Shown: piece after piece, positions 1 through 64,000 of the stretch
Numbering within the stretch: the first letter of the stretch is position 1
Layout: each line of letters opens with the position of its first letter
The notes under the pieces: generated by a model
Seen by the model: only the letters and a program-made list of their open reading frames with translations
The model's database searches: none
What the model was told of the DNA's origin: nothing
Position numbers and translations under genes: made by a program
Assembly: GCA_965207225.1 (NCBI GenBank)
Contig: CBDBLV010000005.1
Coordinates: 1,696,001 to 1,760,000, forward strand
Direction of reading: 5' to 3'
From: Dehalococcoidia bacterium
GTDB lineage: Bacteria > Chloroflexota > Dehalococcoidia > Plut-88900
DNA: 64,000 bases

Positions 1-350
1 ATCCCGCCGTGTTGGCCGTGCATTACCCGGGTCTCACAAGTCACCCGGAGTACGAGCTGGCGAAGTTTACGCTGACGGGTGGCTTCGGGAGCATGGTTTC
101 GTTCGAGGTGAGGGGTGGGGAGGAGGGGGCCTCCAGGTTCGTGCGGTCGCTGGAGATGATCAGGTTTGCGGCGAGCCTGGGGGAGACGTGCACCACGGTG
201 TCGCACCCGGCGAAGACTTCGCACAGGGCATTGACGGAGGGTGAGCGAGAGGAGGCGGGGATTTACGGCGGGCTGATACGGATGTCGTGCGGGATAGAGT
301 CGGGGGAGGACATCGAGGCGGAACTGGAACGGGCGTTGGCGAAGTTGTAG
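1..350 (+). CDS. PLP-dependent transsulfuration enzyme (cystathionine gamma-synthase / methionine gamma-lyase family), 3' part
   Basis: C-terminal motifs VHYPGL, GFGSMVSF, ASLG, HPAKTSH, LIRMSCGIE; truncated by the window edge. Confidence 0.9.
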   Translation, partial: PAVLAVHYPGLTSHPEYELAKFTLTGGFGSMVSFEVRGGEEGASRFVRSLEMIRFAASLGETCTTVSHPAKTSHRALTEGEREEAGIYGGLIRMSCGIESGEDIEAELERALAKL

Positions 351-648
351 TTGGAACGGGAAGGCTGTGGATTTCGTCTATATCGACTAGAATCGCACTC
401 TGCCCCACGATTGCCGGTCGCCGACATTTGGCACACGGGGGCATAGGGTTCATTCTCCCTGCACTCAAAGTCGAGGAGTTGTCAACCTGATTTGCTTTTG
501 AGTAGAGTTCTAGGACCTACTCCGAGATAACCCTGTCGTAGCTGATTGCCCATCAGCTGAGCATAGACTTAAACCTCTTCACTCTGGAGTGGATCACAAT
601 TCGGAAAAGGTGTACCGGGGAGCATATTTAGCCCCGCCATGCAACGCC

Positions 649-1299
649 TTATAACCATTTCTCTGGGTCACTGCACTGGGTTACGGAGTCTCGCACCTCA
701 TGCGCAGCGGCGTGCAGTAATCCGTTAGTCTCTCCTTGGGACACATCCATCGAGCCGTTGGCACTGGCCTTCTTTGCTCCATCCTCGAACAAGCTCTGGG
801 CGCCATTTTGCCGGGTATGGAACCCATTTCCGAATCGGGCTGAGGTTATGGCAACGACATCATGGTCCACGTACTCTTTGATTAACTCGTTGGCTTGGCT
901 GATTGCCTGATCCAGAGCATTGCGGGCAGAATCCGGTTGGGCATGGTCGACTTGAAACCCCAGCCATTGCTCCCACTCCTCCCCGTCATCTTGTACTATC
1001 AATTGGACATGCTTCCAGTCTTGGGCCAGCTGCCGTAACCGATGCAGCACCCTATCCCACTGGTCGGGATTGGTCACCAAGCACAGGACGTAGGCCGTTC
1101 CACCAGTGGTCTCCCACCAGTATGGCAGCTCCGGGTGACCTTCACAGGAGGAGAGGGTTTCCACCAAGCCGGTCTGGTTCAATGTCCAGACCAACTCTCT
1201 AACCCCCGGTTCCAACTGCGCATAGTCCAGGAACCAGGGATGCATCGCCTGGACATCAGCGAAAGTCGGAAGGAGTACCGCCCGTTTGAACCACCACAT
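649..1299 (-). CDS. Hypothetical protein with TYW3-like N-terminal motif
   Basis: LEPGVRELVWTLNQTGLVETLSSCEGH resembles the D/ExxIxxLVxxLN...TxSSCxG motif of TYW3-like proteins; starts 9 bp after the stop of the 64-aa gene. Confidence 0.55.
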   Translation of the reverse strand: MWWFKRAVLLPTFADVQAMHPWFLDYAQLEPGVRELVWTLNQTGLVETLSSCEGHPELPYWWETTGGTAYVLCLVTNPDQWDRVLHRLRQLAQDWKHVQLIVQDDGEEWEQWLGFQVDHAQPDSARNALDQAISQANELIKEYVDHDVVAITSARFGNGFHTRQNGAQSLFEDGAKKASANGSMDVSQGETNGLLHAAAHEVRDSVTQCSDPEKWL

Positions 1300-1308
1300 A
1301 ATTCTTCC

Positions 1309-1503
1309 TCAGGAGCCTTCAACCTCAGGCACTTGCAGGGAATCGAAATGCTGTTTGCTGACAAATCTAACCAGTTTTGTACCGTCTTCCTCGGCGGTTA
1401 CGGCATAAGTTTGTCTGCCGTTCTTATGCACCAGGGTGCGTTTCCTGAGGCCGCTCTCCGGTATATCCACTGTTTGCTTGGTCTTCACGTTATAGAACTC
1501 CAT
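1309..1503 (-). CDS. Small basic beta-rich protein, CC1 chromatin protein-like / DUF5679-like
   Basis: 64 aa, GAGGTG RBS before ATG; FYNVKTKQ...TYAVTA...GTKLVRFVSK pattern. Confidence 0.6.
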   Translation of the reverse strand: MEFYNVKTKQTVDIPESGLRKRTLVHKNGRQTYAVTAEEDGTKLVRFVSKQHFDSLQVPEVEGS

Positions 1504-1632
1504 GTTTCACCTCATGCTTCGATATTCAAGTTCTGATTTGCTAACGGATTCCTGGACTTGACCACATGGCCTTTCAACTGGAACGCATTACCATCCTCCT
1601 TGTTTGTTTTGCGTTTAAATTATTGAGATAAA

Positions 1633-1649
1633 GTATCCTATTCGGATAC
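1633..1649. promoter_or_regulatory. Palindromic candidate operator GTATCC-N5-GGATAC
   Basis: Perfect 6-bp inverted repeat in AT-rich DNA about 130 bp upstream of the gene starting at 1503. Confidence 0.35.
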
Positions 1650-2178
1650 ATCTATTTACAGGGCGCTGCACAGTTAACAGGGATAACGTATCAAAGAACA
1701 ACCGCCTTGTCAACGCTGATTCTTGTCTCGGAAGTTGCCTCCTCCGTCCACAACCTTCAGGTCGATGGGATGAGGGGTTTTCAAGACTGACGAATAGCCT
1801 CGCCTGCTGTGGGAACCCCTATGATCGGTGGTGCAGAGATGTTGCCATTGGCGCCAGGCAACCCGCGGACGACGCATTTGCCGCCTTAGGCGTACGTTCC
1901 ATACAGCGAGACCTTTCAGCGAAAAGTCCGCAATTCAACACGCTCCGGCCAACCTAACGGGAGGCGGACCCAGGAGAGGCGCGGCGATATTGTAGATGGA
2001 GCGGTGTAGTTGTTCCTGGTTTGCGACGCTGCCGTAATCCGTGGGGCACAGAAACTATTACTTAGCCGTCTCCCGAAGCCGAAATCACCTCGTGGTCAAT
2101 TGGGGCGGGCCGGAACTCACCCCCTGCCTTCGGTCTCCGCGAATGTAGAGAAGCGTCTGCATTGCGCTGCCGCCATCA

Positions 2179-3159
2179 CTACACTGCCACGCAAGCCTGC
2201 AACCCCGACTCCAACTCCGCTTTGTCCAGGTCCCGTCCTATGAAGACCACCTTGTTAATTCTTGGGTCGGACCCCCACGGCCTGTCCGTCTGGCCGTCGA
2301 AAATCGCGTGGACGGCCTGGAAGACCACTCTGTCCTGCACACCCTTGAAGTTCAATACGCCCTTGACACGAAAGATGTCCTCGCCTCTTTCATGGCCCAA
2401 CTCGTGTGCCCACTCCTCTACCTTGTCCTCGTCCAGTTCCCCTGCCATTGTTATCCCTACCGAGGTGATACCCTCCGCGATCTCGCACTCATCTTCCTCA
2501 GCCGTCAGCAAGTTGGGATGGGATAACAAGATACGCTCCAGGTCGAAGCCGCCAATCTCTAAAATGTCTTCCATCCTGGCCGCCGACTTTTGCGTACGGT
2601 GCATTTTCGCCAGCGCATTGATTGACCTGACCCGACCCTCCAGTTTCTCCAGCTCGGTCTCCGTGGCCAGGTCCGTTTTGTTCAGCAGTACCACGTCGGC
2701 GAAGGCGATCTGCTCTCGCAGCTCCTCTCTTTCCTCGATATGCAGCCACACGTGCTTGGAGTCGACAATGGTGACAATGCCGTCCAGCCTTACCTTCTCT
2801 TTCAAATACTCGTCTATGACAAACGTCTGGGCGACCGGCCCCGGGTCCGTCAGGCCGCTGGTCTCTATGAGTATGTAGTCGAACTTCTTGCGGCGTCTCA
2901 ACAAGCTGCGGAGCGCGTGAATCAGGTCCCCCCGCACCATGCAACAGAGGCACCCGTTGTTCATCTCGATTATCTCCTCCGCCTCATTAACCACCAGGTC
3001 CCTGTCAATGGAGAGCTCGTTGTACTCGTTCTCCACCACGGCAATGCGCATTCCGTGGTTCTCGGTCAATATGCGATTCACGAGGGTCGTCTTACCGGCC
3101 CCCAGGAACCCCGTCAACACAGTCACCGGCACTCGTGAATCTTGTTCCAACGTGGTCAC
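2179..3159 (-). CDS. COG0523 / CobW-family G3E GTPase metallochaperone
   Basis: GFLGAGKT Walker A, GCLCC metal motif, IETSG, NKTD, CobW_C-type tail (VFIGRDLD). Confidence 0.95.
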
Positions 3160-3581
3160 AATAGACCCCCTATCTAGTGCTACTCAGTATCATTGTTCAC
3201 GGCCCATTCACTCACCCATCTGCCAGTTGAGAGTTCCTCTGCGATTGGAATGGACAACCTAACAGATGGTATCCAAATGGGGCCCGTCAGACAGTATCCC
3301 AGGGATCCTTAACCGTCACCTTGAGGTCTAAGTCCGAAAGTTATTTTGTCAAGATACTCAGTCGCAAATATGTGCACATGTGAGGGTAGCGTCTTACCAG
3401 GGGGCTGTCAATTCGGCGCGCCGATTTGGAACTCCAACAGAGCCTTATGCCTGTGCTCAGTCTCTCGGGCCTTCCCGTGCTGCTTTCCAAAGATCGATGA
3501 GTGGGGTTAGCGGAAAGATATCGTACGTAGATGAATCGGAGAGCCGGGAAGCCGATGGGTGTCGGACTAGCCGCGGACAGG

Positions 3582-3608
3582 AAAAAAGACCGTTAATTCT
3601 GACGGTCT
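3582..3608 (-). terminator. Intrinsic terminator downstream of tRNA-Gly
   Basis: Minus strand: AGACCGT-8 nt-ACGGTCT followed by a T run. Confidence 0.75.
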
Positions 3609-3631
3609 CGTAGCTACGAAATGAGGGGTTA

Positions 3632-3706
3632 TGGAGCGGGAGACCGGACTCGAACCGGCGACAACCTGCTTGGAAGGCAGGGGCTCTACCACTGAGCTAC
3701 TCCCGC
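3632..3706 (-). tRNA. trnG: tRNA-Gly (anticodon TCC)
   Basis: GCGGGAGTAGCTCAGTGGTAGAGC...CCTGC-CTTCCAA-GCAGG...GGTTCGAGTCC...CTCCCGCTCCA; cloverleaf with encoded CCA. Confidence 0.97.
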
Positions 3707-3764
3707 AGTGCGAGTGAGATATTAGAAGGGTTGGCGGGGTGGGGTCAAGGGAGGGGGAGGTGAG

Positions 3765-5735
3765 CTAGATGGAACGGGCAGTTCGATGGCCGTCCACTAC
3801 GGCTACCTCTATGTCCCTGGGCTGGAGGGCGTCGCCGATTAGGTGGAGGTCGAGGGCGCTGTCCTTGAGGTCCCGGTAGAGGGTGTCTACTGCCTGGCCG
3901 CCGGCGGCAATTACCACTGCGTCGATGTCCGTGATGTAGCGAGGCTCCCACGTGACCACGTCATAGACGTATAGCGAATCTTCCAGGATTTCGAAAACGC
4001 CGGTAAATGGGGTCATCTTCACACCCTTGCGGAGCAGGCTTTCGTAGAGGTGCTGCCAGAGGGGCGGAGTTATCTCCCGGCCCACGTACTGAAGGCCCGT
4101 AACTATCTCCACAGACTTGCCGCTGGTCACCAGATAGTCGGCGACGGTGGAGGCCTCTGGGAGGCCTTGGGTGTCGATAACGACGATCCGCTCACCCAGC
4201 TCGGCCGATCCGTTGAGCACTTCCCAAGTCGTGAGAACGTTCCGGCCTTCGGCCCCCGGGATTTCGGGGATGTAGGCGGAGGAGCCGGTGGCGACTACTA
4301 CGGAATCGGGGCTTTCGGCGAGGATGAGGTCGGGGGTGGCCTCGGTGTTGAGGCGGACATCGACCCCCAGCCTGCCGAGCTGTCGCTCGAAGAATAACAC
4401 CACCTCCTCGAAGTGGTCCCGACGCGGTGTCTTCATTATCAGGCCCAGCTGTCCCCCGAGCCTCGGACCTTTTTCAAAGAGGACGACATCGTGGCCCTTC
4501 ATGGCGGCGGTGCGAGCGGCTTCCATACCCGCTGGGCCTCCCCCGACGATTACTATTTTCTTCTTCTCGGGGGCGGGAGGAAGGATGCTCCAGTCTTTCT
4601 CGCGGCCTGTGACGGGGTTGTAGATGCACCCGACTCCTAACCCAATGAGGATGTGTCCTGCGCAGCTCTGATTAGTCCCGATGCAATAACGGATCTCGTC
4701 CGAACGGCCTTCTTTGGCCTTGTTGGGAAGATGGGGGTCGGCGATGAGTGCCCTGACCATGCCGACCATGTCCACCACCCCGTCGGCGACGAGGCGCTCG
4801 GCAAGGGCGGGGGAGTCAATGCGGCCCGCGCCGATGATTGGCAGCCCGACGGTCTGCTTGATCTCGTTGGCCTTGTAGACGTACTGGCCCGGCTCCCGGT
4901 AGTAACTGGGCCAGTGGTCGGCGAAGGACTTGGGGTCGGGTATGGCGCCCTGCCAAACGTTCAAGAAGTCGATGGCGCCGGTCTGCTCCAGCAGGGGGGC
5001 GATGGTCTTCAGCTCCGACATGCCGACGCTGTAGTCGACCATGTCGTCGTACATGCGGATGCCGAGGAGGAGGTCGGGGCCGAGGGCCTTGCGGCAGCCT
5101 TCGACGATCTCATAGAGGAAGGTCATGCGCTGTTCAACGGTTGAGCCGCCGTACTTGTCCGTGCGGCGGTTGGAGTCGGGGCTAAGGAACTCGGCGACGA
5201 GATATCCAAGGCCGACAAGGAGCTCGACACCGTCCAGCCCGCCCTCGCGGACACGGGCGGCGGCATCGTAGAACTGCCGGACGGCTTCCTCAACCTCCTC
5301 GGTGGACATCTCGTGGGGCATGTACTGGGGACTGCCGAAGTGGGGCGGGGGCACGGCGGAGGGCGCCATGAGGGGTCGGCCCAGGACGCCCGCGGAATCG
5401 ACTACAGCCCGTCCCCGGTGTCCGAGTTGCGCCAGCAGGGGGGTGTCGAACTCGTGGGTGGCTTCGGACATGCGTCGGTAGACGGGAATGACCCGGTCGT
5501 CGTAGTTGGCCATGGACAGGGGAATCTCGCCGTCGTTGTAGACGACGCTGTGACCTATGACGACCATGGCAGCGCCGCCCTTGGCCCGTTCGCGCACGTA
5601 GTGGACGTACCGTTCGTCGGGGAGGCCGCCCTCGCCCTGGTAATGAGCGGCGTGGCCGGCGTTAACTATCCGGTTCCTGAGAGTGTACTTCCCGACCCTG
5701 ATAGGTTCGAACAGGTGAGGAAAAGGGATGGCCAC
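3765..5735 (-). CDS. Old yellow enzyme / FadH-like NADH:flavin oxidoreductase
   Basis: LRNRIV, QLGHRG, NRRTDKYGGS, CIGTNQSC...CIYNP Fe-S motif, GGGPAGMEAA; GTG start at 5735 with AAGGAG RBS (ORF track overextends to 5999). Confidence 0.92.
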   Translation of the reverse strand: MAIPFPHLFEPIRVGKYTLRNRIVNAGHAAHYQGEGGLPDERYVHYVRERAKGGAAMVVIGHSVVYNDGEIPLSMANYDDRVIPVYRRMSEATHEFDTPLLAQLGHRGRAVVDSAGVLGRPLMAPSAVPPPHFGSPQYMPHEMSTEEVEEAVRQFYDAAARVREGGLDGVELLVGLGYLVAEFLSPDSNRRTDKYGGSTVEQRMTFLYEIVEGCRKALGPDLLLGIRMYDDMVDYSVGMSELKTIAPLLEQTGAIDFLNVWQGAIPDPKSFADHWPSYYREPGQYVYKANEIKQTVGLPIIGAGRIDSPALAERLVADGVVDMVGMVRALIADPHLPNKAKEGRSDEIRYCIGTNQSCAGHILIGLGVGCIYNPVTGREKDWSILPPAPEKKKIVIVGGGPAGMEAARTAAMKGHDVVLFEKGPRLGGQLGLIMKTPRRDHFEEVVLFFERQLGRLGVDVRLNTEATPDLILAESPDSVVVATGSSAYIPEIPGAEGRNVLTTWEVLNGSAELGERIVVIDTQGLPEASTVADYLVTSGKSVEIVTGLQYVGREITPPLWQHLYESLLRKGVKMTPFTGVFEILEDSLYVYDVVTWEPRYITDIDAVVIAAGGQAVDTLYRDLKDSALDLHLIGDALQPRDIEVAVVDGHRTARSI

Positions 5736-5746
5736 CTTCCGCTCCT

Positions 5747-6838
5747 TTAGCGCACTGCGGCCTTGGCCTCGTTGGTGAGTTCGTAGGTGACGGGTTTCCG
5801 GTTGGGGTTGGGTATCTTCACGTTGAGCTTTTCGAGCTCGGGCCAGATGTTCTTCTTGAACTCGGTCCCGAAAGCTGCACCTCCCACCCTTGCCAGCCTG
5901 TGGCCCGGCCACCGACGCCGGATTATGTCCTGGCAGTCGGTGCTCTTGAATGCGCCGACAGGTTGCTCCCGGACGATGGCCCGGGCCATGTCTGCCCATG
6001 GACTGCCCTGCGCGGCGAGAGGCGCCGGAGAAAAGGGAGGGGGAGTCGGGGGCGCCTGCGATATAGAAGGGGTAGGTGAAGCCGCAGGCGTGGGACGTGC
6101 GGGCCGTCTGGAAACACTGGGGCGGCTCCTGGGCGGTGAGGAAGAGTAGGACCTGGCAGAGCGGTGATCAGCGGAGACTACGTGCAGAAGGTCTCGGGGG
6201 AAGAACTGCTTGACGTTGGCGGAAAGAGACTTGTGACGGTTCGTGACTGCCCAGAGGAAGGGCATAGGACCCCGGGAGCCATCGACCTCGTCGCGAATGG
6301 CAGCGTAGAGGGAAATGAAGTCGCTGTCGTCACTGAAGACGACGATGTGGCCTATTCTGCCGCGCACGAAATCGGCGATTGCGTTGGTGGCCATGGCGAT
6401 GTCGGCGGAGTTCTTGGAGGAATCCCGGCTGAAGTGCTGGATGCCCTTCACCAGGACCTGGATGCTGCTGAACTGGTCGACCGCCCACAGTCGCCAGAGC
6501 TCGACCTGGTCTGCGCGTACGTAGAGGGTCATGCGGGAGGGGGCGGGGGTGGTGCTGGGCCAGTTAAACATTAGTGAAGATATCAGGGTTTGGGCGTCTT
6601 CCTGCAGGTTCTCGACGTCGATATATACGCCGGACCCCTTGGAGCCCTTGTTGGTTCTATAGTTCAGGGTCTTTCCTCCTGGGTTGCTTCGGGTAGAAGG
6701 TTCGGTAGAAGTCTGGATAACTCGTATCTCGGCCTGATGGTGAGACCTGGAAAATGGAGAGGCCAGGATGCGCCCCAGGCCCTTAAGACCCGATCCACGA
6801 TTGCTTTCACTTGATGGAGAGAGAGAAGAATTGTCCAC
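5747..6838 (-). CDS. NYN domain (PIN-like, LabA/DUF88) putative ribonuclease
   Basis: YIDVEN, KNSADIAM, SDDSDF acidic motifs; Pro/Ser-rich linker and small C-terminal domain; start uncertain. Confidence 0.8.
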   Translation of the reverse strand: MDNSSLSPSSESNRGSGLKGLGRILASPFSRSHHQAEIRVIQTSTEPSTRSNPGGKTLNYRTNKGSKGSGVYIDVENLQEDAQTLISSLMFNWPSTTPAPSRMTLYVRADQVELWRLWAVDQFSSIQVLVKGIQHFSRDSSKNSADIAMATNAIADFVRGRIGHIVVFSDDSDFISLYAAIRDEVDGSRGPMPFLWAVTNRHKSLSANVKQFFPRDLLHVVSADHRSARSYSSSPPRSRPSVSRRPARPTPAASPTPSISQAPPTPPPFSPAPLAAQGSPWADMARAIVREQPVGAFKSTDCQDIIRRRWPGHRLARVGGAAFGTEFKKNIWPELEKLNVKIPNPNRKPVTYELTNEAKAAVR

Positions 6839-7410
6839 TATTGCGTCCGTCCATTTCTTTGACTTGGGTCACAGGTGAGAATATCGAGAACCTGAGGCAG
6901 GGCCGACTCGGCTCGTTCCAGCAGAGCAACGTTGTCCAGGCTGCCGATGGGGTGCCGGACCCGGGCGTAGGGGTAGTCGGGGATGCCCCTCATGCGGGCT
7001 ATGGTCCTGGCGGGTATCTCGAACTCCTCGGTGATGATGACTGCGGTGGGTATTCCGTTCAGTTCCAATTCTATACCGTCGTGCAAACTGCACTGGCTGC
7101 AGGAGCCTCAGTCCCCGATGGCGAGCACCGCGATGTCGCACTCATTGGCGATTTGGAATATCAGGGAGGGGGGAGCGGGTCGGGTGGCGTCGGCCTTGGA
7201 GTAACGCACAATCCGGGTGGAATCCATTTCCGCAGCCAGCAAGGACGATAGCTTGTCCAGCAGGTTGCCGGCGTTGATCTTGGTGTTATCGACCAGGGCG
7301 ATAGTCTTGGCGTCCAGACCCGAGGGACGCGGCGCCATCGACACGCTGGCCGGTGGAGTTTCACCTCGGGGGTCCATGACCGGTATTCCTATGGGGTCTG
7401 GACTCGTCAT
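6838..7410 (-). CDS. UGSC-family selenoprotein (190 aa, Sec at UGA 7108-7110)
   Basis: Frame is continuous across TGA: ...DIAVLAIGD-U-GSCSQCSLHDGIELELNGIPTAVII...; ATGA overlap with upstream gene; ORF track splits it in two. Confidence 0.88.
7072..7098 (-). promoter_or_regulatory. Candidate bacterial SECIS element
   Basis: GCC-A-GUGCA-GUU-UGCAC-GAC-GGU; upper stem begins 14 nt 3' of the UGA, with G in the apical loop. Confidence 0.55.
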
Positions 7411-8450
7411 ATCGCACCTCCTGGTTTGGAGATCAGCGGTCGGGTGACGCTGCGGCTGTAATCGACCTCGCTGCCCCATGATACGAGGAATGCCGAGAAA
7501 CCGCCTGCACTCCCTCCCGCGGGTATGATTAGAAAGTCGTCGGGGAAAGCGGCGACTCCGGGCAGCCCTACTCCCTCCCGGAATTCGTTCTTCCCGCTGT
7601 CGGGGCGGGACCTCCAGTAGTCCATGGGCCTCTGCGTCGCCTCGTGGAGGAACTGCTGCACGTCTTTCTTGCTCCACCCGGCTCGTAGGATGTGATTTAG
7701 GTGCTCGGGGACGAGGATGACCATGATCTCGCAACCGCGGGCGTAGTAGGGGTAGGCGACGATGGCGTCGGCGATTCGGGTCAGGACTTCCTCTGCACTG
7801 TTGCTGCGGTGGTCGGAGACCTGGACAGGGGCGTAGCAGGCGAAGGCGGTCACTGCGTCTGTGGACTCGGGGATGCCGTAGTCGGAGCGGAGAGGAGGCC
7901 AGGGGGTCAAGGACTCGTCCTCGGAGATGCAGGAGGTGAACTTGCCCGGATTCCCGAGCGTCGACTTGTCCAGCACACCGGGCAGGGCCCCGCACACGTT
8001 CATCAGGATGAGTCGTATGGCCCTGCCGATGGTGGCGTTAGCCCGGGCCCCGGGGCCCAGCATGTTGACACCGCAGTTTATGCCAATCTCATCGACAATT
8101 GTCCCGCCGACCACCAGCATGTGAGAAGCGCCGGAGGTGCTGGCGGCGGTGGCATTGAGGCTGAACTCATCATCGACCATGGCCTCTATTCCGGCGACTA
8201 TGACCGGCATATAGTCGGGGAGGCAGCCGGCCATGATGGCGTTGAGGGCTACCTTCTCGGCGGTGATGGGGATTGCGCCGACGGAAACGGTGCCGACAAC
8301 GTCGTTGGGGCTCAGGGTGGCGGCATCCAGGAATTGGGCGAGGCGGTTGGGGGTGGGGGGAACAACAGGTAGGCCGTCGGTGAGGCCCTGCTGGAAATAG
8401 TATTCAACGGCCTCGAAGTAGTCGAGAGCCTGCTGGGGATTGGGTGACAC
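7407..8450 (-). CDS. Conserved hypothetical protein (TDGLPVVPPT family, typical UGSC neighbour)
   Basis: GLTDGLPVVPPT, AIMAGCLP, RANATIGRAIRL, TLGNPGKF; GTG 8450 with GAGG RBS (alternative start 8468). Confidence 0.8.
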   Translation of the reverse strand: MSPNPQQALDYFEAVEYYFQQGLTDGLPVVPPTPNRLAQFLDAATLSPNDVVGTVSVGAIPITAEKVALNAIMAGCLPDYMPVIVAGIEAMVDDEFSLNATAASTSGASHMLVVGGTIVDEIGINCGVNMLGPGARANATIGRAIRLILMNVCGALPGVLDKSTLGNPGKFTSCISEDESLTPWPPLRSDYGIPESTDAVTAFACYAPVQVSDHRSNSAEEVLTRIADAIVAYPYYARGCEIMVILVPEHLNHILRAGWSKKDVQQFLHEATQRPMDYWRSRPDSGKNEFREGVGLPGVAAFPDDFLIIPAGGSAGGFSAFLVSWGSEVDYSRSVTRPLISKPGGAI

Positions 8451-8545
8451 GCCTTTCCTCATCCGCACCTGCGCACAAGCGCCGAGGCAATTATAACACT
8501 GTCTCGTGTATCGGCTGATAGAATAGGTCCGGAGGTCGAGCCAGA

Positions 8546-9937
8546 ATGGACGCTTTGATACAGAACGCGGTGGTGATTACCTGCGACGACGGTGGGTCAG
8601 TGATCGAAAATGGGGCTGTTGCGGTGCTTGGGAAGAGGATAGAGGAGGTTGGGGACTCGGGGGAGATGGAGAGGAAGTATGAGAGCCTGGACAGGATTGA
8701 TGCCTCCGGAAAGGCCTTGTTGCCGGGTTTCGTAAATGCCCACACGCACTCCGTACTCACAGTGCTTCGGGGCACAGTGGAGGACATGGGCGGCGATGCC
8801 ATCTATGGGTACATGTCACCCATCTCGTTCGCCATGACCACCGAGGACCGGCAGGCCATGAACGCCCTCGGGTGCCTGGAGGCTATCAGGTCGGGAACAA
8901 CGACGATGGTCGATCCCTTCCGGCACGTCTACCAGTACGCCCAGACAATGGCTGACTCGGGCGTAAGGCTATTCCTGAGCGAAAGCTGCGCCGACGCCCT
9001 CAACTTGAAAATCCGGTACGGCATCTACGAATACTCCGAAGAATGGGGACAGGAGTTCCTGGGTAGGGCCGAGCGGCTCATCGAAGAGTTTCACGGGATG
9101 GATGAGGGTCGGGTGCAGTGCCAGGTGGCGGCGCACGCACCGGACAACTGCTCACCCTGGATGCTGAGGAAGCTGCTGGACCTTTCGGAGAAGCACGGTC
9201 TGCGTAGGACGGTGCACCTGGCGCAAAGCCAGAAGGAGCTGGACCAGGTGAGAGCGGTGAGCGGGAAGTCCTCGGCGGGATATCTGCGGGACAACGGGTG
9301 GCTTGGTCGGGATGTGCTGGCGGCCCACTGGTTCTTCTGCGACGAGGCTGACGTCGAGATCCTCGCCGAGACCGGGACCCACATGGCCCACTGCCCGTCG
9401 CCCAGCGCTCGGACGGGCCGGTACCCGATCCCCAGGATGCCGAAAATCACCGACTCGGGGATAAACGTGACCCTGGGCACGGACAATATGACGGAGAATA
9501 TGTTTCACGCCCTGAACTTTGGGCTTGTGCTGAACCGTAGCCTGCGGCATGAGACACCACCCAAGCCCATGCCCCAGGACCTGCTGAACTGGGCGACGTT
9601 GAACGGGGCAAAGTCCGTCGGGATGGAGGATGAGCTTGGGTCAATAGAGGCCGGGAAGTTAGCTGATCTGACCTTCGTGGATTTGAGTCGGGCGCACCTT
9701 GTACCTGCGATAAGCCCGGTGTCGAACCTAGTGCACTATGGAGATGCGGGTGATGTTGACTCGGTCATGGTGGATGGGGAATTCGTGATGCGGGAGGGCA
9801 AGGTACTGACAATGGACGAGGATGAGGTCATTGAGAAGGCGAGAGAGTCGACGCTCAGGGTGTGGCAGCGGTTCAAAGAGGAATACGCAGATATCTACGT
9901 ACCCGCCTACCCGGGCCCCGACTTTCCGAAAAACTAG
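8546..9937 (+). CDS. Amidohydrolase, MTA/SAH deaminase-like
   Basis: PGFVNAHTH, HLAQ, AHCP, GTD, GSIEAGKLAD. Confidence 0.9.
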   Translation: MDALIQNAVVITCDDGGSVIENGAVAVLGKRIEEVGDSGEMERKYESLDRIDASGKALLPGFVNAHTHSVLTVLRGTVEDMGGDAIYGYMSPISFAMTTEDRQAMNALGCLEAIRSGTTTMVDPFRHVYQYAQTMADSGVRLFLSESCADALNLKIRYGIYEYSEEWGQEFLGRAERLIEEFHGMDEGRVQCQVAAHAPDNCSPWMLRKLLDLSEKHGLRRTVHLAQSQKELDQVRAVSGKSSAGYLRDNGWLGRDVLAAHWFFCDEADVEILAETGTHMAHCPSPSARTGRYPIPRMPKITDSGINVTLGTDNMTENMFHALNFGLVLNRSLRHETPPKPMPQDLLNWATLNGAKSVGMEDELGSIEAGKLADLTFVDLSRAHLVPAISPVSNLVHYGDAGDVDSVMVDGEFVMREGKVLTMDEDEVIEKARESTLRVWQRFKEEYADIYVPAYPGPDFPKN

Positions 9938-9968
9938 CTACACATGAAGAGATTTCCAAGGAGACACA

Positions 9969-11228
9969 ATGGCTGAACGAAGGCTCATAAACCCGGCTAA
10001 CTGGCCCTATTTCGATCATTCGAAAATGCCGTACTCGCTGGGAGCGGAGAAGAACGGCATCCTCTATCTGTCAGGGCAGACGGCGGAGCGGGAAAACCCC
10101 CAGACCGGGAAGATCGAGTGCATGGGAGACGCGGTGGAGCAGATGGACGTGATCATGGAGAAGCACAAGCTCTTGATCGAGGCCTGTGGCGGAACGCCAT
10201 ACGACATGACCAACCGCACGGTCTTCACGTCGGCGGCGGGCAGTCCGCCACTGTCGCACTATAAGCGCGCCTTCCGGTCGTCACCCACTGTTTCCCCGGA
10301 CACGTGGCGGAGCAATTTCGGGCCGAACTATGCGCCGGGCACGGGCCTTTACATGCAGGGCAACCTGAACCTGAACGCCATCTGGAGCGTTGACCTCGTG
10401 CTGGACATCAGCCCCGGCGAGAAGAAATATATCAACCCCGGCTACCCGCCCTTCCCGGAGAAGACCATCGCGTCCTACGAGAGCGGGACGAACCGGCCCG
10501 GGGTTCTCAAGAACGACATCCTGTGGAGCGCGGGTCAGGCGCCCTGGTACATCGACGAGAACGATGAGCGGGCCTGCCCGTGGTCGCTCTACGACCAGAC
10601 GAAGTACCTGTTCGAGAAGTTTGACATGATCCTGGCGGAAGGAGGAATGACCCGCGAGGACGTGATTATGACCCGGGACTACATTATCCCCGCCGCCCGA
10701 CCCTTCTACCGACAGACCGCTGACCTGCGCCGGGAGTTCTTCGGCGAGGAATTTCCGGCTTCCACGGGGGTCGTGTGCCTGGCTCTTAATGCCCCAGAGT
10801 GGATGATCGAGATCAACTTGGTCGCGGTGAAGGGAGGCAAGAAGGAGACAGTGCTGGCGGAAAGGGCCCACACGCAGGGGATTACCTTCCTGCCCGGCGT
10901 GAAGAAGGGCAACCTCTTCTTCGTCTCAGGGACTACGGGGCATCACCCGGAGACCGGGGCCCTGGCCGTCGGAGACTTGGAAGCCCAGACCCGACAGACC
11001 TACCAGAACATCGCCGAGGTGCTGGATGCCGGAGACGCCAGCTTCAAGGACGTGCTGAAGGTCACCGACTACATAGACGAAGCGGCTCTGCCCAACTACC
11101 AAAAGGCTATAGACGTGCGTCGGGAGTTCTTCGGGTCGGAGCTTCCGGCGGCATCCACAACCGTCGTCAACCGGCTCCTCGATCCCCAGGCCCTGATAGA
11201 GGTAGAGGCCATAGCGGTAGTCGACTGA
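9969..11228 (+). CDS. Triple RidA/YjgF-domain fusion protein
   Basis: Three repeats with LYLSGQ / LWSAGQ / FFVSGT; IEINLVA and IEVEAIA ends; RREFFG repeated. Confidence 0.85.
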   Translation: MAERRLINPANWPYFDHSKMPYSLGAEKNGILYLSGQTAERENPQTGKIECMGDAVEQMDVIMEKHKLLIEACGGTPYDMTNRTVFTSAAGSPPLSHYKRAFRSSPTVSPDTWRSNFGPNYAPGTGLYMQGNLNLNAIWSVDLVLDISPGEKKYINPGYPPFPEKTIASYESGTNRPGVLKNDILWSAGQAPWYIDENDERACPWSLYDQTKYLFEKFDMILAEGGMTREDVIMTRDYIIPAARPFYRQTADLRREFFGEEFPASTGVVCLALNAPEWMIEINLVAVKGGKKETVLAERAHTQGITFLPGVKKGNLFFVSGTTGHHPETGALAVGDLEAQTRQTYQNIAEVLDAGDASFKDVLKVTDYIDEAALPNYQKAIDVRREFFGSELPAASTTVVNRLLDPQALIEVEAIAVVD

Positions 11229-11238
11229 GGGATTGGGC

Positions 11239-12411
11239 GTGAAGATAGAAAACATAAAGTCTTACCTCGTCTACTCCAAGGGCCATCGGGCTGGAATGAT
11301 CGGGGGGAAGCACTGGCTCTTCGTCAAGGTCGAGACGGACGAGGGCATCCACGGGTGGGGCGAGTGCTACACCCAGCTGGACAGGGACCGCGCCATCCAA
11401 GCCCACGCGGAGGAGCTGGGTCGCTACCTGGTCGGCAGGGACCCGTTCAACATCAAGCACACCACCCAGATGGCCTACGACGACTATGCCGGGCGTCGAG
11501 GGTCGATGGAGTTCTACTGCGCACTGAGCGGGATAGAGCAGGCGATGTGGGACGTGGTGGGGAAGAAGCTGGGCGTGCCGGTCTACCAGCTCCTCGGCGG
11601 GGCTTGCCGGGAGAAGATCCGGGTCTACGCCAACGGCTGGTACGGCGGAGCCAAGGACCCCGAGGACTTCGCCACCATGGCCAGAGAGGTGATTGAGCAG
11701 GGTTTCACCGCCTTGAAGTTCGACCCCTTCCCCGGGCCGTGGCGGCTGTACGTGGACAAGGAGGTCGAGGAAGCCGCCGTGGAGAACATCGCGGCGGTGC
11801 GGGGGGCGGTGGGGGAGAAGGTCGACATCCTGATTGAAGTGCACAGGCGCCTTTCGCCGATGAATGCAGTGCGTGTGGCAAAACAGGTCGAACGGTTCAG
11901 GCCCTTCTGGTACGAGGAGCCTGTACCATCGGAGAACCTGAAAGCCATGGCCGAGGTGAGGAGCCAGATCGACATCCCTGTGGTCACCGGCGAGGCCTTA
12001 TACGGCAAAGCCGCATTCCGTGAAGTCTTCGACAATCGGGCCGTTGACATAATCAATCCGGACGTCGCCAACTGCGGCGGTATCCTGGAGCTGAAAGAGA
12101 TTGCGGCCATGGCCGAGCCCCACTACGTGGCCGTCTCGCCGCACAACTACAACAGCACGTCGGTGGCCTTGGCCTCGACGGTGCAGGTGTCTGCGTGCAT
12201 CCCGAACTTCCTGATAACGGAATACTTCATCAACTTCGCTGAAAAGGCCAACGACATCACGGTCGACCCAATCCAGGTGAAGGACGGCTACATTCAGTTG
12301 CCCCAAACGCCAGGGCTGGGGATCGAGCTGGATGAGTCGAAGCTGGAGGCAGAAGGCTACGTACAGCCGCCGCCAAGGGCTTTGAAGACGTTCGACCAGG
12401 AGGGGCCGTAG
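11239..12411 (+). CDS. Mandelate racemase / galactonate dehydratase-like enolase
   Basis: GWGE, GVPVYQLLGG, KFDPF, EVH, YEEP, TGE, PHN. Confidence 0.9.
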   Translation: MKIENIKSYLVYSKGHRAGMIGGKHWLFVKVETDEGIHGWGECYTQLDRDRAIQAHAEELGRYLVGRDPFNIKHTTQMAYDDYAGRRGSMEFYCALSGIEQAMWDVVGKKLGVPVYQLLGGACREKIRVYANGWYGGAKDPEDFATMAREVIEQGFTALKFDPFPGPWRLYVDKEVEEAAVENIAAVRGAVGEKVDILIEVHRRLSPMNAVRVAKQVERFRPFWYEEPVPSENLKAMAEVRSQIDIPVVTGEALYGKAAFREVFDNRAVDIINPDVANCGGILELKEIAAMAEPHYVAVSPHNYNSTSVALASTVQVSACIPNFLITEYFINFAEKANDITVDPIQVKDGYIQLPQTPGLGIELDESKLEAEGYVQPPPRALKTFDQEGP

Positions 12412-12422
12412 AAGATGGAGGG

Positions 12423-13583
12423 TTAGAACTCCCCCTCGGGCTCCATTCCCAGGAAGTACTGGCCCGCCTTTTCATAGTGCTCGAAGCGTCCCTGGATCTG
12501 CTGGGTGATGACGTGGGAGTCCTGGAACCGGCGCTGGATCGGGTTGCGTTCGAAGATGGCGTCCGACCCACACAGGTTGTATGCCATGTCCGTGACCTGT
12601 GCCCCGACCCGTATGGCATGAGTGCTGGCCAGCCGCAGCTTGATCCGCTCATCGATTGTCAATGAGCCGTCGACACATACGGACTCCCATGCCCTCTCCG
12701 CCGCATCGAAAAGGAAGGCCCTTGCGGAGCGCCATGTGGCCTCGGCCTGTCCTATGCCCCGCTGAAAGGTGGACTTGTCTCTGAGCAGGGAACCTTCACG
12801 CTCGGCGCGCTTGTGGATTCCAAGCTCGATGGCCGCGTCCAGCCCGGCCCTCGCCACACCCAGGGCCACGCACCCGAACCCCGAGGAGAAAATCAGGGTC
12901 ATGGGCATCGCGTAGAGCGGCCCGTCATCCCAGGGCTTCTGACTCCAGAAGAAGGTGTGGGACTCGGGGACGAATAGGTCGTCGATTTCGAAGTTGAAGC
13001 TGCCCGTGCCCCGGAGGCCGTTCACGTCCCACACGTCTACCAGCTTCACCTGCTCTTTCGGCATGACCAGGAGCAGGTCGTCGGGGCTGCGGGAACGCAT
13101 CCGGGCCCCGATCTTGTTTTTCGGGACGAGGGCGACCATCCAGTTGGCATGATGACAGCCGCTGCTGAAACGCCAGCTTCCCGTTAGTCGATAACCGCCG
13201 TCGACGGGGATTACGTCGGCCTCTATGGGTGGGCCGTTGGCTAGTACGGCTCGTTCATCGCTCCAGATCTGCCGGGCTGTGGGCTCAGGGATCTTGGGGG
13301 CCTGCAGGGCGAGCACAGTGTTCTGGTTCACGCACCAGCCGGTTGAACCGTCGCCCTCTGCGAAAGTCTGGACGACCCTGAGGTAGTCTGGGTAGTCGAT
13401 TTCAAAGCCTCCCAACGCCCGGGGCACGAGCATGCGAAAGAACCCGCCGTCCGTAATGGCCTCAGCAACTTCCGTAGAGAGCTCTCGATAAAGAGTTCCC
13501 TCCCCAGCCGACTCCCGGACCAGAGGTTGAAGGCCACGCGCCGCCTCCAGGAACGATATTGTCTTTGCCAGCGCCGCAGCCAT
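12423..13583 (-). CDS. Flavin-dependent hydroxylase, acyl-CoA dehydrogenase-like (HsaA type)
   Basis: GDGSTGW, GSWRFSSGC, WDVNGLRGTGS, IQRRFQD. Confidence 0.88.
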   Translation of the reverse strand: MAAALAKTISFLEAARGLQPLVRESAGEGTLYRELSTEVAEAITDGGFFRMLVPRALGGFEIDYPDYLRVVQTFAEGDGSTGWCVNQNTVLALQAPKIPEPTARQIWSDERAVLANGPPIEADVIPVDGGYRLTGSWRFSSGCHHANWMVALVPKNKIGARMRSRSPDDLLLVMPKEQVKLVDVWDVNGLRGTGSFNFEIDDLFVPESHTFFWSQKPWDDGPLYAMPMTLIFSSGFGCVALGVARAGLDAAIELGIHKRAEREGSLLRDKSTFQRGIGQAEATWRSARAFLFDAAERAWESVCVDGSLTIDERIKLRLASTHAIRVGAQVTDMAYNLCGSDAIFERNPIQRRFQDSHVITQQIQGRFEHYEKAGQYFLGMEPEGEF

Positions 13584-13584
13584 C

Positions 13585-14436
13585 CTAGATCTGGCTGTAC
13601 CCCGAACCTGGCTCGCTCACTCCTACACCCTGCCCTCCGCCCATCAAACCGTACTCCTTCAGGATTTCCTGGGTGTACGTGACCCGTCCTGTTATCTTTT
13701 CCAAGGGCTCGGTGGCGAGAAGTAGGGTGGCCTTGGCCATCAGTTCCGGGTGTTCCCCCCGGGGGTCGTCCATGCTGTCGACCAGCTTGTGATAGAGGGT
13801 GCCGGGGGTCGGGACTACCACCGACGGCGAGAGGCAGGTTACGGAAACTCCGTATTCGAAGACTTCAAGGGCAAGGCCCTGGGTGAACCGTTCAAGGGCG
13901 GCCTTCTCGGCGCCATAGCAGGTGTCCCCGATGTCCTCCTTGGATTTTTCATCGTACGGGCCTCGGCCCGGGCCTATGGCGGAGCTGGATGAAATGTTGA
14001 CTATGCTGCCACCCTTCTTGCTGATCATGTCGGGGAGCACGAGCTGGCTCAGCATGAAAGGGGCGTGGATGTTGACCGCCCAGGTGCGCATCCAACGGTT
14101 GAGCGGGTAGTCTTTGATGGGGATGAAGTAGGTCAGGGCGGCGTTGTTTACCAGGACGTCGGCGGGGCCATAAGCAGCCTTTGTCTCTTCGATCAGCCTT
14201 TCGCAGTCCTCAGGGAGGGAGATGTTGGCCGCCACCGGCGTGGCCTCGCCCCCCGACTCCCGGATCTGGGCGCAGGTCATCTCCAACGAGCCTTCGAGGA
14301 TGTGGTCGCCTTCTTTCAGGGTGCGGGCGACGCACACGACTCGGGCCCCTTCCTGGGCAAATAACTGGCTAATCCATGCGCCGATGCCCCTGCTTGCGCC
14401 CGTGACAATCGCAACTTTTCCGTCGAGTTTTCCCAT
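13585..14436 (-). CDS. SDR family oxidoreductase
   Basis: TGASRGIG, NNAA, NISS, YGAEK; start MGKLDGK at 14436. Confidence 0.92.
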   Translation of the reverse strand: MGKLDGKVAIVTGASRGIGAWISQLFAQEGARVVCVARTLKEGDHILEGSLEMTCAQIRESGGEATPVAANISLPEDCERLIEETKAAYGPADVLVNNAALTYFIPIKDYPLNRWMRTWAVNIHAPFMLSQLVLPDMISKKGGSIVNISSSSAIGPGRGPYDEKSKEDIGDTCYGAEKAALERFTQGLALEVFEYGVSVTCLSPSVVVPTPGTLYHKLVDSMDDPRGEHPELMAKATLLLATEPLEKITGRVTYTQEILKEYGLMGGGQGVGVSEPGSGYSQI

Positions 14437-14559
14437 TGATTTCTCCTCGGGCCGAAGGGCCCGGACCATATTATCACGTCTTTCCCAATGCCTATCGATA
14501 ACACCCGGCCATTGGAGTAATATGTCTACACCCCAAGCAGGACCAAGGAGAGGGCGAAG

Positions 14560-15432
14560 ATGGCGAAATACAACTATAAGACCGGGTTGCAGGAGATCGG
14601 GGACGGGGTGTTTGCCTACATCCGCGAGGGGATTGGGTGGGACATCTGCAACTCGGGGCTGATCGTTGGCGAGGAAGAGTGCCTGGTGGTTGATGCGATG
14701 ATGGTCGAGAGCATGGTCACGGCCTTCATGGAGGACGTTCGAAAGGTGACCGACAAGCCCGTCCGCTATGTAGTCGATACCCATCACCACGCCGACCACG
14801 CTTTCGGAAACCAGTTCTACCGGCCCCACGCCAACGTCGTCGGCCACGAGGGGTGTAGGGTATCTCTCCTCCGTCGGGGCGCCGACCCCGACGTCCTCAC
14901 AGATCGTTGGCCTCAATACGAAGACGACTGGCGGGTTCTCGAACTGACACCCCCTAACGTAACCTACGCCGACACCATGACCGTGCATCTCGGGGGCCGG
15001 AGCGTCGAGCTCATTCACCCCGGGCCTGCGCACACCTTCGGTGATACGCTTATCTACCTGCCCGATGAGAAGATTCTCTTCACGGGGGACGTGGCCTTCC
15101 AATACCTCGTGCCCCTGGCCGCCGACGGCCACGTCTCCAACTGGATCAAGGTCACCCGCGGCCTGAGAAACAAGATGGATGTCGAGACCCTCGTCACGGG
15201 GCACGGTCCCGTGGCGAGCAAGGATGCCATCGGCTGGACGCACCGCTACTTCAGGAGACTGAAAAAACACTGCAAGAAATACTTCCGCATGGGCAAGGGC
15301 CCGGATGACGCCGCCGCATCCTTCACGCTTGGCGAATTGGAGGGCTGGGAGGAGCCGGAGAGAAACTACATCAACGCCCGGCGCATGTTCATCGAGCTCA
15401 GGGGCGGATCTTTTGAGGAGCGCACGTCTTGA
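14560..15432 (+). CDS. MBL-fold metallo-hydrolase (cyclase-like)
   Basis: THHHADH, AHTFGD, FTGD, GHG. Confidence 0.92.
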   Translation: MAKYNYKTGLQEIGDGVFAYIREGIGWDICNSGLIVGEEECLVVDAMMVESMVTAFMEDVRKVTDKPVRYVVDTHHHADHAFGNQFYRPHANVVGHEGCRVSLLRRGADPDVLTDRWPQYEDDWRVLELTPPNVTYADTMTVHLGGRSVELIHPGPAHTFGDTLIYLPDEKILFTGDVAFQYLVPLAADGHVSNWIKVTRGLRNKMDVETLVTGHGPVASKDAIGWTHRYFRRLKKHCKKYFRMGKGPDDAAASFTLGELEGWEEPERNYINARRMFIELRGGSFEERTS

Positions 15433-16388
15433 CTCAGGTTAAGACGCCCTTCTTCCGCGCCCGAAGGCTTGGGCACGCAAACCTCTTCGTCACCGACGTT
15501 GAGAGGTCGTTGGAGTTCTACAACAAGGTCGTGGGCCTGGAGGTTGTGTACAAGAAGGCAGCGATGGACGACCTCGATGGCCCGGCGGTCGGGGGCTTCC
15601 TGAGCAACGGGAACACGCACCATGACATCGCCGTGTTCAGGCATCCCGACGCCCCAAAACTGAACCACCTGGCTTTTGAGCTGGAGTGCGAGGCGGACCT
15701 GGTGGAAGGCTATCGTGCGGCGGTGGACTCGGGTGAAGAGTTCCGGGTGTCTGACCACAACATCACTCGGAGCCTCTACACCCGGGACCCGGACGGCAAC
15801 GGCATCGAAATCTACTCCGACTCGACAAAGGAGTGGCGCAAAATACGCGGCGACGGACGCACCGTCCGCTACGGCGAGCCCGACTGGACCCCCGGAGACC
15901 CGCCCCGCTTCACGGCAATCGACTCCCGCAATTACCACGAAGACCCGGAATTCCGTCGGGTAGAAGGGGCTGTGTTCCATCCCAAGCGCATTACCCATGC
16001 TGCACTGAGCGTGAATGATATTGAAGCGTCTCTACATTTCTATACCGAAGTGCTCGGGTTACGGGTGCTGTATGGGAGTGTCGCCGAAGACTGCGTAGAA
16101 CTTGGCGGCACCGCTGAGAACGGGCACATTATTCTCATATCGACCCCCGAAGCGGGAAACACGGGTCTGCACCACGCGGGGTTTGAGGTGTGGAATGATG
16201 CAGAGCTTGAAGAGAGCAGACACAAGCTGGAAGGGTCGGATGTGATGCTGAACTGGAGGTTGGATGGGGACGGGAGTCAAGGGGTGGCGATTCGTGACCC
16301 GGATGGGTTTTTGTTGGAGTTTTGGGCGGGAGAGGCGCCGAGACTAAATGCCTTGGTGTCGGGGCCAGTTATGCAGACAGGCGCTTGA
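15429..16388 (+). CDS. Two-domain VOC protein, extradiol dioxygenase-like
   Basis: RLGHANL, HHDIA, NHLAF, DHNITRSLY, DPDGNGIE; second module THAAL, HHAGF, DPDGFLLE. Confidence 0.85.
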   Translation: MTQVKTPFFRARRLGHANLFVTDVERSLEFYNKVVGLEVVYKKAAMDDLDGPAVGGFLSNGNTHHDIAVFRHPDAPKLNHLAFELECEADLVEGYRAAVDSGEEFRVSDHNITRSLYTRDPDGNGIEIYSDSTKEWRKIRGDGRTVRYGEPDWTPGDPPRFTAIDSRNYHEDPEFRRVEGAVFHPKRITHAALSVNDIEASLHFYTEVLGLRVLYGSVAEDCVELGGTAENGHIILISTPEAGNTGLHHAGFEVWNDAELEESRHKLEGSDVMLNWRLDGDGSQGVAIRDPDGFLLEFWAGEAPRLNALVSGPVMQTGA

Positions 16389-16400
16389 TTGCCCTGGGTG

Positions 16401-17738
16401 CTAACGACTTCCCCTCACCCGACTCGGCGGCTTGTCAATAAACTCCTTCGCCAGCTTCAACCCCGTCTCCCGCACTAACTCCCTGTCCCCATCCTCCGAA
16501 CCCTCGTAGGCAACTTTCAGCACGGTATCGTTGCCGTAGGTTGAGATAGGGCCTTCCCCCGACGTCTGCAGGCCCTTGGGGTCTTCACCTCGGGCGACGG
16601 TACGGATGCCCTCACGCATCATCCTGCGCATCCGGATGACGCCCTTGTCCGTAGTTGCCAGGTGCTCCAGGGCGTGCCTGGCGATCAGCCTTTGCCCGAC
16701 CTGCGCATCATAGTCTGCGGGATATCGCTGCCGCTCCTCGTAGGATCGTGCCCGACCTGCTAACTGGGCCGCCACTGCAAAGCCCGGGCTCTTTGTGTAC
16801 TCGTCCTCCTCGCCTTCCGGCACCCACACGAAGGTGAACTCCAGGGTCTCGGTGTCGTTTTTAGGGACCCGCCATCGAAAGATGCGGGGGAGGGCGCACA
16901 GCATCTCCTGTCCATCCGCATACTCCGGCGGAAGTACGCGAGGGTCGGGGATCTGGGCGATATTGGGAATCACCCACTCGATGGTGCGAGACCAGATGTC
17001 AGGCCCGACGCGTCGGGTCTGGAAGCAGTTCAGCCCAACCGGCGTCTCCATCACGTCGAACTCTCCCACGTCCTTCAGGCCTTCCATGGGCCGGCCCTCG
17101 GCGTCCGTAAACTGGACGTTGCTGACCCGTGCGTGGAGGAAACTCTCATGGACCGGATCGACCACGTTGTCCATGATCTGGAGCCAGTTGCAGTGCTTCA
17201 CGTTATAAGTCCCGACCTCCAGCCGGAAGTCCGGCCTCTCGAAAACGTCGTAGACGGGAAACGGGGGCTTTTTCTCTGGAGGGCCCATATAGGCGAAGAC
17301 CAGGCCTCGGTACTCGTGGACGGGGTAAGCGCCCTGGCGCAGCCTGTCTTTCAGGGTTGAGGTTGGGGGTTCACCGGGCGTATCGAGAATCGAGCCGTCA
17401 ACGTCGAACTGCCAGCCGTGGTAGCAACACCTGATCCCGTGCTCCTCGATTACGCCGAATTCCAGGGAAGTGCCCCGGTGGGCGCAGTGCATCTCCAGCA
17501 ACCCCACGTTTCCGCTCTTGTCCCGGAACGCGACCATGTCCTCGCCCATGATGGTGAGTGGGACCGGCAGGTCTTTGAGGTCGGCGGAGTGCGCTACGGG
17601 TTGCCAGAAACGGCGCAGGTACTCGCCGCAGGGGGTCCCGGGGCCCGTGTGGGTGAGTTCGGGGTCCTCCTCCGGCACATCGCGGTGACGGTAGGCGGCG
17701 AAGGGTTCGGTCAGAAAGATTGGTCTAGTCGTGGTCAT
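16401..17738 (-). CDS. Rieske non-heme iron oxygenase (phthalate 4,5-dioxygenase/LigX-like)
   Basis: CAH...CCYHGW Rieske ligands; DPVHESFLH mononuclear Fe motif. Confidence 0.92.
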   Translation of the reverse strand: MTTTRPIFLTEPFAAYRHRDVPEEDPELTHTGPGTPCGEYLRRFWQPVAHSADLKDLPVPLTIMGEDMVAFRDKSGNVGLLEMHCAHRGTSLEFGVIEEHGIRCCYHGWQFDVDGSILDTPGEPPTSTLKDRLRQGAYPVHEYRGLVFAYMGPPEKKPPFPVYDVFERPDFRLEVGTYNVKHCNWLQIMDNVVDPVHESFLHARVSNVQFTDAEGRPMEGLKDVGEFDVMETPVGLNCFQTRRVGPDIWSRTIEWVIPNIAQIPDPRVLPPEYADGQEMLCALPRIFRWRVPKNDTETLEFTFVWVPEGEEDEYTKSPGFAVAAQLAGRARSYEERQRYPADYDAQVGQRLIARHALEHLATTDKGVIRMRRMMREGIRTVARGEDPKGLQTSGEGPISTYGNDTVLKVAYEGSEDGDRELVRETGLKLAKEFIDKPPSRVRGSR

Positions 17739-17746
17739 GCCGACCC

Positions 17747-18802
17747 CTATCGGAACTGGGGCATGATGCTGTTCGAAATCTCCTTCATGTTGCTCTTCTG
17801 GTCGATGATGGCGTACTGGACACAGGAGACGCCGCTCAAGCCGAGCTCGTGAAGGTCGTAAATCTTTTCGTCGATGTCCTCCACGGGCCCCGACAGGTTT
17901 ATTGTGTCGATCACCCTCTGGGAAGCGAGGTGCTTGTGCTTGGCGTGCAGGGACTCGTGTTCGTAAGGGTTGAAGTTCTCATGGATGTTGCGGAACTCGT
18001 CGACGATGCCCGGGCTTTTCTTTTCCAGCCTGCGATACAGCTCCTGGGCCTCGGGGGTGTTGCGCTTGAAAATGGAGCGGTAGAGGCCGTTGGCGCAGGA
18101 AGAGGCGTAGGAGGCGACCTCATGTCGGGCCTCTTCCTTGGAACCGGTCACGTATACCTCTGTGCGGGCCCATGTCTTGATCTTGGCAGGGTCCCGACCC
18201 GCCCGCTCGGCGCCCGTGGCGATCTGCTCCAGGTTCCACTTGATTATCTCCGGCTCCCCCGCCCCGAACATGAGGATTTCGTCGGCGATTTCACCGGCGA
18301 GCTGCATGGCCCTCGGCCCGAGAGGCCCCATGATCACGGGAATGGACTGGCCGTTGAATGGCGTGTTCCTTATCCACTCGGAGTGCCAGGTCTCGCCCCA
18401 GAGCTCCGCGTCGTTGCCGGCAGTGTAGTCCTTAAGGAAGTTGACCGTTTCCCGCTGCATTTTGAGGCTCACCGGGCCCCGGGTCGCTTTTCCCGCCTCC
18501 CGGGCCCCGGCCCCCAGGCCGATGAAAGCCCTGCCTCCGGTGAGCTCCCGCAGGCTGGCGGTGAAGTTGGCGATGACCGCCGGATGGTACATGAACGGGT
18601 CCACGACCCCATGACCGATGTGGATGCGCCGGGTGTTCATGGCGGCGATTGTCATCATGCCGAAGCATTCGCGGGACACGTTGCTCTGGTCCACGAAGGT
18701 CAGGTGGGTGAAGCCGCCCTCGTCGGCGACCCTGGCATGGTCGGCGATCTCATCGAACCTCAGCTCCGCCCCGAGCCCTATCCCGAAGTCCATTCTGGCC
18801 AT
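17747..18802 (-). CDS. LLM-class flavin/F420-dependent oxidoreductase (tandem copy A)
   Basis: HPAVIANFTASL, GRAFIGLGAG, GPRAMQLAGEIAD. Confidence 0.92.
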   Translation of the reverse strand: MARMDFGIGLGAELRFDEIADHARVADEGGFTHLTFVDQSNVSRECFGMMTIAAMNTRRIHIGHGVVDPFMYHPAVIANFTASLRELTGGRAFIGLGAGAREAGKATRGPVSLKMQRETVNFLKDYTAGNDAELWGETWHSEWIRNTPFNGQSIPVIMGPLGPRAMQLAGEIADEILMFGAGEPEIIKWNLEQIATGAERAGRDPAKIKTWARTEVYVTGSKEEARHEVASYASSCANGLYRSIFKRNTPEAQELYRRLEKKSPGIVDEFRNIHENFNPYEHESLHAKHKHLASQRVIDTINLSGPVEDIDEKIYDLHELGLSGVSCVQYAIIDQKSNMKEISNSIMPQFR

Positions 18803-18854
18803 TGATTTGCTCCTGCTGCGTATTCCTGACTGTCTGGTGAAGTCGACGCCACGC

Positions 18855-19910
18855 TTATCGGAACTGGGGCATGATGCTGTTGGAAATCTCCTTCATATTG
18901 CTCTTCTGGTCGATGATGGCGTACTGGACGCAGGAGACGCCGTTCAAGCCCAGTTCGTGCAGGTCGTAGATCTTCTCGTCGATATCCTCCACCCGACCCG
19001 TCAGGTTCATGGAGTCGATGACCCTCTGGGTTGCCAGGTGCTTGTGCTCGGCGTGGAGAGACTCGTGCTCGTAGGGGTTGAAACCCTCGTAGATCTTCCT
19101 GTATTCGTCCACCAGGCCCGGGTTTTTCTTCTCCAGCCTCGCATAAAGGTCGTGGGCCATGGGGGTGTCGCGGGTGAAGACTACTCGGTAGAGCTCGCTG
19201 GCGCAGGATGCGGCGTAGGAAGCGACCTCGTGCCTGGCCTCTTCCTTGGAGCCCGTCACATAGACTTCGGTCCGGGCCCATGTCTTGATCTTGGACGGGT
19301 CCCGACCCGCCCGCTCAGCGCCGGTCTGTATCTGCTCCAGGTTCCACCTGATAATCTCCGGTTCCCCGGCCCCGAACATGAGGATTTCGTCGGCGACTTC
19401 ACCGGCGAGCTGCATGGCCCTCGGGCCCAGGGGGCCCATGATGACGGGTATGGACTGGCCGTTGAAAGGCGTGTTCCTTATCCACTCCGAGTGCCATGTC
19501 TCGCCCCACAGCTCAGCATCGCCACCGGATGTGTAGTCCTTGAGGAAGTTGACCGTTTCCCGCTGCATCTTCAGGCTGACGGAGCGCCCGATAGCCTTGC
19601 CGGCTTGCTTACTCCCCGCCCCCAGGCCAATGAAAGCTCTCCCTCCGGTGAGTTCCCGGATGCTGGCCGTGAAGTTGGCTATAACTGCCGGGTGGTACAT
19701 GAAGGGGTCGCAGACGCCCTGCCCGATGTGAATGCGTCGGGTGTTCATGGCGGCGATGGTCATCATCCCGAAGCATTCCCTGGACACGTTGCTCTGGTCC
19801 ACGAAGGTAAGGTGGCTGTATCCCGCTTCATCAGCGACCCTTGAGTGCTCTGCGATCTCGTCGAACCTCAGCTCCGCCCCCAGCCCGACCCCGAATTCCA
19901 TTCTAGCCAT
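18855..19910 (-). CDS. LLM-class oxidoreductase (tandem copy B)
   Basis: Same length as copy A (351 aa from ATG 19910); about 87% identical by manual count. Confidence 0.92.
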   Translation of the reverse strand: MARMEFGVGLGAELRFDEIAEHSRVADEAGYSHLTFVDQSNVSRECFGMMTIAAMNTRRIHIGQGVCDPFMYHPAVIANFTASIRELTGGRAFIGLGAGSKQAGKAIGRSVSLKMQRETVNFLKDYTSGGDAELWGETWHSEWIRNTPFNGQSIPVIMGPLGPRAMQLAGEVADEILMFGAGEPEIIRWNLEQIQTGAERAGRDPSKIKTWARTEVYVTGSKEEARHEVASYAASCASELYRVVFTRDTPMAHDLYARLEKKNPGLVDEYRKIYEGFNPYEHESLHAEHKHLATQRVIDSMNLTGRVEDIDEKIYDLHELGLNGVSCVQYAIIDQKSNMKEISNSIMPQFR

Positions 19911-19993
19911 GTCAATCCTCCTACCCTGCTGCACTTACGGGAACCTGGTTCACCGAAAAATATCTTTACGCCGCCTGCATGTCAAACCCGTCC

Positions 19994-20350
19994 TTATTTG
20001 CCCATGGGAACAAACAGGGACAGCCGGGCCTCGGGGCCTACCTCCCGGGTGTAGTGCCCTTCCCCCGTAAGGTCCTCGGCAATCAGCACGTCCCCCGGCC
20101 CAATCACACGTTTGTCTCCGTCACCGACCTCTATCTCCACCGAACCCGTGACGGTGAAGACGGCGACTTTGCCGGGAGCATGGTGCCAGGGGTTGGATCG
20201 CTCGGGGTCGAAGCGCTGGACGACTATGCCGCCGTGGATGATGGCACGGGCGTCCTGGGGCCAGGCGTCGGGCAGGGGCTCCAGGTTGGGCTCAATGTCC
20301 TCGAAGTGGGACCGGCCGTCTTCTCCCGTGTATAAGCGAACGATAGCCAT
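19994..20350 (-). CDS. Cupin domain protein
   Basis: LYTGEDGRSHF, WHHAP, GPGDVLIAEDLTGEGH. Confidence 0.88.
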   Translation of the reverse strand: MAIVRLYTGEDGRSHFEDIEPNLEPLPDAWPQDARAIIHGGIVVQRFDPERSNPWHHAPGKVAVFTVTGSVEIEVGDGDKRVIGPGDVLIAEDLTGEGHYTREVGPEARLSLFVPMGK

Positions 20351-20419
20351 GATTGCCTCCTGGTGTGTGCGGAAAGAGCAGAATCCAGATACTTCCCGGC
20401 CGTAGTATCATACCCCCTC

Positions 20420-20773
20420 GTGCGCTACATCTTCAGCTTCGACATAGACGGCACACTGGAAGTCGGGGACCCGCCTGGGCCCGTCACCCTGGACCTCGTG
20501 AGACGGGTCAAGGGGCTGGGGCATGTCATAGGCAGTTGCTCAGACCGCACACTATCGGAGCAGGCCAACATGTGGGAACGCAACGGGATCGAGGCGGACT
20601 TCACGTCGCTAAAGTACCAGTTGCCGGATATCCTGAAACGCTTTCCCTGCGAGCGGGCCATCCACGTCGGCGACTCCCACGTCGACAAGATGTACGCTGA
20701 GAAGGCGGGGTTTACCTACCTACCCCCCGATCCTGAGGCAGTTATCGCTCTATTGGACTCGGCGGCCTGCTAA
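20420..20773 (+). CDS. Small HAD-family hydrolase
   Basis: FDIDGT motif I, K, HVGDS motif IV; GTG start inferred. Confidence 0.8.
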   Translation: MRYIFSFDIDGTLEVGDPPGPVTLDLVRRVKGLGHVIGSCSDRTLSEQANMWERNGIEADFTSLKYQLPDILKRFPCERAIHVGDSHVDKMYAEKAGFTYLPPDPEAVIALLDSAAC

Positions 20774-20839
20774 GACTGCCTCCCTTTGGACCTTCCCCCT
20801 TGAAGGCGCCTTTCGACCCGACTCGAAGATATTCGGTGC

Positions 20840-21844
20840 CTACCACGCAAACGCCTTCTTCGGATTCTCGATTGTGACCTGCCGGATGGTCTCCTCCGAG
20901 ACGCCTGCCTCCCGGAGCAAGGGCAGGAAGGTGCGCTGGATGTGGCCGTAGTCTGGGGCGTGGTCTTCTTCAGCCACGGGCCCCGACTCCGCAGGTCTGC
21001 CTACCTCTTTCACGTACAGGTCGTGGGACAGCAATATCCGGTCCTGGTAGCCGAGACCCAGGAGACCCGCCACCATTGCCGCATTTGTCCTGTCCGAGAC
21101 CACCGTCTGGATGCCTATGGTGTCGAAAGCCACGTAGCAGCCGCGCTCCAGGACTTGAAGCACGTGGCCGACATTCGTGGTCTGGGAAACGTGGCCGATA
21201 ATGCACTTCTCGGGATCTGCGCCGGCGGCAATCAGGGTATCGATGTGGGCGAGGCCGACGTTTCCAAAGGGCCAGTCATGGGAGTCGGTGTGGGTGCCGA
21301 TAGGTGTGCCAAGTTTGGCCTGAACGTGGGCCGCCGCCTCCAGGACCCGACGGTCGCGTTCGGAAAGCAGCTGGTCCAGGGGGGCGTCGGGGGCGGCGGG
21401 GTGCTCGTGGGGCTGGAGTCGGGTCCCGACCTTTATGATTCCGCACCTGACCCCTTCATCTACCGCCCCTTCCACAATCTCCCGGGTGAAAAAGTCTTCT
21501 ATTGCCTCGAGGCTCTGGGCCTCCCAGTAGGCGGGATATCCCCAGGCCCCGAATATGCCCGTGCATGCAACGATGTCCCACCCCGAGGCCCGGGACAGCT
21601 CCACCATCAGGCCCATGTCTCGGCCAAGATCATAGGGCGCCCAGTCGACGAGGCCGGATATGCCGAACTCCTCACCTATTGCCTTGAACTGGGCCGCCCC
21701 CTCCTCAACCGCCGTCTTCCGGTCGAAGACGGCCGCTGGGTCGGACGGAGCCCCGAGAAGGTGGAAGAAGGTGTGCTCATGGGGGAGGATGTGCCCCATT
21801 TCGGCAGGATCTCTGTCGCCTAGGACTGTCCTGATCTTCGCCAT
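20840..21844 (-). CDS. Phosphotriesterase-family protein (copy A)
   Basis: IRTVLG, LPHEH, GIIK, THT, IGH, LLSHD. Confidence 0.92.
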   Translation of the reverse strand: MAKIRTVLGDRDPAEMGHILPHEHTFFHLLGAPSDPAAVFDRKTAVEEGAAQFKAIGEEFGISGLVDWAPYDLGRDMGLMVELSRASGWDIVACTGIFGAWGYPAYWEAQSLEAIEDFFTREIVEGAVDEGVRCGIIKVGTRLQPHEHPAAPDAPLDQLLSERDRRVLEAAAHVQAKLGTPIGTHTDSHDWPFGNVGLAHIDTLIAAGADPEKCIIGHVSQTTNVGHVLQVLERGCYVAFDTIGIQTVVSDRTNAAMVAGLLGLGYQDRILLSHDLYVKEVGRPAESGPVAEEDHAPDYGHIQRTFLPLLREAGVSEETIRQVTIENPKKAFAW

Positions 21845-21891
21845 TGCTACGCTCCGTTTATCATTGGGTCCTCGCCTTCCGTCCCTGGAGC

Positions 21892-22896
21892 TTACCAGGC
21901 AAGAACTCTCTTGGGATTCTCGACGGTAATCTGCCGTATGGCCTCCTCCGACACCCCACCCTCTCTCAACCACTGCACGAAAACCCGTTGTATGTATCCG
22001 TAGTCGGGGGCGAAGCGGATCCCGACGGTCGGGCCTGACTCCGGCTCTCTCCCGATCTCCTTCACGTGTAGATCGTGAGAAAGCAATATCTGCTTTTCGT
22101 ACCCCAGCCCGATCAGACCTATGACCATGGCCGCCTTGGCCCGGTCGGTCACCACTACCTCGATGCCGATGGTATCGAAAGCAACGTAGCAGCCTTGCTC
22201 AAGAACCTCGATGATGTAGCCGAGGTTGGAAGTGTGGGAGGCATGGCCGATGATGCAGCGCTGCGCGTCTGCGCCCGACGTGATCAACGTCTCTATCTGC
22301 TCCAGGCCCACGTTTCCCAGCCGCCAGTCCCGACGGTCGGTGTGGGTAGTGATGGGCACGCCGAGTTTTGCCTGGACCCGGGCGGCGGCCTGAAGAACGC
22401 GCCTGTCTTGAACGGAGAGAAGCTGGTCTCGGGAGGAGATGTGGCCCGAGGGCTTTTCGTGGGGACGGAGCCGGGTGGCTATCTTGATGATGCCGCACTT
22501 CACTCTCTCGTCAACTGCTCCCTCCTCGATCTCCCGGGTGAAGAACTCCTCTATGGCCGCATCGCTCTGCCCTTCCCAGTACGCAGGATAGCCCCACGCC
22601 CCGAATATACCCGTCGAGGCGACAATGTCCCACCCCGAGGCCCGGGACAGCCCCAGCAGCAGCCCCATGTCCCGGCCAAGATCGTAAGGAGCGCAGTCCA
22701 CCAAGCCGGATATGCCCTGTTCGGCGGTAACAGCCTTCAGCATGGCAGCGCCTTCTTCAATAGCCTGCTCGCGGTCGAATACTGAGGCGTGGTCAGACTC
22801 GGCGGCGATGAGCCGGACATAGGTGTGCTCGTGCGGAAGGATGTGGCCCACGTCGGCGGGGTCCTTGTCGCCGAGCACAGTCCTTATCTTGGGCAT
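21892..22896 (-). CDS. Phosphotriesterase-family protein (copy B)
   Basis: Same motifs; tandem paralog of copy A. Confidence 0.92.
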   Translation of the reverse strand: MPKIRTVLGDKDPADVGHILPHEHTYVRLIAAESDHASVFDREQAIEEGAAMLKAVTAEQGISGLVDCAPYDLGRDMGLLLGLSRASGWDIVASTGIFGAWGYPAYWEGQSDAAIEEFFTREIEEGAVDERVKCGIIKIATRLRPHEKPSGHISSRDQLLSVQDRRVLQAAARVQAKLGVPITTHTDRRDWRLGNVGLEQIETLITSGADAQRCIIGHASHTSNLGYIIEVLEQGCYVAFDTIGIEVVVTDRAKAAMVIGLIGLGYEKQILLSHDLHVKEIGREPESGPTVGIRFAPDYGYIQRVFVQWLREGGVSEEAIRQITVENPKRVLAW

Positions 22897-23017
22897 TCGT
22901 GTTCTCCGGGATTTTGCGATGTCCTCCAGGCCGATTATATCCCACGTCCCCATGCCTACTTTTCCCGATTGCACAATCCCTTTACACTAGCGATATTCGA
23001 ACTCTCGGGGGTGCGTC

Positions 23018-24025
23018 ATGCCGGAAACGGGAATAGTCGAAAGGTTGAAGTCGGGGAAGCCGGTTCTCATGGACGGGGGCACGGGCTCCGAGATACAGCG
23101 CAGGGGCGTGAATGTGCTGGTCAGCGCCTCCGCCGAGTCCGAGCTCCTCGCCTGGTCCGCCACTGCCAATGTCGAATACGCCGACGTCGTCCAGCAGGTG
23201 CACCAGGACTACCTGAGGGTCGGGGCGGAGATAATCATCAGCAATAATTTCTGGACGACCCGCAGCCGGCTCTCGCTGATAGGCCAGCAGGACCAGTGGG
23301 AGCGGCTGGCAACCGCAGCCGGCGAAAATGCTATCCGCGCCCGGGACGCCATCAACCCCGACGCCTACGTCTTCGGCGGGATTGCAGCGCCCTACACCCA
23401 GGACTACCGTAAGCCTTACACGCAGTCGGACGTGAAGACCCTGGGCGCGGAGCGTTACGCCGAGGAATTCACGGGGCCCGGCGGGGTGCTGGCCAACCTG
23501 GGCGTCGACGCCCTTCTCGCCGAGTATGTTGGCTACATCGAGGACTGCGTGGCCGCGGTGGATGCACTGGCGACCATCGGGCTTCCCGTATTTCTCGGAG
23601 TCCGGCACATCACCGAATACGGCTGGATGCAGTACGGCGAAACGCTGGCCGACCTGGCCAAGGCGCTAAAGGGTCACCCGGTGGAGGGAATCATGCTGAT
23701 GTGCAGCCGCCCCGAGTGCATTTCGGTAGGGCTGTTGGCCCTGAACCAGAGCTTCGACGGGGTGACCGGGGCCTATGCGAATGTCGGGTACAACCCAATG
23801 GCACCGGTCAGCGGGCGGGTGCACAAGGGAGGGGACCTGCTGTCGGGTTACAGCCCCCTGAGGCTGGCGGACTTCGGCCAGGACTGGCTGGACATGGGCT
23901 CCCAGATAATCGGCGGGTGCTGCGCCACGGGCCCCGAGCACATCATCGCCTTGAACAACGTGATGAACCCCGTACCACACATAGTCGAAGACCACGCCGG
24001 CTACCATGTGATTCCGGCCGGCTGA
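23018..24025 (+). CDS. Homocysteine S-methyltransferase family protein
   Basis: LMDGGTGSE, HQDYLRVGA, MCS, YAN, IIGGCC Zn ligands. Confidence 0.9.
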   Translation: MPETGIVERLKSGKPVLMDGGTGSEIQRRGVNVLVSASAESELLAWSATANVEYADVVQQVHQDYLRVGAEIIISNNFWTTRSRLSLIGQQDQWERLATAAGENAIRARDAINPDAYVFGGIAAPYTQDYRKPYTQSDVKTLGAERYAEEFTGPGGVLANLGVDALLAEYVGYIEDCVAAVDALATIGLPVFLGVRHITEYGWMQYGETLADLAKALKGHPVEGIMLMCSRPECISVGLLALNQSFDGVTGAYANVGYNPMAPVSGRVHKGGDLLSGYSPLRLADFGQDWLDMGSQIIGGCCATGPEHIIALNNVMNPVPHIVEDHAGYHVIPAG

Positions 24026-24028
24026 GGC

Positions 24029-24418
24029 ATGCAAAGCGCCTCACTCTTCCCCAACCCCCAGGCCACCGCTCCCGACGGCTCAGCCATCCGGTTCCTCTTG
24101 AAGCTCAGCCGGGGCGAAGTGAACCACTTCACGCTTCCTCCGGGCCGGACTTCGACCGCGGTCGTCCACCGTACAATCGAAGAAATCTGGTATGTGCTGG
24201 AGGGGCGGGGGGAGGTGTGGCGTCAGGAGGGTGTGGACGAGGAAGTGCTGGACCTGTCACCAGGTGTCAGCTTCGACATCCCGCTCGGCACAAGGTTCCA
24301 GTTCCGGAACACGGGCGAAGGGCCCCTTTCGGTGCTGATTGCGACGATGCCGCCTTGGCCCGGGGACGATGAGGCTGTTCCGGTGGAAGGGCCGTGGACT
24401 CCGATGACTGTAGCCTGA
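24029..24418 (+). CDS. Cupin domain protein
   Basis: APDGS, HRTIEEIWYVLEGRG, FQFRNTG, MPPWPG. Confidence 0.88.
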   Translation: MQSASLFPNPQATAPDGSAIRFLLKLSRGEVNHFTLPPGRTSTAVVHRTIEEIWYVLEGRGEVWRQEGVDEEVLDLSPGVSFDIPLGTRFQFRNTGEGPLSVLIATMPPWPGDDEAVPVEGPWTPMTVA

Positions 24419-24427
24419 ATCCATCGA

Positions 24428-25569
24428 TCAATCCACCGGCACCCGCCACCTCTCGATCACGTCCTGGTCCAAATCAATCCCGAAACCCGACCCTTCCGGT
24501 AGGAACATGTAGCCGTCCCGGATTTCGGGCTGCTTGATGGGTAGGTCGTACCAGAGGGGGTCCCGGTCGGGGTTGGGGAAGATTTCGACGGCGATGCCGT
24601 GGGGTACGGAGGCTAGGAGGTGCAATGCTATTTGAGGTTCCTCGTGGTGGGCCATGCGGATGCCAAAGGCCCGGGCCATCCCGGCTATGCGACGCCATTC
24701 CGTCACCCCGCCGGCTATGGTCACGTCCACGTTCAGGATGTCCACCGCACCCCGGGCCACGAGGTCTCGGCACCCGTGCCTCGATATCTCGCCCTGCCCC
24801 GCGTTCACCGGAATCCCCTCCCAACGCACCCGGGCGTTTCCTTCGATCTGGTCATGCCACTGGACCGGCTCTTCGAGCCACGCAAGATCCAGATCCCTCG
24901 CGCCTCGAGCGAATCTCACCGCCTCATCCACGGTCCGGCCTGGTTGGCATCGACACTCAATAGAAAGTCGTCTCCGCCGATTTTGCGGGCGAGCCGGGTG
25001 CGTTCCAGGTCTTCCTCTATGGAGAGCTTGCCGACCTTCAGCTTGAGCCCCAGCACCCCCATGCTCTTGTAGGACTCTATTTCGTCGATGAGGCTCTGCA
25101 TCGGGTCTCCGTCCCGGATGTAGCCGCCTATGGCGATGACTCGGACGCGATCTCGGTACCCGCCCAACAGCTTGTACACGGGCTGGCCGAGGGCCTTGCC
25201 CAAGGCGTCCCAGAGGGCGTTGTCCAATGCCGCAATGGCCTGGGTCACGATTGCATGCTTGCCCATGTTGATTACATGCAGGCCGCGCCATGCCAGGTCC
25301 ACGGGCGCATTCCACATCTGTTCCCAGTGCCGTTCAACGTCCCGCACGTCCTCCCCGACCAGCATTGGGGCAAAGGTCTCGTTGACTATCCGGCAGATCT
25401 TGATGTCGTTCTCATCTTCATCGCCGCCATAGGTCAACCCCACCACCCCACCCTCCAGCTCCACCCGCGTCACAATAGTGTTCCGGCTGTCGATGTAGTA
25501 GGTGCCCCCGTGGAAAGGCTGTGCCAGCTTCCTTACCAGCGGGATTGCCTCTATGTGCTTGATCTTCAT
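24428..25569 (-). pseudogene. Mandelate racemase/MLE-family gene with 1-bp frameshift near 24936
   Basis: N-terminal half ends SVDANQA, C-terminal half resumes TVDEA...WLEEP in another frame; GCC-GG-ACC where GCC-TGG-ACC (DANQAWT) is expected. Confidence 0.85.
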
Positions 25570-25686
25570 ATCTGCCTTTTTCCTTGGCCACTGACCCAAC
25601 TACGCGTCGTACGGGCCCCGCGTTAAATCCAGATATACGCAAAGTTTCCTGCAAACCACCCTTCCCCCATCTCCTAAATTCTTGAT

Positions 25687-26607
25687 CTACGGAGCTTCGC
25701 AGAAGGGCAGTTTTAGACGGTAAGTGTATCTATCCGTAATGGACCGCCATGTGTGCGGTTTACATCCCGTCAGTTGGTTGCTGTACAGAGACAACGATTC
25801 CAGCTTGTCCAGATCACCTAGTTCAGGAGGAATGTCTCCGGTAAACCCTCCGCTGAGCTCTAGCACTTCTAACCTTCTCAGATTGCCCAGTTCACTAGGT
25901 ATCTCTCCTGTCAAATCATCGCCACGCAGCGTCAACTCCTTCAACCTTCTCAGATTGCCCAGTTCAGGAGGTACCTCTCCGGTAAGCTCAGGTGCGAGAT
26001 ACAGCACTTCCAGCCTTCTCAGATTGCCCAGTTCAGGGGGTATTTCTCCGTATGCTCTGTTTAGCTTTAGCACTTTCAAACTGCTCAGATTGCCGAGCTC
26101 AGGGGGTATCCCTCCCTTAAACCATCCATGTAGGTCCAACACTTCCAGCTTGCTCAAATTGCCCAGCTCAGGGGGTATCTCTCCCTCGAACACATCTCCA
26201 AACCCGGGTGCGCCAATATCCAGCAGGGTGATGCGCCCCTCGCCATCGGTTTTCATCCCTCCGCTCCAGTTCTCATGGCCAGTAAACAGGTCGATATTTT
26301 CGAGGAACGTTCCCCATCTATCGAGAAGCGTGTCTTCCTCTTGAGTAAATGACTTCCATTGCTGGATAGTTGGGTCGGTCTCCCATTGATGGCGAGGTGC
26401 GATAAAATATATGTCAAAAAGGACCTCCTCAGCGATTTTCCCATTAGTTGAGTGGAAAAACGCAACCATAGCGGCCTTGTCGCCTTCAGCGCTGCCCCCG
26501 TCCCCCGAGCAGCCCTGCGTCCATTGGACTCCACCTACCACAACCAAAAGCAGCAAGAGCGCGCGGGTCATCCTTCGTCGCACGAACCTTTTGAAAACGG
26601 CTCTCAT
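25687..26607 (-). CDS. Eukaryote-like (plant-type) leucine-rich repeat protein, probable lipoprotein
   Basis: Six GxIPxELGxL repeats; basic plus hydrophobic N-terminus followed by QGC; ATGA overlap with upstream gene. Confidence 0.88.
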   Translation of the reverse strand: MRAVFKRFVRRRMTRALLLLLVVVGGVQWTQGCSGDGGSAEGDKAAMVAFFHSTNGKIAEEVLFDIYFIAPRHQWETDPTIQQWKSFTQEEDTLLDRWGTFLENIDLFTGHENWSGGMKTDGEGRITLLDIGAPGFGDVFEGEIPPELGNLSKLEVLDLHGWFKGGIPPELGNLSSLKVLKLNRAYGEIPPELGNLRRLEVLYLAPELTGEVPPELGNLRRLKELTLRGDDLTGEIPSELGNLRRLEVLELSGGFTGDIPPELGDLDKLESLSLYSNQLTGCKPHTWRSITDRYTYRLKLPFCEAP

Positions 26608-27632
26608 CCACCCAACTCCCCCCTCACCACCCGGGCCCCGTCCACCAGCGCCTTCAGCTTGAGATACGAAATCCACCTGGGCAACTGGAAGAACCCGCAG
26701 TCGGGGTTGAGGTGTAGCTTGTCGGCTGGGACGTGCTGCAGTACCGCTCGTATCCTCTCCGCCACGTCCTCCGCCGACTCCAGGTAGAAGGACTTGATAT
26801 CCACCACCCCCGCCCCGAGCTCTTTTCCTCCATCGAACTTCTTCCAGATGTTGGCCTCGCTCATTTCTCGGTTGGCAAATTCGAGGACTAGCTGGTCGGC
26901 GTTGACGTTGTTCAGGGCAGGGAACATCCAGCCATAGGACCGTTTGCCTCGGGGCCGACTCATAAGGTTGCCGAAGCAGATATGGAGGGCGTGCTTCGCC
27001 TCCACCCCCTCAATGCAGGCGTTGTAGAGCCTAACCCACTCGTCCACCTCTCCGGGAATGACGGCATACGAAGGCTCATCCAGCTGGATGTATTGGGCCC
27101 CTTCCGACACCAGGGCCTTCAACTCCGCGTTTATCACCTCGGCCAGCTGCCAGCAGATCTCCAGCTGGTTCTTATACGCAGTCCCTGGCCTGATGTGTAT
27201 GGTCATTGTCAGGGGCCCGGGGCACGTGACCTTGATTGGCTTCCTGGTATTGGCCTTTGTGAACTTGAACTCTTCCACAATCCCCAGCCCCGAGGGCAAC
27301 GTGAGTTTCTCGACGGCGCGGTATCGGGGAGGGGTGTCGTAGCCGTAGAGACCTGTCTTGCGAAGGGGAGGTTCCACGACTAGCCCCGTCATCCGTTTGG
27401 GAAAGCTCTGCACGAAGTACCACCGCCTCATCTCCCCATCCGACACCACATCTACGCCCGCCCGTTCCTGGTCCAGTATGGCCATTCGACAGGCATCGTC
27501 GTAAAGCTCTTTGGTGTCGGTTTCGCCATATTCGCCCTGGTCTATCTTCTCCAGGGCCGTGAGCATCCAGCCGGGATATGCGTAGCTGCCGATCACGCTG
27601 GTCGGAAGAATTGGCAGAGAATCGCTGTTCAT
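26604..27632 (-). CDS. Cobalamin-independent methionine synthase II-like (single MetE barrel)
   Basis: TSVIGSY, SDGEMRR, IQLDEP, HICFGN, LEFA, NPDCG. Confidence 0.9.
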   Translation of the reverse strand: MNSDSLPILPTSVIGSYAYPGWMLTALEKIDQGEYGETDTKELYDDACRMAILDQERAGVDVVSDGEMRRWYFVQSFPKRMTGLVVEPPLRKTGLYGYDTPPRYRAVEKLTLPSGLGIVEEFKFTKANTRKPIKVTCPGPLTMTIHIRPGTAYKNQLEICWQLAEVINAELKALVSEGAQYIQLDEPSYAVIPGEVDEWVRLYNACIEGVEAKHALHICFGNLMSRPRGKRSYGWMFPALNNVNADQLVLEFANREMSEANIWKKFDGGKELGAGVVDIKSFYLESAEDVAERIRAVLQHVPADKLHLNPDCGFFQLPRWISYLKLKALVDGARVVRGELGG

Positions 27633-27780
27633 GTCTTTAGCCGCCTTCATTGTGCGATTTTCGTCCAGGTGGGCCTGTTTAGCACAATGATACCCCGGAC
27701 ACGTACACCGCAATCAACATGCGCTATAATCATTGCGGCCAATTCATAGGAACCTCCATATACACGCGACGGAAGAGCTC

Positions 27781-28944
27781 ATGCCAAACGATACCTTGTT
27801 CCCAGTTTCGGTAGTCGGGAGTTGGGCCCGACCCCCGTGGGTCGTACAGGCCCTTCGCAAGAAGCAGAACGGTGAAATCTCCGAAGAGCAGTTCGCCGAA
27901 ATCGCCGACCAGGCGGTCCTTCTCGCCATCAAGTACCAGGAAGACGCAGGAGTAGACGTTATCTCGGACGGCGAGATGCGCCGGGACAATTTCTACTCCT
28001 TTGCCGTGGACAAGCTCAACGGCATGAAGCTGATGAAGGTGTCGGACCTCATGGACTACATGAAGGACAGGGCATCCTTCGAAGAAATCCTGAGGGCCCT
28101 GGACGTGCCCGCCTTCGCCATCAAGAGTCCCATCGCCATCGACAGGTTGTCGGCGCGCAAGTCTCTCGCCCTTGACGAGGCCGACTTCCTTATGGACCAC
28201 ACCGATAGGGAGACAAAGGTCCCCCTCCCGGGGCCCTACCTGCTAACCAAATCGGCCTGGTTCGAAGGGCTTTCGGACACCGCCTACCCGGACCAGGAAG
28301 AGCTTTCCCGTGATGTGATACAGATACTGCGAGAAGAAGTACTGACGCTGAAGGAGCGAGGAGTCGACTTCATCCAGTTCGACGAGCCAACCCTCTCCCA
28401 GGTTGTTTACGGCGACGAAAGCGCCGAGACCTTCATGTGCGCCGCCATGGCTACCCGCAAGGACCCCAGGGACGAGCTTGAGTCGGCCGTCCGCATGATG
28501 AACGAGACCGTCGAAGGGATTGACGGGGTGCGCTTCGGGGTCCACGTGTGTCGGGGGAACTGGAGCCGCAAGGAAGATGTGCTTCTCAAGGGCAACTACG
28601 GCCCCTTGCTCCCCTACCTGATGGCCATGAACATCCACCAGCTTGTCCTGGAGTACGCCACCCCCAGGGCCGGCGAGATGGAGGTGTTCAAAGAGTACAA
28701 GAACGAGAAGGAGATAGGGCTGGGGGTCGCGAACCCAAGGACCGACGAAATCGAAAGCCCCGACCAGATCGTGGGTCGCGTCCACGAGGCCCTGGACTAC
28801 TTCGCACCCGAGCAGATCTACCTGAACCCCGACTGCGGTTTCGGCACCTTCGCCGAGCGCAACGTGAACACCGACCCCATTGCCTACCAGAAGCTACAAT
28901 CGATAACCGCGGCCGCAGAGAAGCTCAGGGTGGAGTTCGGTTAG
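27781..28944 (+). CDS. Cobalamin-independent methionine synthase II-like (single MetE barrel)
   Basis: SVVGSW, SDGEMRR, IQFDEP, HVCRGN, LEYA, NPDCGF. Confidence 0.9.
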   Translation: MPNDTLFPVSVVGSWARPPWVVQALRKKQNGEISEEQFAEIADQAVLLAIKYQEDAGVDVISDGEMRRDNFYSFAVDKLNGMKLMKVSDLMDYMKDRASFEEILRALDVPAFAIKSPIAIDRLSARKSLALDEADFLMDHTDRETKVPLPGPYLLTKSAWFEGLSDTAYPDQEELSRDVIQILREEVLTLKERGVDFIQFDEPTLSQVVYGDESAETFMCAAMATRKDPRDELESAVRMMNETVEGIDGVRFGVHVCRGNWSRKEDVLLKGNYGPLLPYLMAMNIHQLVLEYATPRAGEMEVFKEYKNEKEIGLGVANPRTDEIESPDQIVGRVHEALDYFAPEQIYLNPDCGFGTFAERNVNTDPIAYQKLQSITAAAEKLRVEFG

Positions 28945-28979
28945 GAGCAGACCGAAGTCATCCGTGGAGGAATAGAACA

Positions 28980-29501
28980 ATGGCAGAAGAGCTTAATGGG
29001 CTCAGGCCCGAGAAACTGAACGAGATACTCGAGTCCTTGAAAGACCCCGAGGTCAAGAAGGCCGTCAGCGGCCCCTGGCGCTCCCGCGTCAGGTGGGAGT
29101 CCGGCTTCAAGGGCAAGGCCTACACCCGGACCCACACCGTGGACCTGGACGAGCCCGAAGGCCTGGACGCCACCGACACCGCAGCCTCCGCCCACGAGCA
29201 CATTCTCTCGGCTGTAGGGGGATGCATGATGGTCGGGTTCGTGCTGAATGCTACCAAGCGTGGCATCAAGCTCAACGACCTGGAGATCGCCCTGGAAGGC
29301 CATTTCGACAACATCCTGAAGTGGGCAGGTCTGGACGACGGAAACCCGGGCTACGGTAAGATCAACGCCAAGGTATACGTCTCCGCCGACGCCGATGAAG
29401 ACGCCCTCAGAGAGGTTTGGAAGCTTGCCGTCGAAGGCTCGCCGGTTGCCAACACCGTGGCCCGGGCCACGGAGATCATTCCCGAGTTCGAAAAGGTCTA
29501 G
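28980..29501 (+). CDS. OsmC/Ohr family protein
   Basis: DEPEGL, EHILSAVGGC, GSPV; GGAGG RBS before ATG 28980. Confidence 0.85.
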   Translation: MAEELNGLRPEKLNEILESLKDPEVKKAVSGPWRSRVRWESGFKGKAYTRTHTVDLDEPEGLDATDTAASAHEHILSAVGGCMMVGFVLNATKRGIKLNDLEIALEGHFDNILKWAGLDDGNPGYGKINAKVYVSADADEDALREVWKLAVEGSPVANTVARATEIIPEFEKV

Positions 29502-29533
29502 CGGCTTGCGCCCTTCTTCCCCCTGGCAAAATG

Positions 29534-29570
29534 GAGTTGCCGGAGTAACCACCGCGTTCTCCGGCAACTC
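29534..29570. repeat. Intergenic 12-bp perfect hairpin without U-tract
   Basis: GAGTTGCCGGAG-N13-CTCCGGCAACTC between the OsmC and rhodanese genes. Confidence 0.6.
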
Positions 29571-29594
29571 AAGCGTTAGCGAGGGCAAGGTACA

Positions 29595-30362
29595 TTGAGC
29601 CCCGTTACCTGGGTCTCTCCCGACTGGGTGCACGAACACCTCGCAGACCCTGAAGTTATCCTCCTCGACCCCCGACGGCCGATGAAGTACATGTCGGGTC
29701 ACCTGGAAGGGGCGGTAAACCTGCCCGTTTACACGGCCTTCGACGATCAGGCCCGGCTCATGGACCCCGACTCCCTCTCCCGTTGGGCCGCCGACGCAGG
29801 CCTCTCCAACAACCGCACTCCCCTACTCTACGACTCCGTAGATGGACAGAATGGGGCGATGCTCTCGTGGATTCTCCAGTATCTCGGCTGCCCCGAGGTC
29901 CTGCTCATGGACACCTTCTTCGAAGGTTGGAAGGCCTCGGGCAACGCCGTTTTCTACCGCCCCGTCCCCCCGACTGCCGGAGAATTCTCACCTACGCTCA
30001 ACGAAGACATCAGGGCCCGCTGGGATGACCTGTCGCAGAGCACACCGGCTGGACTGATCGACTTTCGCGGCGAGAAGGAGTACCGGGGAGAGGATGGAGC
30101 AGGCGGGCACATCCCCAACGCACGACACCTGGAATGGCGATCATTAGTAGGTGAAGACAATGCCTACCTGCTGCCTGATGATAAGTTGGCCTCGATGCTG
30201 AGGCCTCTGACGTCGGACTCGGGTAAGGCGATAGCCTACTGCCGGACCGGGCCCCGGGCTTCCCTCGGATTCCTGGCCCTGTCCAAGCTGGGCTATTCAC
30301 CCAGGCTCTACGACGGATCGATGACCGACTGGCTGCGCCGCGGCGGCCCGCTGGAAACCTAG
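29595..30362 (+). CDS. Tandem-domain rhodanese / sulfurtransferase
   Basis: GHLEGA, GHIPNA, active-site YCRTGPRA, LYDGSMTDW. Confidence 0.92.
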   Translation: MSPVTWVSPDWVHEHLADPEVILLDPRRPMKYMSGHLEGAVNLPVYTAFDDQARLMDPDSLSRWAADAGLSNNRTPLLYDSVDGQNGAMLSWILQYLGCPEVLLMDTFFEGWKASGNAVFYRPVPPTAGEFSPTLNEDIRARWDDLSQSTPAGLIDFRGEKEYRGEDGAGGHIPNARHLEWRSLVGEDNAYLLPDDKLASMLRPLTSDSGKAIAYCRTGPRASLGFLALSKLGYSPRLYDGSMTDWLRRGGPLET

Positions 30363-31444
30363 TTAGGCGCGAACCCGTACAAGCCCGCCGCGTTCTCCCT
30401 CACGATCTTCCTCTTAGTATCCTCTCCGAATCCCGCGAACTGCTTTTCTATCACCTCTCGGGAGTTGGGCCATGTTCCCTCGTGGTGGGGGTAGTCGTTG
30501 CCCCATAGCAGACGGTCTGCGCCGTAGTAGTCGAGGGTAGTGAGGGCCACGGGGTCGTCGCCGAAGGTCACGTACCCCTGCCTCTTGAAATACTCGCTGG
30601 GCAGCATATCCAGCTTGGGCCGGGTGAACATGTGGTGTTTCCGGTAGGCCTCGTCCATGGCGTGGAGCTCCCAGGCCAGCCACCCCGCCCCCGACTCCAC
30701 AATCACGAACTCCATGCTCGGGTGGTCCATCAGCACCCCTGACGAGCACAGGTAGACCAGCAGCTCTATCCCGTCCACCAGCGCGCCCATAATGTAGTTG
30801 ATTACCGCGCCGCCCGGGCCCCGTTCAACCCTCGGGTCCCGGCCGCTGCTGATGTGGAAGTTCAGGGGTACTCCTGTCTCTTCTACCGTCTCCCATATTG
30901 GCCTGTATTCGACTCGGTTGTAGGGTGGGTCAACTACGCTGGGCAGGAAGAAAGACCCCATGTCCAGCCCCGCCACCCGACGCATCTCTCCGCACGCCCA
31001 CGGGATGTCAATAACCGGGATCAGCGCCGCCATGGCGAACCTGTCCCGACGGTCTCCGAATAGCTCCATCGCCCAGTCGTTGTAAACGCTGGCGACTTGG
31101 GCCTGGAACTCGGCGTCGGGGGAGCAAGCCATTTCGAGGCCGAAAGTGCCGGGGTATACCACTTCCGCTCCTACTCCGTCGACATCCTGGGCATTCAACC
31201 GGTAGTCGACGTCCCAGCCCTGCACCCGACCCTGTTCTCTCAGCTTGTCCTCATGCGTCTTCTCATCCGAGCCCATGGCCATCTTCTTGGGCCTCATGCC
31301 ATCTTGGATCATCAGCCGCTTGCCGTCCCGCACCTCGATGTGGGGCGCCTTGTGGCGCAGGTGGACCGGGAGCCGTTCCTGCCACAACGACAGGGGCTCG
31401 TCCACGTGGGAGTCGGCGGAGATTAGCTTGGCGTCGAACATCAT
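30359..31444 (-). CDS. Amidohydrolase_2 family protein
   Basis: SADSH, FH, ESGAGW, WGNDYPH. Confidence 0.9.
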   Translation of the reverse strand: MMFDAKLISADSHVDEPLSLWQERLPVHLRHKAPHIEVRDGKRLMIQDGMRPKKMAMGSDEKTHEDKLREQGRVQGWDVDYRLNAQDVDGVGAEVVYPGTFGLEMACSPDAEFQAQVASVYNDWAMELFGDRRDRFAMAALIPVIDIPWACGEMRRVAGLDMGSFFLPSVVDPPYNRVEYRPIWETVEETGVPLNFHISSGRDPRVERGPGGAVINYIMGALVDGIELLVYLCSSGVLMDHPSMEFVIVESGAGWLAWELHAMDEAYRKHHMFTRPKLDMLPSEYFKRQGYVTFGDDPVALTTLDYYGADRLLWGNDYPHHEGTWPNSREVIEKQFAGFGEDTKRKIVRENAAGLYGFAPN

Positions 31445-31522
31445 GCCCTCCTCTTTGCATCACTGTAACACAACGGCCTTCACCTCTGGCATCACAATCC
31501 TGCAACCCTTATCATCCCCCGC

Positions 31523-32992
31523 ATGGTCTGGAAGGAAGTCTACGAGTCCCGTCTCACATCGGCTGAAGGCGCCGCCCGGGTTATCAAGTCCGGCGACCTC
31601 GTCTACGTGCCCGCACCTCCCCACCCCCAGTTGATTCTACAGGCCCTCGCCGACCGTCGAGACGAACTACATGACGTAAAGGCCTGCATCGACAGCCACG
31701 TCTTCGACCCCGGCTGGCTGCAATCGGACTGGGGAGACTCATTCCACATCGTCACCGAGCAGTTCCTGGGTCTCGGGATCGAGGCCTACAACGACCGGCT
31801 AATCGACTACTCGCCCCTGTTAAACACAACCCGCATCCCCAGCATAGAGGCACTTGGTGGCGCCAAGCCCATTGACGTACTCATGGTCCTGGTTTCTAGT
31901 CCCGATGAAGGTGGGTTTTGCAGCTTCGGTTACGCGCCCTGGGACAAGGCCCGGCTCGCCGGCCTCTCGAAAGTGGTTATCGCCCAGGTCGACGAGAGCC
32001 AGATACGTACCCACGGCCAGAACTACATCCACGTTAACAACATCGACCTGTTCGTGGAACACACCGCGCCCCTGCTCACGGGCGAAGAGGTCAGTCAGAC
32101 AATTAAGTCTTCTTCTGACGCTGAGGTGTGCTCCCTCCTTACGGACTTACTCCCTAAGATAAGCCCCGAAGAGCAGGCCCGATACCTCCCCGAGTTGGCG
32201 CCCCTGACGGCAAAGCAGGTGCGGGCCTTCGCGTCGCGCATGGGATGGACCGACCCGCCCGAAACCGCGAGAAGAGTTGCGAACTACGTTGCAGAACTGA
32301 TACCCGACGGAGCGACCCTCCAGACCGGCATAGGTACGCCCGGCGGCTACCTTCCGATTCTCGGGACCTTCGATTGCAACAAGGACCTGGGATGGCATTC
32401 GGAGTTGGTCGCCCCGGGGGCTCTCTCACTGATAGAGAAGGGCATTTTCACCGGGGCCCGGAAGACCATCCACCGGGACAAGGCGATATTCACGTGCCTC
32501 CACGGCGCAACAGAGGCCGAGCTCCGGTTTGCCCACAACAACCCTGCCATCGAGCTTCTACCATCCGACTACGTGGTCAGCGCCCGCACCGTGGCACGAC
32601 ACGACAACATGATTTCCATTAACAACGCCCTGTCGGTAGACCTCACGGGCCAAATTAACGCCGAGACGGTTTTCGGAGGCAGGCAGATCAGCGGAACGGG
32701 TGGCCAGCTCGACTTCCAGCTTGGGGCCATCATGTCCAACGGGGGTCGGGCTCTGACCCTGCTCTGGTCCACTGCGCTTGATGGGGCAGTGTCGAGAATC
32801 GTGCCGCAGCTGGAGGAGAGGAGCGTGGTTACCGTGCCTCGCACCTTCGCCGACACCATAGTCACGGAATACGGCGTGGCCCGGCTGCTGGGCAAGTCCA
32901 ACCGGGAGCGAGCCCGGGAACTGATCAACGTCGCCCACCCCGACTTCCGCCCCGAGCTAAAACGGGCCGCCGAGCGGCTGTTTTATCCTTAA
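31523..32992 (+). CDS. Acetyl-CoA hydrolase / 4-hydroxybutyrate CoA-transferase family
   Basis: GATLQTGIG, HSE catalytic Glu, SGTGGQLDF, VTEYGVA, AHPDFR. Confidence 0.92.
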   Translation: MVWKEVYESRLTSAEGAARVIKSGDLVYVPAPPHPQLILQALADRRDELHDVKACIDSHVFDPGWLQSDWGDSFHIVTEQFLGLGIEAYNDRLIDYSPLLNTTRIPSIEALGGAKPIDVLMVLVSSPDEGGFCSFGYAPWDKARLAGLSKVVIAQVDESQIRTHGQNYIHVNNIDLFVEHTAPLLTGEEVSQTIKSSSDAEVCSLLTDLLPKISPEEQARYLPELAPLTAKQVRAFASRMGWTDPPETARRVANYVAELIPDGATLQTGIGTPGGYLPILGTFDCNKDLGWHSELVAPGALSLIEKGIFTGARKTIHRDKAIFTCLHGATEAELRFAHNNPAIELLPSDYVVSARTVARHDNMISINNALSVDLTGQINAETVFGGRQISGTGGQLDFQLGAIMSNGGRALTLLWSTALDGAVSRIVPQLEERSVVTVPRTFADTIVTEYGVARLLGKSNRERARELINVAHPDFRPELKRAAERLFYP

Positions 32993-33089
32993 CCGCTCCA
33001 TACTAATCCCCCGCCACTCACCACCCTTGCGGCGGTGTTAATATTTAGATTACGCAACTCTTCTAGCAAGGCGTACGGAAACCACTCAA

Positions 33090-34382
33090 GTGCGAGTCGA
33101 ACTGGCATACGGGACCTCCGGGCTGACCATCGAACTGCCCGACGACCGGACTACGGTCATCGAACCCGACTATCCACCACCCCTCCCCGACCCCCAGTCC
33201 GCCATCCTTAATGCCCTCCGCAACCCCATCGACTCCCCTACGCTGCGTTCGCTCGCCCGCAATGGTCAATCCGTTGCCATCTCCGTCTGCGATGTGACTC
33301 GGCCCGTACCCACCGCCGAGATCGTTCCGGTCCTGCTGGATGAGCTTGACCACCTTCCCAAAGACCGGATAACCATACTGGTTGCCACGGGCACTCACAG
33401 GTCTAACTCCCACGAAGAACTGGAGCGGATGCTCGGGCCCGAGGTTGTTGCCAACTATCCTGTCATCTGTCACAACGCCTTTGACCCCAATGCCCTGGTC
33501 TCTGCCGCCCCACCCGTAGACGGCGTGCCCGTGCTGTTGAACCGCCATTGGGTGGATGCCGACGTGTGCATTACCCTCGGCCTCGTCGAACCCCACTTCT
33601 TCGCGGGGTTCAGCGGAGGGCCCAAGATGGTTGCCCCGGGGCTCGCGGGCGTCGAGACCATAATGAAGCTCCATTCTGCCCCCCTCATCGCCCACCCCGA
33701 CGCCACGTGGGCGGTCACCGAGGCCAACCCCGTCCACGATGCCATACGCCGGATAGCTCGGGATACGGGGGTGAGCTTTGCCATTGATGTCACGGTTGAC
33801 GATGAACACCGGATTACCAGCGTCCATGCAGGGGAACTCTTTGCCGAGCATTCCGGGGCCTGTGAGTTCGCCCGCAGCGTCACCATGCGCCCCGCCCCCG
33901 AGCCCTTTGACGTTGTAATTACCACCAACAGCGGCTATCCCCTGGACCTGAACCTGTACCAGGCCGTGAAGGGGCTTTCTGCTGCGGCACGGGTGGTCAG
34001 GCCGGGCGGCTCCATAATCTGCGCCGCCGAGTGTCGGGACGGCATCCCTGAGCATGGCGACTACAAGTCCCTGCTCACTTCCCGGAAATCGCCTGAAGAC
34101 CTGCTGTCCATGGTCGAAGCGCCCGGATTCTCCCGCCAGGACCAGTGGCAGGTCCAGATACAGGCCCAAATCCAGCTCAAAGCCAACGTGTATCTCAAGT
34201 CCGACTACCTGACCCCCGACCAAGTAAGGTCGGCCCACATCCGCCCGGTTGCAGACCTGCAGGCTACGGTGGATGAAGTTATCGATTCTTACGGCCCCGA
34301 CGCCACGGTCTGCGTGCTGCCCCAGGGCCCCCAGACAATAGCCTATGTAGACGAATCGCTCCTGGCAGGAGTGGGCGCATGA
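33090..34382 (+). CDS. larA: Nickel-pincer-dependent lactate racemase family protein
   Basis: DVTRP, ATGTHR, EPHFFAGFSGGPK, NLYQAVKG, DQWQ. Confidence 0.92.
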   Translation: MRVELAYGTSGLTIELPDDRTTVIEPDYPPPLPDPQSAILNALRNPIDSPTLRSLARNGQSVAISVCDVTRPVPTAEIVPVLLDELDHLPKDRITILVATGTHRSNSHEELERMLGPEVVANYPVICHNAFDPNALVSAAPPVDGVPVLLNRHWVDADVCITLGLVEPHFFAGFSGGPKMVAPGLAGVETIMKLHSAPLIAHPDATWAVTEANPVHDAIRRIARDTGVSFAIDVTVDDEHRITSVHAGELFAEHSGACEFARSVTMRPAPEPFDVVITTNSGYPLDLNLYQAVKGLSAAARVVRPGGSIICAAECRDGIPEHGDYKSLLTSRKSPEDLLSMVEAPGFSRQDQWQVQIQAQIQLKANVYLKSDYLTPDQVRSAHIRPVADLQATVDEVIDSYGPDATVCVLPQGPQTIAYVDESLLAGVGA

Positions 34383-34392
34383 GGTTTCAGCC

Positions 34393-36642
34393 ATGACCAA
34401 CGTTTACCGTTTCATCGACGAGTGCGAGGACAAGGCCCTTCTCGGCAACAAGGGGGCCAACCTGGTCACCATGACAAGGCTCGGTCTGCCCGTGCCCCCC
34501 GGATTCGTCGTCTCCATCGATGCCTTCAAGGAGTACCGCAACAGCAATACTCTGCCCATGGACGAGATTGACGAAGCCCTGGCTTGGCTAGGGGAGTCCC
34601 TGGGACGCGACTTTGACGACGGCCTGATGGTCTCGGTCCGGTCGTCGGCGCCCGTATCCATGCCCGGCATGATGGACACCGTCCTCAACGTCTCCAGCCG
34701 GGAGCAGATGGTCGAGTGCCTGAAGACCGTGTTCGGCTCCTGGGACAACCCACGGGCCAACGAGTACCGGCGCCTCCACGACATCTCTGCAGACATCGGC
34801 ACCTCCGCGGTCGTCCAGTCCATGGTGATGGGCAACCACGACGAGATGTCGGGCACCGGGGTTGTTTTCAGCCGGAACCCGAGCACCGGCGCCCGGGGCC
34901 TCTTCGGAGAGTACCTGCCCGTGGCCCAGGGCGAGGACCTGGTGTCTGGTGTCAGGACTCCGCAAAGCATCGACGCCCTGAAGAACCAGATGCCGGATGT
35001 TTATCAAGAGCTGGAAAACCTCTCCCGCGACCTCGAAAACCACTTCCACGACATGCAGGACGTCGAGTTCACCGTGGAATCAGGCACGCTCTATATGCTC
35101 CAGACCCGCTCCGGCAAACGCAGCGGCGAGGCTGCTGTCAAGATAGCCGTGGACATGGTGGAGGACGGCCTGCTCACCCAGGACGAGGCCCTGCTCCGCA
35201 TCACCCCCGACGACATACGGGCACTCCTGCACAACCGCATCCAGTTCCCGGAGCGTCACCAACCCATAGCCCGAGGCCTGAACGCCGCACCGGGCGCCGT
35301 TTCCGGCAGGGTCGTATTCGACCCCCTGGAGGCCGTATCGATGTCCAAGGCCACGGATGGCGTGATCCTTGTCCGACCAGAAACCAGCCCCGACGACATA
35401 CAAGGCATTGCCGCTGCAGGTGGAGTGCTCACTTCTCGGGGCGGGCTAACCTCCCACGCTGCCATCGTCACCCGGGCCATGGGCAAACCTTGCGTCTGCG
35501 GCGCAGAGGAAGTCACTGTTGATCTTACAAACGAGTCTTTCACTGTGGGCGACGTAGTAGTGCGCAAAGGTGACGTTATAACCGTGGACGGGTCCAGCGG
35601 CAGTGTGTATCAGGGCGCCTTGGCCCTTCTGGAAGCCGAGGCCACCCCCGAGCTTGCCAAGCTCCTGAGCTGGGCCGACGATACCAAGCAGATCGGGGTC
35701 TGGGGCAACGCCGATACCGCAGAAGGCGTCGCCCTTGCCAGGAAACACGGCGCCGAGGGCATAGGTCTCTGCCGCACCGAGCGCCAGTTCACGGGAAAAT
35801 TGCGCCTTGACGCTATCCGCGACTTCATCCTCAGCGATTCCAATGATGAAGAAGAACGGGCCCTCGCCAATCTCCGTGACCTCCAGAAGACCGACTTCCT
35901 AACCCTCTTCCGCGCCCTTGAAGATACGCCAATCATAATCCGCCTGCTGGACCTCCCCCTCCACGAGTTCCTCCCCGCAGACCTGGAAACGGAAGATCCC
36001 AGGCTGAAACAGCGCATCGAGGACCTCCACGAGGTGAACCCGATGCTCGGGCACCGGGGGGTGCGGCTGGCTGTGACCACGCCTCGGGTGTACGCCATGC
36101 AGGTGGAAGCCATCGCCGAGGCTCAAGCCGAGACCGGGGCCCGGGTCTCCATCATGGTCCCCCAGGTGATTACCCTTCAAGAGCTGCTCTGGGTGAAGAA
36201 ACACATCGAGGGCAAGGGCTTCCGCATAGGCATCATGATGGAGACTGTCCGCGCCTGCATGCGCGCAGCACCACTCGCCGACGAGGCGGGCTTCTTCTCC
36301 TTCGGCACCAACGACCTAACCCAGGCCGTCTACTCCTTCTCCCGGGAGGACGCCGAGAAGAAGTTCCTGACCACCTACCTGGACAACAGCCTCCTGGACG
36401 ACAACCCCTTCGAGATAATCGACGTAAAGGGCGTGGGTCGACTGATGGAGACGGCCATCGGCTGGGCCCGAGAGGAGAAGCCGAGCCTGGAAATCGGTGT
36501 CTGCGGTGAGCACGCCGGCGAGCCCCGCTCCATCCGCTTCTTCCACGATGCCGGAGTCACCTACGTCAGCTGCAGCCCCTACCGCATTCCCATAGCCAAG
36601 CTGACTGCAGCCCAGGGCGCCATCCTCAACCCGCGAGCCTAA
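34393..36642 (+). CDS. ppdK: Pyruvate phosphate dikinase (short, 749 aa)
   Basis: GNKGANL, SMPGMMDT, QGEDLVSG, GGLTSHAA phospho-His, GLCRTE, SFGTNDLTQ, GVCGEH. Confidence 0.93.
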   Translation: MTNVYRFIDECEDKALLGNKGANLVTMTRLGLPVPPGFVVSIDAFKEYRNSNTLPMDEIDEALAWLGESLGRDFDDGLMVSVRSSAPVSMPGMMDTVLNVSSREQMVECLKTVFGSWDNPRANEYRRLHDISADIGTSAVVQSMVMGNHDEMSGTGVVFSRNPSTGARGLFGEYLPVAQGEDLVSGVRTPQSIDALKNQMPDVYQELENLSRDLENHFHDMQDVEFTVESGTLYMLQTRSGKRSGEAAVKIAVDMVEDGLLTQDEALLRITPDDIRALLHNRIQFPERHQPIARGLNAAPGAVSGRVVFDPLEAVSMSKATDGVILVRPETSPDDIQGIAAAGGVLTSRGGLTSHAAIVTRAMGKPCVCGAEEVTVDLTNESFTVGDVVVRKGDVITVDGSSGSVYQGALALLEAEATPELAKLLSWADDTKQIGVWGNADTAEGVALARKHGAEGIGLCRTERQFTGKLRLDAIRDFILSDSNDEEERALANLRDLQKTDFLTLFRALEDTPIIIRLLDLPLHEFLPADLETEDPRLKQRIEDLHEVNPMLGHRGVRLAVTTPRVYAMQVEAIAEAQAETGARVSIMVPQVITLQELLWVKKHIEGKGFRIGIMMETVRACMRAAPLADEAGFFSFGTNDLTQAVYSFSREDAEKKFLTTYLDNSLLDDNPFEIIDVKGVGRLMETAIGWAREEKPSLEIGVCGEHAGEPRSIRFFHDAGVTYVSCSPYRIPIAKLTAAQGAILNPRA

Positions 36643-36745
36643 TATGCCGAGGCACCCGTACTCGTTGCTGCCCTCACTGGCCGACACATACACTTACACC
36701 ATATTGAGCATGTGGTAACATGCTCCTTGACTGCTCGTCCCCACC

Positions 36746-36937
36746 ATGCCGAAAGTGCGAGAAGCCATACGCATCGTCGAGAGGGACGGTTGGCAGCTAG
36801 ATCGAATGAAGGGCAGCCACCGACAATACAAACATCCGGTCAAACCCGGAACCGTAACCATAGCCGGGCATCCAAGTCGTGATCTGAACAAAGACACATG
36901 GCGAAGCATCTTACGGCAAGCTGGTCTTCGGAGGTGA
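36746..36937 (+). CDS. hicA: HicA family toxin
   Basis: DGW...KGSHRQYKHP.KPGTVTI...ILRQAGL. Confidence 0.93.
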   Translation: MPKVREAIRIVERDGWQLDRMKGSHRQYKHPVKPGTVTIAGHPSRDLNKDTWRSILRQAGLRR

Positions 36938-36942
36938 AGACG

Positions 36943-37293
36943 ATGAGCCTGACTTACGTGGTGGTCTTTGAACAGACCCCTAACAATTACTGCGCCTACA
37001 TTCCCGATCTTCCTGGCTGCGTCTCTGCAGACAAGACCTGGGATGGCATCAAGGCAATGATCAAAGAGGCCATAGAGTTCCACATCGAGGGCATCCAACT
37101 CGATGGCGAACCCGTGCCCCCTCCGCAAATGTCCATTGAGGACGCCCTGGCTTACCACCGTTCCACCCCCAACGACTACGGCGGCTACTTCCCAGCCCCC
37201 GACAACCTGGAAAAAGAAGACCCCGTCGCCATTCTGGAGATTGAGGTGGAGGTCAACCTGGAAGGCGTTTCCGCTACTGCCGCGGGCGGTTAG
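36943..37293 (+). CDS. hicB: HicB family antitoxin
   Basis: YVVVFE...AYIPDLPGC...EAIEFHIEG; directly after hicA. Confidence 0.92.
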   Translation: MSLTYVVVFEQTPNNYCAYIPDLPGCVSADKTWDGIKAMIKEAIEFHIEGIQLDGEPVPPPQMSIEDALAYHRSTPNDYGGYFPAPDNLEKEDPVAILEIEVEVNLEGVSATAAGG

Positions 37294-37345
37294 GACACGC
37301 CCAGTCCTGGGGTGTCAGTGGGGCTTCCCCCGACCAACATTTGTC

Positions 37346-38281
37346 ATGACCAGCCTCACCTTCGGCATGTCCTTCCACGAGACCTACCAGTATTCGCGGC
37401 AGGGAGTCATCGACTACGCCCGGGCCATCGAGTCCCTCGGCTTTGACACCCTCTGGATTACCGAGGACGTTCACTCCGGCGCCGACGCCCTTGAACCCCT
37501 CACGACCCTCTCCTTCATGGCCGCCCATACGGAACGCGTCACCCTCGGCCCGTCAGTCATCATCCTGCCCTTGCGAAACGCCGTCGGCATCGCCCACGCC
37601 CTCGCCACGCTGGACCGGCTGTCGGGTGGAAGGCTTATCTTTGGGGTTGGGACGGGCGGGACCGTCCCCGGCTCCTTCGAAGCATACGGAGCTTCTGCCC
37701 GGACCCGAGGCCGCTACTGTAATGAAGCCCTGGAAGCGATCAAATCACTATGGACGGGCGAGCCGGTATCCTTCTCCGGAAAGCTGTTGGAACTGGACGA
37801 ATACGTCCTCGAGGGCAGGCCTATTCAAAAGCCCCACCCGCCAATTTGGATAGGGGGAACGGCTGAGGGAGTCTTGAAAAGAGTCGCCCGTTTCGCCGAT
37901 GGATACATCCCCCACAGCATCAGCCCCGAGATGTACCAGCAGTTATGGGCTAGGATTGAAAAGTACTGTGAGGCTGAGGGTCGAGACCCGACCACCATCA
38001 CCAAAGCAATCCAGTTCTATTTCTGCATCGCCGACACCCGGGCTGAGGCCCAGCGTATCGCCGAGAAAGCCCTCGAACACCGCTACCAGCGCAAAATGTC
38101 CCTCGTCCCGACCCCCGACACCCACTACGCCATCGGGACCCCTGATGACATCGCCCGCACCATCCATACCTTCGCTGACATGGGAGGCACCCACTTCGCC
38201 TTCTCCAACGCTCGGTCCCCGCACCAGGTCATGCCCCAGATCGAGACCTTGGCCACCCACATCATCCCACGTTTCCGCTAA
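37346..38281 (+). CDS. LLM-class flavin-dependent oxidoreductase
   Basis: GFDTLW, ATLDRLSGGRLIFGVG, PIQKPHPPIWIGG. Confidence 0.92.
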   Translation: MTSLTFGMSFHETYQYSRQGVIDYARAIESLGFDTLWITEDVHSGADALEPLTTLSFMAAHTERVTLGPSVIILPLRNAVGIAHALATLDRLSGGRLIFGVGTGGTVPGSFEAYGASARTRGRYCNEALEAIKSLWTGEPVSFSGKLLELDEYVLEGRPIQKPHPPIWIGGTAEGVLKRVARFADGYIPHSISPEMYQQLWARIEKYCEAEGRDPTTITKAIQFYFCIADTRAEAQRIAEKALEHRYQRKMSLVPTPDTHYAIGTPDDIARTIHTFADMGGTHFAFSNARSPHQVMPQIETLATHIIPRFR

Positions 38282-38466
38282 CATCCCTCCCCTGCCCTCC
38301 ATAGAGACGACCCGCCCCCGGCATTGTGTATACTTGCCGAACCGAAGGCCGCTGCTTCTGGAAACCACATGCGCCGACGCCTCTCAAACCTTCGGCGTCT
38401 CCCCTCGATACACTTGGCGGCATGAATTGGTAGCCATTAAACAGGTCTAGCGGAAGCCCCGACTTG

Positions 38467-40374
38467 ATGGACGCCGACTCAACAGCTAAAACGAGCAGGC
38501 CCAGCGGAGTCGTAAGGCGTACCGCCGCCGCCTTCCGCCCATACTGGATCAAACTCCTCGGAATCGCATTCCTGATCCTTGTGACTGCCGGCCTGGGAGT
38601 GGTCAATCCTCTCTTGATCCGAGAGGTGTTCGACTCCGCCCTCTTCCCACCCTCCGGCACCCCCGACCTGACCCTGCTCTGGATTCTGGCCGGGGTGATG
38701 GTGGGGGTTGCCGTGGTAACTGGGGGTCTCGGGATTGTCCAGACCTACATGACCAATCTGGTGGGCCAGCGAGTCATGCGCGACCTGCGAGACCGCCTCT
38801 ACGTTCACCTCCAGGGCCTGTCGCTGGGCTTCTTTTCGGGGACTCGTACAGGCGAAATCCAGTCCCGCATAGCCAACGACGTAGGAGGAGTCCAGAACGT
38901 CGTCACCACTACCGTCTCCAATGTCCTGTCTAACACGGTCATTGTAATCAGCACCGTTGCGGCCATGACCGTACTCTCCTGGCAGCTTACGGTCGTGGCT
39001 GTGGGAACCACCCCAATCTTCTTCGCCCTCTCCAAACTGGTGGGAGACCGACGCCGCGCCGTCACGGCCCAGTCCCAGAAGGCGGCGGCGGACATGACCG
39101 CTACCACCCAGGAGACCCTGTCCATCTCTGGCATCATGCTGGCCAAGCTATTCGGCCGGCAGAACCAGGAAAGCGAACGATTCCGGACCGAAAACCAGCG
39201 GCTGGCCGACCTCTCGGTGCGCCTGCAGATGACCGGCCAGTCCTTCTTCGCCGTGATGCGCATATTCTTCTCCATCTCCCCCGTGGCCATCTACCTCATT
39301 GCCGGCTACCTGCTTACCGGGAGCGCCTTTGGGGGAGTGACCGCCGGGACCCTGGTCGCCTTCACCACGCTCCAGTCCAGGCTGTTCTTCCCCATGGGCA
39401 GCCTGCTCCAGGTGTCGGTGGAGCTCCAGGCCTCGCTGGCATTGTTCGAGCGCATATTCGGCTACCTCGGCATCGAGCCCGACATTACGGACTCGCCCAG
39501 CGCGACCAGGTTGGACCACCGGCAAGTCCGAGGTCGAGTGTCCTTCAAGTCGGTGGGCCTGTCTTATGAGGACCCTTCTGAGCGCGAAACAACCAGCCAG
39601 CGATGGGCCCTGCGCGGAGTTAGCTTTCACGTTGAGCCGGGGCAATTGGCAGCTTTCGTCGGGCCGAGCGGGGCAGGCAAAACCACCATCTCCTACCTGA
39701 TTCCCCGTCTGTACGACCCTACCGAGGGCTCGGTGCTGATCGACGGACTGGACGTCCGGGCGATCAGCCTCGAAAGCCTCGCCCGACTCACCGGCTACGT
39801 GACCCAGGAGAGCTACCTGTTTCACGCCAGCATCAGGAACAACCTTCTGTACGGAAACCCTGAGGCTTCCCAGCAAGAGATTGAGGCCGCCGCCCGGGCC
39901 GCCTACATACACGACAAGATCATGGAATTCCCCGACGGCTACAATACGGTGGTCGGCGAACGCGGCTACAGGCTGTCCGGGGGCGAACGTCAGAGGCTGT
40001 CCATAGCCAGGGTGATTCTTCACGACCCCCGGGTGTTGATCCTGGATGAGGCTACCTCGGCCCTGGACACGGCGAGCGAACGCCAGGTCCAGGCCGCCCT
40101 GGAACCACTGATGCGCGGCAGGACCGCCATCGCCATAGCACACCGTCTCTCCACGATCATGGCGGCGGACGTGATATTTGCAATGGACAGGGGCAGGATA
40201 GTGGAGCAGGGCACTCATGCAGAGCTCCTCGAGCATGGGGGCTTGTACGCAAGGCTCTATACCGAACAGTTCGAGGGTGGGCGCGTCGAATGTATTTGCG
40301 AGGACGGGGTAGTCCTGTGCGACGGCACCATAGAGCAGTTCATCGAACCCGCCTTGCCCGTCGTCAGCCGGTGA
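38467..40374 (+). CDS. ABC exporter, fused permease/ATPase
   Basis: Transmembrane domain plus GPSGAGKT, LSGGERQR, ILDEATS, IAHR. Confidence 0.95.
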   Translation: MDADSTAKTSRPSGVVRRTAAAFRPYWIKLLGIAFLILVTAGLGVVNPLLIREVFDSALFPPSGTPDLTLLWILAGVMVGVAVVTGGLGIVQTYMTNLVGQRVMRDLRDRLYVHLQGLSLGFFSGTRTGEIQSRIANDVGGVQNVVTTTVSNVLSNTVIVISTVAAMTVLSWQLTVVAVGTTPIFFALSKLVGDRRRAVTAQSQKAAADMTATTQETLSISGIMLAKLFGRQNQESERFRTENQRLADLSVRLQMTGQSFFAVMRIFFSISPVAIYLIAGYLLTGSAFGGVTAGTLVAFTTLQSRLFFPMGSLLQVSVELQASLALFERIFGYLGIEPDITDSPSATRLDHRQVRGRVSFKSVGLSYEDPSERETTSQRWALRGVSFHVEPGQLAAFVGPSGAGKTTISYLIPRLYDPTEGSVLIDGLDVRAISLESLARLTGYVTQESYLFHASIRNNLLYGNPEASQQEIEAAARAAYIHDKIMEFPDGYNTVVGERGYRLSGGERQRLSIARVILHDPRVLILDEATSALDTASERQVQAALEPLMRGRTAIAIAHRLSTIMAADVIFAMDRGRIVEQGTHAELLEHGGLYARLYTEQFEGGRVECICEDGVVLCDGTIEQFIEPALPVVSR

Positions 40375-40531
40375 GCCCGACCCCGGCAATCTTTAAGCTT
40401 GTATCCGGCGCTCAATCATCACCTGGCTCTAACCCAACCACAACGGATAACCCCTAAGCCCTCCCTCCCGTCATGGTTGACACCAGCCTGTTTCCGAGCC
40501 GTCCGAAAGTATGAGTCCATTCCTCATCCTA

Positions 40532-40568
40532 TTCGTCATTCCCGACCCCGATCGGGAATCCATCCCCG
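40532..40568. repeat. REP-like palindrome family 1 (GTCATTCCCG...CGGGAATCC), copy 1
   Basis: 36/37 identical to 41841-41877; degenerate copy near 46794. Confidence 0.85.
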
Positions 40569-40578
40569 GGTGACGGGG

Positions 40579-40611
40579 CCGCTCATGCTGAGGCTCTCGA
40601 AGTATGAGCGG
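40579..40611. repeat. REP-like palindrome family 2 (CGCTC..GCTGAG..TCGAAG..GAGCG)
   Basis: Related copies at 41519-41552, 46836-46867, 61842-61880. Confidence 0.8.
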
Positions 40612-40762
40612 AGGCGGGGCCCACGGCTTGCCAATACGTCCCGTCAGCCTTGCAAAAGCCCCACCCCCCCTCTCCCATCCCATTCCGATGCCCCGCGAGG
40701 AATCTAGGATTTGCCCACTCATGTCCTTTACCTCCCTCCCCCCTCCTCCCCAGTACTGAACT

Positions 40763-40810
40763 AGAGGCAGAGGTCGGCGCAGAAGCGCCGACCTCTGCCT
40801 CTGTTCTTCT
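40763..40810 (+). terminator. 18-bp perfect hairpin plus pyrimidine tract (terminator-like, copy A)
   Basis: AGAGGCAGAGGTCGGCGC-AGAA-GCGCCGACCTCTGCCTCT-GTTCTTCT. Confidence 0.65.
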
Positions 40811-40930
40811 CTCCCCCTCTCCCTTATAGGCCCTAAGAGCCTGCCCCGTACCCCGATACGGGGGAGAGGGGGATCAAGGGGGTGAGGGTTCCCCTGTGGG
40901 GTCGAGGGGCACCCCCCCAAACGTGTACAT

Positions 40931-40959
40931 TTGCACTACCTGAACTCCCGTGCTATAAT
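40931..40959 (+). promoter_or_regulatory. Sigma70-type promoter
   Basis: TTGCAC-17 bp-TATAAT with extended -10 TG. Confidence 0.75.
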
Positions 40960-41022
40960 AACCCCCAGGCATCCGATCTCGTACCTCGGAGCCCATCACA
41001 CAGGAAAGGAATAAGGAGTCTT

Positions 41023-42087
41023 ATGAGACGCAACAGCCTGATCAGCTCTCGTCCCACCCGGGCCCTGCGCGAACGCCCGGCCACCGACACGCGCCTGCTC
41101 CCCTCACCCTTTCCTCCAGGCGATGGAAGGTCCATCGACTCTCCGCGGCACACCTGTCTTCCAGGTCTACCCCGCGGCTGCGCCCCCTCATTAGGGCGTC
41201 TAGCCCCCGCCATGCGCGAGGGGCTCTACCCCGACTTTGTCGGGTCCCCCGAGGGCATTGCGCCCCGGGACTACTCCCCCGTCTTCCCCCTCGGAGATCC
41301 CCTTTCACCCGGAGACGGCAAAGAGTCTGCGCTCCCATCCCTCCGAATGGTAGAGCGTCTCCCGCATACGGACAGGCCGCAAGGGGAAACTCCCTCCAGC
41401 CCTGCCGACTTGCGGGTCTGGCGCAGCTTGGCCCCCCCGCCCCTGCGCCCTGGTCATGGTCCTTCCATCGCCTACCCGGCCCTTCCCTTCTCCGTACTCC
41501 CCGACCCCCGGTGTGGGGCCGCTCACGCTGAGGCCACTCGAAGGGTCGAGCGAGGGGTGGCCCACATCCGACTGTCACGTCTCGCCGGTCATCCCCGCCC
41601 ACCCTATGCCGTCATCCCCTCCCCACCCACCAGTACCAAACTAGGGGCAAGCGCCTGCGCCAGGGCGCAGGCGCTTGCCCCTGTTTTTCTCTCCCCGTCG
41701 AGGGACTCGGGGCAGGCTCTTAGGGCCATTAAGGGAGAGGGGGAGAGGGAGACCAAGGGGGTGAGGGTTTCATCCCCGATCCTTAAACAATCAAAGCCGT
41801 GCCTGAAACCGCAAAACAATCAAAAACCCGCCCCCTCCCCTTCGTCATTCCCGACTCCGATCGGGAATCCATCCCCGTGGGGCGCGGTGCGGCGGGGATC
41901 TCCCCTGCACCACGCGAAATCCCCAGAAAACCCTTTAGGCGTCGTTCAATCAAACCAGCTACGAGTTCAATCAACTTTCAATCAACGTTCAATCAAAACC
42001 TCCCCCCACCCACTACCCGAAAATCGAAGACCACCATACGCTATAATGCCCCGAGACACCTTCCCCCGCCGGAGAACCCGACCATGA
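41023..42087 (+). CDS. Orphan Pro-rich ORF (354 aa) running through palindromic repeats
   Basis: Promoter plus AAGGAG RBS plus ATG; three PG[DH]G motifs; stop overlaps next start (ATGA); no recognisable family. Confidence 0.4.
   Translation: MRRNSLISSRPTRALRERPATDTRLLPSPFPPGDGRSIDSPRHTCLPGLPRGCAPSLGRLAPAMREGLYPDFVGSPEGIAPRDYSPVFPLGDPLSPGDGKESALPSLRMVERLPHTDRPQGETPSSPADLRVWRSLAPPPLRPGHGPSIAYPALPFSVLPDPRCGAAHAEATRRVERGVAHIRLSRLAGHPRPPYAVIPSPPTSTKLGASACARAQALAPVFLSPSRDSGQALRAIKGEGERETKGVRVSSPILKQSKPCLKPQNNQKPAPSPSSFPTPIGNPSPWGAVRRGSPLHHAKSPENPLGVVQSNQLRVQSTFNQRSIKTSPHPLPENRRPPYAIMPRDTFPRRRTRP
41643..41690 (+). terminator. 18-bp perfect hairpin plus T tract (terminator-like, copy B)
   Basis: AGGGGCAAGCGCCTGCGC-CAGG-GCGCAGGCGCTTGCCCCT-GTTTTTCT. 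Confidence 0.7.
41841..41877. repeat. REP-like palindrome family 1, copy 2
   Basis: Near-identical to 40532-40568. Confidence 0.85.
41944..41997 (+). repeat. Phased direct repeats (G/T)TTCAATCAA x4
   Basis: Starts at 41944, 41965, 41976, 41987 (spacing 21, 11, 11). Confidence 0.85.
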
Positions 42088-43115
42088 GAATGGACTTCAG
42101 CGTCGCCTGGGGCCGAGCCCTCGCCTCCTACGAAATCGCCGACCACGCTGCCGCCGCAGAGCAGGCCGGCTTCGACATGCTCGGCATCATCGATACCCAG
42201 AACCTTGCCCGGGACCCCTATCCCGCCATGACCATAGCCGCCCTCAACACCAACCGCGTGCGCATCGGGCCCTCAGTGACCAACACCTTCACCCGGCACC
42301 CCGCAGTCACCGCCAACGCCATGGCCACCATCGACGAGATATCCGGGGGCCGGGCCTGGGTGGGGCTGGGGTCGGGGTTCAGCGCAGCCCGCACAATGGA
42401 CATCAACGTCCGTCCCATGGCGCTGCTCGAAAACGTCATCAACTTCATCCACACCTACACATCCGGGCACGAGGCCGAGTTTAACGGCGCCAAAATGCAC
42501 AACGAGTGGATACAGCGTCGACTCCCGGTGTACGTTCACGCCGCAGGCCCTAGGACCTGCGAAATCGCCGGTCGGCTGGGCGACGGCGTGCTCCTCTGTT
42601 CCAAGGGCAGCCCCATCGTCGCCAAGTGGTGCCTGGACCTGGTCCACCGGGCCGCCGAAAAGGCGGGTCGGGACCCCGACGACATCGACATCCGCGTCTG
42701 TCTCCCCCTCTACGTTGAGGAGGACGGAGACAGGGGTTGGGACGAGATGGCCGCCTCCGTCGCCACCATGTGTACTGGCTTCTATCTCTCCATCTTCCGC
42801 CACGACTCCAACCCCGACGTCCAGAGCCTGATCAGTCAGATCGACTCAGACCTGCTCCAGGAACTCAAGCGCGTCCACGACGCCTACGACTACTACCAGC
42901 ACGAACGCGTCGACGCCGACCACGCTAGGCTCGTCACCCGGCAACTCATAGACTTCGTCGGCATGTACGGCACCGCCGACCAGATCCGCGAACGTGTCTA
43001 CGAATTGCAGCAGGCCGGGGTCAAGGCGCTCGACTGCCACATGTGGACCTTTATCGACAAGAAGAAGCAGATGAGTCTTATCGGCGAAAGTATCATGCCC
43101 TATTTCAGGAACTAG
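42084..43115 (+). CDS. LLM-class flavin/F420-dependent oxidoreductase
   Basis: TRHPAVTANAMATIDEISGGRAWVGLGSG, AGPRT; distant paralog of the 17.7-19.9 kb pair. Confidence 0.92.
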   Translation: MRMDFSVAWGRALASYEIADHAAAAEQAGFDMLGIIDTQNLARDPYPAMTIAALNTNRVRIGPSVTNTFTRHPAVTANAMATIDEISGGRAWVGLGSGFSAARTMDINVRPMALLENVINFIHTYTSGHEAEFNGAKMHNEWIQRRLPVYVHAAGPRTCEIAGRLGDGVLLCSKGSPIVAKWCLDLVHRAAEKAGRDPDDIDIRVCLPLYVEEDGDRGWDEMAASVATMCTGFYLSIFRHDSNPDVQSLISQIDSDLLQELKRVHDAYDYYQHERVDADHARLVTRQLIDFVGMYGTADQIRERVYELQQAGVKALDCHMWTFIDKKKQMSLIGESIMPYFRN

Positions 43116-43142
43116 CCCCTCGCCCCACACGGAGGACTGACC

Positions 43143-44003
43143 ATGACCGACAATTCAAACAGAGGCATCACCGACTGGCACACTCATTGCTACCTCCCCG
43201 AGCACCGCAGCAAAGAGGCCATGGCTGAGCGCATCAAGTACGGCGTCCGCGGCGGCGAGGCCTGGCCCGACGAACACCGCGCCGCCATGGACAATGCCAA
43301 CGCTACCCAGTTCGCCGTCATAAACGTCCCCCGGCGCCCGGGCCACGACGTCCCCAACGAGTTCATATCCGAGTACTGTGCTCAATACCCGGGTCGGGCT
43401 ATTGGCTTTGCCTCCGTCCACCCGAACGACCCCACCGCCTTCGATGACTTCGAAAACAGTGTCAAGAATCTGGGGCTCAAGGGGTTGAAGCTCTCTCCCG
43501 TCTACCAGGCCTTCGACCCCTGGTCCCCGGAGGCCTGGCGCCTCTACTACATGGCCCAGGACTTCGGCGTGCCCGTCATGTTCCACATGGGCGGCATGTA
43601 TGACCCCAAGGGCACCCTGGAGTGGGGAGACGTGCTGACGTTGGACAAGGTCGCCATGGCATGCCGGGACCTGAAGATAATCGTCGCCCACTTCGGCCAG
43701 CCCCAGATGCAGGAGACCGTCATGCTCCTGCGCAAGAACCTCAACGTCTTCACCGACCTCTCCGCCCGGTTCCACCGCAAGTGGCAGCTCTACAACGGCC
43801 TCCAGGTGGCCATCGAATACAAGGTCACCGACCGCATCCTCTTCGGCTCCGACTTCCCAGTCATGCCTCCTGCCCAGGCCGCCGACATCTTCCGAAACTT
43901 CAACGAGTGGGGAGACGGCATCAAGCTTCCCCCCATCCCCCCAGACCTCATAGACGACATCCTCCACAACCGACCCTTCTCCATGATGGGCATAGAGGCC
44001 TAG
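43143..44003 (+). CDS. Amidohydrolase_2 family protein
   Basis: DWHTH, GLKL, FHMG, AHFG, FGSDFP. Confidence 0.9.
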   Translation: MTDNSNRGITDWHTHCYLPEHRSKEAMAERIKYGVRGGEAWPDEHRAAMDNANATQFAVINVPRRPGHDVPNEFISEYCAQYPGRAIGFASVHPNDPTAFDDFENSVKNLGLKGLKLSPVYQAFDPWSPEAWRLYYMAQDFGVPVMFHMGGMYDPKGTLEWGDVLTLDKVAMACRDLKIIVAHFGQPQMQETVMLLRKNLNVFTDLSARFHRKWQLYNGLQVAIEYKVTDRILFGSDFPVMPPAQAADIFRNFNEWGDGIKLPPIPPDLIDDILHNRPFSMMGIEA

Positions 44004-44102
44004 ACCTGCATCCCCCTCCCATCCCGAGGCCCCGCGAGGGATCTGAGGCAATGTTCCAATGGGACGTTCAATCGGAGCTTCCCGCGTCTCCCATGTCAGG
44101 GC

Positions 44103-45095
44103 CTAAAGCCTCCACGCCACCTCCCCCAACCCCTTCAGCGTCTCCATCCGGTTCTCGGCGGGCAACCGGAAGACGACCTCCTCAGGCCCGAGTCTCACAA
44201 TCTCCCTCACCCGCTCCCGACACTCCTCCATTGTCCCAACGATGGCCGCATGTCTAACCAGAGCGTCGGAGGCCAACCCCTCCCCACCCCCAGACGGTGA
44301 CCTCCCGAAGGACTTGGCCCCCCTGATCGCGGCAACCTCATCCTGGAGTGACTCTGGCATCTCCTCTCGCCAGGTCGCCGGGGCTCGACGCAGCTGATAG
44401 GTGACCACGGGCCTAACCCGTTCTATCGCCTTGTCCGGACTGTCATCCCATGAGATGGTGAGTTGCACGTGTGCCTCAACTTTACCCGGGCCCCGGCCCG
44501 CGGACTGCGCCGCCTCTCTCAGCCTCCGCACCTTGAGGCCCATAGCCGTCGTGTTCGATGGCCCTGCTATCAACGCACCATCGGTCAGCCTTCCGGCCAG
44601 TTCCGTCATTCTCGGGCCCCAGACCGACAGGTAGACCGGCACTCGACGCCCCACTGCTTGTACCCGGTACGTCCCTCTCCCTTCAACCTCGACCTCCTTA
44701 CCGTACACCAATGCTTGTAGGTCCCGTAGCCTCGCCTCGAACTGCGCCATCGACTCCGTCGCGTATCCGAGCGCATTCGCCGATCCGGGTGCCCCCCTCC
44801 CCACCCCCAACACCGCCCGACCATTGCTCAAATCATCCAGCGTCGCGATCCCGTTGGCAATCACGGAAATGTGCCTTGTTAGAGGATTCGACACCCCCGG
44901 CCCGAGCTTGATTTTGTTGGTCGCCTGTGCCGCGACGGCTAATGCGATGTATGCGTCCTTTGTGTAGATAGTCGTATCCCATATCCACAGCGTCGAAAAC
45001 CCTATCGCCTCGGCTTCCCGGGCCACAACACCGATTCCGCTTACCGAGGCCCAGGGGTCGGCCCACGTGATTATTCCGAATCGGGTGTCCGCCAA
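44103..45095 (-). CDS. LLM-class (Mer-like) oxidoreductase
   Basis: GPGVSNPLTRH, ATLDDLSNGRAVLGVG; TTG start with GAGGAG RBS. Confidence 0.9.
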   Translation of the reverse strand: MADTRFGIITWADPWASVSGIGVVAREAEAIGFSTLWIWDTTIYTKDAYIALAVAAQATNKIKLGPGVSNPLTRHISVIANGIATLDDLSNGRAVLGVGRGAPGSANALGYATESMAQFEARLRDLQALVYGKEVEVEGRGTYRVQAVGRRVPVYLSVWGPRMTELAGRLTDGALIAGPSNTTAMGLKVRRLREAAQSAGRGPGKVEAHVQLTISWDDSPDKAIERVRPVVTYQLRRAPATWREEMPESLQDEVAAIRGAKSFGRSPSGGGEGLASDALVRHAAIVGTMEECRERVREIVRLGPEEVVFRLPAENRMETLKGLGEVAWRL

Positions 45096-45206
45096 GCGTG
45101 GTCTCCTCTTATGCCGAGCATCGGACGGGTGTAACGTAGTCGAGCGCACAGTATAATCTCTCTCGCGACGCCCCCTTGAAACACTCTTCTCCGAGGTAAT
45201 GATGTA

Positions 45207-46781
45207 ATGCTAGATCTTCTCATCAACAACGGAATGATCATCGATGGCGCAGGAGGGCCCGGCTTCTACGCGTCGGTCGGAGTCCAGGGTGAGGAACTCG
45301 AGATCATTCGCGGCGACGTTTCCCACGTGCAGGCCGCCCGGGTCATCGACGCCACCGGTCACGTAGTCTCTCCCGGCTTTATCGACGTCCACTCCCACGG
45401 CGGCTTTACCATCCTCAAAGAGCCGCTCCACGAGCCCAAGGTCCGGCAGGGCGTCACCACCGAGCTCATCGGCATCGATGGCAACTCCGCTGCCCCATTC
45501 AAGACCCAGGAAGACCTCCACCGATTTATCGAAATGGACGCGGGTCTCAATGACAGGCCTCCTATGCCCACCGACTGGTCCTCCGTCGCCGATTTCCTGG
45601 CTCTCTACAACAACAACGTCTCCGTCAACATCTGCTACATCCTCGGCAACTCACCCGTCCGCATCTGGTCCGTCGGCTGGGACGACAGGCCCGCCACCGG
45701 CGCCGAGATCGAAGACATGAAGTCGGTAATCCGAGAAGCGATGGAGGACGGGGCCTTTGGCCTGTCCACGGGCCTGGACTACCCTCCTGGCGGCTACGCC
45801 GACACCAATGAACTCATAGAGCTTTCCAAGACCACCAACGCAATGGGAGGCTTCTATCACACCCACACCCGGGCCTCCCTCAAGTCTCAGGGCCTCCTTG
45901 CCCCGTGGCACGAGGCCATCGAGATAGGCCGCAAGAGCGACATCCCCGTCCACCTCACCCACTATCGTCAGAGCGCCCAGGGAGTCGGGTCTCACCTTGA
46001 TTACATAGGCCTCGTGGAAGACGCCCGAGCCGAGGGCATGGACGTCACCTTCGACTGCTATCCCTACATATACTCCAGCACGCGGGCGACCATTGAGCTT
46101 CCCCTATGGACCATGGACGGCGGCCCGGAGCGTATCTTCGAAGTCCTTTCCGACCCCGACGACAGGGCCCGACTCGTCGCCGAAATGAAGGCCGGCGGCC
46201 GGGATGCGACTGCCAACTGGCTCACCAACCTGCAAAAGGAGCACAACAAGCAGTACGAGGGCTTATCGGTGAAGGAGATCGGGCGGATGCGGGGCCAGGA
46301 CCCTCTGGACGCCTTTCTGGACATCCTCCAGGACGACGGCCTGGACCTGTGCATCGTCGGTCTGGGGACCAACGCCAATACCCTGCCCGCGTTCGTTTCC
46401 CACCCGTGCGGCATGGTCGGGAGCGACGCCGTGCTGATGGGCGAGTTCCCCAGCCCCAGGACCTACGGCTGCTTCCCCGTCATCCTCGCCGAGAACGTAC
46501 GCGCCGAGAAGCAACTGCAACTGCCGGAGGCCATCCGCAAGATGACCTCCTTCCCGGCCCAGCGCCTGGGCCTCAAGTCCCGGGGCCTCCTCCGCGACGG
46601 CTACAAGGCCGATATCACCATCTTCAACCCCGAGACCGTCAAAGCCCCCGCAACCCGAGAAAACCCCAAGCAGTTCCCCCTCGGAATCCCCTACGTCATA
46701 GTCAACGGCAAAGTCGTCGTCGACGAAGGCCAGCACTCAGGACGACTGCCGGGTCGGGCGCTGAGGTTTGGTCGGGACTAG
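45207..46781 (+). CDS. N-acyl-D-amino-acid deacylase
   Basis: PGFIDVHSH, QGVTTE, GLSTGLDYPPG, GSD, PRTYGCFP, EAIRKMT. Confidence 0.92.
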   Translation: MLDLLINNGMIIDGAGGPGFYASVGVQGEELEIIRGDVSHVQAARVIDATGHVVSPGFIDVHSHGGFTILKEPLHEPKVRQGVTTELIGIDGNSAAPFKTQEDLHRFIEMDAGLNDRPPMPTDWSSVADFLALYNNNVSVNICYILGNSPVRIWSVGWDDRPATGAEIEDMKSVIREAMEDGAFGLSTGLDYPPGGYADTNELIELSKTTNAMGGFYHTHTRASLKSQGLLAPWHEAIEIGRKSDIPVHLTHYRQSAQGVGSHLDYIGLVEDARAEGMDVTFDCYPYIYSSTRATIELPLWTMDGGPERIFEVLSDPDDRARLVAEMKAGGRDATANWLTNLQKEHNKQYEGLSVKEIGRMRGQDPLDAFLDILQDDGLDLCIVGLGTNANTLPAFVSHPCGMVGSDAVLMGEFPSPRTYGCFPVILAENVRAEKQLQLPEAIRKMTSFPAQRLGLKSRGLLRDGYKADITIFNPETVKAPATRENPKQFPLGIPYVIVNGKVVVDEGQHSGRLPGRALRFGRD

Positions 46782-46793
46782 TCCCCGTTAGCC

Positions 46794-46867
46794 GTAATTC
46801 CGTTCCCCAACCTGGAATCGAAGGGAGGGGTGGGGCGCTCGTGCTGAGGCTCTCGAAGTATGGGCGG
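46794..46867. repeat. Composite of REP-like families 1 (degenerate) and 2
   Basis: CGTAATTCC...GGAATC followed by CGCTCGTGCTGAGGCTCTCGAAGTATGGGCGG. Confidence 0.7.
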
Positions 46868-47014
46868 CTCGGTGAATCCTCTCTCATCTCCCTCGACATT
46901 GAAAGGCAAATGTGAAGGTATTTCCGTGTATTCCCAATTCAAGTTCCAGAAACAAACCTTAAATACCGACTGCGGAAATCCAAACGCAAATCTAAAGCGA
47001 TAAGTGTAGGAACT

Positions 47015-48091
47015 CTAGGCAGGATTTATATACAGCACTTTGACTTCGTGCTCATCTGTATTCTGGGTATCGATGGTTAAGCTGAGTTCAGATTCTAGCG
47101 ATAGGTTAAGGCCTCCCCAAAGATAATGATCGTTCCATGCAAAATCATATACTGCTAGTCTATCATCATCCATAACGTACCCGTCAGGCTTATATACAAA
47201 AACAGAAAAATCGCAATCTAGTGTGGCGGTTACTTTAACTAGAAGTTGGGTGGAAGATAATTCTCGCACGTCCAAAACGTGCAAATCACTTATTCCATAT
47301 AAGCGATCCAGAAACGGTGATTCGTATTCTACGGATAGTCCCAGGTCGGCGGGGTCCCATTCGTAACCAGAGTAGATCTTTAAAAGGGAGTCCACAATCA
47401 TTCTTTCAGTGTCCAAATCAAGCTGGGATAATTTGAGCCTTGGGCGTACATAAACGTCCACAAATTCCGATAGTGAAGGCATTAAGACCACTTTATCTTT
47501 TGATATGCCACGCAGTTTCAAGTCATTGATAAGGTCTGGATGTAAGGAATTCTTTTTCTTCTTGTGCCTCTTACCTTTGTCGTCCTTGTCTGTGTTGGCA
47601 AAGTCTGGATCCTCCGATACAAGTATAACTGGATCGCTTACAGCAGAGGCCAAATCTATTACCGTGTCCCATACCAACGCATCTCTGTAACCCGATCCGG
47701 TTTCATCGAACGGCTTTTGTCTAGACGCGGCTCGGTGCACCAAATCTTCATGTAGCGTGGTTGGATATTCCACGATAATTGAGCCAGATTCATTGATTTT
47801 GGATTCGAATCTCTTCAGATATTGTGCATTCTCCGTTTCCTTATCAAGATTGTCTATCGAGGATTGGAGACATTGCCCCAGACGTCTAGAAAGGAAGTCC
47901 AGACCTTTGCTTACTTTCTTCGTCTCGCGATCCAGCATCCTGGCAAAATCAGCGGCAACTTCCACAAATACAAGTTTCGGAACACAGACCTTATAACCAG
48001 CGAGGGATGACGTCGAAGTAAATAACTCAAAAAGACGGCTATCCCCGTAGCCCTCGCTGATGATTACACTGGAATCCAAAACAACATACAT
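47015..48091 (-). CDS. PIN domain protein (DUF4935-like), low GC
   Basis: VVLDSSV, KPF...GYRDALVW, VSEDPDF; AT-rich relative to flanks. Confidence 0.82.
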   Translation of the reverse strand: MYVVLDSSVIISEGYGDSRLFELFTSTSSLAGYKVCVPKLVFVEVAADFARMLDRETKKVSKGLDFLSRRLGQCLQSSIDNLDKETENAQYLKRFESKINESGSIIVEYPTTLHEDLVHRAASRQKPFDETGSGYRDALVWDTVIDLASAVSDPVILVSEDPDFANTDKDDKGKRHKKKKNSLHPDLINDLKLRGISKDKVVLMPSLSEFVDVYVRPRLKLSQLDLDTERMIVDSLLKIYSGYEWDPADLGLSVEYESPFLDRLYGISDLHVLDVRELSSTQLLVKVTATLDCDFSVFVYKPDGYVMDDDRLAVYDFAWNDHYLWGGLNLSLESELSLTIDTQNTDEHEVKVLYINPA

Positions 48092-48279
48092 GCTCTACGT
48101 GACTTTAGTTTTAGCCATTGGGCTACAGCTTTTGTATTCTTTAGACATAGAAATATAATCTGCCAAATTGCATCACTGCGATGTCCATTTAACAGTTTAA
48201 CCAGGGCATAGTCATGGTGCTACGCCTTTGTCGTAGATCTACAAGACTATCGGACTTGCTATTGTCCAAGAGCGACCCC

Positions 48280-49128
48280 CTAAAACGCATCCCCACCCCG
48301 CACATAAGCCCCCAGACTCTGCCCCGTGTTGCGGTTCACCAGGTTCCGGCCAAACATCGGGTGCTTCATTCCCCGGACTTCGTGCTCGATTTCGAACAGC
48401 AGATCCCCCGAGTCCGGGTCTACGATCTTCTGAAACCGGAACTGGTGGTTGCGGATCTCCTCGGTGATCAGGCCCCGTTCCTCCAGCGCGTTGAACGGCC
48501 CCGAGAACCCGGCCACGTATATAGCGATGTGATGCCCGTCGTACTCGGCAATATCCCCGTTTGACTCTGTAAACCGCAGCTCCTGGCCTGTCCCGACGCT
48601 CACCTTGGCCATCCCGTCGGCAACCGACGCCGGCGCCTCCATCACCTCCCGGTAGAACCTCGCTATGCCGTCCGCAGTGCCTGCCGGAACATCGAACTCC
48701 ACGTAGGGAATGCCCAGCGACATCTCGCCGAACTTGTCCGAGCCGCCATCGTAGCAGTGGAAGGTGTTTCCCCAGGGGCCCGTGACCACGACGCAGCAAT
48801 GCTTGTCCTCCCAGGCAAACTCCGTTCCCTCCAGCCGCTCCTCCACCCCCGAGAGCTGCTCCCTTAACTGGTCCAGGCTTGGGACCACGAGCCCGACGTG
48901 GCCGCGCAATTGCTGTGCATCGCTGGTCGGGAGGTGGAACTGCTGGTCACCCAGGTTTACCCACATGTTGTCCAGCCCGACCATCAGGTACGGGTCCCGG
49001 GTCCCGCCCAGCGCCCCAACGTAGAAGGCCGTCGCCGTCGATTGGTCGGGGACTGTCAGGTTCACGTGTTCCAGCCCGACTATATTTCCGACATCCTCCA
49101 GTTCCGGTGTATAAGCTTGCTCGCTCAT
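48280..49128 (-). CDS. VOC/glyoxalase-like protein
   Basis: EDVGNIVGLEHVN, TRDPY, QFHLP, GPWGN, YDGHHIAIY, EHEVR. Confidence 0.8.
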   Translation of the reverse strand: MSEQAYTPELEDVGNIVGLEHVNLTVPDQSTATAFYVGALGGTRDPYLMVGLDNMWVNLGDQQFHLPTSDAQQLRGHVGLVVPSLDQLREQLSGVEERLEGTEFAWEDKHCCVVVTGPWGNTFHCYDGGSDKFGEMSLGIPYVEFDVPAGTADGIARFYREVMEAPASVADGMAKVSVGTGQELRFTESNGDIAEYDGHHIAIYVAGFSGPFNALEERGLITEEIRNHQFRFQKIVDPDSGDLLFEIEHEVRGMKHPMFGRNLVNRNTGQSLGAYVRGGDAF

Positions 49129-49187
49129 ATCGTCCCCCTGCCTGGTGTTCCTGTTTCCACTTCTTTGCCGTGCACAACCGGCTTGGT

Positions 49188-50369
49188 CTAACGCTTCACC
49201 CCGCCCGGGTTCAGTATCTCCCTGGCGATCAACATCTTGTTCACTTCCTGCGCCCCTTCCCCGATGCGCCGCACCCGTGCCTCCCTGTACCAGCGCTCCA
49301 ATGGCATCTCCCGGGTTACCCCGTAGCCGCCGTGCACCTGCAGCGACCTGTCTACGACACGGGCCAATACGTCCGCCGAGTGCAGCTTGGCAATCGATGC
49401 TTCCTGGCGGAAGTCTTCGCCCGCATCGAATTTCCAGGCGGCTTCCCAGATCAGCCACCGGCAGGTGCGGATCTCCACCTCGGAGTCGACCAGCATCCAC
49501 TGGATCGCCTGTCGGGTGGACAAGGGCGCCCCGAAGGTCTCCCGGGTCTTCGAATACTCCACGGCCATACGATGTGCCGCCACCGAGACCCCCAAATTCG
49601 CCGCCGAATAGGGTATCCGGCTCCGAGCCAGGAGTTTGTTGGCCAACAGGTCCCATCCCCCATCCACCTCACCCAGGACGTTGCGAGAAGGAACGCGCAG
49701 GTCCTGGAAAAAGAGCTGGGCGGGCGTGTAGGCCCGGATCACGGGTATCGGCGTCAGGTCGAAGCCTGGCCATGAGTTCTCCACAACGAACGCCGTTACA
49801 CCCCGACGCGTCTCCGGGTTGGTGCGTGCGAACACGATGCCCCAGTCCCCCCACAGCGCCCCCGAGATGAAGACCTTGCTGCCGTTGATGATCCAATCAT
49901 CGCCGTCTCGGACGGCTCGAGTCTGGATGGCGCGGGCGGGATCGGAGCCGCCGCTGGGCTCCGTAATGGCGAACCAGGCCTTGCGCCGGCCCTGGACGGT
50001 CGGTATTCCGTAGGTGTCCCGCAGGTAATCGTTGCCCGCGAAGATGATCTCGGGAGGCGGCTCCCCCATCGTCCCGTACACTGGACAGTAAAGCCCGGCG
50101 GCGTGCTGGACCAATTCTTCGTCAATCACAGCTTGCGAAAAGATAGAAAGCCCCCCGCCCCCGAACTCCGAGGGGACGCCCGTGCACCACATCCCCATGT
50201 CTTTTGCAATCGGGACCAACCGGTCGTACTCCTCCTGGGGCAGGTGGATGGAGTCGTGGGGAATCTGCTGCTCCAATGGCACGATTTCGTTGCGGACATA
50301 GTCCCTGACTGCGCCCGCGGCCATCCTCAGTTGCTCGGGAAGCTGGTAGCGTTCTGTGGAGTCGGGCAT
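49188..50369 (-). CDS. Acyl-CoA dehydrogenase
   Basis: FAITEPSGGSD, NGSKVFIS, RETFG, QVHGGYG, RIGEG. Confidence 0.95.
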   Translation of the reverse strand: MPDSTERYQLPEQLRMAAGAVRDYVRNEIVPLEQQIPHDSIHLPQEEYDRLVPIAKDMGMWCTGVPSEFGGGGLSIFSQAVIDEELVQHAAGLYCPVYGTMGEPPPEIIFAGNDYLRDTYGIPTVQGRRKAWFAITEPSGGSDPARAIQTRAVRDGDDWIINGSKVFISGALWGDWGIVFARTNPETRRGVTAFVVENSWPGFDLTPIPVIRAYTPAQLFFQDLRVPSRNVLGEVDGGWDLLANKLLARSRIPYSAANLGVSVAAHRMAVEYSKTRETFGAPLSTRQAIQWMLVDSEVEIRTCRWLIWEAAWKFDAGEDFRQEASIAKLHSADVLARVVDRSLQVHGGYGVTREMPLERWYREARVRRIGEGAQEVNKMLIAREILNPGGVKR

Positions 50370-50389
50370 TTCGATGCTCCCGGCCGAGG

Positions 50390-51163
50390 TTATCGGCCTT
50401 TGAAGTCCGCGGGGCGCTTTTCGGCAAAGGCCCGAGGCCCTTCCTTTGCGTCCTCGGTAGTCATCAATATCTGTTGAATGGCCTCTTCCATCCGGAGCCC
50501 GTGGTCCAGCGGAAGGTACTGCGATCGAACGGCCAGCTCCTTGATGGCCCTCACCGCCAGCGGACCGTTCTTGCATACCACGTTGGCCATCCGCTCCGCC
50601 TCCTCCATGAGCTTGTCCAGCGGTACGACCTTGTTCACAAGGCCGTATTGGTGCGCCTCCTGGGCCGTCAGCCACTCCCCGGACAGGAGCAGCCACATGG
50701 CGACGGGATACGGGAGCTGCCTCAAGGTCCGCTGTGTGCCCCCGTTCCCCGGCAAAATCCCCCGCTTCACTTCGGAGAGTCCGAATTTGGCGTGCTCGGC
50801 GGTGATGCGGAGGTCGGTGGCCAGAAGAAGGGTCATGCCCCCGGCCAGGCAATAACCGTTGACCGCCGCGATAACCGGCTTCCAGACCTCCAGCCCCCGG
50901 TTAAGGATCTGCTCATCCTGAGTCTGCCAGAATTCCCACTTCTCAGGCACTCGGGGAATGGTCTTCTTCAGGTCGGCGCCCGCGGTAAACGCTCTCTCCC
51001 CGGCCCCCGTGATTATGGCGCACCAGACGTCAGGGTCGTCCCGCACGTCTATCCAAGCCTCGGAAAGAGACCGGTACATCTCCGGGTCCATGGCGTTCAT
51101 CGCCTCGGGCCGGTTGAGCGTGATGTAGGCGATTTTGCCTTTCTTTTCGTAGTCCAAGGCCAT
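50390..51163 (-). CDS. Enoyl-CoA hydratase/isomerase
   Basis: LNRPEAMNA, AFTAGADL, AVNGYCLAGG, EVKRG. Confidence 0.95.
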   Translation of the reverse strand: MALDYEKKGKIAYITLNRPEAMNAMDPEMYRSLSEAWIDVRDDPDVWCAIITGAGERAFTAGADLKKTIPRVPEKWEFWQTQDEQILNRGLEVWKPVIAAVNGYCLAGGMTLLLATDLRITAEHAKFGLSEVKRGILPGNGGTQRTLRQLPYPVAMWLLLSGEWLTAQEAHQYGLVNKVVPLDKLMEEAERMANVVCKNGPLAVRAIKELAVRSQYLPLDHGLRMEEAIQQILMTTEDAKEGPRAFAEKRPADFKGR

Positions 51164-51190
51164 GTCGAGGCTCCTTGCAGGTGGTTGGGG

Positions 51191-51601
51191 CTAGGGGGAG
51201 GGGCGGAACTTGGGTAGGGTGATCTCCTCGGTCACGTCGTCCCAGGTGACCTCAACTGAAAGGCCGGGCTGGATGTCGTCATTTTCAATTTCCACGATGT
51301 TCGATAGCAGCCGAGGCCCTTCCTCTAGTTCCACAATCGCCACGTTATACGGCAATTCATCCTCGAAGGCCCTGTTATAGCGCTGGTGAACGACAATCCA
51401 CGAGTACACGCTCCCCCTCCCCGACGCCTCCACCCAATCATGCTCCCCTGACAGGCATTCGGGGCAGGCGGGGCTCGCGTCCCTTTGGTGGCCGCACTTG
51501 GAGCAACGCTGGAGCAGGAGCTTATGCTGCCTGCACCCGTCCCAGAAGGGCTGGTTGTCCTCGGTGATTTCTGGTAGGGGCTTGGAGTAGTCGGTGGTCA
51601 T
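51191..51601 (-). CDS. DUF35 Zn-ribbon/OB-fold protein
   Basis: PFWDG, CSKC, CPEC, ELEEGPR. Confidence 0.93.
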   Translation of the reverse strand: MTTDYSKPLPEITEDNQPFWDGCRQHKLLLQRCSKCGHQRDASPACPECLSGEHDWVEASGRGSVYSWIVVHQRYNRAFEDELPYNVAIVELEEGPRLLSNIVEIENDDIQPGLSVEVTWDDVTEEITLPKFRPSP

Positions 51602-51604
51602 CGG

Positions 51605-52735
51605 CTACCTCCGCAGAATCGCCGTGGCGTGGGTGTGCATGATCCCGCCCTGCCCGCTGACCAGGGCCGTCTCCGCACCCTGGACCTGCCTGTCTCCGCA
51701 CTCGCCGCGCAGCTGCCTCACCCCCTCGACCAGGAGCTGCATACCGGCCATTCCACTTTCGGAAAGGAGCCCGCCGCCCGTGTTCATCGGCAACGACCCG
51801 TCGGGGCCCGTGCGCCCGTCCGCCACGAACGCCCCGCCCTCGCCTTTGGCGCAGAACCCGTAGTCCTCCAGGGTGATGATGGGGACTATCGTGAAGCAGT
51901 CGTAGATCTCGCAGACGTCTATGTCCCCGGGCCCGACACCCGCCATGGCAAACGCCTTCTCGCCGGATATCTTTGCCCCACTGGTGGTGAGGGTGGGGCG
52001 GTGGGGGAGGTCCCAGGCGATGTGGTGCTGCCCGATGCCCATGACGTACACGGGAGGCTTCCTCAGGTGCTTGGCTCTGTCGGCAGAAGTGACCACCACC
52101 GCGGCGCCGCCGTCGGAGACGAGGCAGCAGTCAAGGAGATGCAGCGGCCAGGTGACATAACGCGACGCCTGGTGGTCTTCCAACGTGATCGGGTCCCGCT
52201 TGTGAGCGTTGGGGTTCTTGGATGCCCACGCCCGAGTCGAAACCGCCACTTCACCCAACTGCTCACTCGTCGTCCCGAACTCGGTCATGTGCCTCTGGGC
52301 GATCATCGAGTAACCTGCCGGCGCACCGATGAACCCGTACGCTGCGTCGGTCCCGACCGGCCTCCCATAGGTCCCCGGCTTCCCTGATAGCGGGTTGTCG
52401 CCATAGCAGCATACGGCGGTGGTTATCAGCCCCGCCTCGATGGCCATCATCGCGTACTGCACCAGTCCCAGGTTGGTCGCCCCCGCCTGGTCTATTGTCG
52501 CAGCGATGACCGGCTGGATCCCGAGCGCCTGGGAAACTTTGTGGGCCCACAGGCTCTTGAAACCGGTCGGGGGGTACTTGCACAGGACCGCGTCGACGTC
52601 ATCCTTTTCCAGACCCGCGTCCTCGATGGCAAGCCTTGCCGCCTCCACGGTGAACTGGAGGGGCGAGACCCCCGGCACACGGCCGAACTTAGTCGTAGCC
52701 GCTCCGACCATGCAGTACTTGTCCTTGAGTGACAT
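51605..52735 (-). CDS. SCP2-type thiolase-like protein (Ltp2-like)
   Basis: DCCLVSDGG, EIYDCF, NTGGGLLS; adjacent DUF35 gene. Confidence 0.9.
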   Translation of the reverse strand: MSLKDKYCMVGAATTKFGRVPGVSPLQFTVEAARLAIEDAGLEKDDVDAVLCKYPPTGFKSLWAHKVSQALGIQPVIAATIDQAGATNLGLVQYAMMAIEAGLITTAVCCYGDNPLSGKPGTYGRPVGTDAAYGFIGAPAGYSMIAQRHMTEFGTTSEQLGEVAVSTRAWASKNPNAHKRDPITLEDHQASRYVTWPLHLLDCCLVSDGGAAVVVTSADRAKHLRKPPVYVMGIGQHHIAWDLPHRPTLTTSGAKISGEKAFAMAGVGPGDIDVCEIYDCFTIVPIITLEDYGFCAKGEGGAFVADGRTGPDGSLPMNTGGGLLSESGMAGMQLLVEGVRQLRGECGDRQVQGAETALVSGQGGIMHTHATAILRR

Positions 52736-52805
52736 TCGCTCTGACCTCCATTCCGGAGAGGTGTGCGTAGATGCGGCCTATTTTGCCATTATAGGGGCTT
52801 GCTGG

Positions 52806-54062
52806 CTATTTCCTGACCACCGGGACTAGGGGAGCTACACCCTCGTCGTGGAGAGTCTCTGCAGTCGATGAGGAATGCCCGAGAAGTTCGCCGATTGCCC
52901 AGTCGCTGTGTTCCGCAAACAGCGGCGCCCGACGTCCCAGCCACGTCAGCGGCCCCGACGACTTGAACGACACCCCTGGGTGCTTGAACTCTCCACCTTC
53001 TGGATGGTGTGTGTGGTCTACGAAGCCTCGTGCCAGGAATTGGGAATCGGCCAGTGCCTCGGGCGCCTTGAGCACGGCACCTACTCTCACCCCCGACGCC
53101 TGAAGATGGTGCATTGCTTCCTGTGGTGTGCATTGAAGTGTCCACTCCTGGATAAGGGAGTCGAGAATATCCCGGTTCTGGAGTCGGGCTGCTATCGAAT
53201 CAAACCTGGCATCCGACTTCCATTCGGCGTTGCCGGTTGCGTCAGCTAACCTTGCGAACTCCTCGTCCGATGTAACTGCGATAGCCACCCAGGCGTCCTC
53301 ACCGTTGCATCGGTATACGTTGTGGGGCGCCATCCCGTGATGTCGGTTCCCGACCCGCCCCGGCCCCCGACCCGTCAGCTGGTACTCCAGGAACTTCTCC
53401 CCGATGACCGCCATCGTTACGTCCCGCAGTACGATTTCGAGCCGTTTGCCTTGCCCCGTGCGCCGGCGCTTCCACATAGCTGACATGATCGCCGTAGCAA
53501 CGTGGAAAGCCGATGTCTGGTCGCTGTAGAAGTTACCAGGCTTGCTCGGGGGCCCATCCTCGTACCCCGTGACATGGCACATACCCCCCAGCCCCTCCGT
53601 TCCGGGCCCGAAGGATACGTAGTCGCTCCACGGCCCCGGACTCCCGAGGGCGGGCATGGCGACCATTATCAGGTCGGGGCGCAGGGTGCGCAGGTGCTCA
53701 TAGGTGAGCCCGAGGTTGGGCATGACCCGCGGGCTGTAGTTCTCTATCACTAAGTCACTGACCGAGACTAGCTCTTCGAATATAGCCTTGCCCCGGGGGT
53801 CGGCCAGGTCCAGGGCCAGGCTTTTCTTGGCCCGGTTCACCTCGTTGAAGCCCGCATTCTTGTTATAGGGCCGTTCCACCTTTTTGTCTGTCGTGAAGAT
53901 GGCCATGTTCCCGACGCTCCGACCCCACGGCAGCTCAATCTTGATCACCTCCGCCCCGAGATGCGACAGCATCCGAGTTGCCACCGGCCCCGCAATCACG
54001 TTGGTCAGGTCCAGCACCCGGACCCCGGTGAGCGGAAGTGGCTTCTTGGAGTTCGACGCCAC
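52806..54062 (-). CDS. CoA transferase family III (CaiB/BaiF)
   Basis: LDLT...AGP, GAEVIKIE, NRAKKS, FYSD catalytic Asp. Confidence 0.93.
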   Translation of the reverse strand: MASNSKKPLPLTGVRVLDLTNVIAGPVATRMLSHLGAEVIKIELPWGRSVGNMAIFTTDKKVERPYNKNAGFNEVNRAKKSLALDLADPRGKAIFEELVSVSDLVIENYSPRVMPNLGLTYEHLRTLRPDLIMVAMPALGSPGPWSDYVSFGPGTEGLGGMCHVTGYEDGPPSKPGNFYSDQTSAFHVATAIMSAMWKRRRTGQGKRLEIVLRDVTMAVIGEKFLEYQLTGRGPGRVGNRHHGMAPHNVYRCNGEDAWVAIAVTSDEEFARLADATGNAEWKSDARFDSIAARLQNRDILDSLIQEWTLQCTPQEAMHHLQASGVRVGAVLKAPEALADSQFLARGFVDHTHHPEGGEFKHPGVSFKSSGPLTWLGRRAPLFAEHSDWAIGELLGHSSSTAETLHDEGVAPLVPVVRK

Positions 54063-54064
54063 GG

Positions 54065-55291
54065 CTAAATGACCCCCTCTGCCCTTAGCCGTTCCATCTC
54101 TCCGTCGGACAGACCCATCGTGTCACGCAGCACTTCGTCTGTGTGTTCGCCGAGCAGCGGCGCCCGATTCGGCAGGTCCCCATCTCCCCATGGTGCGAGA
54201 GGCGTGCCCGGATACTTCAGCATCCCGGCCACAGGATGGTCGGCCTCCCGGAAGAATCCGCGGGCCTCGTTCTGGGGGTCCGACATCACCTCGGGGATGG
54301 ACTGTACCTTGGTGAAGGGTATCCGCAGCTCTTGGGAAAGCTCGAATACCTCCTCCCGCGTCAGGTCCTTCATCCAGTCAGTGACCTCTTGGTCTATCTC
54401 GTCCGCATGACCTGCCATAGCCGTCATCACTTCATTCTCAGCCAGCCGGCCATTGCCCGTGAGGGTCGCCAACCCGTCCGGGAACGATGGCGAATAATGC
54501 ACGTGCACCCAGCCGTCCTTGCACGGGAGAAGGGTGGAAGGATACGGCGCCCGACTGCTGGTGTGGATGAGCCGGGTTCCTTTGCGCCGCGGCAACACTC
54601 CTTCTCGCTCCAGTAACGAGTAGTAGGACACCCCTTCAAATGTGGAGGCGATAGCCTCCACAGTGGACACGTCGATGTACTGCCCTTCGCCCGTGAGGTC
54701 CCGGTAGTTCAGCGCCGCCACCACCGCCATCGCCGCCGATATGCCCCCGTGGTACTCCGACTGGTAACCACCGGCCTTCAGGGGCTCCCGGTCGGGGTCG
54801 CCGGTGATGTACATGTACCCGCTGAAGGCATACGCTACGATCTCCGACCCCTCGTACTGGCTGTAAGGCCCCTCTTGCCCGAAATACGAGATCGAGGCCA
54901 TGATCAGCGCCGTGTTGACCTTCGCCAGGCCCTCATAGTCCAACCCCACCCCCGACAGAAACCCTGGCTTGAATGACTCCACCACTGCGTCAGATTCACC
55001 GACAAGCCGCTCAATGATCTGTCGACCCTCGGGGCGCTCAATATCCAGCGCCACACTCTTCTTCCCCTGGTTCAGGTAAAGAAACGGCGCGGAGGTCTCA
55101 ATGTTTGACTTATCATTGAGAAACGGTCCAATGCTGCGTACGTCGTCCCCCGTGTCCCGGGGCTCGACCTTAATGACCTCGGCGCCCAGGTCTCGCAGCA
55201 TCTTGGTGCAGTAGCCTCCAGAGAGGCCGAGACTCAGGTCGAGAACCTTAACGCCTTCTAGGGGTCTTTCGATAGGCTCGGGGGCATTCAT
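54065..55291 (-). CDS. CoA transferase family III, second subunit
   Basis: LGAEVIKVEP, NQGKKS, G.GQYIDVS, APLLGEHT; YQSE at the Asp position. Confidence 0.92.
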   Translation of the reverse strand: MNAPEPIERPLEGVKVLDLSLGLSGGYCTKMLRDLGAEVIKVEPRDTGDDVRSIGPFLNDKSNIETSAPFLYLNQGKKSVALDIERPEGRQIIERLVGESDAVVESFKPGFLSGVGLDYEGLAKVNTALIMASISYFGQEGPYSQYEGSEIVAYAFSGYMYITGDPDREPLKAGGYQSEYHGGISAAMAVVAALNYRDLTGEGQYIDVSTVEAIASTFEGVSYYSLLEREGVLPRRKGTRLIHTSSRAPYPSTLLPCKDGWVHVHYSPSFPDGLATLTGNGRLAENEVMTAMAGHADEIDQEVTDWMKDLTREEVFELSQELRIPFTKVQSIPEVMSDPQNEARGFFREADHPVAGMLKYPGTPLAPWGDGDLPNRAPLLGEHTDEVLRDTMGLSDGEMERLRAEGVI

Positions 55292-55408
55292 GGGCTGCGT
55301 GGGAGGATAGGCGATAGACAGGGGTTCTGCAACCGGCGCACGATTGAACAATATCCTCAACAGTATTACCCTTGCCCCGCGCCTTTAGGTCAGGAGGGAG
55401 GGACAGGT

Positions 55409-56800
55409 ATGGACAACGTGATTTACTCATCCGCAAAGAACCTGGCAGGACTTGTAAAGAATGGCCAGGTGTCGGCGGTGGAGCTTGTCGATGGATGCCT
55501 TGCCCGAATCGAGGAGGTGAATGGCAAGCTTAACGCGGTCGTTCAATTCTGCGCCGAGAGAGCAAGGAACGAGGCCCAAGCCGCCGACCAGGCACGCTCC
55601 CGCAGCGACTCCCTCGGCCCACTCCACGGCGTCCCCATGACTATCAAGGACTCCTTGGACACCGAGGGCGTGATAAGCACCGGCGGCACCCTGGGCAGGG
55701 CCAACTTCGTCCCCGATGAAGACGCCACGGTTGTGAAGAGGCTTCGGGAGGCAGGTGCCATCCTCCTCGGCAAGACCAACACCCCCGAACTCACCCTCCA
55801 CGGTGAGACCGACAACCTCGTCTACGGCCGCACCAACAACCCCTACGACCTCGAACGCAGCCCGAATGGCAGCAGCGGAGGAGCGGCGGCCATTGTGTCC
55901 TCCGGAGGCGTGCCCTTCGACCTCGGCAGCGACACCGGAGGCAGCATCCGGGCCCCGGCCCACGTCTGCGGAATAGCCGGTATCAAGCCCACCTCCGGCA
56001 GAGTCTCCAGGACCGGTCACATAGTCCCCTGGGGTATGGGCGCCCTGGATGCGCTGACGACGATCGGTCCCATGACCCGCTACGTCGAAGACCTTGACCT
56101 GGTCCTGCGAGTCATCGCCGGCCCCGACGGCCGGGACCCGGGCCTCGTACCCATGTCTCTGTTTGATCCCGCAGAGGTCCAGCTCAAGGGACTGCGGGCG
56201 GCGGTCCACTCCAACAACGGCAATATCGAGCCGACCGCCGAGACGACGGCCATGGTCCACGCCGTGGCCTCCGCACTGGAAGAGGCGGGCGTACAAGTCG
56301 AAGAGTCGGTGCCCGAGGTCCTTAAACAGGCCACCCGGCTCTACGAGAGCATCGAATACGCCGATGGCGGCGCCTGGATCCAGCGCATGCTTGATGCCGC
56401 GGGCACCAAAGAAGTCAGCGAGGAAATAGGGCGTCGACAGGGGACGGTCGAGCCCGTGTCCAGCGCGGAGTTGATGAAACTCCTGGAAGAGCTGGACGAC
56501 TACCGCTCCGACATGCTGGCCTACATCCAAGACTATGACATCATAGTATGCCCTGCTGCGGCCTTCCCCGCCCTGCCCCACGGGACATGGAAGCTGGGAG
56601 GCGTCTACCGGGAGTACAGCCATACGTCGGCGTACAACCTCACGGGCTGGCCGGGGGGCGTAGTCCGTGCCGGCACCTCCCCCGAGGGCCTGCCCATCGA
56701 CATCCAGATCGTCGCCAGGCCCTGGCGGGAAGATGTAGTCCTGGCAGTCCTCTCCTACATCGAGGAGCGCTTTGGCGGTTGGGTGATGCCAGAATTCTAG
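55409..56800 (+). CDS. Amidase signature family enzyme
   Basis: TIKD, GKTNTPE, GSSGG, GSDTGGSIR. Confidence 0.95.
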   Translation: MDNVIYSSAKNLAGLVKNGQVSAVELVDGCLARIEEVNGKLNAVVQFCAERARNEAQAADQARSRSDSLGPLHGVPMTIKDSLDTEGVISTGGTLGRANFVPDEDATVVKRLREAGAILLGKTNTPELTLHGETDNLVYGRTNNPYDLERSPNGSSGGAAAIVSSGGVPFDLGSDTGGSIRAPAHVCGIAGIKPTSGRVSRTGHIVPWGMGALDALTTIGPMTRYVEDLDLVLRVIAGPDGRDPGLVPMSLFDPAEVQLKGLRAAVHSNNGNIEPTAETTAMVHAVASALEEAGVQVEESVPEVLKQATRLYESIEYADGGAWIQRMLDAAGTKEVSEEIGRRQGTVEPVSSAELMKLLEELDDYRSDMLAYIQDYDIIVCPAAAFPALPHGTWKLGGVYREYSHTSAYNLTGWPGGVVRAGTSPEGLPIDIQIVARPWREDVVLAVLSYIEERFGGWVMPEF

Positions 56801-56833
56801 GGACCCGACTATACACACTGAGGAGCAACAGAC

Positions 56834-57997
56834 TTGGCATACGGCGATACATTCGGCGAGACCTTTCCGAGAGAGGAGTTCGAAGCTAGACTGGCCAAGG
56901 TACGGGCTGGGATGGCGGAGAAGGGCCTCGACGCCCTCCTCCAGTTCTCCCCCTCCAACCTCTTTTACCTGACTGGATATAACACCGCGGGTTTCAACAA
57001 CTGGCAGTGCCTAGTAGTCCCCATGAAAGGCAACCCGGTGCTTGTTCTGCGCCTGCTGGAACGACCCATTGCCCTCGCTACTTCCTGGACCGACTCCATA
57101 GAGACCTACCAGGACCACGAAGAACCCGAGGCCGCCGTCGCCCGCACCCTCAGCGACCTGGGCCTTTCCAACGCTAGCCTCGGCGCGGAGCAGACCAGCC
57201 CCTTCCTGACCGTCGGCTCCTACAACAATCTGAACGGTCTTGTCGGTGGTAGATTGGTGGATGGAACGGGCATCGTGGAGTCGGTGCGGCTGATCAAGTC
57301 GGACCTGGAGCTGGACTACTTCCGCAGGGCCGCCCGGAGCACCGAGGCAGGTATGCAGGCCGCCGTCGATGCCATTGCCGAAGGCAGGACGGAAAACGAC
57401 GTAGCTGCAGCCTCCTACGAGGCCATGACGGCCACCGGCGGCGAGTTCTTCTGCAACAGCCCAATCGTGACTACCGGGTACAAGTCGGGGCTGGCGCATA
57501 CCACCTACCATCGGCGCACACTGGAACGCGGCGACCCCGTGGCCATTGAGATTGGCGCAACGTTCAACCGCTACACCTCCCCCCTCTTCCGCACCGCCGC
57601 CGTCGGAGAGGCCAGCCCCGACCTCCGCCGCATGTACGAAGCCTGCACCGAGGCCCTTGAAGCCGCCATCGAAGTCATCAAGCCCGAGGCCCGATCTCGG
57701 GACGTTCAGGAGGCCTGCCAGGGAGTCATCGACACCCGCGGCTTCGAGCCCCACTTCAGGAAAAGGGTTGGCTACGGCCTCGGCGTTGGCTACCCACCCA
57801 CGTGGGGCGAAGGACACATCATCGACCTCAAGCACCACGACGAACGGGTGCTCAAACCCAATATGGTTTTCCATGTCGTGCCAGCGCTTAGAGAGAATGG
57901 CGAATACGGGGTAGGGATGAGCGAGACGGTAGCGGTCACGGACTCCGGACACGAGGTAATCACCAACTTTTCGAGAGGATTGTTCATAAGAGGGTAA
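56834..57997 (+). CDS. M24 family hydrolase, ectoine hydrolase/creatinase-like
   Basis: YLTGY, RLIKS..E, RVGYGLGVGYPPTWGE, FH, SET. Confidence 0.85.
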   Translation: MAYGDTFGETFPREEFEARLAKVRAGMAEKGLDALLQFSPSNLFYLTGYNTAGFNNWQCLVVPMKGNPVLVLRLLERPIALATSWTDSIETYQDHEEPEAAVARTLSDLGLSNASLGAEQTSPFLTVGSYNNLNGLVGGRLVDGTGIVESVRLIKSDLELDYFRRAARSTEAGMQAAVDAIAEGRTENDVAAASYEAMTATGGEFFCNSPIVTTGYKSGLAHTTYHRRTLERGDPVAIEIGATFNRYTSPLFRTAAVGEASPDLRRMYEACTEALEAAIEVIKPEARSRDVQEACQGVIDTRGFEPHFRKRVGYGLGVGYPPTWGEGHIIDLKHHDERVLKPNMVFHVVPALRENGEYGVGMSETVAVTDSGHEVITNFSRGLFIRG

Positions 57998-58039
57998 TCT
58001 GGAGTACGCTACATAACGGGAAAGGCAGGGGCAAGACTC

Positions 58040-59200
58040 ATGGGCTATGACATCATATCGGCAGACACACATCTCGACATAACATGGCTTCCAGGCGACA
58101 TGTTTGTCGAAGGGGCGCCTGCGGCCATGAAGGACCGCATGCCCCGCATCAAGGACACCGATAGCGGCCCCCGCTGGATGGTGCATGAGACTGATATCGC
58201 AGGGGTCGGGGGTGGGGGTCTGACCGGAAACTTCAGCAAGTACGTCCGGGGCCAGTCCAAGCTCCTGGACAAGATGGACGACGTCGGCTTCTTCTCCGGC
58301 ATCGACGAGGGTATCTACCACCCATCCGATATCGACCTCCGCATCAAAGACCAGGACATAGATGGCATAGACGCCGAGGTAATGTACGGCATTCTCGCCA
58401 TTGGTGGGGGCGCATTCTCAATTCCCGGATTCGAAGACCCGAGGGTCCTGGCCACGGTCTATGACGTCTACAACGCGTGGGTCGGCGATTTCGTAAAGGC
58501 CAACCCGCAGAGGCTAGCCGCCCTTGGCTGCCTCAGTGTCCACGACCCCCAGGACGCCGCCCGACAGCTGCGCCTCGCCGCCGACTCCGGCCTGCGCGGC
58601 GCCGAGATCAACGTGAAGAAGATGACCAAGCCCATGTATCACAGTGCCTGGGACCCGCTATGGGAGACCTCCCAGGAGCTCGGCATGCCTGTATCTTTCC
58701 ACACTTTGGGTCTCGAATTACGCGCACCCGACCCCGAGGACGAGGCCGAATTCGGCCCGATCTACCATGGCATGACCACCGTCACCTTCCAGCTTTCCGG
58801 CGCCGAGATAGTGTCGGGCGTGGTCCTCTCCGGCGCCTGCGAAAGGTACCCGGACTTCAAGTTTGTGCTTGGCGAGTGCGGCATCGGTTGGATTCCCTAC
58901 GTTGTCGAACGCCTCGACATGGAATATGAAGACAAGTTCTTCCGCCTGGGCCTCAACCTCAAGCCCAGCGAGTACTGGCGCAGACAGGGCTATTCCACCT
59001 TCCAGTACGAATACGTCTCCATGGACCAGGTCAACAGAATCGGCGTGGACAGCATCATGTGGGGTTCCGACTACCCCCACCCCGACGGTGTCTTCCCCGA
59101 GTCCCGCAAGGTCATCCAGGAGACCCTCGGCCACCTTGAGCCCGACGTCTACCGAAAGATAGTCTGCGAAAACGCCGCCAACCTCTACGGATTCAATTAG
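58040..59200 (+). CDS. Amidohydrolase_2 family protein
   Basis: SADTH, FH, ECGIGW, WGSDYPH. Confidence 0.9.
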   Translation: MGYDIISADTHLDITWLPGDMFVEGAPAAMKDRMPRIKDTDSGPRWMVHETDIAGVGGGGLTGNFSKYVRGQSKLLDKMDDVGFFSGIDEGIYHPSDIDLRIKDQDIDGIDAEVMYGILAIGGGAFSIPGFEDPRVLATVYDVYNAWVGDFVKANPQRLAALGCLSVHDPQDAARQLRLAADSGLRGAEINVKKMTKPMYHSAWDPLWETSQELGMPVSFHTLGLELRAPDPEDEAEFGPIYHGMTTVTFQLSGAEIVSGVVLSGACERYPDFKFVLGECGIGWIPYVVERLDMEYEDKFFRLGLNLKPSEYWRRQGYSTFQYEYVSMDQVNRIGVDSIMWGSDYPHPDGVFPESRKVIQETLGHLEPDVYRKIVCENAANLYGFN

Positions 59201-59215
59201 GCTGATAAGGGAGCG

Positions 59216-59257
59216 AAAGAAGAAGGCCCCACCGGCAACGGCGGGGCCTTCTTCTTT
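59216..59257. terminator. Bidirectional intrinsic terminator between convergent genes
   Basis: AAAGAAGAAGGCCCC-N12-GGGGCCTTCTTCTTT. Confidence 0.85.
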
Positions 59258-59272
59258 CCATGAGGGTAATGC

Positions 59273-60571
59273 TTAGGGCTCTCTGGAAGCCCCGTTGCTA
59301 TGCGAAGTGAACTCCGGGTCTGGCGGCTGCTTCTCGCACCCTACCGCCCCGCCCAACCTCCGGAAGTCCCGAGACCTTCTCGCCAGGTGGTTGCGGAACC
59401 TGATTACCCCTATGTCCAAACCCGACAGCTTCTGTGGCAGGTCCAGGTTCAGCCGCTCCTTCTTGAATACCACTAGGTCCTCTTTTTCGTTGATCGCAAT
59501 CACCGCCGCGGGCTTGCGCCAGAAGTAGTACCACACGTCCTGCCAGAACCGGCCCAGGAAGGTCTTGGGCGTCTTGCACAGCGTGAACGTCCACATCCGG
59601 GTGTTGTGCTCGTCCAAAGGCACGCCCCAGCGCAGGTGGACAAAAGTACCGACGCACACCCGCACCTTGCTCGGCAATTCGTAGTTGTGGTTGTAAGTCG
59701 CCCAGGCATCCTCGCCCTTGGCCGCAGGCATGGAACCCGACACCGGTGCCTCCGGCGACTTCAGCTTCCGCCACCACGTCCTTTTCGGCCACTTCCCCAG
59801 CCCCGGGTACTCCGCCTGCCCGAACACAACGTTCTTCTGGTGTAGTGTAATGAAGTCCTCCCCCTCCTCCACGACCTTTACGCCGCCCGTGTGGACGGGC
59901 TTGGGCCGCCAGAAGGGCAAACGCCAGTCGATCAACCGCCAGAAGTTCAAGTTCCGGTGCAGGTAGAATTCGTGGTAATCGATGCCCTGGTTGACGGGCT
60001 CCGTCCAATTGACCTCCCAGTCCTTGACCCGCGTGTAACGCCGGTCATTTAGCGTGGTGTCCCTGAATTCCCAGGGAAAGTCCTCTTCCAGGGGCACGGG
60101 CTCCGTCTGGCCCATCCAGATGAATACGATGCCCTTCCACTCGGCGGTCGCGTACTTGCGGGAGCGCATCTTGCCGATTAACGGCGACTTGGTGTTCTCG
60201 ATAAGCCCGGCCACGCACTTGCCCGTCTCATCGAACGTGTAGCCGTGGTAAGGGCAGGTGACCGTGCCCTCGAACTCGCAGAACCCACGAGACAGCCGGG
60301 CCCCGCGGTGGGGACACCACTCGTTCAGCGCCACGACGTTGCCGTCCTTGCCCCGGAACAGCACAAGCTCATCTCCGAGCATCTTCAGGTTGACCGGCTT
60401 ACGCCCGACCTTCTTCGACCAGATTCCCGGGTACCAGTACTCCCGGAACCCGACCCTCGGCACGTAGTCAAACGGCCCGACCTGCGCCGCCCCGAAGGCC
60501 TCGTCCCCTCTGTCCGGGCGTACCTCGGTAATGCCTACGGTCTCTTCAGTTCTTGGCGCAGTGCTTACCAT
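59273..60571 (-). CDS. Rieske oxygenase (CarAa/OxoO-like)
   Basis: GFREYWYP, CPH...CPYH, DYHEFYLH, EKED. Confidence 0.88.
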   Translation of the reverse strand: MVSTAPRTEETVGITEVRPDRGDEAFGAAQVGPFDYVPRVGFREYWYPGIWSKKVGRKPVNLKMLGDELVLFRGKDGNVVALNEWCPHRGARLSRGFCEFEGTVTCPYHGYTFDETGKCVAGLIENTKSPLIGKMRSRKYATAEWKGIVFIWMGQTEPVPLEEDFPWEFRDTTLNDRRYTRVKDWEVNWTEPVNQGIDYHEFYLHRNLNFWRLIDWRLPFWRPKPVHTGGVKVVEEGEDFITLHQKNVVFGQAEYPGLGKWPKRTWWRKLKSPEAPVSGSMPAAKGEDAWATYNHNYELPSKVRVCVGTFVHLRWGVPLDEHNTRMWTFTLCKTPKTFLGRFWQDVWYYFWRKPAAVIAINEKEDLVVFKKERLNLDLPQKLSGLDIGVIRFRNHLARRSRDFRRLGGAVGCEKQPPDPEFTSHSNGASREP

Positions 60572-60587
60572 GCTTCCCTGCTTTCCT

Positions 60588-61682
60588 TTAGCCCGCCGCT
60601 GCGGCAACCGGGGCCCGGGCCACCATCATGCACTTGGACGAGTTGAAGATATGCGTCTGGATGAAGTCCACGATTTCTGCCTTGTATCCGGTCTCCGTCA
60701 GCGCGCCGGCCAGGCACACCCAGTTCAGCAACTCCTGCTGCCCCGACTCCTCAATTTGGTCCAGCGAAAGGTTCGCCCACAAATGCTGATTGCCGTCACG
60801 AAGCTCCTCGAAACGAGCGTAGTCTGCGTCGTTGTCAGGCCAGAGCAGGTGGTTCTTGGGCGTGAGAAAAGCGTGCGACCAGCTCGATGAGCCTATGAGC
60901 ACAGCCCGGTAGGGACTATCCATCAGAGCCCTCGCCGTCGCCGCCCCGACATCGAAGCACAGCCTGGGTGACGGGGCGGGTGGGTCGGGTTCCGCTCCTT
61001 CCTCGGCATTCAGATAGCTCCCGCCCCTGTTCCTCACCACGCTCGACCCATAGCAGTTCACGTGGAACGGCACCACCGGATAGTCGAAGCCCTTCCTGTC
61101 GTAGTCCAGGAACAAAAGGGTGTTCATGAAGGCGTGGGGCAAGCCGTTGAAGTGGAGGTTCCTGTAGGAGTAAGGCATCGGGTAGCCGTACTCCAGCAGC
61201 TTGGTCGTGAGGAACTTCGCTGCGTCGGGGTGGCCCCTGTGGGTGAAGGTCTTGTCGATGTCCTCGTCCCAGACGTTGAACACCTGGGTACCGTCTGGCT
61301 TGAACCACTTTCTGTGGAAAGGTTGGGTCTCGAACTTGTCGCTGATGTAGATCGAAAAGGGAGGGACGAGGTCCTCGCGAAAGTTCTCGTACTGGTCGTC
61401 GCCCCAGATCAGGACGAAGTCGGGGTTAAAATCATCGATCTCCTTGCGCAAAGCTAGGAACGCCGACACCAGCCTCTCCCGGTGCTCCGCCGCCGACGCC
61501 CCCGCATTCGCCCCATTGGGCCCGTACTCCTCCTGCATCTCCGCGGGCCAGTTCGCCTCGACCTTCATGTCTGCGGGCGTGCGGTCGCTCTCCACGTGCT
61601 TCCGAAGCTGCGAGTACATCCCCTCGTCTGGATAGATCAGGGGCGGGTAGTGCGTAGTGCCGACCAGCAAGAGCTCAGCCAT
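60588..61682 (-). CDS. Class III extradiol ring-cleavage dioxygenase (LigB-like)
   Basis: THYP, GDDQYENF, HAF, SSSWSH, GQQELLNW. Confidence 0.85.
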   Translation of the reverse strand: MAELLLVGTTHYPPLIYPDEGMYSQLRKHVESDRTPADMKVEANWPAEMQEEYGPNGANAGASAAEHRERLVSAFLALRKEIDDFNPDFVLIWGDDQYENFREDLVPPFSIYISDKFETQPFHRKWFKPDGTQVFNVWDEDIDKTFTHRGHPDAAKFLTTKLLEYGYPMPYSYRNLHFNGLPHAFMNTLLFLDYDRKGFDYPVVPFHVNCYGSSVVRNRGGSYLNAEEGAEPDPPAPSPRLCFDVGAATARALMDSPYRAVLIGSSSWSHAFLTPKNHLLWPDNDADYARFEELRDGNQHLWANLSLDQIEESGQQELLNWVCLAGALTETGYKAEIVDFIQTHIFNSSKCMMVARAPVAAAAG

Positions 61683-61841
61683 AAGACCTCCGAGGGACTA
61701 ATAATGGGTGACCCCGACGATGAGGTGAGTTTGTAGTATAGGCCAAAGCCTTTGTCAACCGCCCTTGTTGCCCCTTCTCACTCGACGAGCCTTTTGTACA
61801 ACTGTCATCCTATGTCCCGCAGAAATATGGGGTGGGACATT

Positions 61842-61880
61842 CCGCTCGCCCTGAGCGGAGTCGAAGGGTCTCAAGAGCGG
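61842..61880. repeat. REP-like family 2 copy
   Basis: CCGCTCGCCCTGAGCGGAGTCGAAGGG...GAGCGG. Confidence 0.65.
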
Positions 61881-61935
61881 AATGGGCGGGGTGCCCGTAA
61901 GCGCTTCGATTGATTGTGCGTAATGGAGCTGCAGC

Positions 61936-62904
61936 CTACGGCCTCAACAACAGCTTCCCCACCGTCCCCCGACTCGCCAACCTGATGTGCGTATCCGCCG
62001 CATCCGCCAGCGGCGTCACCGAGTCAATCGTCACCTTCAGCTCCCCCGATGCCACCCACCCGAGAACATCATTCAACCTCCACTCCATCTCCTCCCGCGT
62101 AGCTGAGTAATCAATCCCCGAAGGCCGCGTCAGGTATAGAGACCCCAGCGAGTTCAGCACCCGGGGGTTGAACGGCGGCACCGGCCCCGCCGACTGACCG
62201 CACAGCACCATGTACCCCCGACGCCTCAGGCACCGCAGGCTCTGGTCGAAGGTAGTCTTCCCGACGCTGTCGTAAACTACGTGCACCCCCGCCCCCGCCG
62301 TAATCCGCTTCACCTCGGCTTCGAAGTCCTGCTCGGTGTAGATGATCACCTCGTCTGCCCCTGCTCCCCTTGCCACTTCTGCCTTCGTCTCCGTCGATGT
62401 CGTGCCGATCACCCTCGCCCCGATTCGTTTCGCCATCTGCACCATAAGCAGCCCCAGCCCCCCGGCAGCGGCATGTACCAGGCAGGTCTCTCCTTCCTTT
62501 AGCGGGTAACAGCTGTGCACCAGGTAGTGGGCCGTTGTCCCCTGCCCCATCACCGCCGCAGCCCGCTCTAACGAGCAGTCGTCGGGGAGCCGGATCACCC
62601 GACGCGCGGGTACGTTGCTCAGCTCAGCATATGCCCCCAGCGCCCCGTAGTACCCCACCCGGTCCCCGACCCTAAACCCACTCACCTCCTGCCCCACAGC
62701 CGTGACAGTCCCGGCTCCCTCTGTCCCTGGCGTATAGGGAAGCTTCATCGGGTACTCGCCGCTGCGCTGGTAAAGGTCGCGGAAATTCACCCCGATGGCT
62801 TCCAGTTTGACCTGGACCTGGTCGGGGCCCGGGGGTGAAAGCTCGAAGTCCCGGCAGACCATCACCTCCGGCCCGCCCTGCTCTTCGACTCGGATCGCTC
62901 TCAT
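61936..62904 (-). CDS. qor: NADPH:quinone oxidoreductase (zeta-crystallin)
   Basis: GGPEV, GVNFRD, PGTEGAG, HAAAGGLG, YDSVG. Confidence 0.92.
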   Translation of the reverse strand: MRAIRVEEQGGPEVMVCRDFELSPPGPDQVQVKLEAIGVNFRDLYQRSGEYPMKLPYTPGTEGAGTVTAVGQEVSGFRVGDRVGYYGALGAYAELSNVPARRVIRLPDDCSLERAAAVMGQGTTAHYLVHSCYPLKEGETCLVHAAAGGLGLLMVQMAKRIGARVIGTTSTETKAEVARGAGADEVIIYTEQDFEAEVKRITAGAGVHVVYDSVGKTTFDQSLRCLRRRGYMVLCGQSAGPVPPFNPRVLNSLGSLYLTRPSGIDYSATREEMEWRLNDVLGWVASGELKVTIDSVTPLADAADTHIRLASRGTVGKLLLRP

Positions 62905-63029
62905 ACGTCGCATTCTAACAGGCAATCTGATTTTATATTCGGGAATTTCTGCTTCTTTACAAAGCCTCACACGATTGCGGTGACATTTTGTATACGATAC
63001 CCTTTTCAAAACACATTGGAGCGAGTGTT

Positions 63030-63815
63030 ATGGCCAGATTTCTACATAGGGCAGAAGTACAGGAAGAGAGGGACCGCATAATAGATAGCGCGGAATCTAT
63101 CCTCTACATTATCAGTCCATACATACAGATCAATTCTTGGACAAAGGAACTCATTGAAGGAACTGAGTCGGATGACATTGACGTGAATGTCATTGCAAGA
63201 CAGCAGAAAGGAAAGCGCCGGCATGTGAGAAAAACGGACGAGGAATTTCTGATGTCGTTGAACTGGGTCACAACAAGTTACTGTCCAGCCCTACACTCCA
63301 AATGCTACTTAAATGAGAATGAGGCACTTGTAACATCTATGAACCTTACCCAAGGATCTGAGTACATCAACTCGGAGATGGGAATATTAGTAGTAGCAGA
63401 AGACGAAGAAGAGTTGTACGATGATATCCTAAACGAATGCAGATACATCGAAAGCAAGAGCGAGTGTGTATCAGGGCCAAAGCGGAGGCCTGTGAGAAAC
63501 GTGGTGTACATCGAAGGCCAAGGCGTAGAGGCAAAGGGACACTTGATAAAAGGCAACAGATTTGAGGTACATACCGGATCGACGGCACTGCTTGACCCAT
63601 CGCCTTCTCTGAGTATAGAGAACTTGGCGGCGCGTGATCATTGCATAAATGAAGACTGGCTTCGTAAAGACGGACAGGTGTATCGCTTCGCTATCCCCAT
63701 CATGTTCCCAGATCCGTCTACGGCAGCTAGCGTGATATTAGGTATTAACGCTAACGGATATAGAAGGTGGAAAAGCAAGAGGGGGAAACCTCTTTCGGAG
63801 GTAAGGAGGCGCTGA
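63030..63815 (+). CDS. PLD-nuclease domain plus DUF4357 domain protein, low GC
   Basis: [23 protein letters not shown]; C-terminal F.DPSTAA..ILG..ANG...WK. Confidence 0.78.
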
Positions 63816-63823
63816 AACAGTCA

Positions 63824-64000
63824 ATGACACACGACATGAAAGGCAAGGTGGCCCTGGTTACCGGCGGAGGCTCGGGTATAGGGAGGGCAACGGTCCTGGC
63901 CTTTGCGAAGCGAGGCGCGACCGTCGCTACCGTCGACGTGGACGAGGACGGATGCGCCGAGACTGCACGCCTCGCCGCCGAAGTAGGGGCCAGCATAGAC
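63824..64000 (+). CDS. SDR family oxidoreductase, 5' part
   Basis: [16 protein letters not shown]; runs off the window. Confidence 0.88.

What the first reader, a model, noticed from the sequence alone, without database searches (positions are those of the whole stretch)
6838..8450. Hidden selenoprotein with a glycine/proline-reductase-like UxxCxxC site, coupled to an uncharacterised partner
Seen: two ORF-track fragments join across one TGA (7108-7110) into a 190-aa protein reading DIAVLAIGD-U-GSCSQC...IELELNGIPTAVII...RHPIG. A G-loop hairpin sits 14 nt downstream, and the start overlaps the stop of a 347-aa TDGLPVVPPT protein (ATGA). Known: UGSC is a described selenoprotein family without a function, and the context resembles the Sec site of GrdB/PrdB (from memory, UGTC...EIE..GIP..., later HPLG). 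Inference: a two-subunit Sec-dependent reductive enzyme in which the partner replaces the GrdE/PrdA proprotein, with the downstream OYE flavoenzyme as a possible electron source.
Basis: partly seen in the sequence, partly recalled or inferred. Interest (0 to 1): 0.8.

Follow-up and report, generated by a model that had tools for sequence, protein, structure and literature searches.

The report
UGSC selenoprotein with obligate partner enzyme
This is a genuine selenocysteine-containing protein of the already named but functionally unexplained 'UGSC' family, and its neighbour turns out to be an unnamed partner that travels with it, or is fused to it, across bacteria and salt-loving archaea, probably forming a small redox enzyme fed by thioredoxin reductase.

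Summary
On the minus strand, a 190-aa reading frame (6838-7410) crosses one TGA (7108-7110). It scores above the curated cut-offs of the UGSC family (NF041046, PF24696). Its ATG overlaps the stop of a 347-aa gene (ATGA).

The same column is TGA in 55 and Cys in 26 of 81 relatives. A hairpin after the TGA is frozen at synonymous sites only in the TGA forms. So this is a real selenoprotein of a known family, not a new one.

The coupling to the partner is the stronger result:
- The partner is adjacent in 77 of 80 loci, in either order, and the two are often fused.
- Neither the OYE flavoenzyme nor the intervening NYN gene is conserved (0 of 80 each).
- Instead, UGSC or the partner is fused or linked to thioredoxin-reductase-type, ferredoxin-thioredoxin-reductase and redoxin modules.
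- UGSC members weakly but consistently match selenoprotein B models (GrdB in 30 of 42, PrdB in 27 of 42).
- The partner matches nothing, and GrdE/PrdA in 0 of 69.

My reading is an electron relay from thioredoxin reductase to UGSC (U/CxxC) to a partner enzyme with an invariant Cys82. The substrate is unknown. No structure or complex model could be obtained.

The parts
7407..8450 (-). Partner gene, 347 aa from GTG 8450 (alternative starts: ATG 8462, GTG 8468). It belongs to an unnamed family. Residues that are invariant or nearly so (numbered from GTG 8468): D31-G-L-P-x-x-P-P-T39 (8352-8378), A80-G81-C82 (Cys codon 8223-8225), G148-R149, C180 (7929-7931), E183, W190.
   Evidence: ORF and translation. 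No Pfam or NCBIfam family. Family size: 4667 representative clusters at E<=1e-3. Residue conservation. Start choice: (P0003, 96% identical, 347 aa), plus an AGGAAAGG read before GTG 8450.
7407..7410 (-). ATGA overlap: the partner's stop (TGA 7407-7409) and the UGSC start (ATG 7408-7410)
   Evidence: Read directly. Among relatives, 16 of 77 pairs overlap by 1 or 4 nt, and 15 more have gaps of 0-30 nt.
7417..7422 (-). Shine-Dalgarno-like AGGAGG, 6 nt before the UGSC ATG and inside the end of the partner gene
   Evidence: Read directly.
6838..7410 (-). UGSC-family selenoprotein gene: 190 aa plus a TAG stop, read through one UGA
   Evidence: Translation with TGA=U. NF041046: 144 bits against a cut-off of 125. 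PF24696: 181.4 bits, profile positions 2-171 of 172.
7099..7110 (-). Redox motif U101-G-S-C104. The Sec codon TGA is 7108-7110 and the Cys104 codon is 7099-7101.
   Evidence: G99, U/C101, G102, S103, C104 and S105 are invariant in 42 aligned members. The column is TGA in 55 and Cys in 26 of 81 matches.
7081..7093 (-). SECIS-type hairpin: stem GUGCA/UGCAC, loop GUU, starting 14 nt after the UGA. The third Cys codon (C107, 7090-7092) lies in the 5' arm.
   Evidence: In relatives the stem has 6-7 bp with a GUG loop. Third-codon-position entropy is 0.08 bits inside the hairpin and 1.35 bits outside. Cys forms show no such freeze. Compensatory changes occur at three pairs.

Best explanation
The two translationally coupled genes encode a two-component thiol/selenol redox enzyme.

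Shown:
- The smaller protein is a true UGSC-family selenoprotein. UGA 7108-7110 is decoded as Sec101, directed by a short hairpin just downstream.
- It is an obligate companion of the unnamed 347-aa protein.

Inferred:
- UGSC is the small redox subunit. It appears to be an alpha/beta domain distantly related to the Sec-bearing part of selenoprotein B of the glycine/sarcosine/betaine/proline reductases.
- Its Sec101 attacks the active site of the partner, either at the invariant Cys82 or at a substrate adduct held there.
- Cys104 then resolves the intermediate into an intramolecular Se-S bond.
- That bond is re-reduced by a thioredoxin-reductase-type flavoprotein, with or without thioredoxin, or by a ferredoxin-thioredoxin-reductase module in some lineages. 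The neighbouring OYE enzyme is not the reductant.
- The partner is the substrate-binding catalytic subunit (D31, C82, R149, E183, W190).
- The substrate is unknown. The surrounding genes in annotated relatives point to a reductive step on an imported small organic acid or amine.
For: Selenoprotein:
- Family scores lie above the curated cut-offs.
- 55 of 81 matches in 80 loci have TGA at the same column and 26 have Cys. In the protein database, 9 of 9 full-length homologues have Cys there.
- Third-position entropy in the five hairpin codons is 0-0.25 bits in Sec forms and 0.89-1.17 bits in Cys forms.
- 97.1% of cells are paired, reached by 2 of 500 shuffles, against at most 68.6% for slid controls.
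- Compensatory changes are seen in L011 and L021 and in L086 and L090.
- selB lies 3.3 kb from the Sec-form pair in Paracoccus locus L086.

Coupling:
- The partner is adjacent in 77 of 80 loci. The three misses sit 151-296 nt from a contig end.
- All 77 pairs are on the same strand, 48 as partner>UGSC and 29 as UGSC>partner.
- 14 of the 15 listed plasmid records with a partner also have UGSC adjacent or fused.
- 30 of 55 extended partner-family proteins carry a UGSC domain or a piece cut exactly at the Sec column.
- 9 of 18 long UGSC proteins contain the partner domain.

Electron supply:
- The other 9 of those 18 long UGSC proteins are fusions to thioredoxin-reductase-type domains.
- The partner is fused to Pyr_redox_2 (P0202) and to FeThRed_B (P0186). 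P0280 is a UGSC piece + partner + FeThRed_B. Five proteins carry AhpC-TSA/Redoxin domains.
- Gene orders: trxB-trxA-partner-UGSC in Arthrobacter, partner-UGSC-trxB in Roseovarius, and trxB nearby in Variovorax.
- trxA occurs in 6 of 80 loci and trxB in 3 of 80.

Selenoprotein B likeness:
- TIGR01917 30/42, TIGR04483 27/42, TIGR01918 23/42, GrdF 19/42, GrdH 14/42.

Partner active site:
- C82 in 79 of 79, D31 in 79 of 79 and R149 in 79 of 79 partners next to UGSC.
- E183 in 276 of 276 non-gap rows family-wide.
Against: - No structure, interface or binding evidence could be obtained.
- The matches to selenoprotein B models are far below their cut-offs (window protein: 11.2 bits against 602.2). 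Pfam GRDB is matched by 0 of 42 members.
- trx genes are linked in only a minority of loci: 3 and 6 of 80, and 3 of 13 annotated plasmid loci. tblastn with trxA/trxB queries found none in the window, and its Pfam scan shows no thioredoxin domain.
- The window's own hairpin is the weakest of the family and is not significant alone.
- The Sec machinery of this genome could not be examined. The window holds no tRNA-Sec and no sel gene.
- One plasmid (Haladaptatus) has the partner without UGSC.
- 18 of 55 extended partner proteins carry no recognised extra domain.
- The literature assigns UGSC a 'Trx-like fold' (PMC2398784 and PMC13188914, passages read).
- The chemistry of the partner is entirely inferred.
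Confidence: 0.6

Rival explanations
1. A Prd/Grd-like reductase in the strict sense. The partner would be a proprotein that cleaves itself at G81|C82 to give a pyruvoyl group. That group binds an amine substrate as a Schiff base. Sec101 of UGSC attacks the alpha-carbon and cleaves a C-N bond. The Se-S bond formed with Cys104 is then reduced by the thioredoxin system.
For: - UGSC members match selenoprotein B models around the Sec site.
- A80-G81-C82 is invariant in 79 of 79 UGSC-linked partners. Family-wide, C82 is present in 269 of 275 non-gap rows.
- Thioredoxin-system genes and fusions are present. Grd operons also carry such genes, but that point is recalled.
- PrdA forms its pyruvoyl group from a Cys and needs PrdB bound (PMC11229817, passages read).
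Against: - The partner shows no similarity to GrdE/PrdA models: 0 of 69 members.
- Six family members have A, V or G at position 82.
- No grdA, grdC/D, prdC or prdH-like gene appears in the window's Pfam scan.
- A plain redoxin domain with CxxC or CxxS/T can take the place of UGSC in fusions. That fits a reductant module better than a substrate-attacking subunit.
- Self-cleavage is untested.
Confidence: 0.18
2. A sulfur, selenium or Fe-S trafficking pair rather than a catabolic reductase. UGSC would carry a persulfide, a perselenide or a cluster between the partner and acceptor proteins.
For: - UGSC is fused to a NifU-like domain in Arthrobacter L081.
- P0292 carries UGSC and the partner domain, and one source names it NfuA.
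- DsrE, TusA and cysteine desulfurase genes lie near the Paracoccus pair.
Against: - These links are seen in 2-3 cases only, and in Paracoccus the genes are on the opposite strand.
- The dominant fusions are to reductase modules: 9 of 18 long UGSC proteins.
- The recurrent neighbours are transporters, CoA-transferases, lyases and LysR regulators.
Confidence: 0.08
3. The UGA is a plain stop. The locus would hold a 100-aa fragment and a separate 82-aa ORF, or a pseudogene, and the hairpin would be chance.
For: - The window's hairpin alone is not significant.
- No Sec machinery is visible in the 64-kb window.
- Gene callers split such genes.
Against: - TGA sits at the identical column in 55 loci from several phyla, is aligned with Cys in 26, and the frame stays open and conserved downstream.
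- Synonymous sites are frozen only in Sec forms, with compensatory pair changes.
- The Pfam match covers both halves, profile positions 2-171 of 172.
Confidence: 0.02

Closest known systems
UGSC family (seleno)protein (NCBIfam NF041046, Pfam PF24696; the 'UGSC-containing protein' of Zhang and Gladyshev, PMC1976440 and PMC2398784)
   Same: Full-length match above both curated cut-offs. It has the U-G-S-C motif, a Sec/Cys pair at the same column, and a hairpin after the UGA. PGAP gives relatives this very name.
   Different: Nothing essential differs. This copy is a divergent member, at most 49% identical to any of the 80 loci. It has Gln106 instead of Ser, which shortens the hairpin.
Selenoprotein B of the glycine/sarcosine/betaine/D-proline reductases (GrdB, GrdF, GrdH, PrdB; TIGR01917, TIGR01918, TIGR04483, NF040794, NF040795)
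   Same: Weak but consistent profile matches over the Sec-bearing region. Both have a U-x-x-C redox motif, work as a two-subunit arrangement with a larger companion, and are linked to thioredoxin-system genes.
   Different: Scores are far below the cut-offs (11.2 against 602.2 bits). Pfam GRDB finds nothing. UGSC is about 180 aa, against a 431-position GrdB model. The companion is unrelated to GrdE/PrdA. There is no grdA, grdC/D or prd context. The hosts include actinomycetes, Roseobacteraceae and haloarchaea rather than amino-acid-fermenting anaerobes.
Thioredoxin-type redox carriers and their fusions to thioredoxin reductase
   Same: Both have a U/CxxC motif. UGSC is directly fused to thioredoxin-reductase-type domains in 9 of 18 long UGSC proteins. 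Redoxin domains can replace it in partner fusions. The literature calls UGSC 'Trx-like' (PMC2398784, PMC13188914).
   Different: None of the 42 members matches a thioredoxin-fold Pfam family, even at E<=10. The weak matches are to selenoprotein B and to Rossmann-type families instead. UGSC is dedicated to one partner rather than being a general reductant.
Pyruvoyl proproteins PrdA/GrdE, the companion subunit of selenoprotein B
   Same: The partner is likewise the larger subunit encoded next to the selenoprotein, and it has an invariant Gly-Cys (G81-C82) that could in principle be a cleavage site.
   Different: No sequence similarity: 0 of 69 members. Cleavage is not shown. No maturation gene of the PrdH kind was recognised.

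Membership tests
UGSC family (seleno)protein (NF041046 / PF24696) | Profile score above the curated cut-off over the whole domain | tested here: met
   NF041046: 144 bits against 125. PF24696: 181.4 bits against 25, profile positions 2-171 of 172.
UGSC family (seleno)protein (NF041046 / PF24696) | U/C-G-S-C motif at the conserved column, with Sec and Cys forms among homologues | tested here: met
   G99, U/C101, G102, S103 and C104 are invariant in 42 members. Of 81 matches, 55 have TGA and 26 have Cys.
Bacterial selenoprotein gene (Sec decoding) | Stem-loop shortly after the UGA, under selection at the RNA level | tested here: met
   A conserved stem of 6-7 bp with a GUG loop starts 12-13 nt after the UGA. 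Synonymous sites are frozen only in Sec forms. Three pairs show compensatory changes. The window's own copy has 5 bp and is weak alone. No Rfam family reached its threshold.
Bacterial selenoprotein gene (Sec decoding) | selA, selB, selC (tRNA-Sec) and selD present in the genome | not testable with these tools
   Only 64 kb are available. There is no tRNA-Sec and no sel domain among the 52 ORFs scanned. A relative's locus has selB nearby.
Selenoprotein B of glycine/sarcosine/betaine/proline reductases (GrdB/PrdB) | Profile score above the family cut-off | tested here: not met
   TIGR01917: 11.2 bits against 602.2. PF07355 is not matched by P0002 or by any of the 42 members at E<=10.
Selenoprotein B of glycine/sarcosine/betaine/proline reductases (GrdB/PrdB) | Recognisable similarity around the Sec site | tested here: met
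   Of 42 members, 30 match TIGR01917 (best E 2.4e-6), 27 TIGR04483, 23 TIGR01918, 19 GrdF and 14 GrdH. In P0002, residues 88-157 align with profile positions 334-397 of 431. The similarity is remote only.
Selenoprotein B of glycine/sarcosine/betaine/proline reductases (GrdB/PrdB) | UxxCxxC motif (recalled as a GrdB feature, not taken from any call) | tested here: inconclusive
   The window has UGSCSQC. However, the third Cys is absent in 26 of 26 Cys forms of the loci, is Trp in L086 and L090, and is encoded inside the hairpin stem.
Selenoprotein B of glycine/sarcosine/betaine/proline reductases (GrdB/PrdB) | Companion subunit is a GrdE/PrdA-type pyruvoyl proprotein, with grd or prd genes nearby | tested here: not met
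   The partner matches no Pfam or NCBIfam family, 0 of 69 members. The window's Pfam scan shows no grd/prd domain.
Selenoprotein B of glycine/sarcosine/betaine/proline reductases (GrdB/PrdB) | Same three-dimensional fold, with Sec at the equivalent position | not testable with these tools
   No structure model could be made. The 2024 Prd paper cites no experimental structure in the passages searched.
Thioredoxin-fold oxidoreductases | Match to a thioredoxin-fold family profile | tested here: not met
   No thioredoxin-fold family appears among the 12 Pfam families that any of the 42 members matches at E<=10.

The most novel reading that the evidence does not exclude
UGSC and its partner form a previously unrecognised class of Sec/Cys-dependent reductase. 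In it, a miniature relative of selenoprotein B has been coupled to an unrelated ~350-aa catalytic subunit in place of GrdE/PrdA. The partner's invariant Gly81-Cys82 may even mature into a pyruvoyl group. The enzyme would be driven by thioredoxin reductase. It would be widespread in aerobic heterotrophs (SAR202/Dehalococcoidia, Nitrospinota, Actinomycetota, Roseobacteraceae) and in haloarchaea, where it would perform a reductive bond cleavage on an imported organic acid or amine.
Probability: 0.3. Interest if true: 0.8.

Novelty: new member of a known kind. Interest (0 to 1): 0.55.

Why it matters
[quoted passage not shown] A 2026 review still lists the family among proteins whose functions 'remain largely uncharacterized' (PMC13188914, passage).

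This work did not find a new selenoprotein. It does turn an orphan into a defined, testable three-part system:
- a thioredoxin-reductase-type donor;
- UGSC;
- an unnamed partner family with at least 4667 clusters at 50% identity, which neither Pfam nor NCBIfam models.

Natural Cys forms exist in organisms with named strains, including Roseovarius, Arthrobacter, Pseudonocardia and haloarchaea. The enzyme can therefore be reconstituted without selenium biology.

The result also shows that Sec forms are routinely split or dropped by annotation.

Tried and rejected
- **Structure prediction.** It was not accepted at any attempt. No fold search could follow, so the Foldseek test against GrdB/PrdB stays open.
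- **Complex prediction.** No job ran. There is no verdict on an interface.
- **ESM Atlas.** It returned nothing for the window's partner or for two homologues.
- **PDB sequence searches.**
  - The UGSC profile found nothing related (best E 0.049, a 3-hydroxyacyl-CoA dehydrogenase).
  - The partner profile found one hit at E 1.4.
- **Pfam GRDB (PF07355).** It was not matched at E<=10 by P0002 or by any of the 42 members.
- **OYE and NYN genes as conserved members of the system.** Both appear in 0 of 80 loci.
- **A conserved third gene.** No neighbour family occurs in more than 16 of 80 loci, and those 16 belong to one clade.
- **Partner Cys180 as the contact for UGSC.** I rejected this idea. 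The residue is Thr in 20 and Val in 1 of 79 UGSC-linked partners, although tandem ~710-aa forms without UGSC also lack it.
- **Other selenoprotein genes in the window.** A crude screen gave two implausible antisense candidates and missed UGSC itself, so it says nothing.
- **Minimum free energy as a discriminator of Sec from Cys forms.** It failed: -10.8 against -9.7 kcal/mol in GC-rich Cys forms.
- **The Sec/Cys tree.** It needs at least 4 changes, but it is a quick, poorly resolved tree with long branches. I draw no history from it.
- **Literature.**
  - The searches for UGSC terms and for DUF6282 turned up no function.
  - I read only the UGSC passages of 4 of the 9 papers found.
  - Figure S1 of PMC2398784 (the 'Unknown_1' fusion) is a PDF that I could not see.
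Full report
**1. The observation.** The genes lie on the minus strand.
- Reading 6838-7410 with TGA as Sec gives a 190-aa protein with a single recoded codon, U101 (TGA 7108-7110). The local sequence is DIAVLAIGD-U-GSCSQC.
- Its ATG overlaps the stop of the upstream gene as ATGA (7407-7410). An AGGAGG lies 6 nt upstream.
- The upstream gene is 353 aa from GTG 8468. It is more likely 347 aa from GTG 8450, because the closest relative (P0003, 96% identical, 347 aa) aligns from query residue 8.
By itself it is not better than chance: 49 of 200 shuffles fold as well. For the wider 76 nt, 180 of 200 do.
- One detail was wrong. The OYE-type gene is not the next gene downstream, because an NYN-domain ORF (5747-6838) intervenes.

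**2. It is a known family.**
- The protein scores 144 bits on NCBIfam NF041046, 'UGSC family (seleno)protein' (cut-off 125). It scores 181.4 bits on Pfam PF24696 over profile positions 2-171 of 172.
- The family has been described since 2007-2008 as the 'UGSC-containing protein'. [quoted passage not shown]
- A 2026 review still lists it as uncharacterised and groups it with Trx-like-fold proteins (PMC13188914).
- RefSeq annotation of relatives uses exactly this name.

**3. The UGA is Sec.** A scan of one genome per species found 521 relatives, of which the best 80 loci were kept. One of the two search patterns demanded a Cys codon, so Sec forms are under-sampled if anything.
- Of 81 matches in these loci, 55 have TGA at the same column and 26 have Cys. 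In the protein database, 9 of 9 full-length homologues have Cys there.
- In Sec forms the bases after the UGA form a hairpin of 6-7 bp with a GUG loop (consensus UCGUGCA-GUG-UGCACGA), starting 12-13 nt after the UGA.
- The five third-codon positions inside the hairpin have a mean entropy of 0.08 bits. The 14 outside average 1.35 bits (50 unique of 56 sequences).
- In the 26 Cys forms the same five positions have 0.89-1.17 bits. The freeze is therefore tied to the UGA and not to the protein.
- On 30 sequences, 97.1% of cells pair. Only 2 of 500 shuffles reach that, and slid controls reach at most 68.6%.
- Two pairs change on both sides, in L011 and L021. A third pair is swapped from C-G to G-C in the proteobacterial Sec forms L086 and L090.
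- In Paracoccus L086, the annotated 'hypothetical proteins' of 95 and 80 aa are the two halves of a UGSC split at the UGA, and selB lies 3.3 kb away.
- The window's own hairpin is the weakest in the family. Gln106 (CAG) replaces the usual Ser codon UCG and breaks the two bottom pairs.
- The Sec machinery of the source genome could not be examined. The window has only a tRNA-Gly and no sel domain in the 52 ORFs scanned, out of 57 picked by script.

**4. The third cysteine.**
It is absent from all 26 Cys forms, and it is Trp in L086 and L090.
- Its codon (UGC) forms part of the 5' arm of the hairpin. The motif may therefore owe as much to the RNA as to the protein.
- It is not a family signature. 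The invariant protein motif is G-D-(U/C)-G-S-C-S.

**5. The partner.**
- The upstream protein matches no Pfam or NCBIfam family, alone or as 69 aligned members at E<=10. It matches no PDB sequence. Sources call it 'hypothetical protein'.
- Yet the family is large: 4667 representative clusters at 50% identity with E<=1e-3, and 1054 with E<=1e-30.
- It is adjacent to UGSC in 77 of 80 loci. The three exceptions have UGSC 151-296 nt from the contig end.
- All 77 pairs lie on the same strand, 48 as partner>UGSC (Chloroflexota, Nitrospinota-type) and 29 as UGSC>partner (Actinomycetota, Acidobacteriota). Of these, 16 overlap by 1 or 4 nt.
- From the partner's side, 14 of the 15 listed plasmid records also carry UGSC adjacent or fused. 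The exception is Haladaptatus. These records include haloarchaea.
- I picked by eye 55 proteins, out of the best 150, that have roughly 70 or more residues beyond the partner match. Of these, 30 carry UGSC:
  - 9 carry whole domains;
  - 17 carry pieces that begin just after the Sec column;
  - 4 carry pieces that end at profile position 92, just before it.
  - This is the pattern expected when gene callers break Sec-containing fusions at the UGA.
- Of 18 long UGSC-containing proteins, 9 contain the partner domain.
- The 2008 paper's 'UGSC/Unknown_1 fusion' is probably this domain. That is an inference, because its figure is a PDF I could not read.

**6. Where the electrons come from.**
- The OYE-type enzyme is of the 2-naphthoyl-CoA / 2,4-dienoyl-CoA reductase type (6qkg 4e-95, 1ps9 3e-80). 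Neither it nor the NYN gene occurs in any of the 80 loci.
- No other neighbour is conserved beyond one clade: the maximum is 16 of 80 loci.
- The fusions point to thiol-reductase modules instead:
  - The other 9 of the 18 long UGSC proteins are UGSC fused to thioredoxin-reductase-type domains.
  - P0202 is partner + Pyr_redox_2.
  - P0186 is FeThRed_B + partner.
  - P0280 is a UGSC piece + partner + FeThRed_B.
  - Five proteins have an AhpC-TSA/Redoxin domain where UGSC would be, and P0190 has one weakly.
- These six redoxin fusions have CxxC (3) or CxxT/S (3). All six share a [PF]GC[GA][SA][KR] stretch in the linker. This Cys may stand in for the U/C of UGSC, but that is inference.
- Annotated loci show trxB-trxA-partner-UGSC in Arthrobacter, partner-UGSC-trxB in Roseovarius, and trxB two genes upstream in Variovorax.
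- Among the 80 loci, trxA is present in 6 and trxB in 3. Linkage is thus occasional, as expected if housekeeping thioredoxin reductase usually serves.

**7. Relation to GrdB/PrdB.**
- Pfam GRDB is not matched.
- Scanned one by one against NCBIfam at E<=10, however, 30 of 42 UGSC members match TIGR01917, glycine reductase selenoprotein B (best E 2.4e-6). In addition, 27 match PrdB TIGR04483 (best 3.4e-4), 23 match TIGR01918, 19 match GrdF and 14 match GrdH.
- The window protein aligns residues 88-157, which span U101, with positions 334-397 of the 431-position model (E 0.12).
- No thioredoxin-fold family appears among the weak matches.
- I take this as evidence for a remote relationship to the Sec-bearing part of selenoprotein B, not for membership. 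The score is 11.2 against a cut-off of 602.2 bits.
- The partner shows no trace of GrdE/PrdA.
- The Prd literature I read says that PrdA forms a pyruvoyl group from Cys421, that Sec151 of PrdB attacks the substrate, and that the U151C variant is inactive. The terms PDB and cryo-EM do not occur in that paper.

**8. The partner's active site.**
- Across 281 domain copies, D31, G32, P34, A80, G81, G148, R149, E183 and W190 are essentially invariant. C82 is present in 269 of 275 non-gap rows and C180 in 257 of 276.
- In partners that sit next to UGSC, C82 is present in 79 of 79. C180 is Cys in 58, Thr in 20 (all Nitrospinota-type) and Val in 1.
- C82 is therefore the one universal cysteine.
- Haloarchaeal loci carry two complete partner paralogues flanking UGSC. 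Tandem ~710-aa forms also exist. Both hint at a dimeric partner.

**9. How it most likely works.**
- Shown: it is a selenoprotein of the UGSC family, and it has an obligate genetic association with the partner.
- Inferred from fusions and gene neighbourhoods: electrons pass from NAD(P)H through a thioredoxin-reductase-type flavoprotein (in some lineages from ferredoxin through an FTR-type module) to the U/CxxC of UGSC, and from there to the partner.
- Inferred by analogy: Sec101 attacks Cys82 or an adduct on it, and Cys104 resolves the intermediate.
- Unknown: the substrate. Annotated neighbours recur as TRAP/TTT/MFS transporters, LysR regulators, family III CoA-transferases, CoA ester lyases, SDRs, DUF6282 and, for the two fused forms, aconitase X + DUF126. 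These point to catabolism of small organic acids or amines.
- The stricter Prd-like reading, with a pyruvoyl group from G81|C82, is not excluded. I rate it at about 0.18.

**10. Verdict.**
- The finding is real. The gene itself is an ordinary, though divergent, member of a named family, so it is a new member of a known kind.
The OYE link and the UxxCxxC signature are not.
- The value lies in the system-level picture, which I did not find in print. Searches found nine and eight papers, and I read the UGSC passages of four. The picture makes an abundant orphan selenoprotein directly testable.
- Structure, interface and the genome's Sec machinery remain unchecked.

Noticed in passing
window 5747-6838 (-): A 363-codon ORF with an NYN domain (Pfam E 7e-9). 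Its GTG start sits on the last base of the UGSC stop codon (TAGTG). It has no PDB relative and is absent from all 80 related loci, so it looks like a lineage-specific insertion into the operon.
   Followed up: partly
window 3765-5732 (-): A two-domain OYE/FAD flavoenzyme of the 2-naphthoyl-CoA / 2,4-dienoyl-CoA reductase type (6qkg 4e-95, 1ps9 3e-80). Its GTG start lies 15 nt after the NYN stop, behind an AGGAG. It is not linked to UGSC in any relative (0 of 80).
   Followed up: yes
window 7081-7098 (-): The window's SECIS hairpin is the weakest in the family. Codon CAG (Gln106) replaces the usual UCG (Ser) and breaks the two bottom base pairs (-5.3 kcal/mol, against -7.6 to -15 in relatives). 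Whether this lowers Sec insertion is unknown.
   Followed up: partly
L086 4396-4965; L090 5416-5904: Sec-form UGSC genes are mis-annotated in public records. In Paracoccus ferrooxidans the two halves are separate 'hypothetical proteins'. In Acidovorax only the first half is annotated. Both have Trp in place of the third Cys, with a compensating G-C swap in the hairpin.
   Followed up: yes
L087 3319-5981; L091 4279-6978: Haloarchaeal plasmids carry two complete partner paralogues flanking UGSC, both with all the conserved residues. Elsewhere, ~710-aa tandem-duplicated partner proteins exist that lack Cys180 and have no UGSC domain.
   Followed up: partly
L084 2055-6062; L093 2553-7707: In two unrelated bacteria (Vibrio europaeus, Sporomusa termitida) a fused UGSC-partner protein sits beside aconitase X and DUF126 genes. 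This may be a clue to the substrate pathway.
   Followed up: no
L081 5054-5869: The Arthrobacter UGSC protein has an extra C-terminal NifU-like domain. A 653-aa database protein (P0292) that contains UGSC and the partner domain is named NfuA by one source.
   Followed up: no
proteins P0164, P0172, P0181, P0190, P0218, P0273: Redoxin-partner fusions all share a conserved [PF]GC[GA][SA][KR] stretch in the linker between the thioredoxin-fold domain and the partner domain. It is reminiscent of the (U/C)GS of UGSC.
   Followed up: partly
window 1-64000: The window is a catabolic island rich in paralogous families: four luciferase-like monooxygenases, two family III CoA-transferases, several amidohydrolases, two Rieske oxygenases, two phosphotriesterase-family genes and two MetE-like genes. 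There is also one leucine-rich-repeat ORF (25687-26676) of lower third-position GC content. The closest relatives are Dehalococcoidia/SAR202 genomes.
   Followed up: no
window 47015-48091 (-) and 62988-63815 (+): Two ORFs have markedly lower third-position GC (0.44 and 0.50, against about 0.75 elsewhere). One carries a PIN_12 domain and the other PLD-like plus DUF4357 domains. They may be foreign or defence-related insertions.
   Followed up: no
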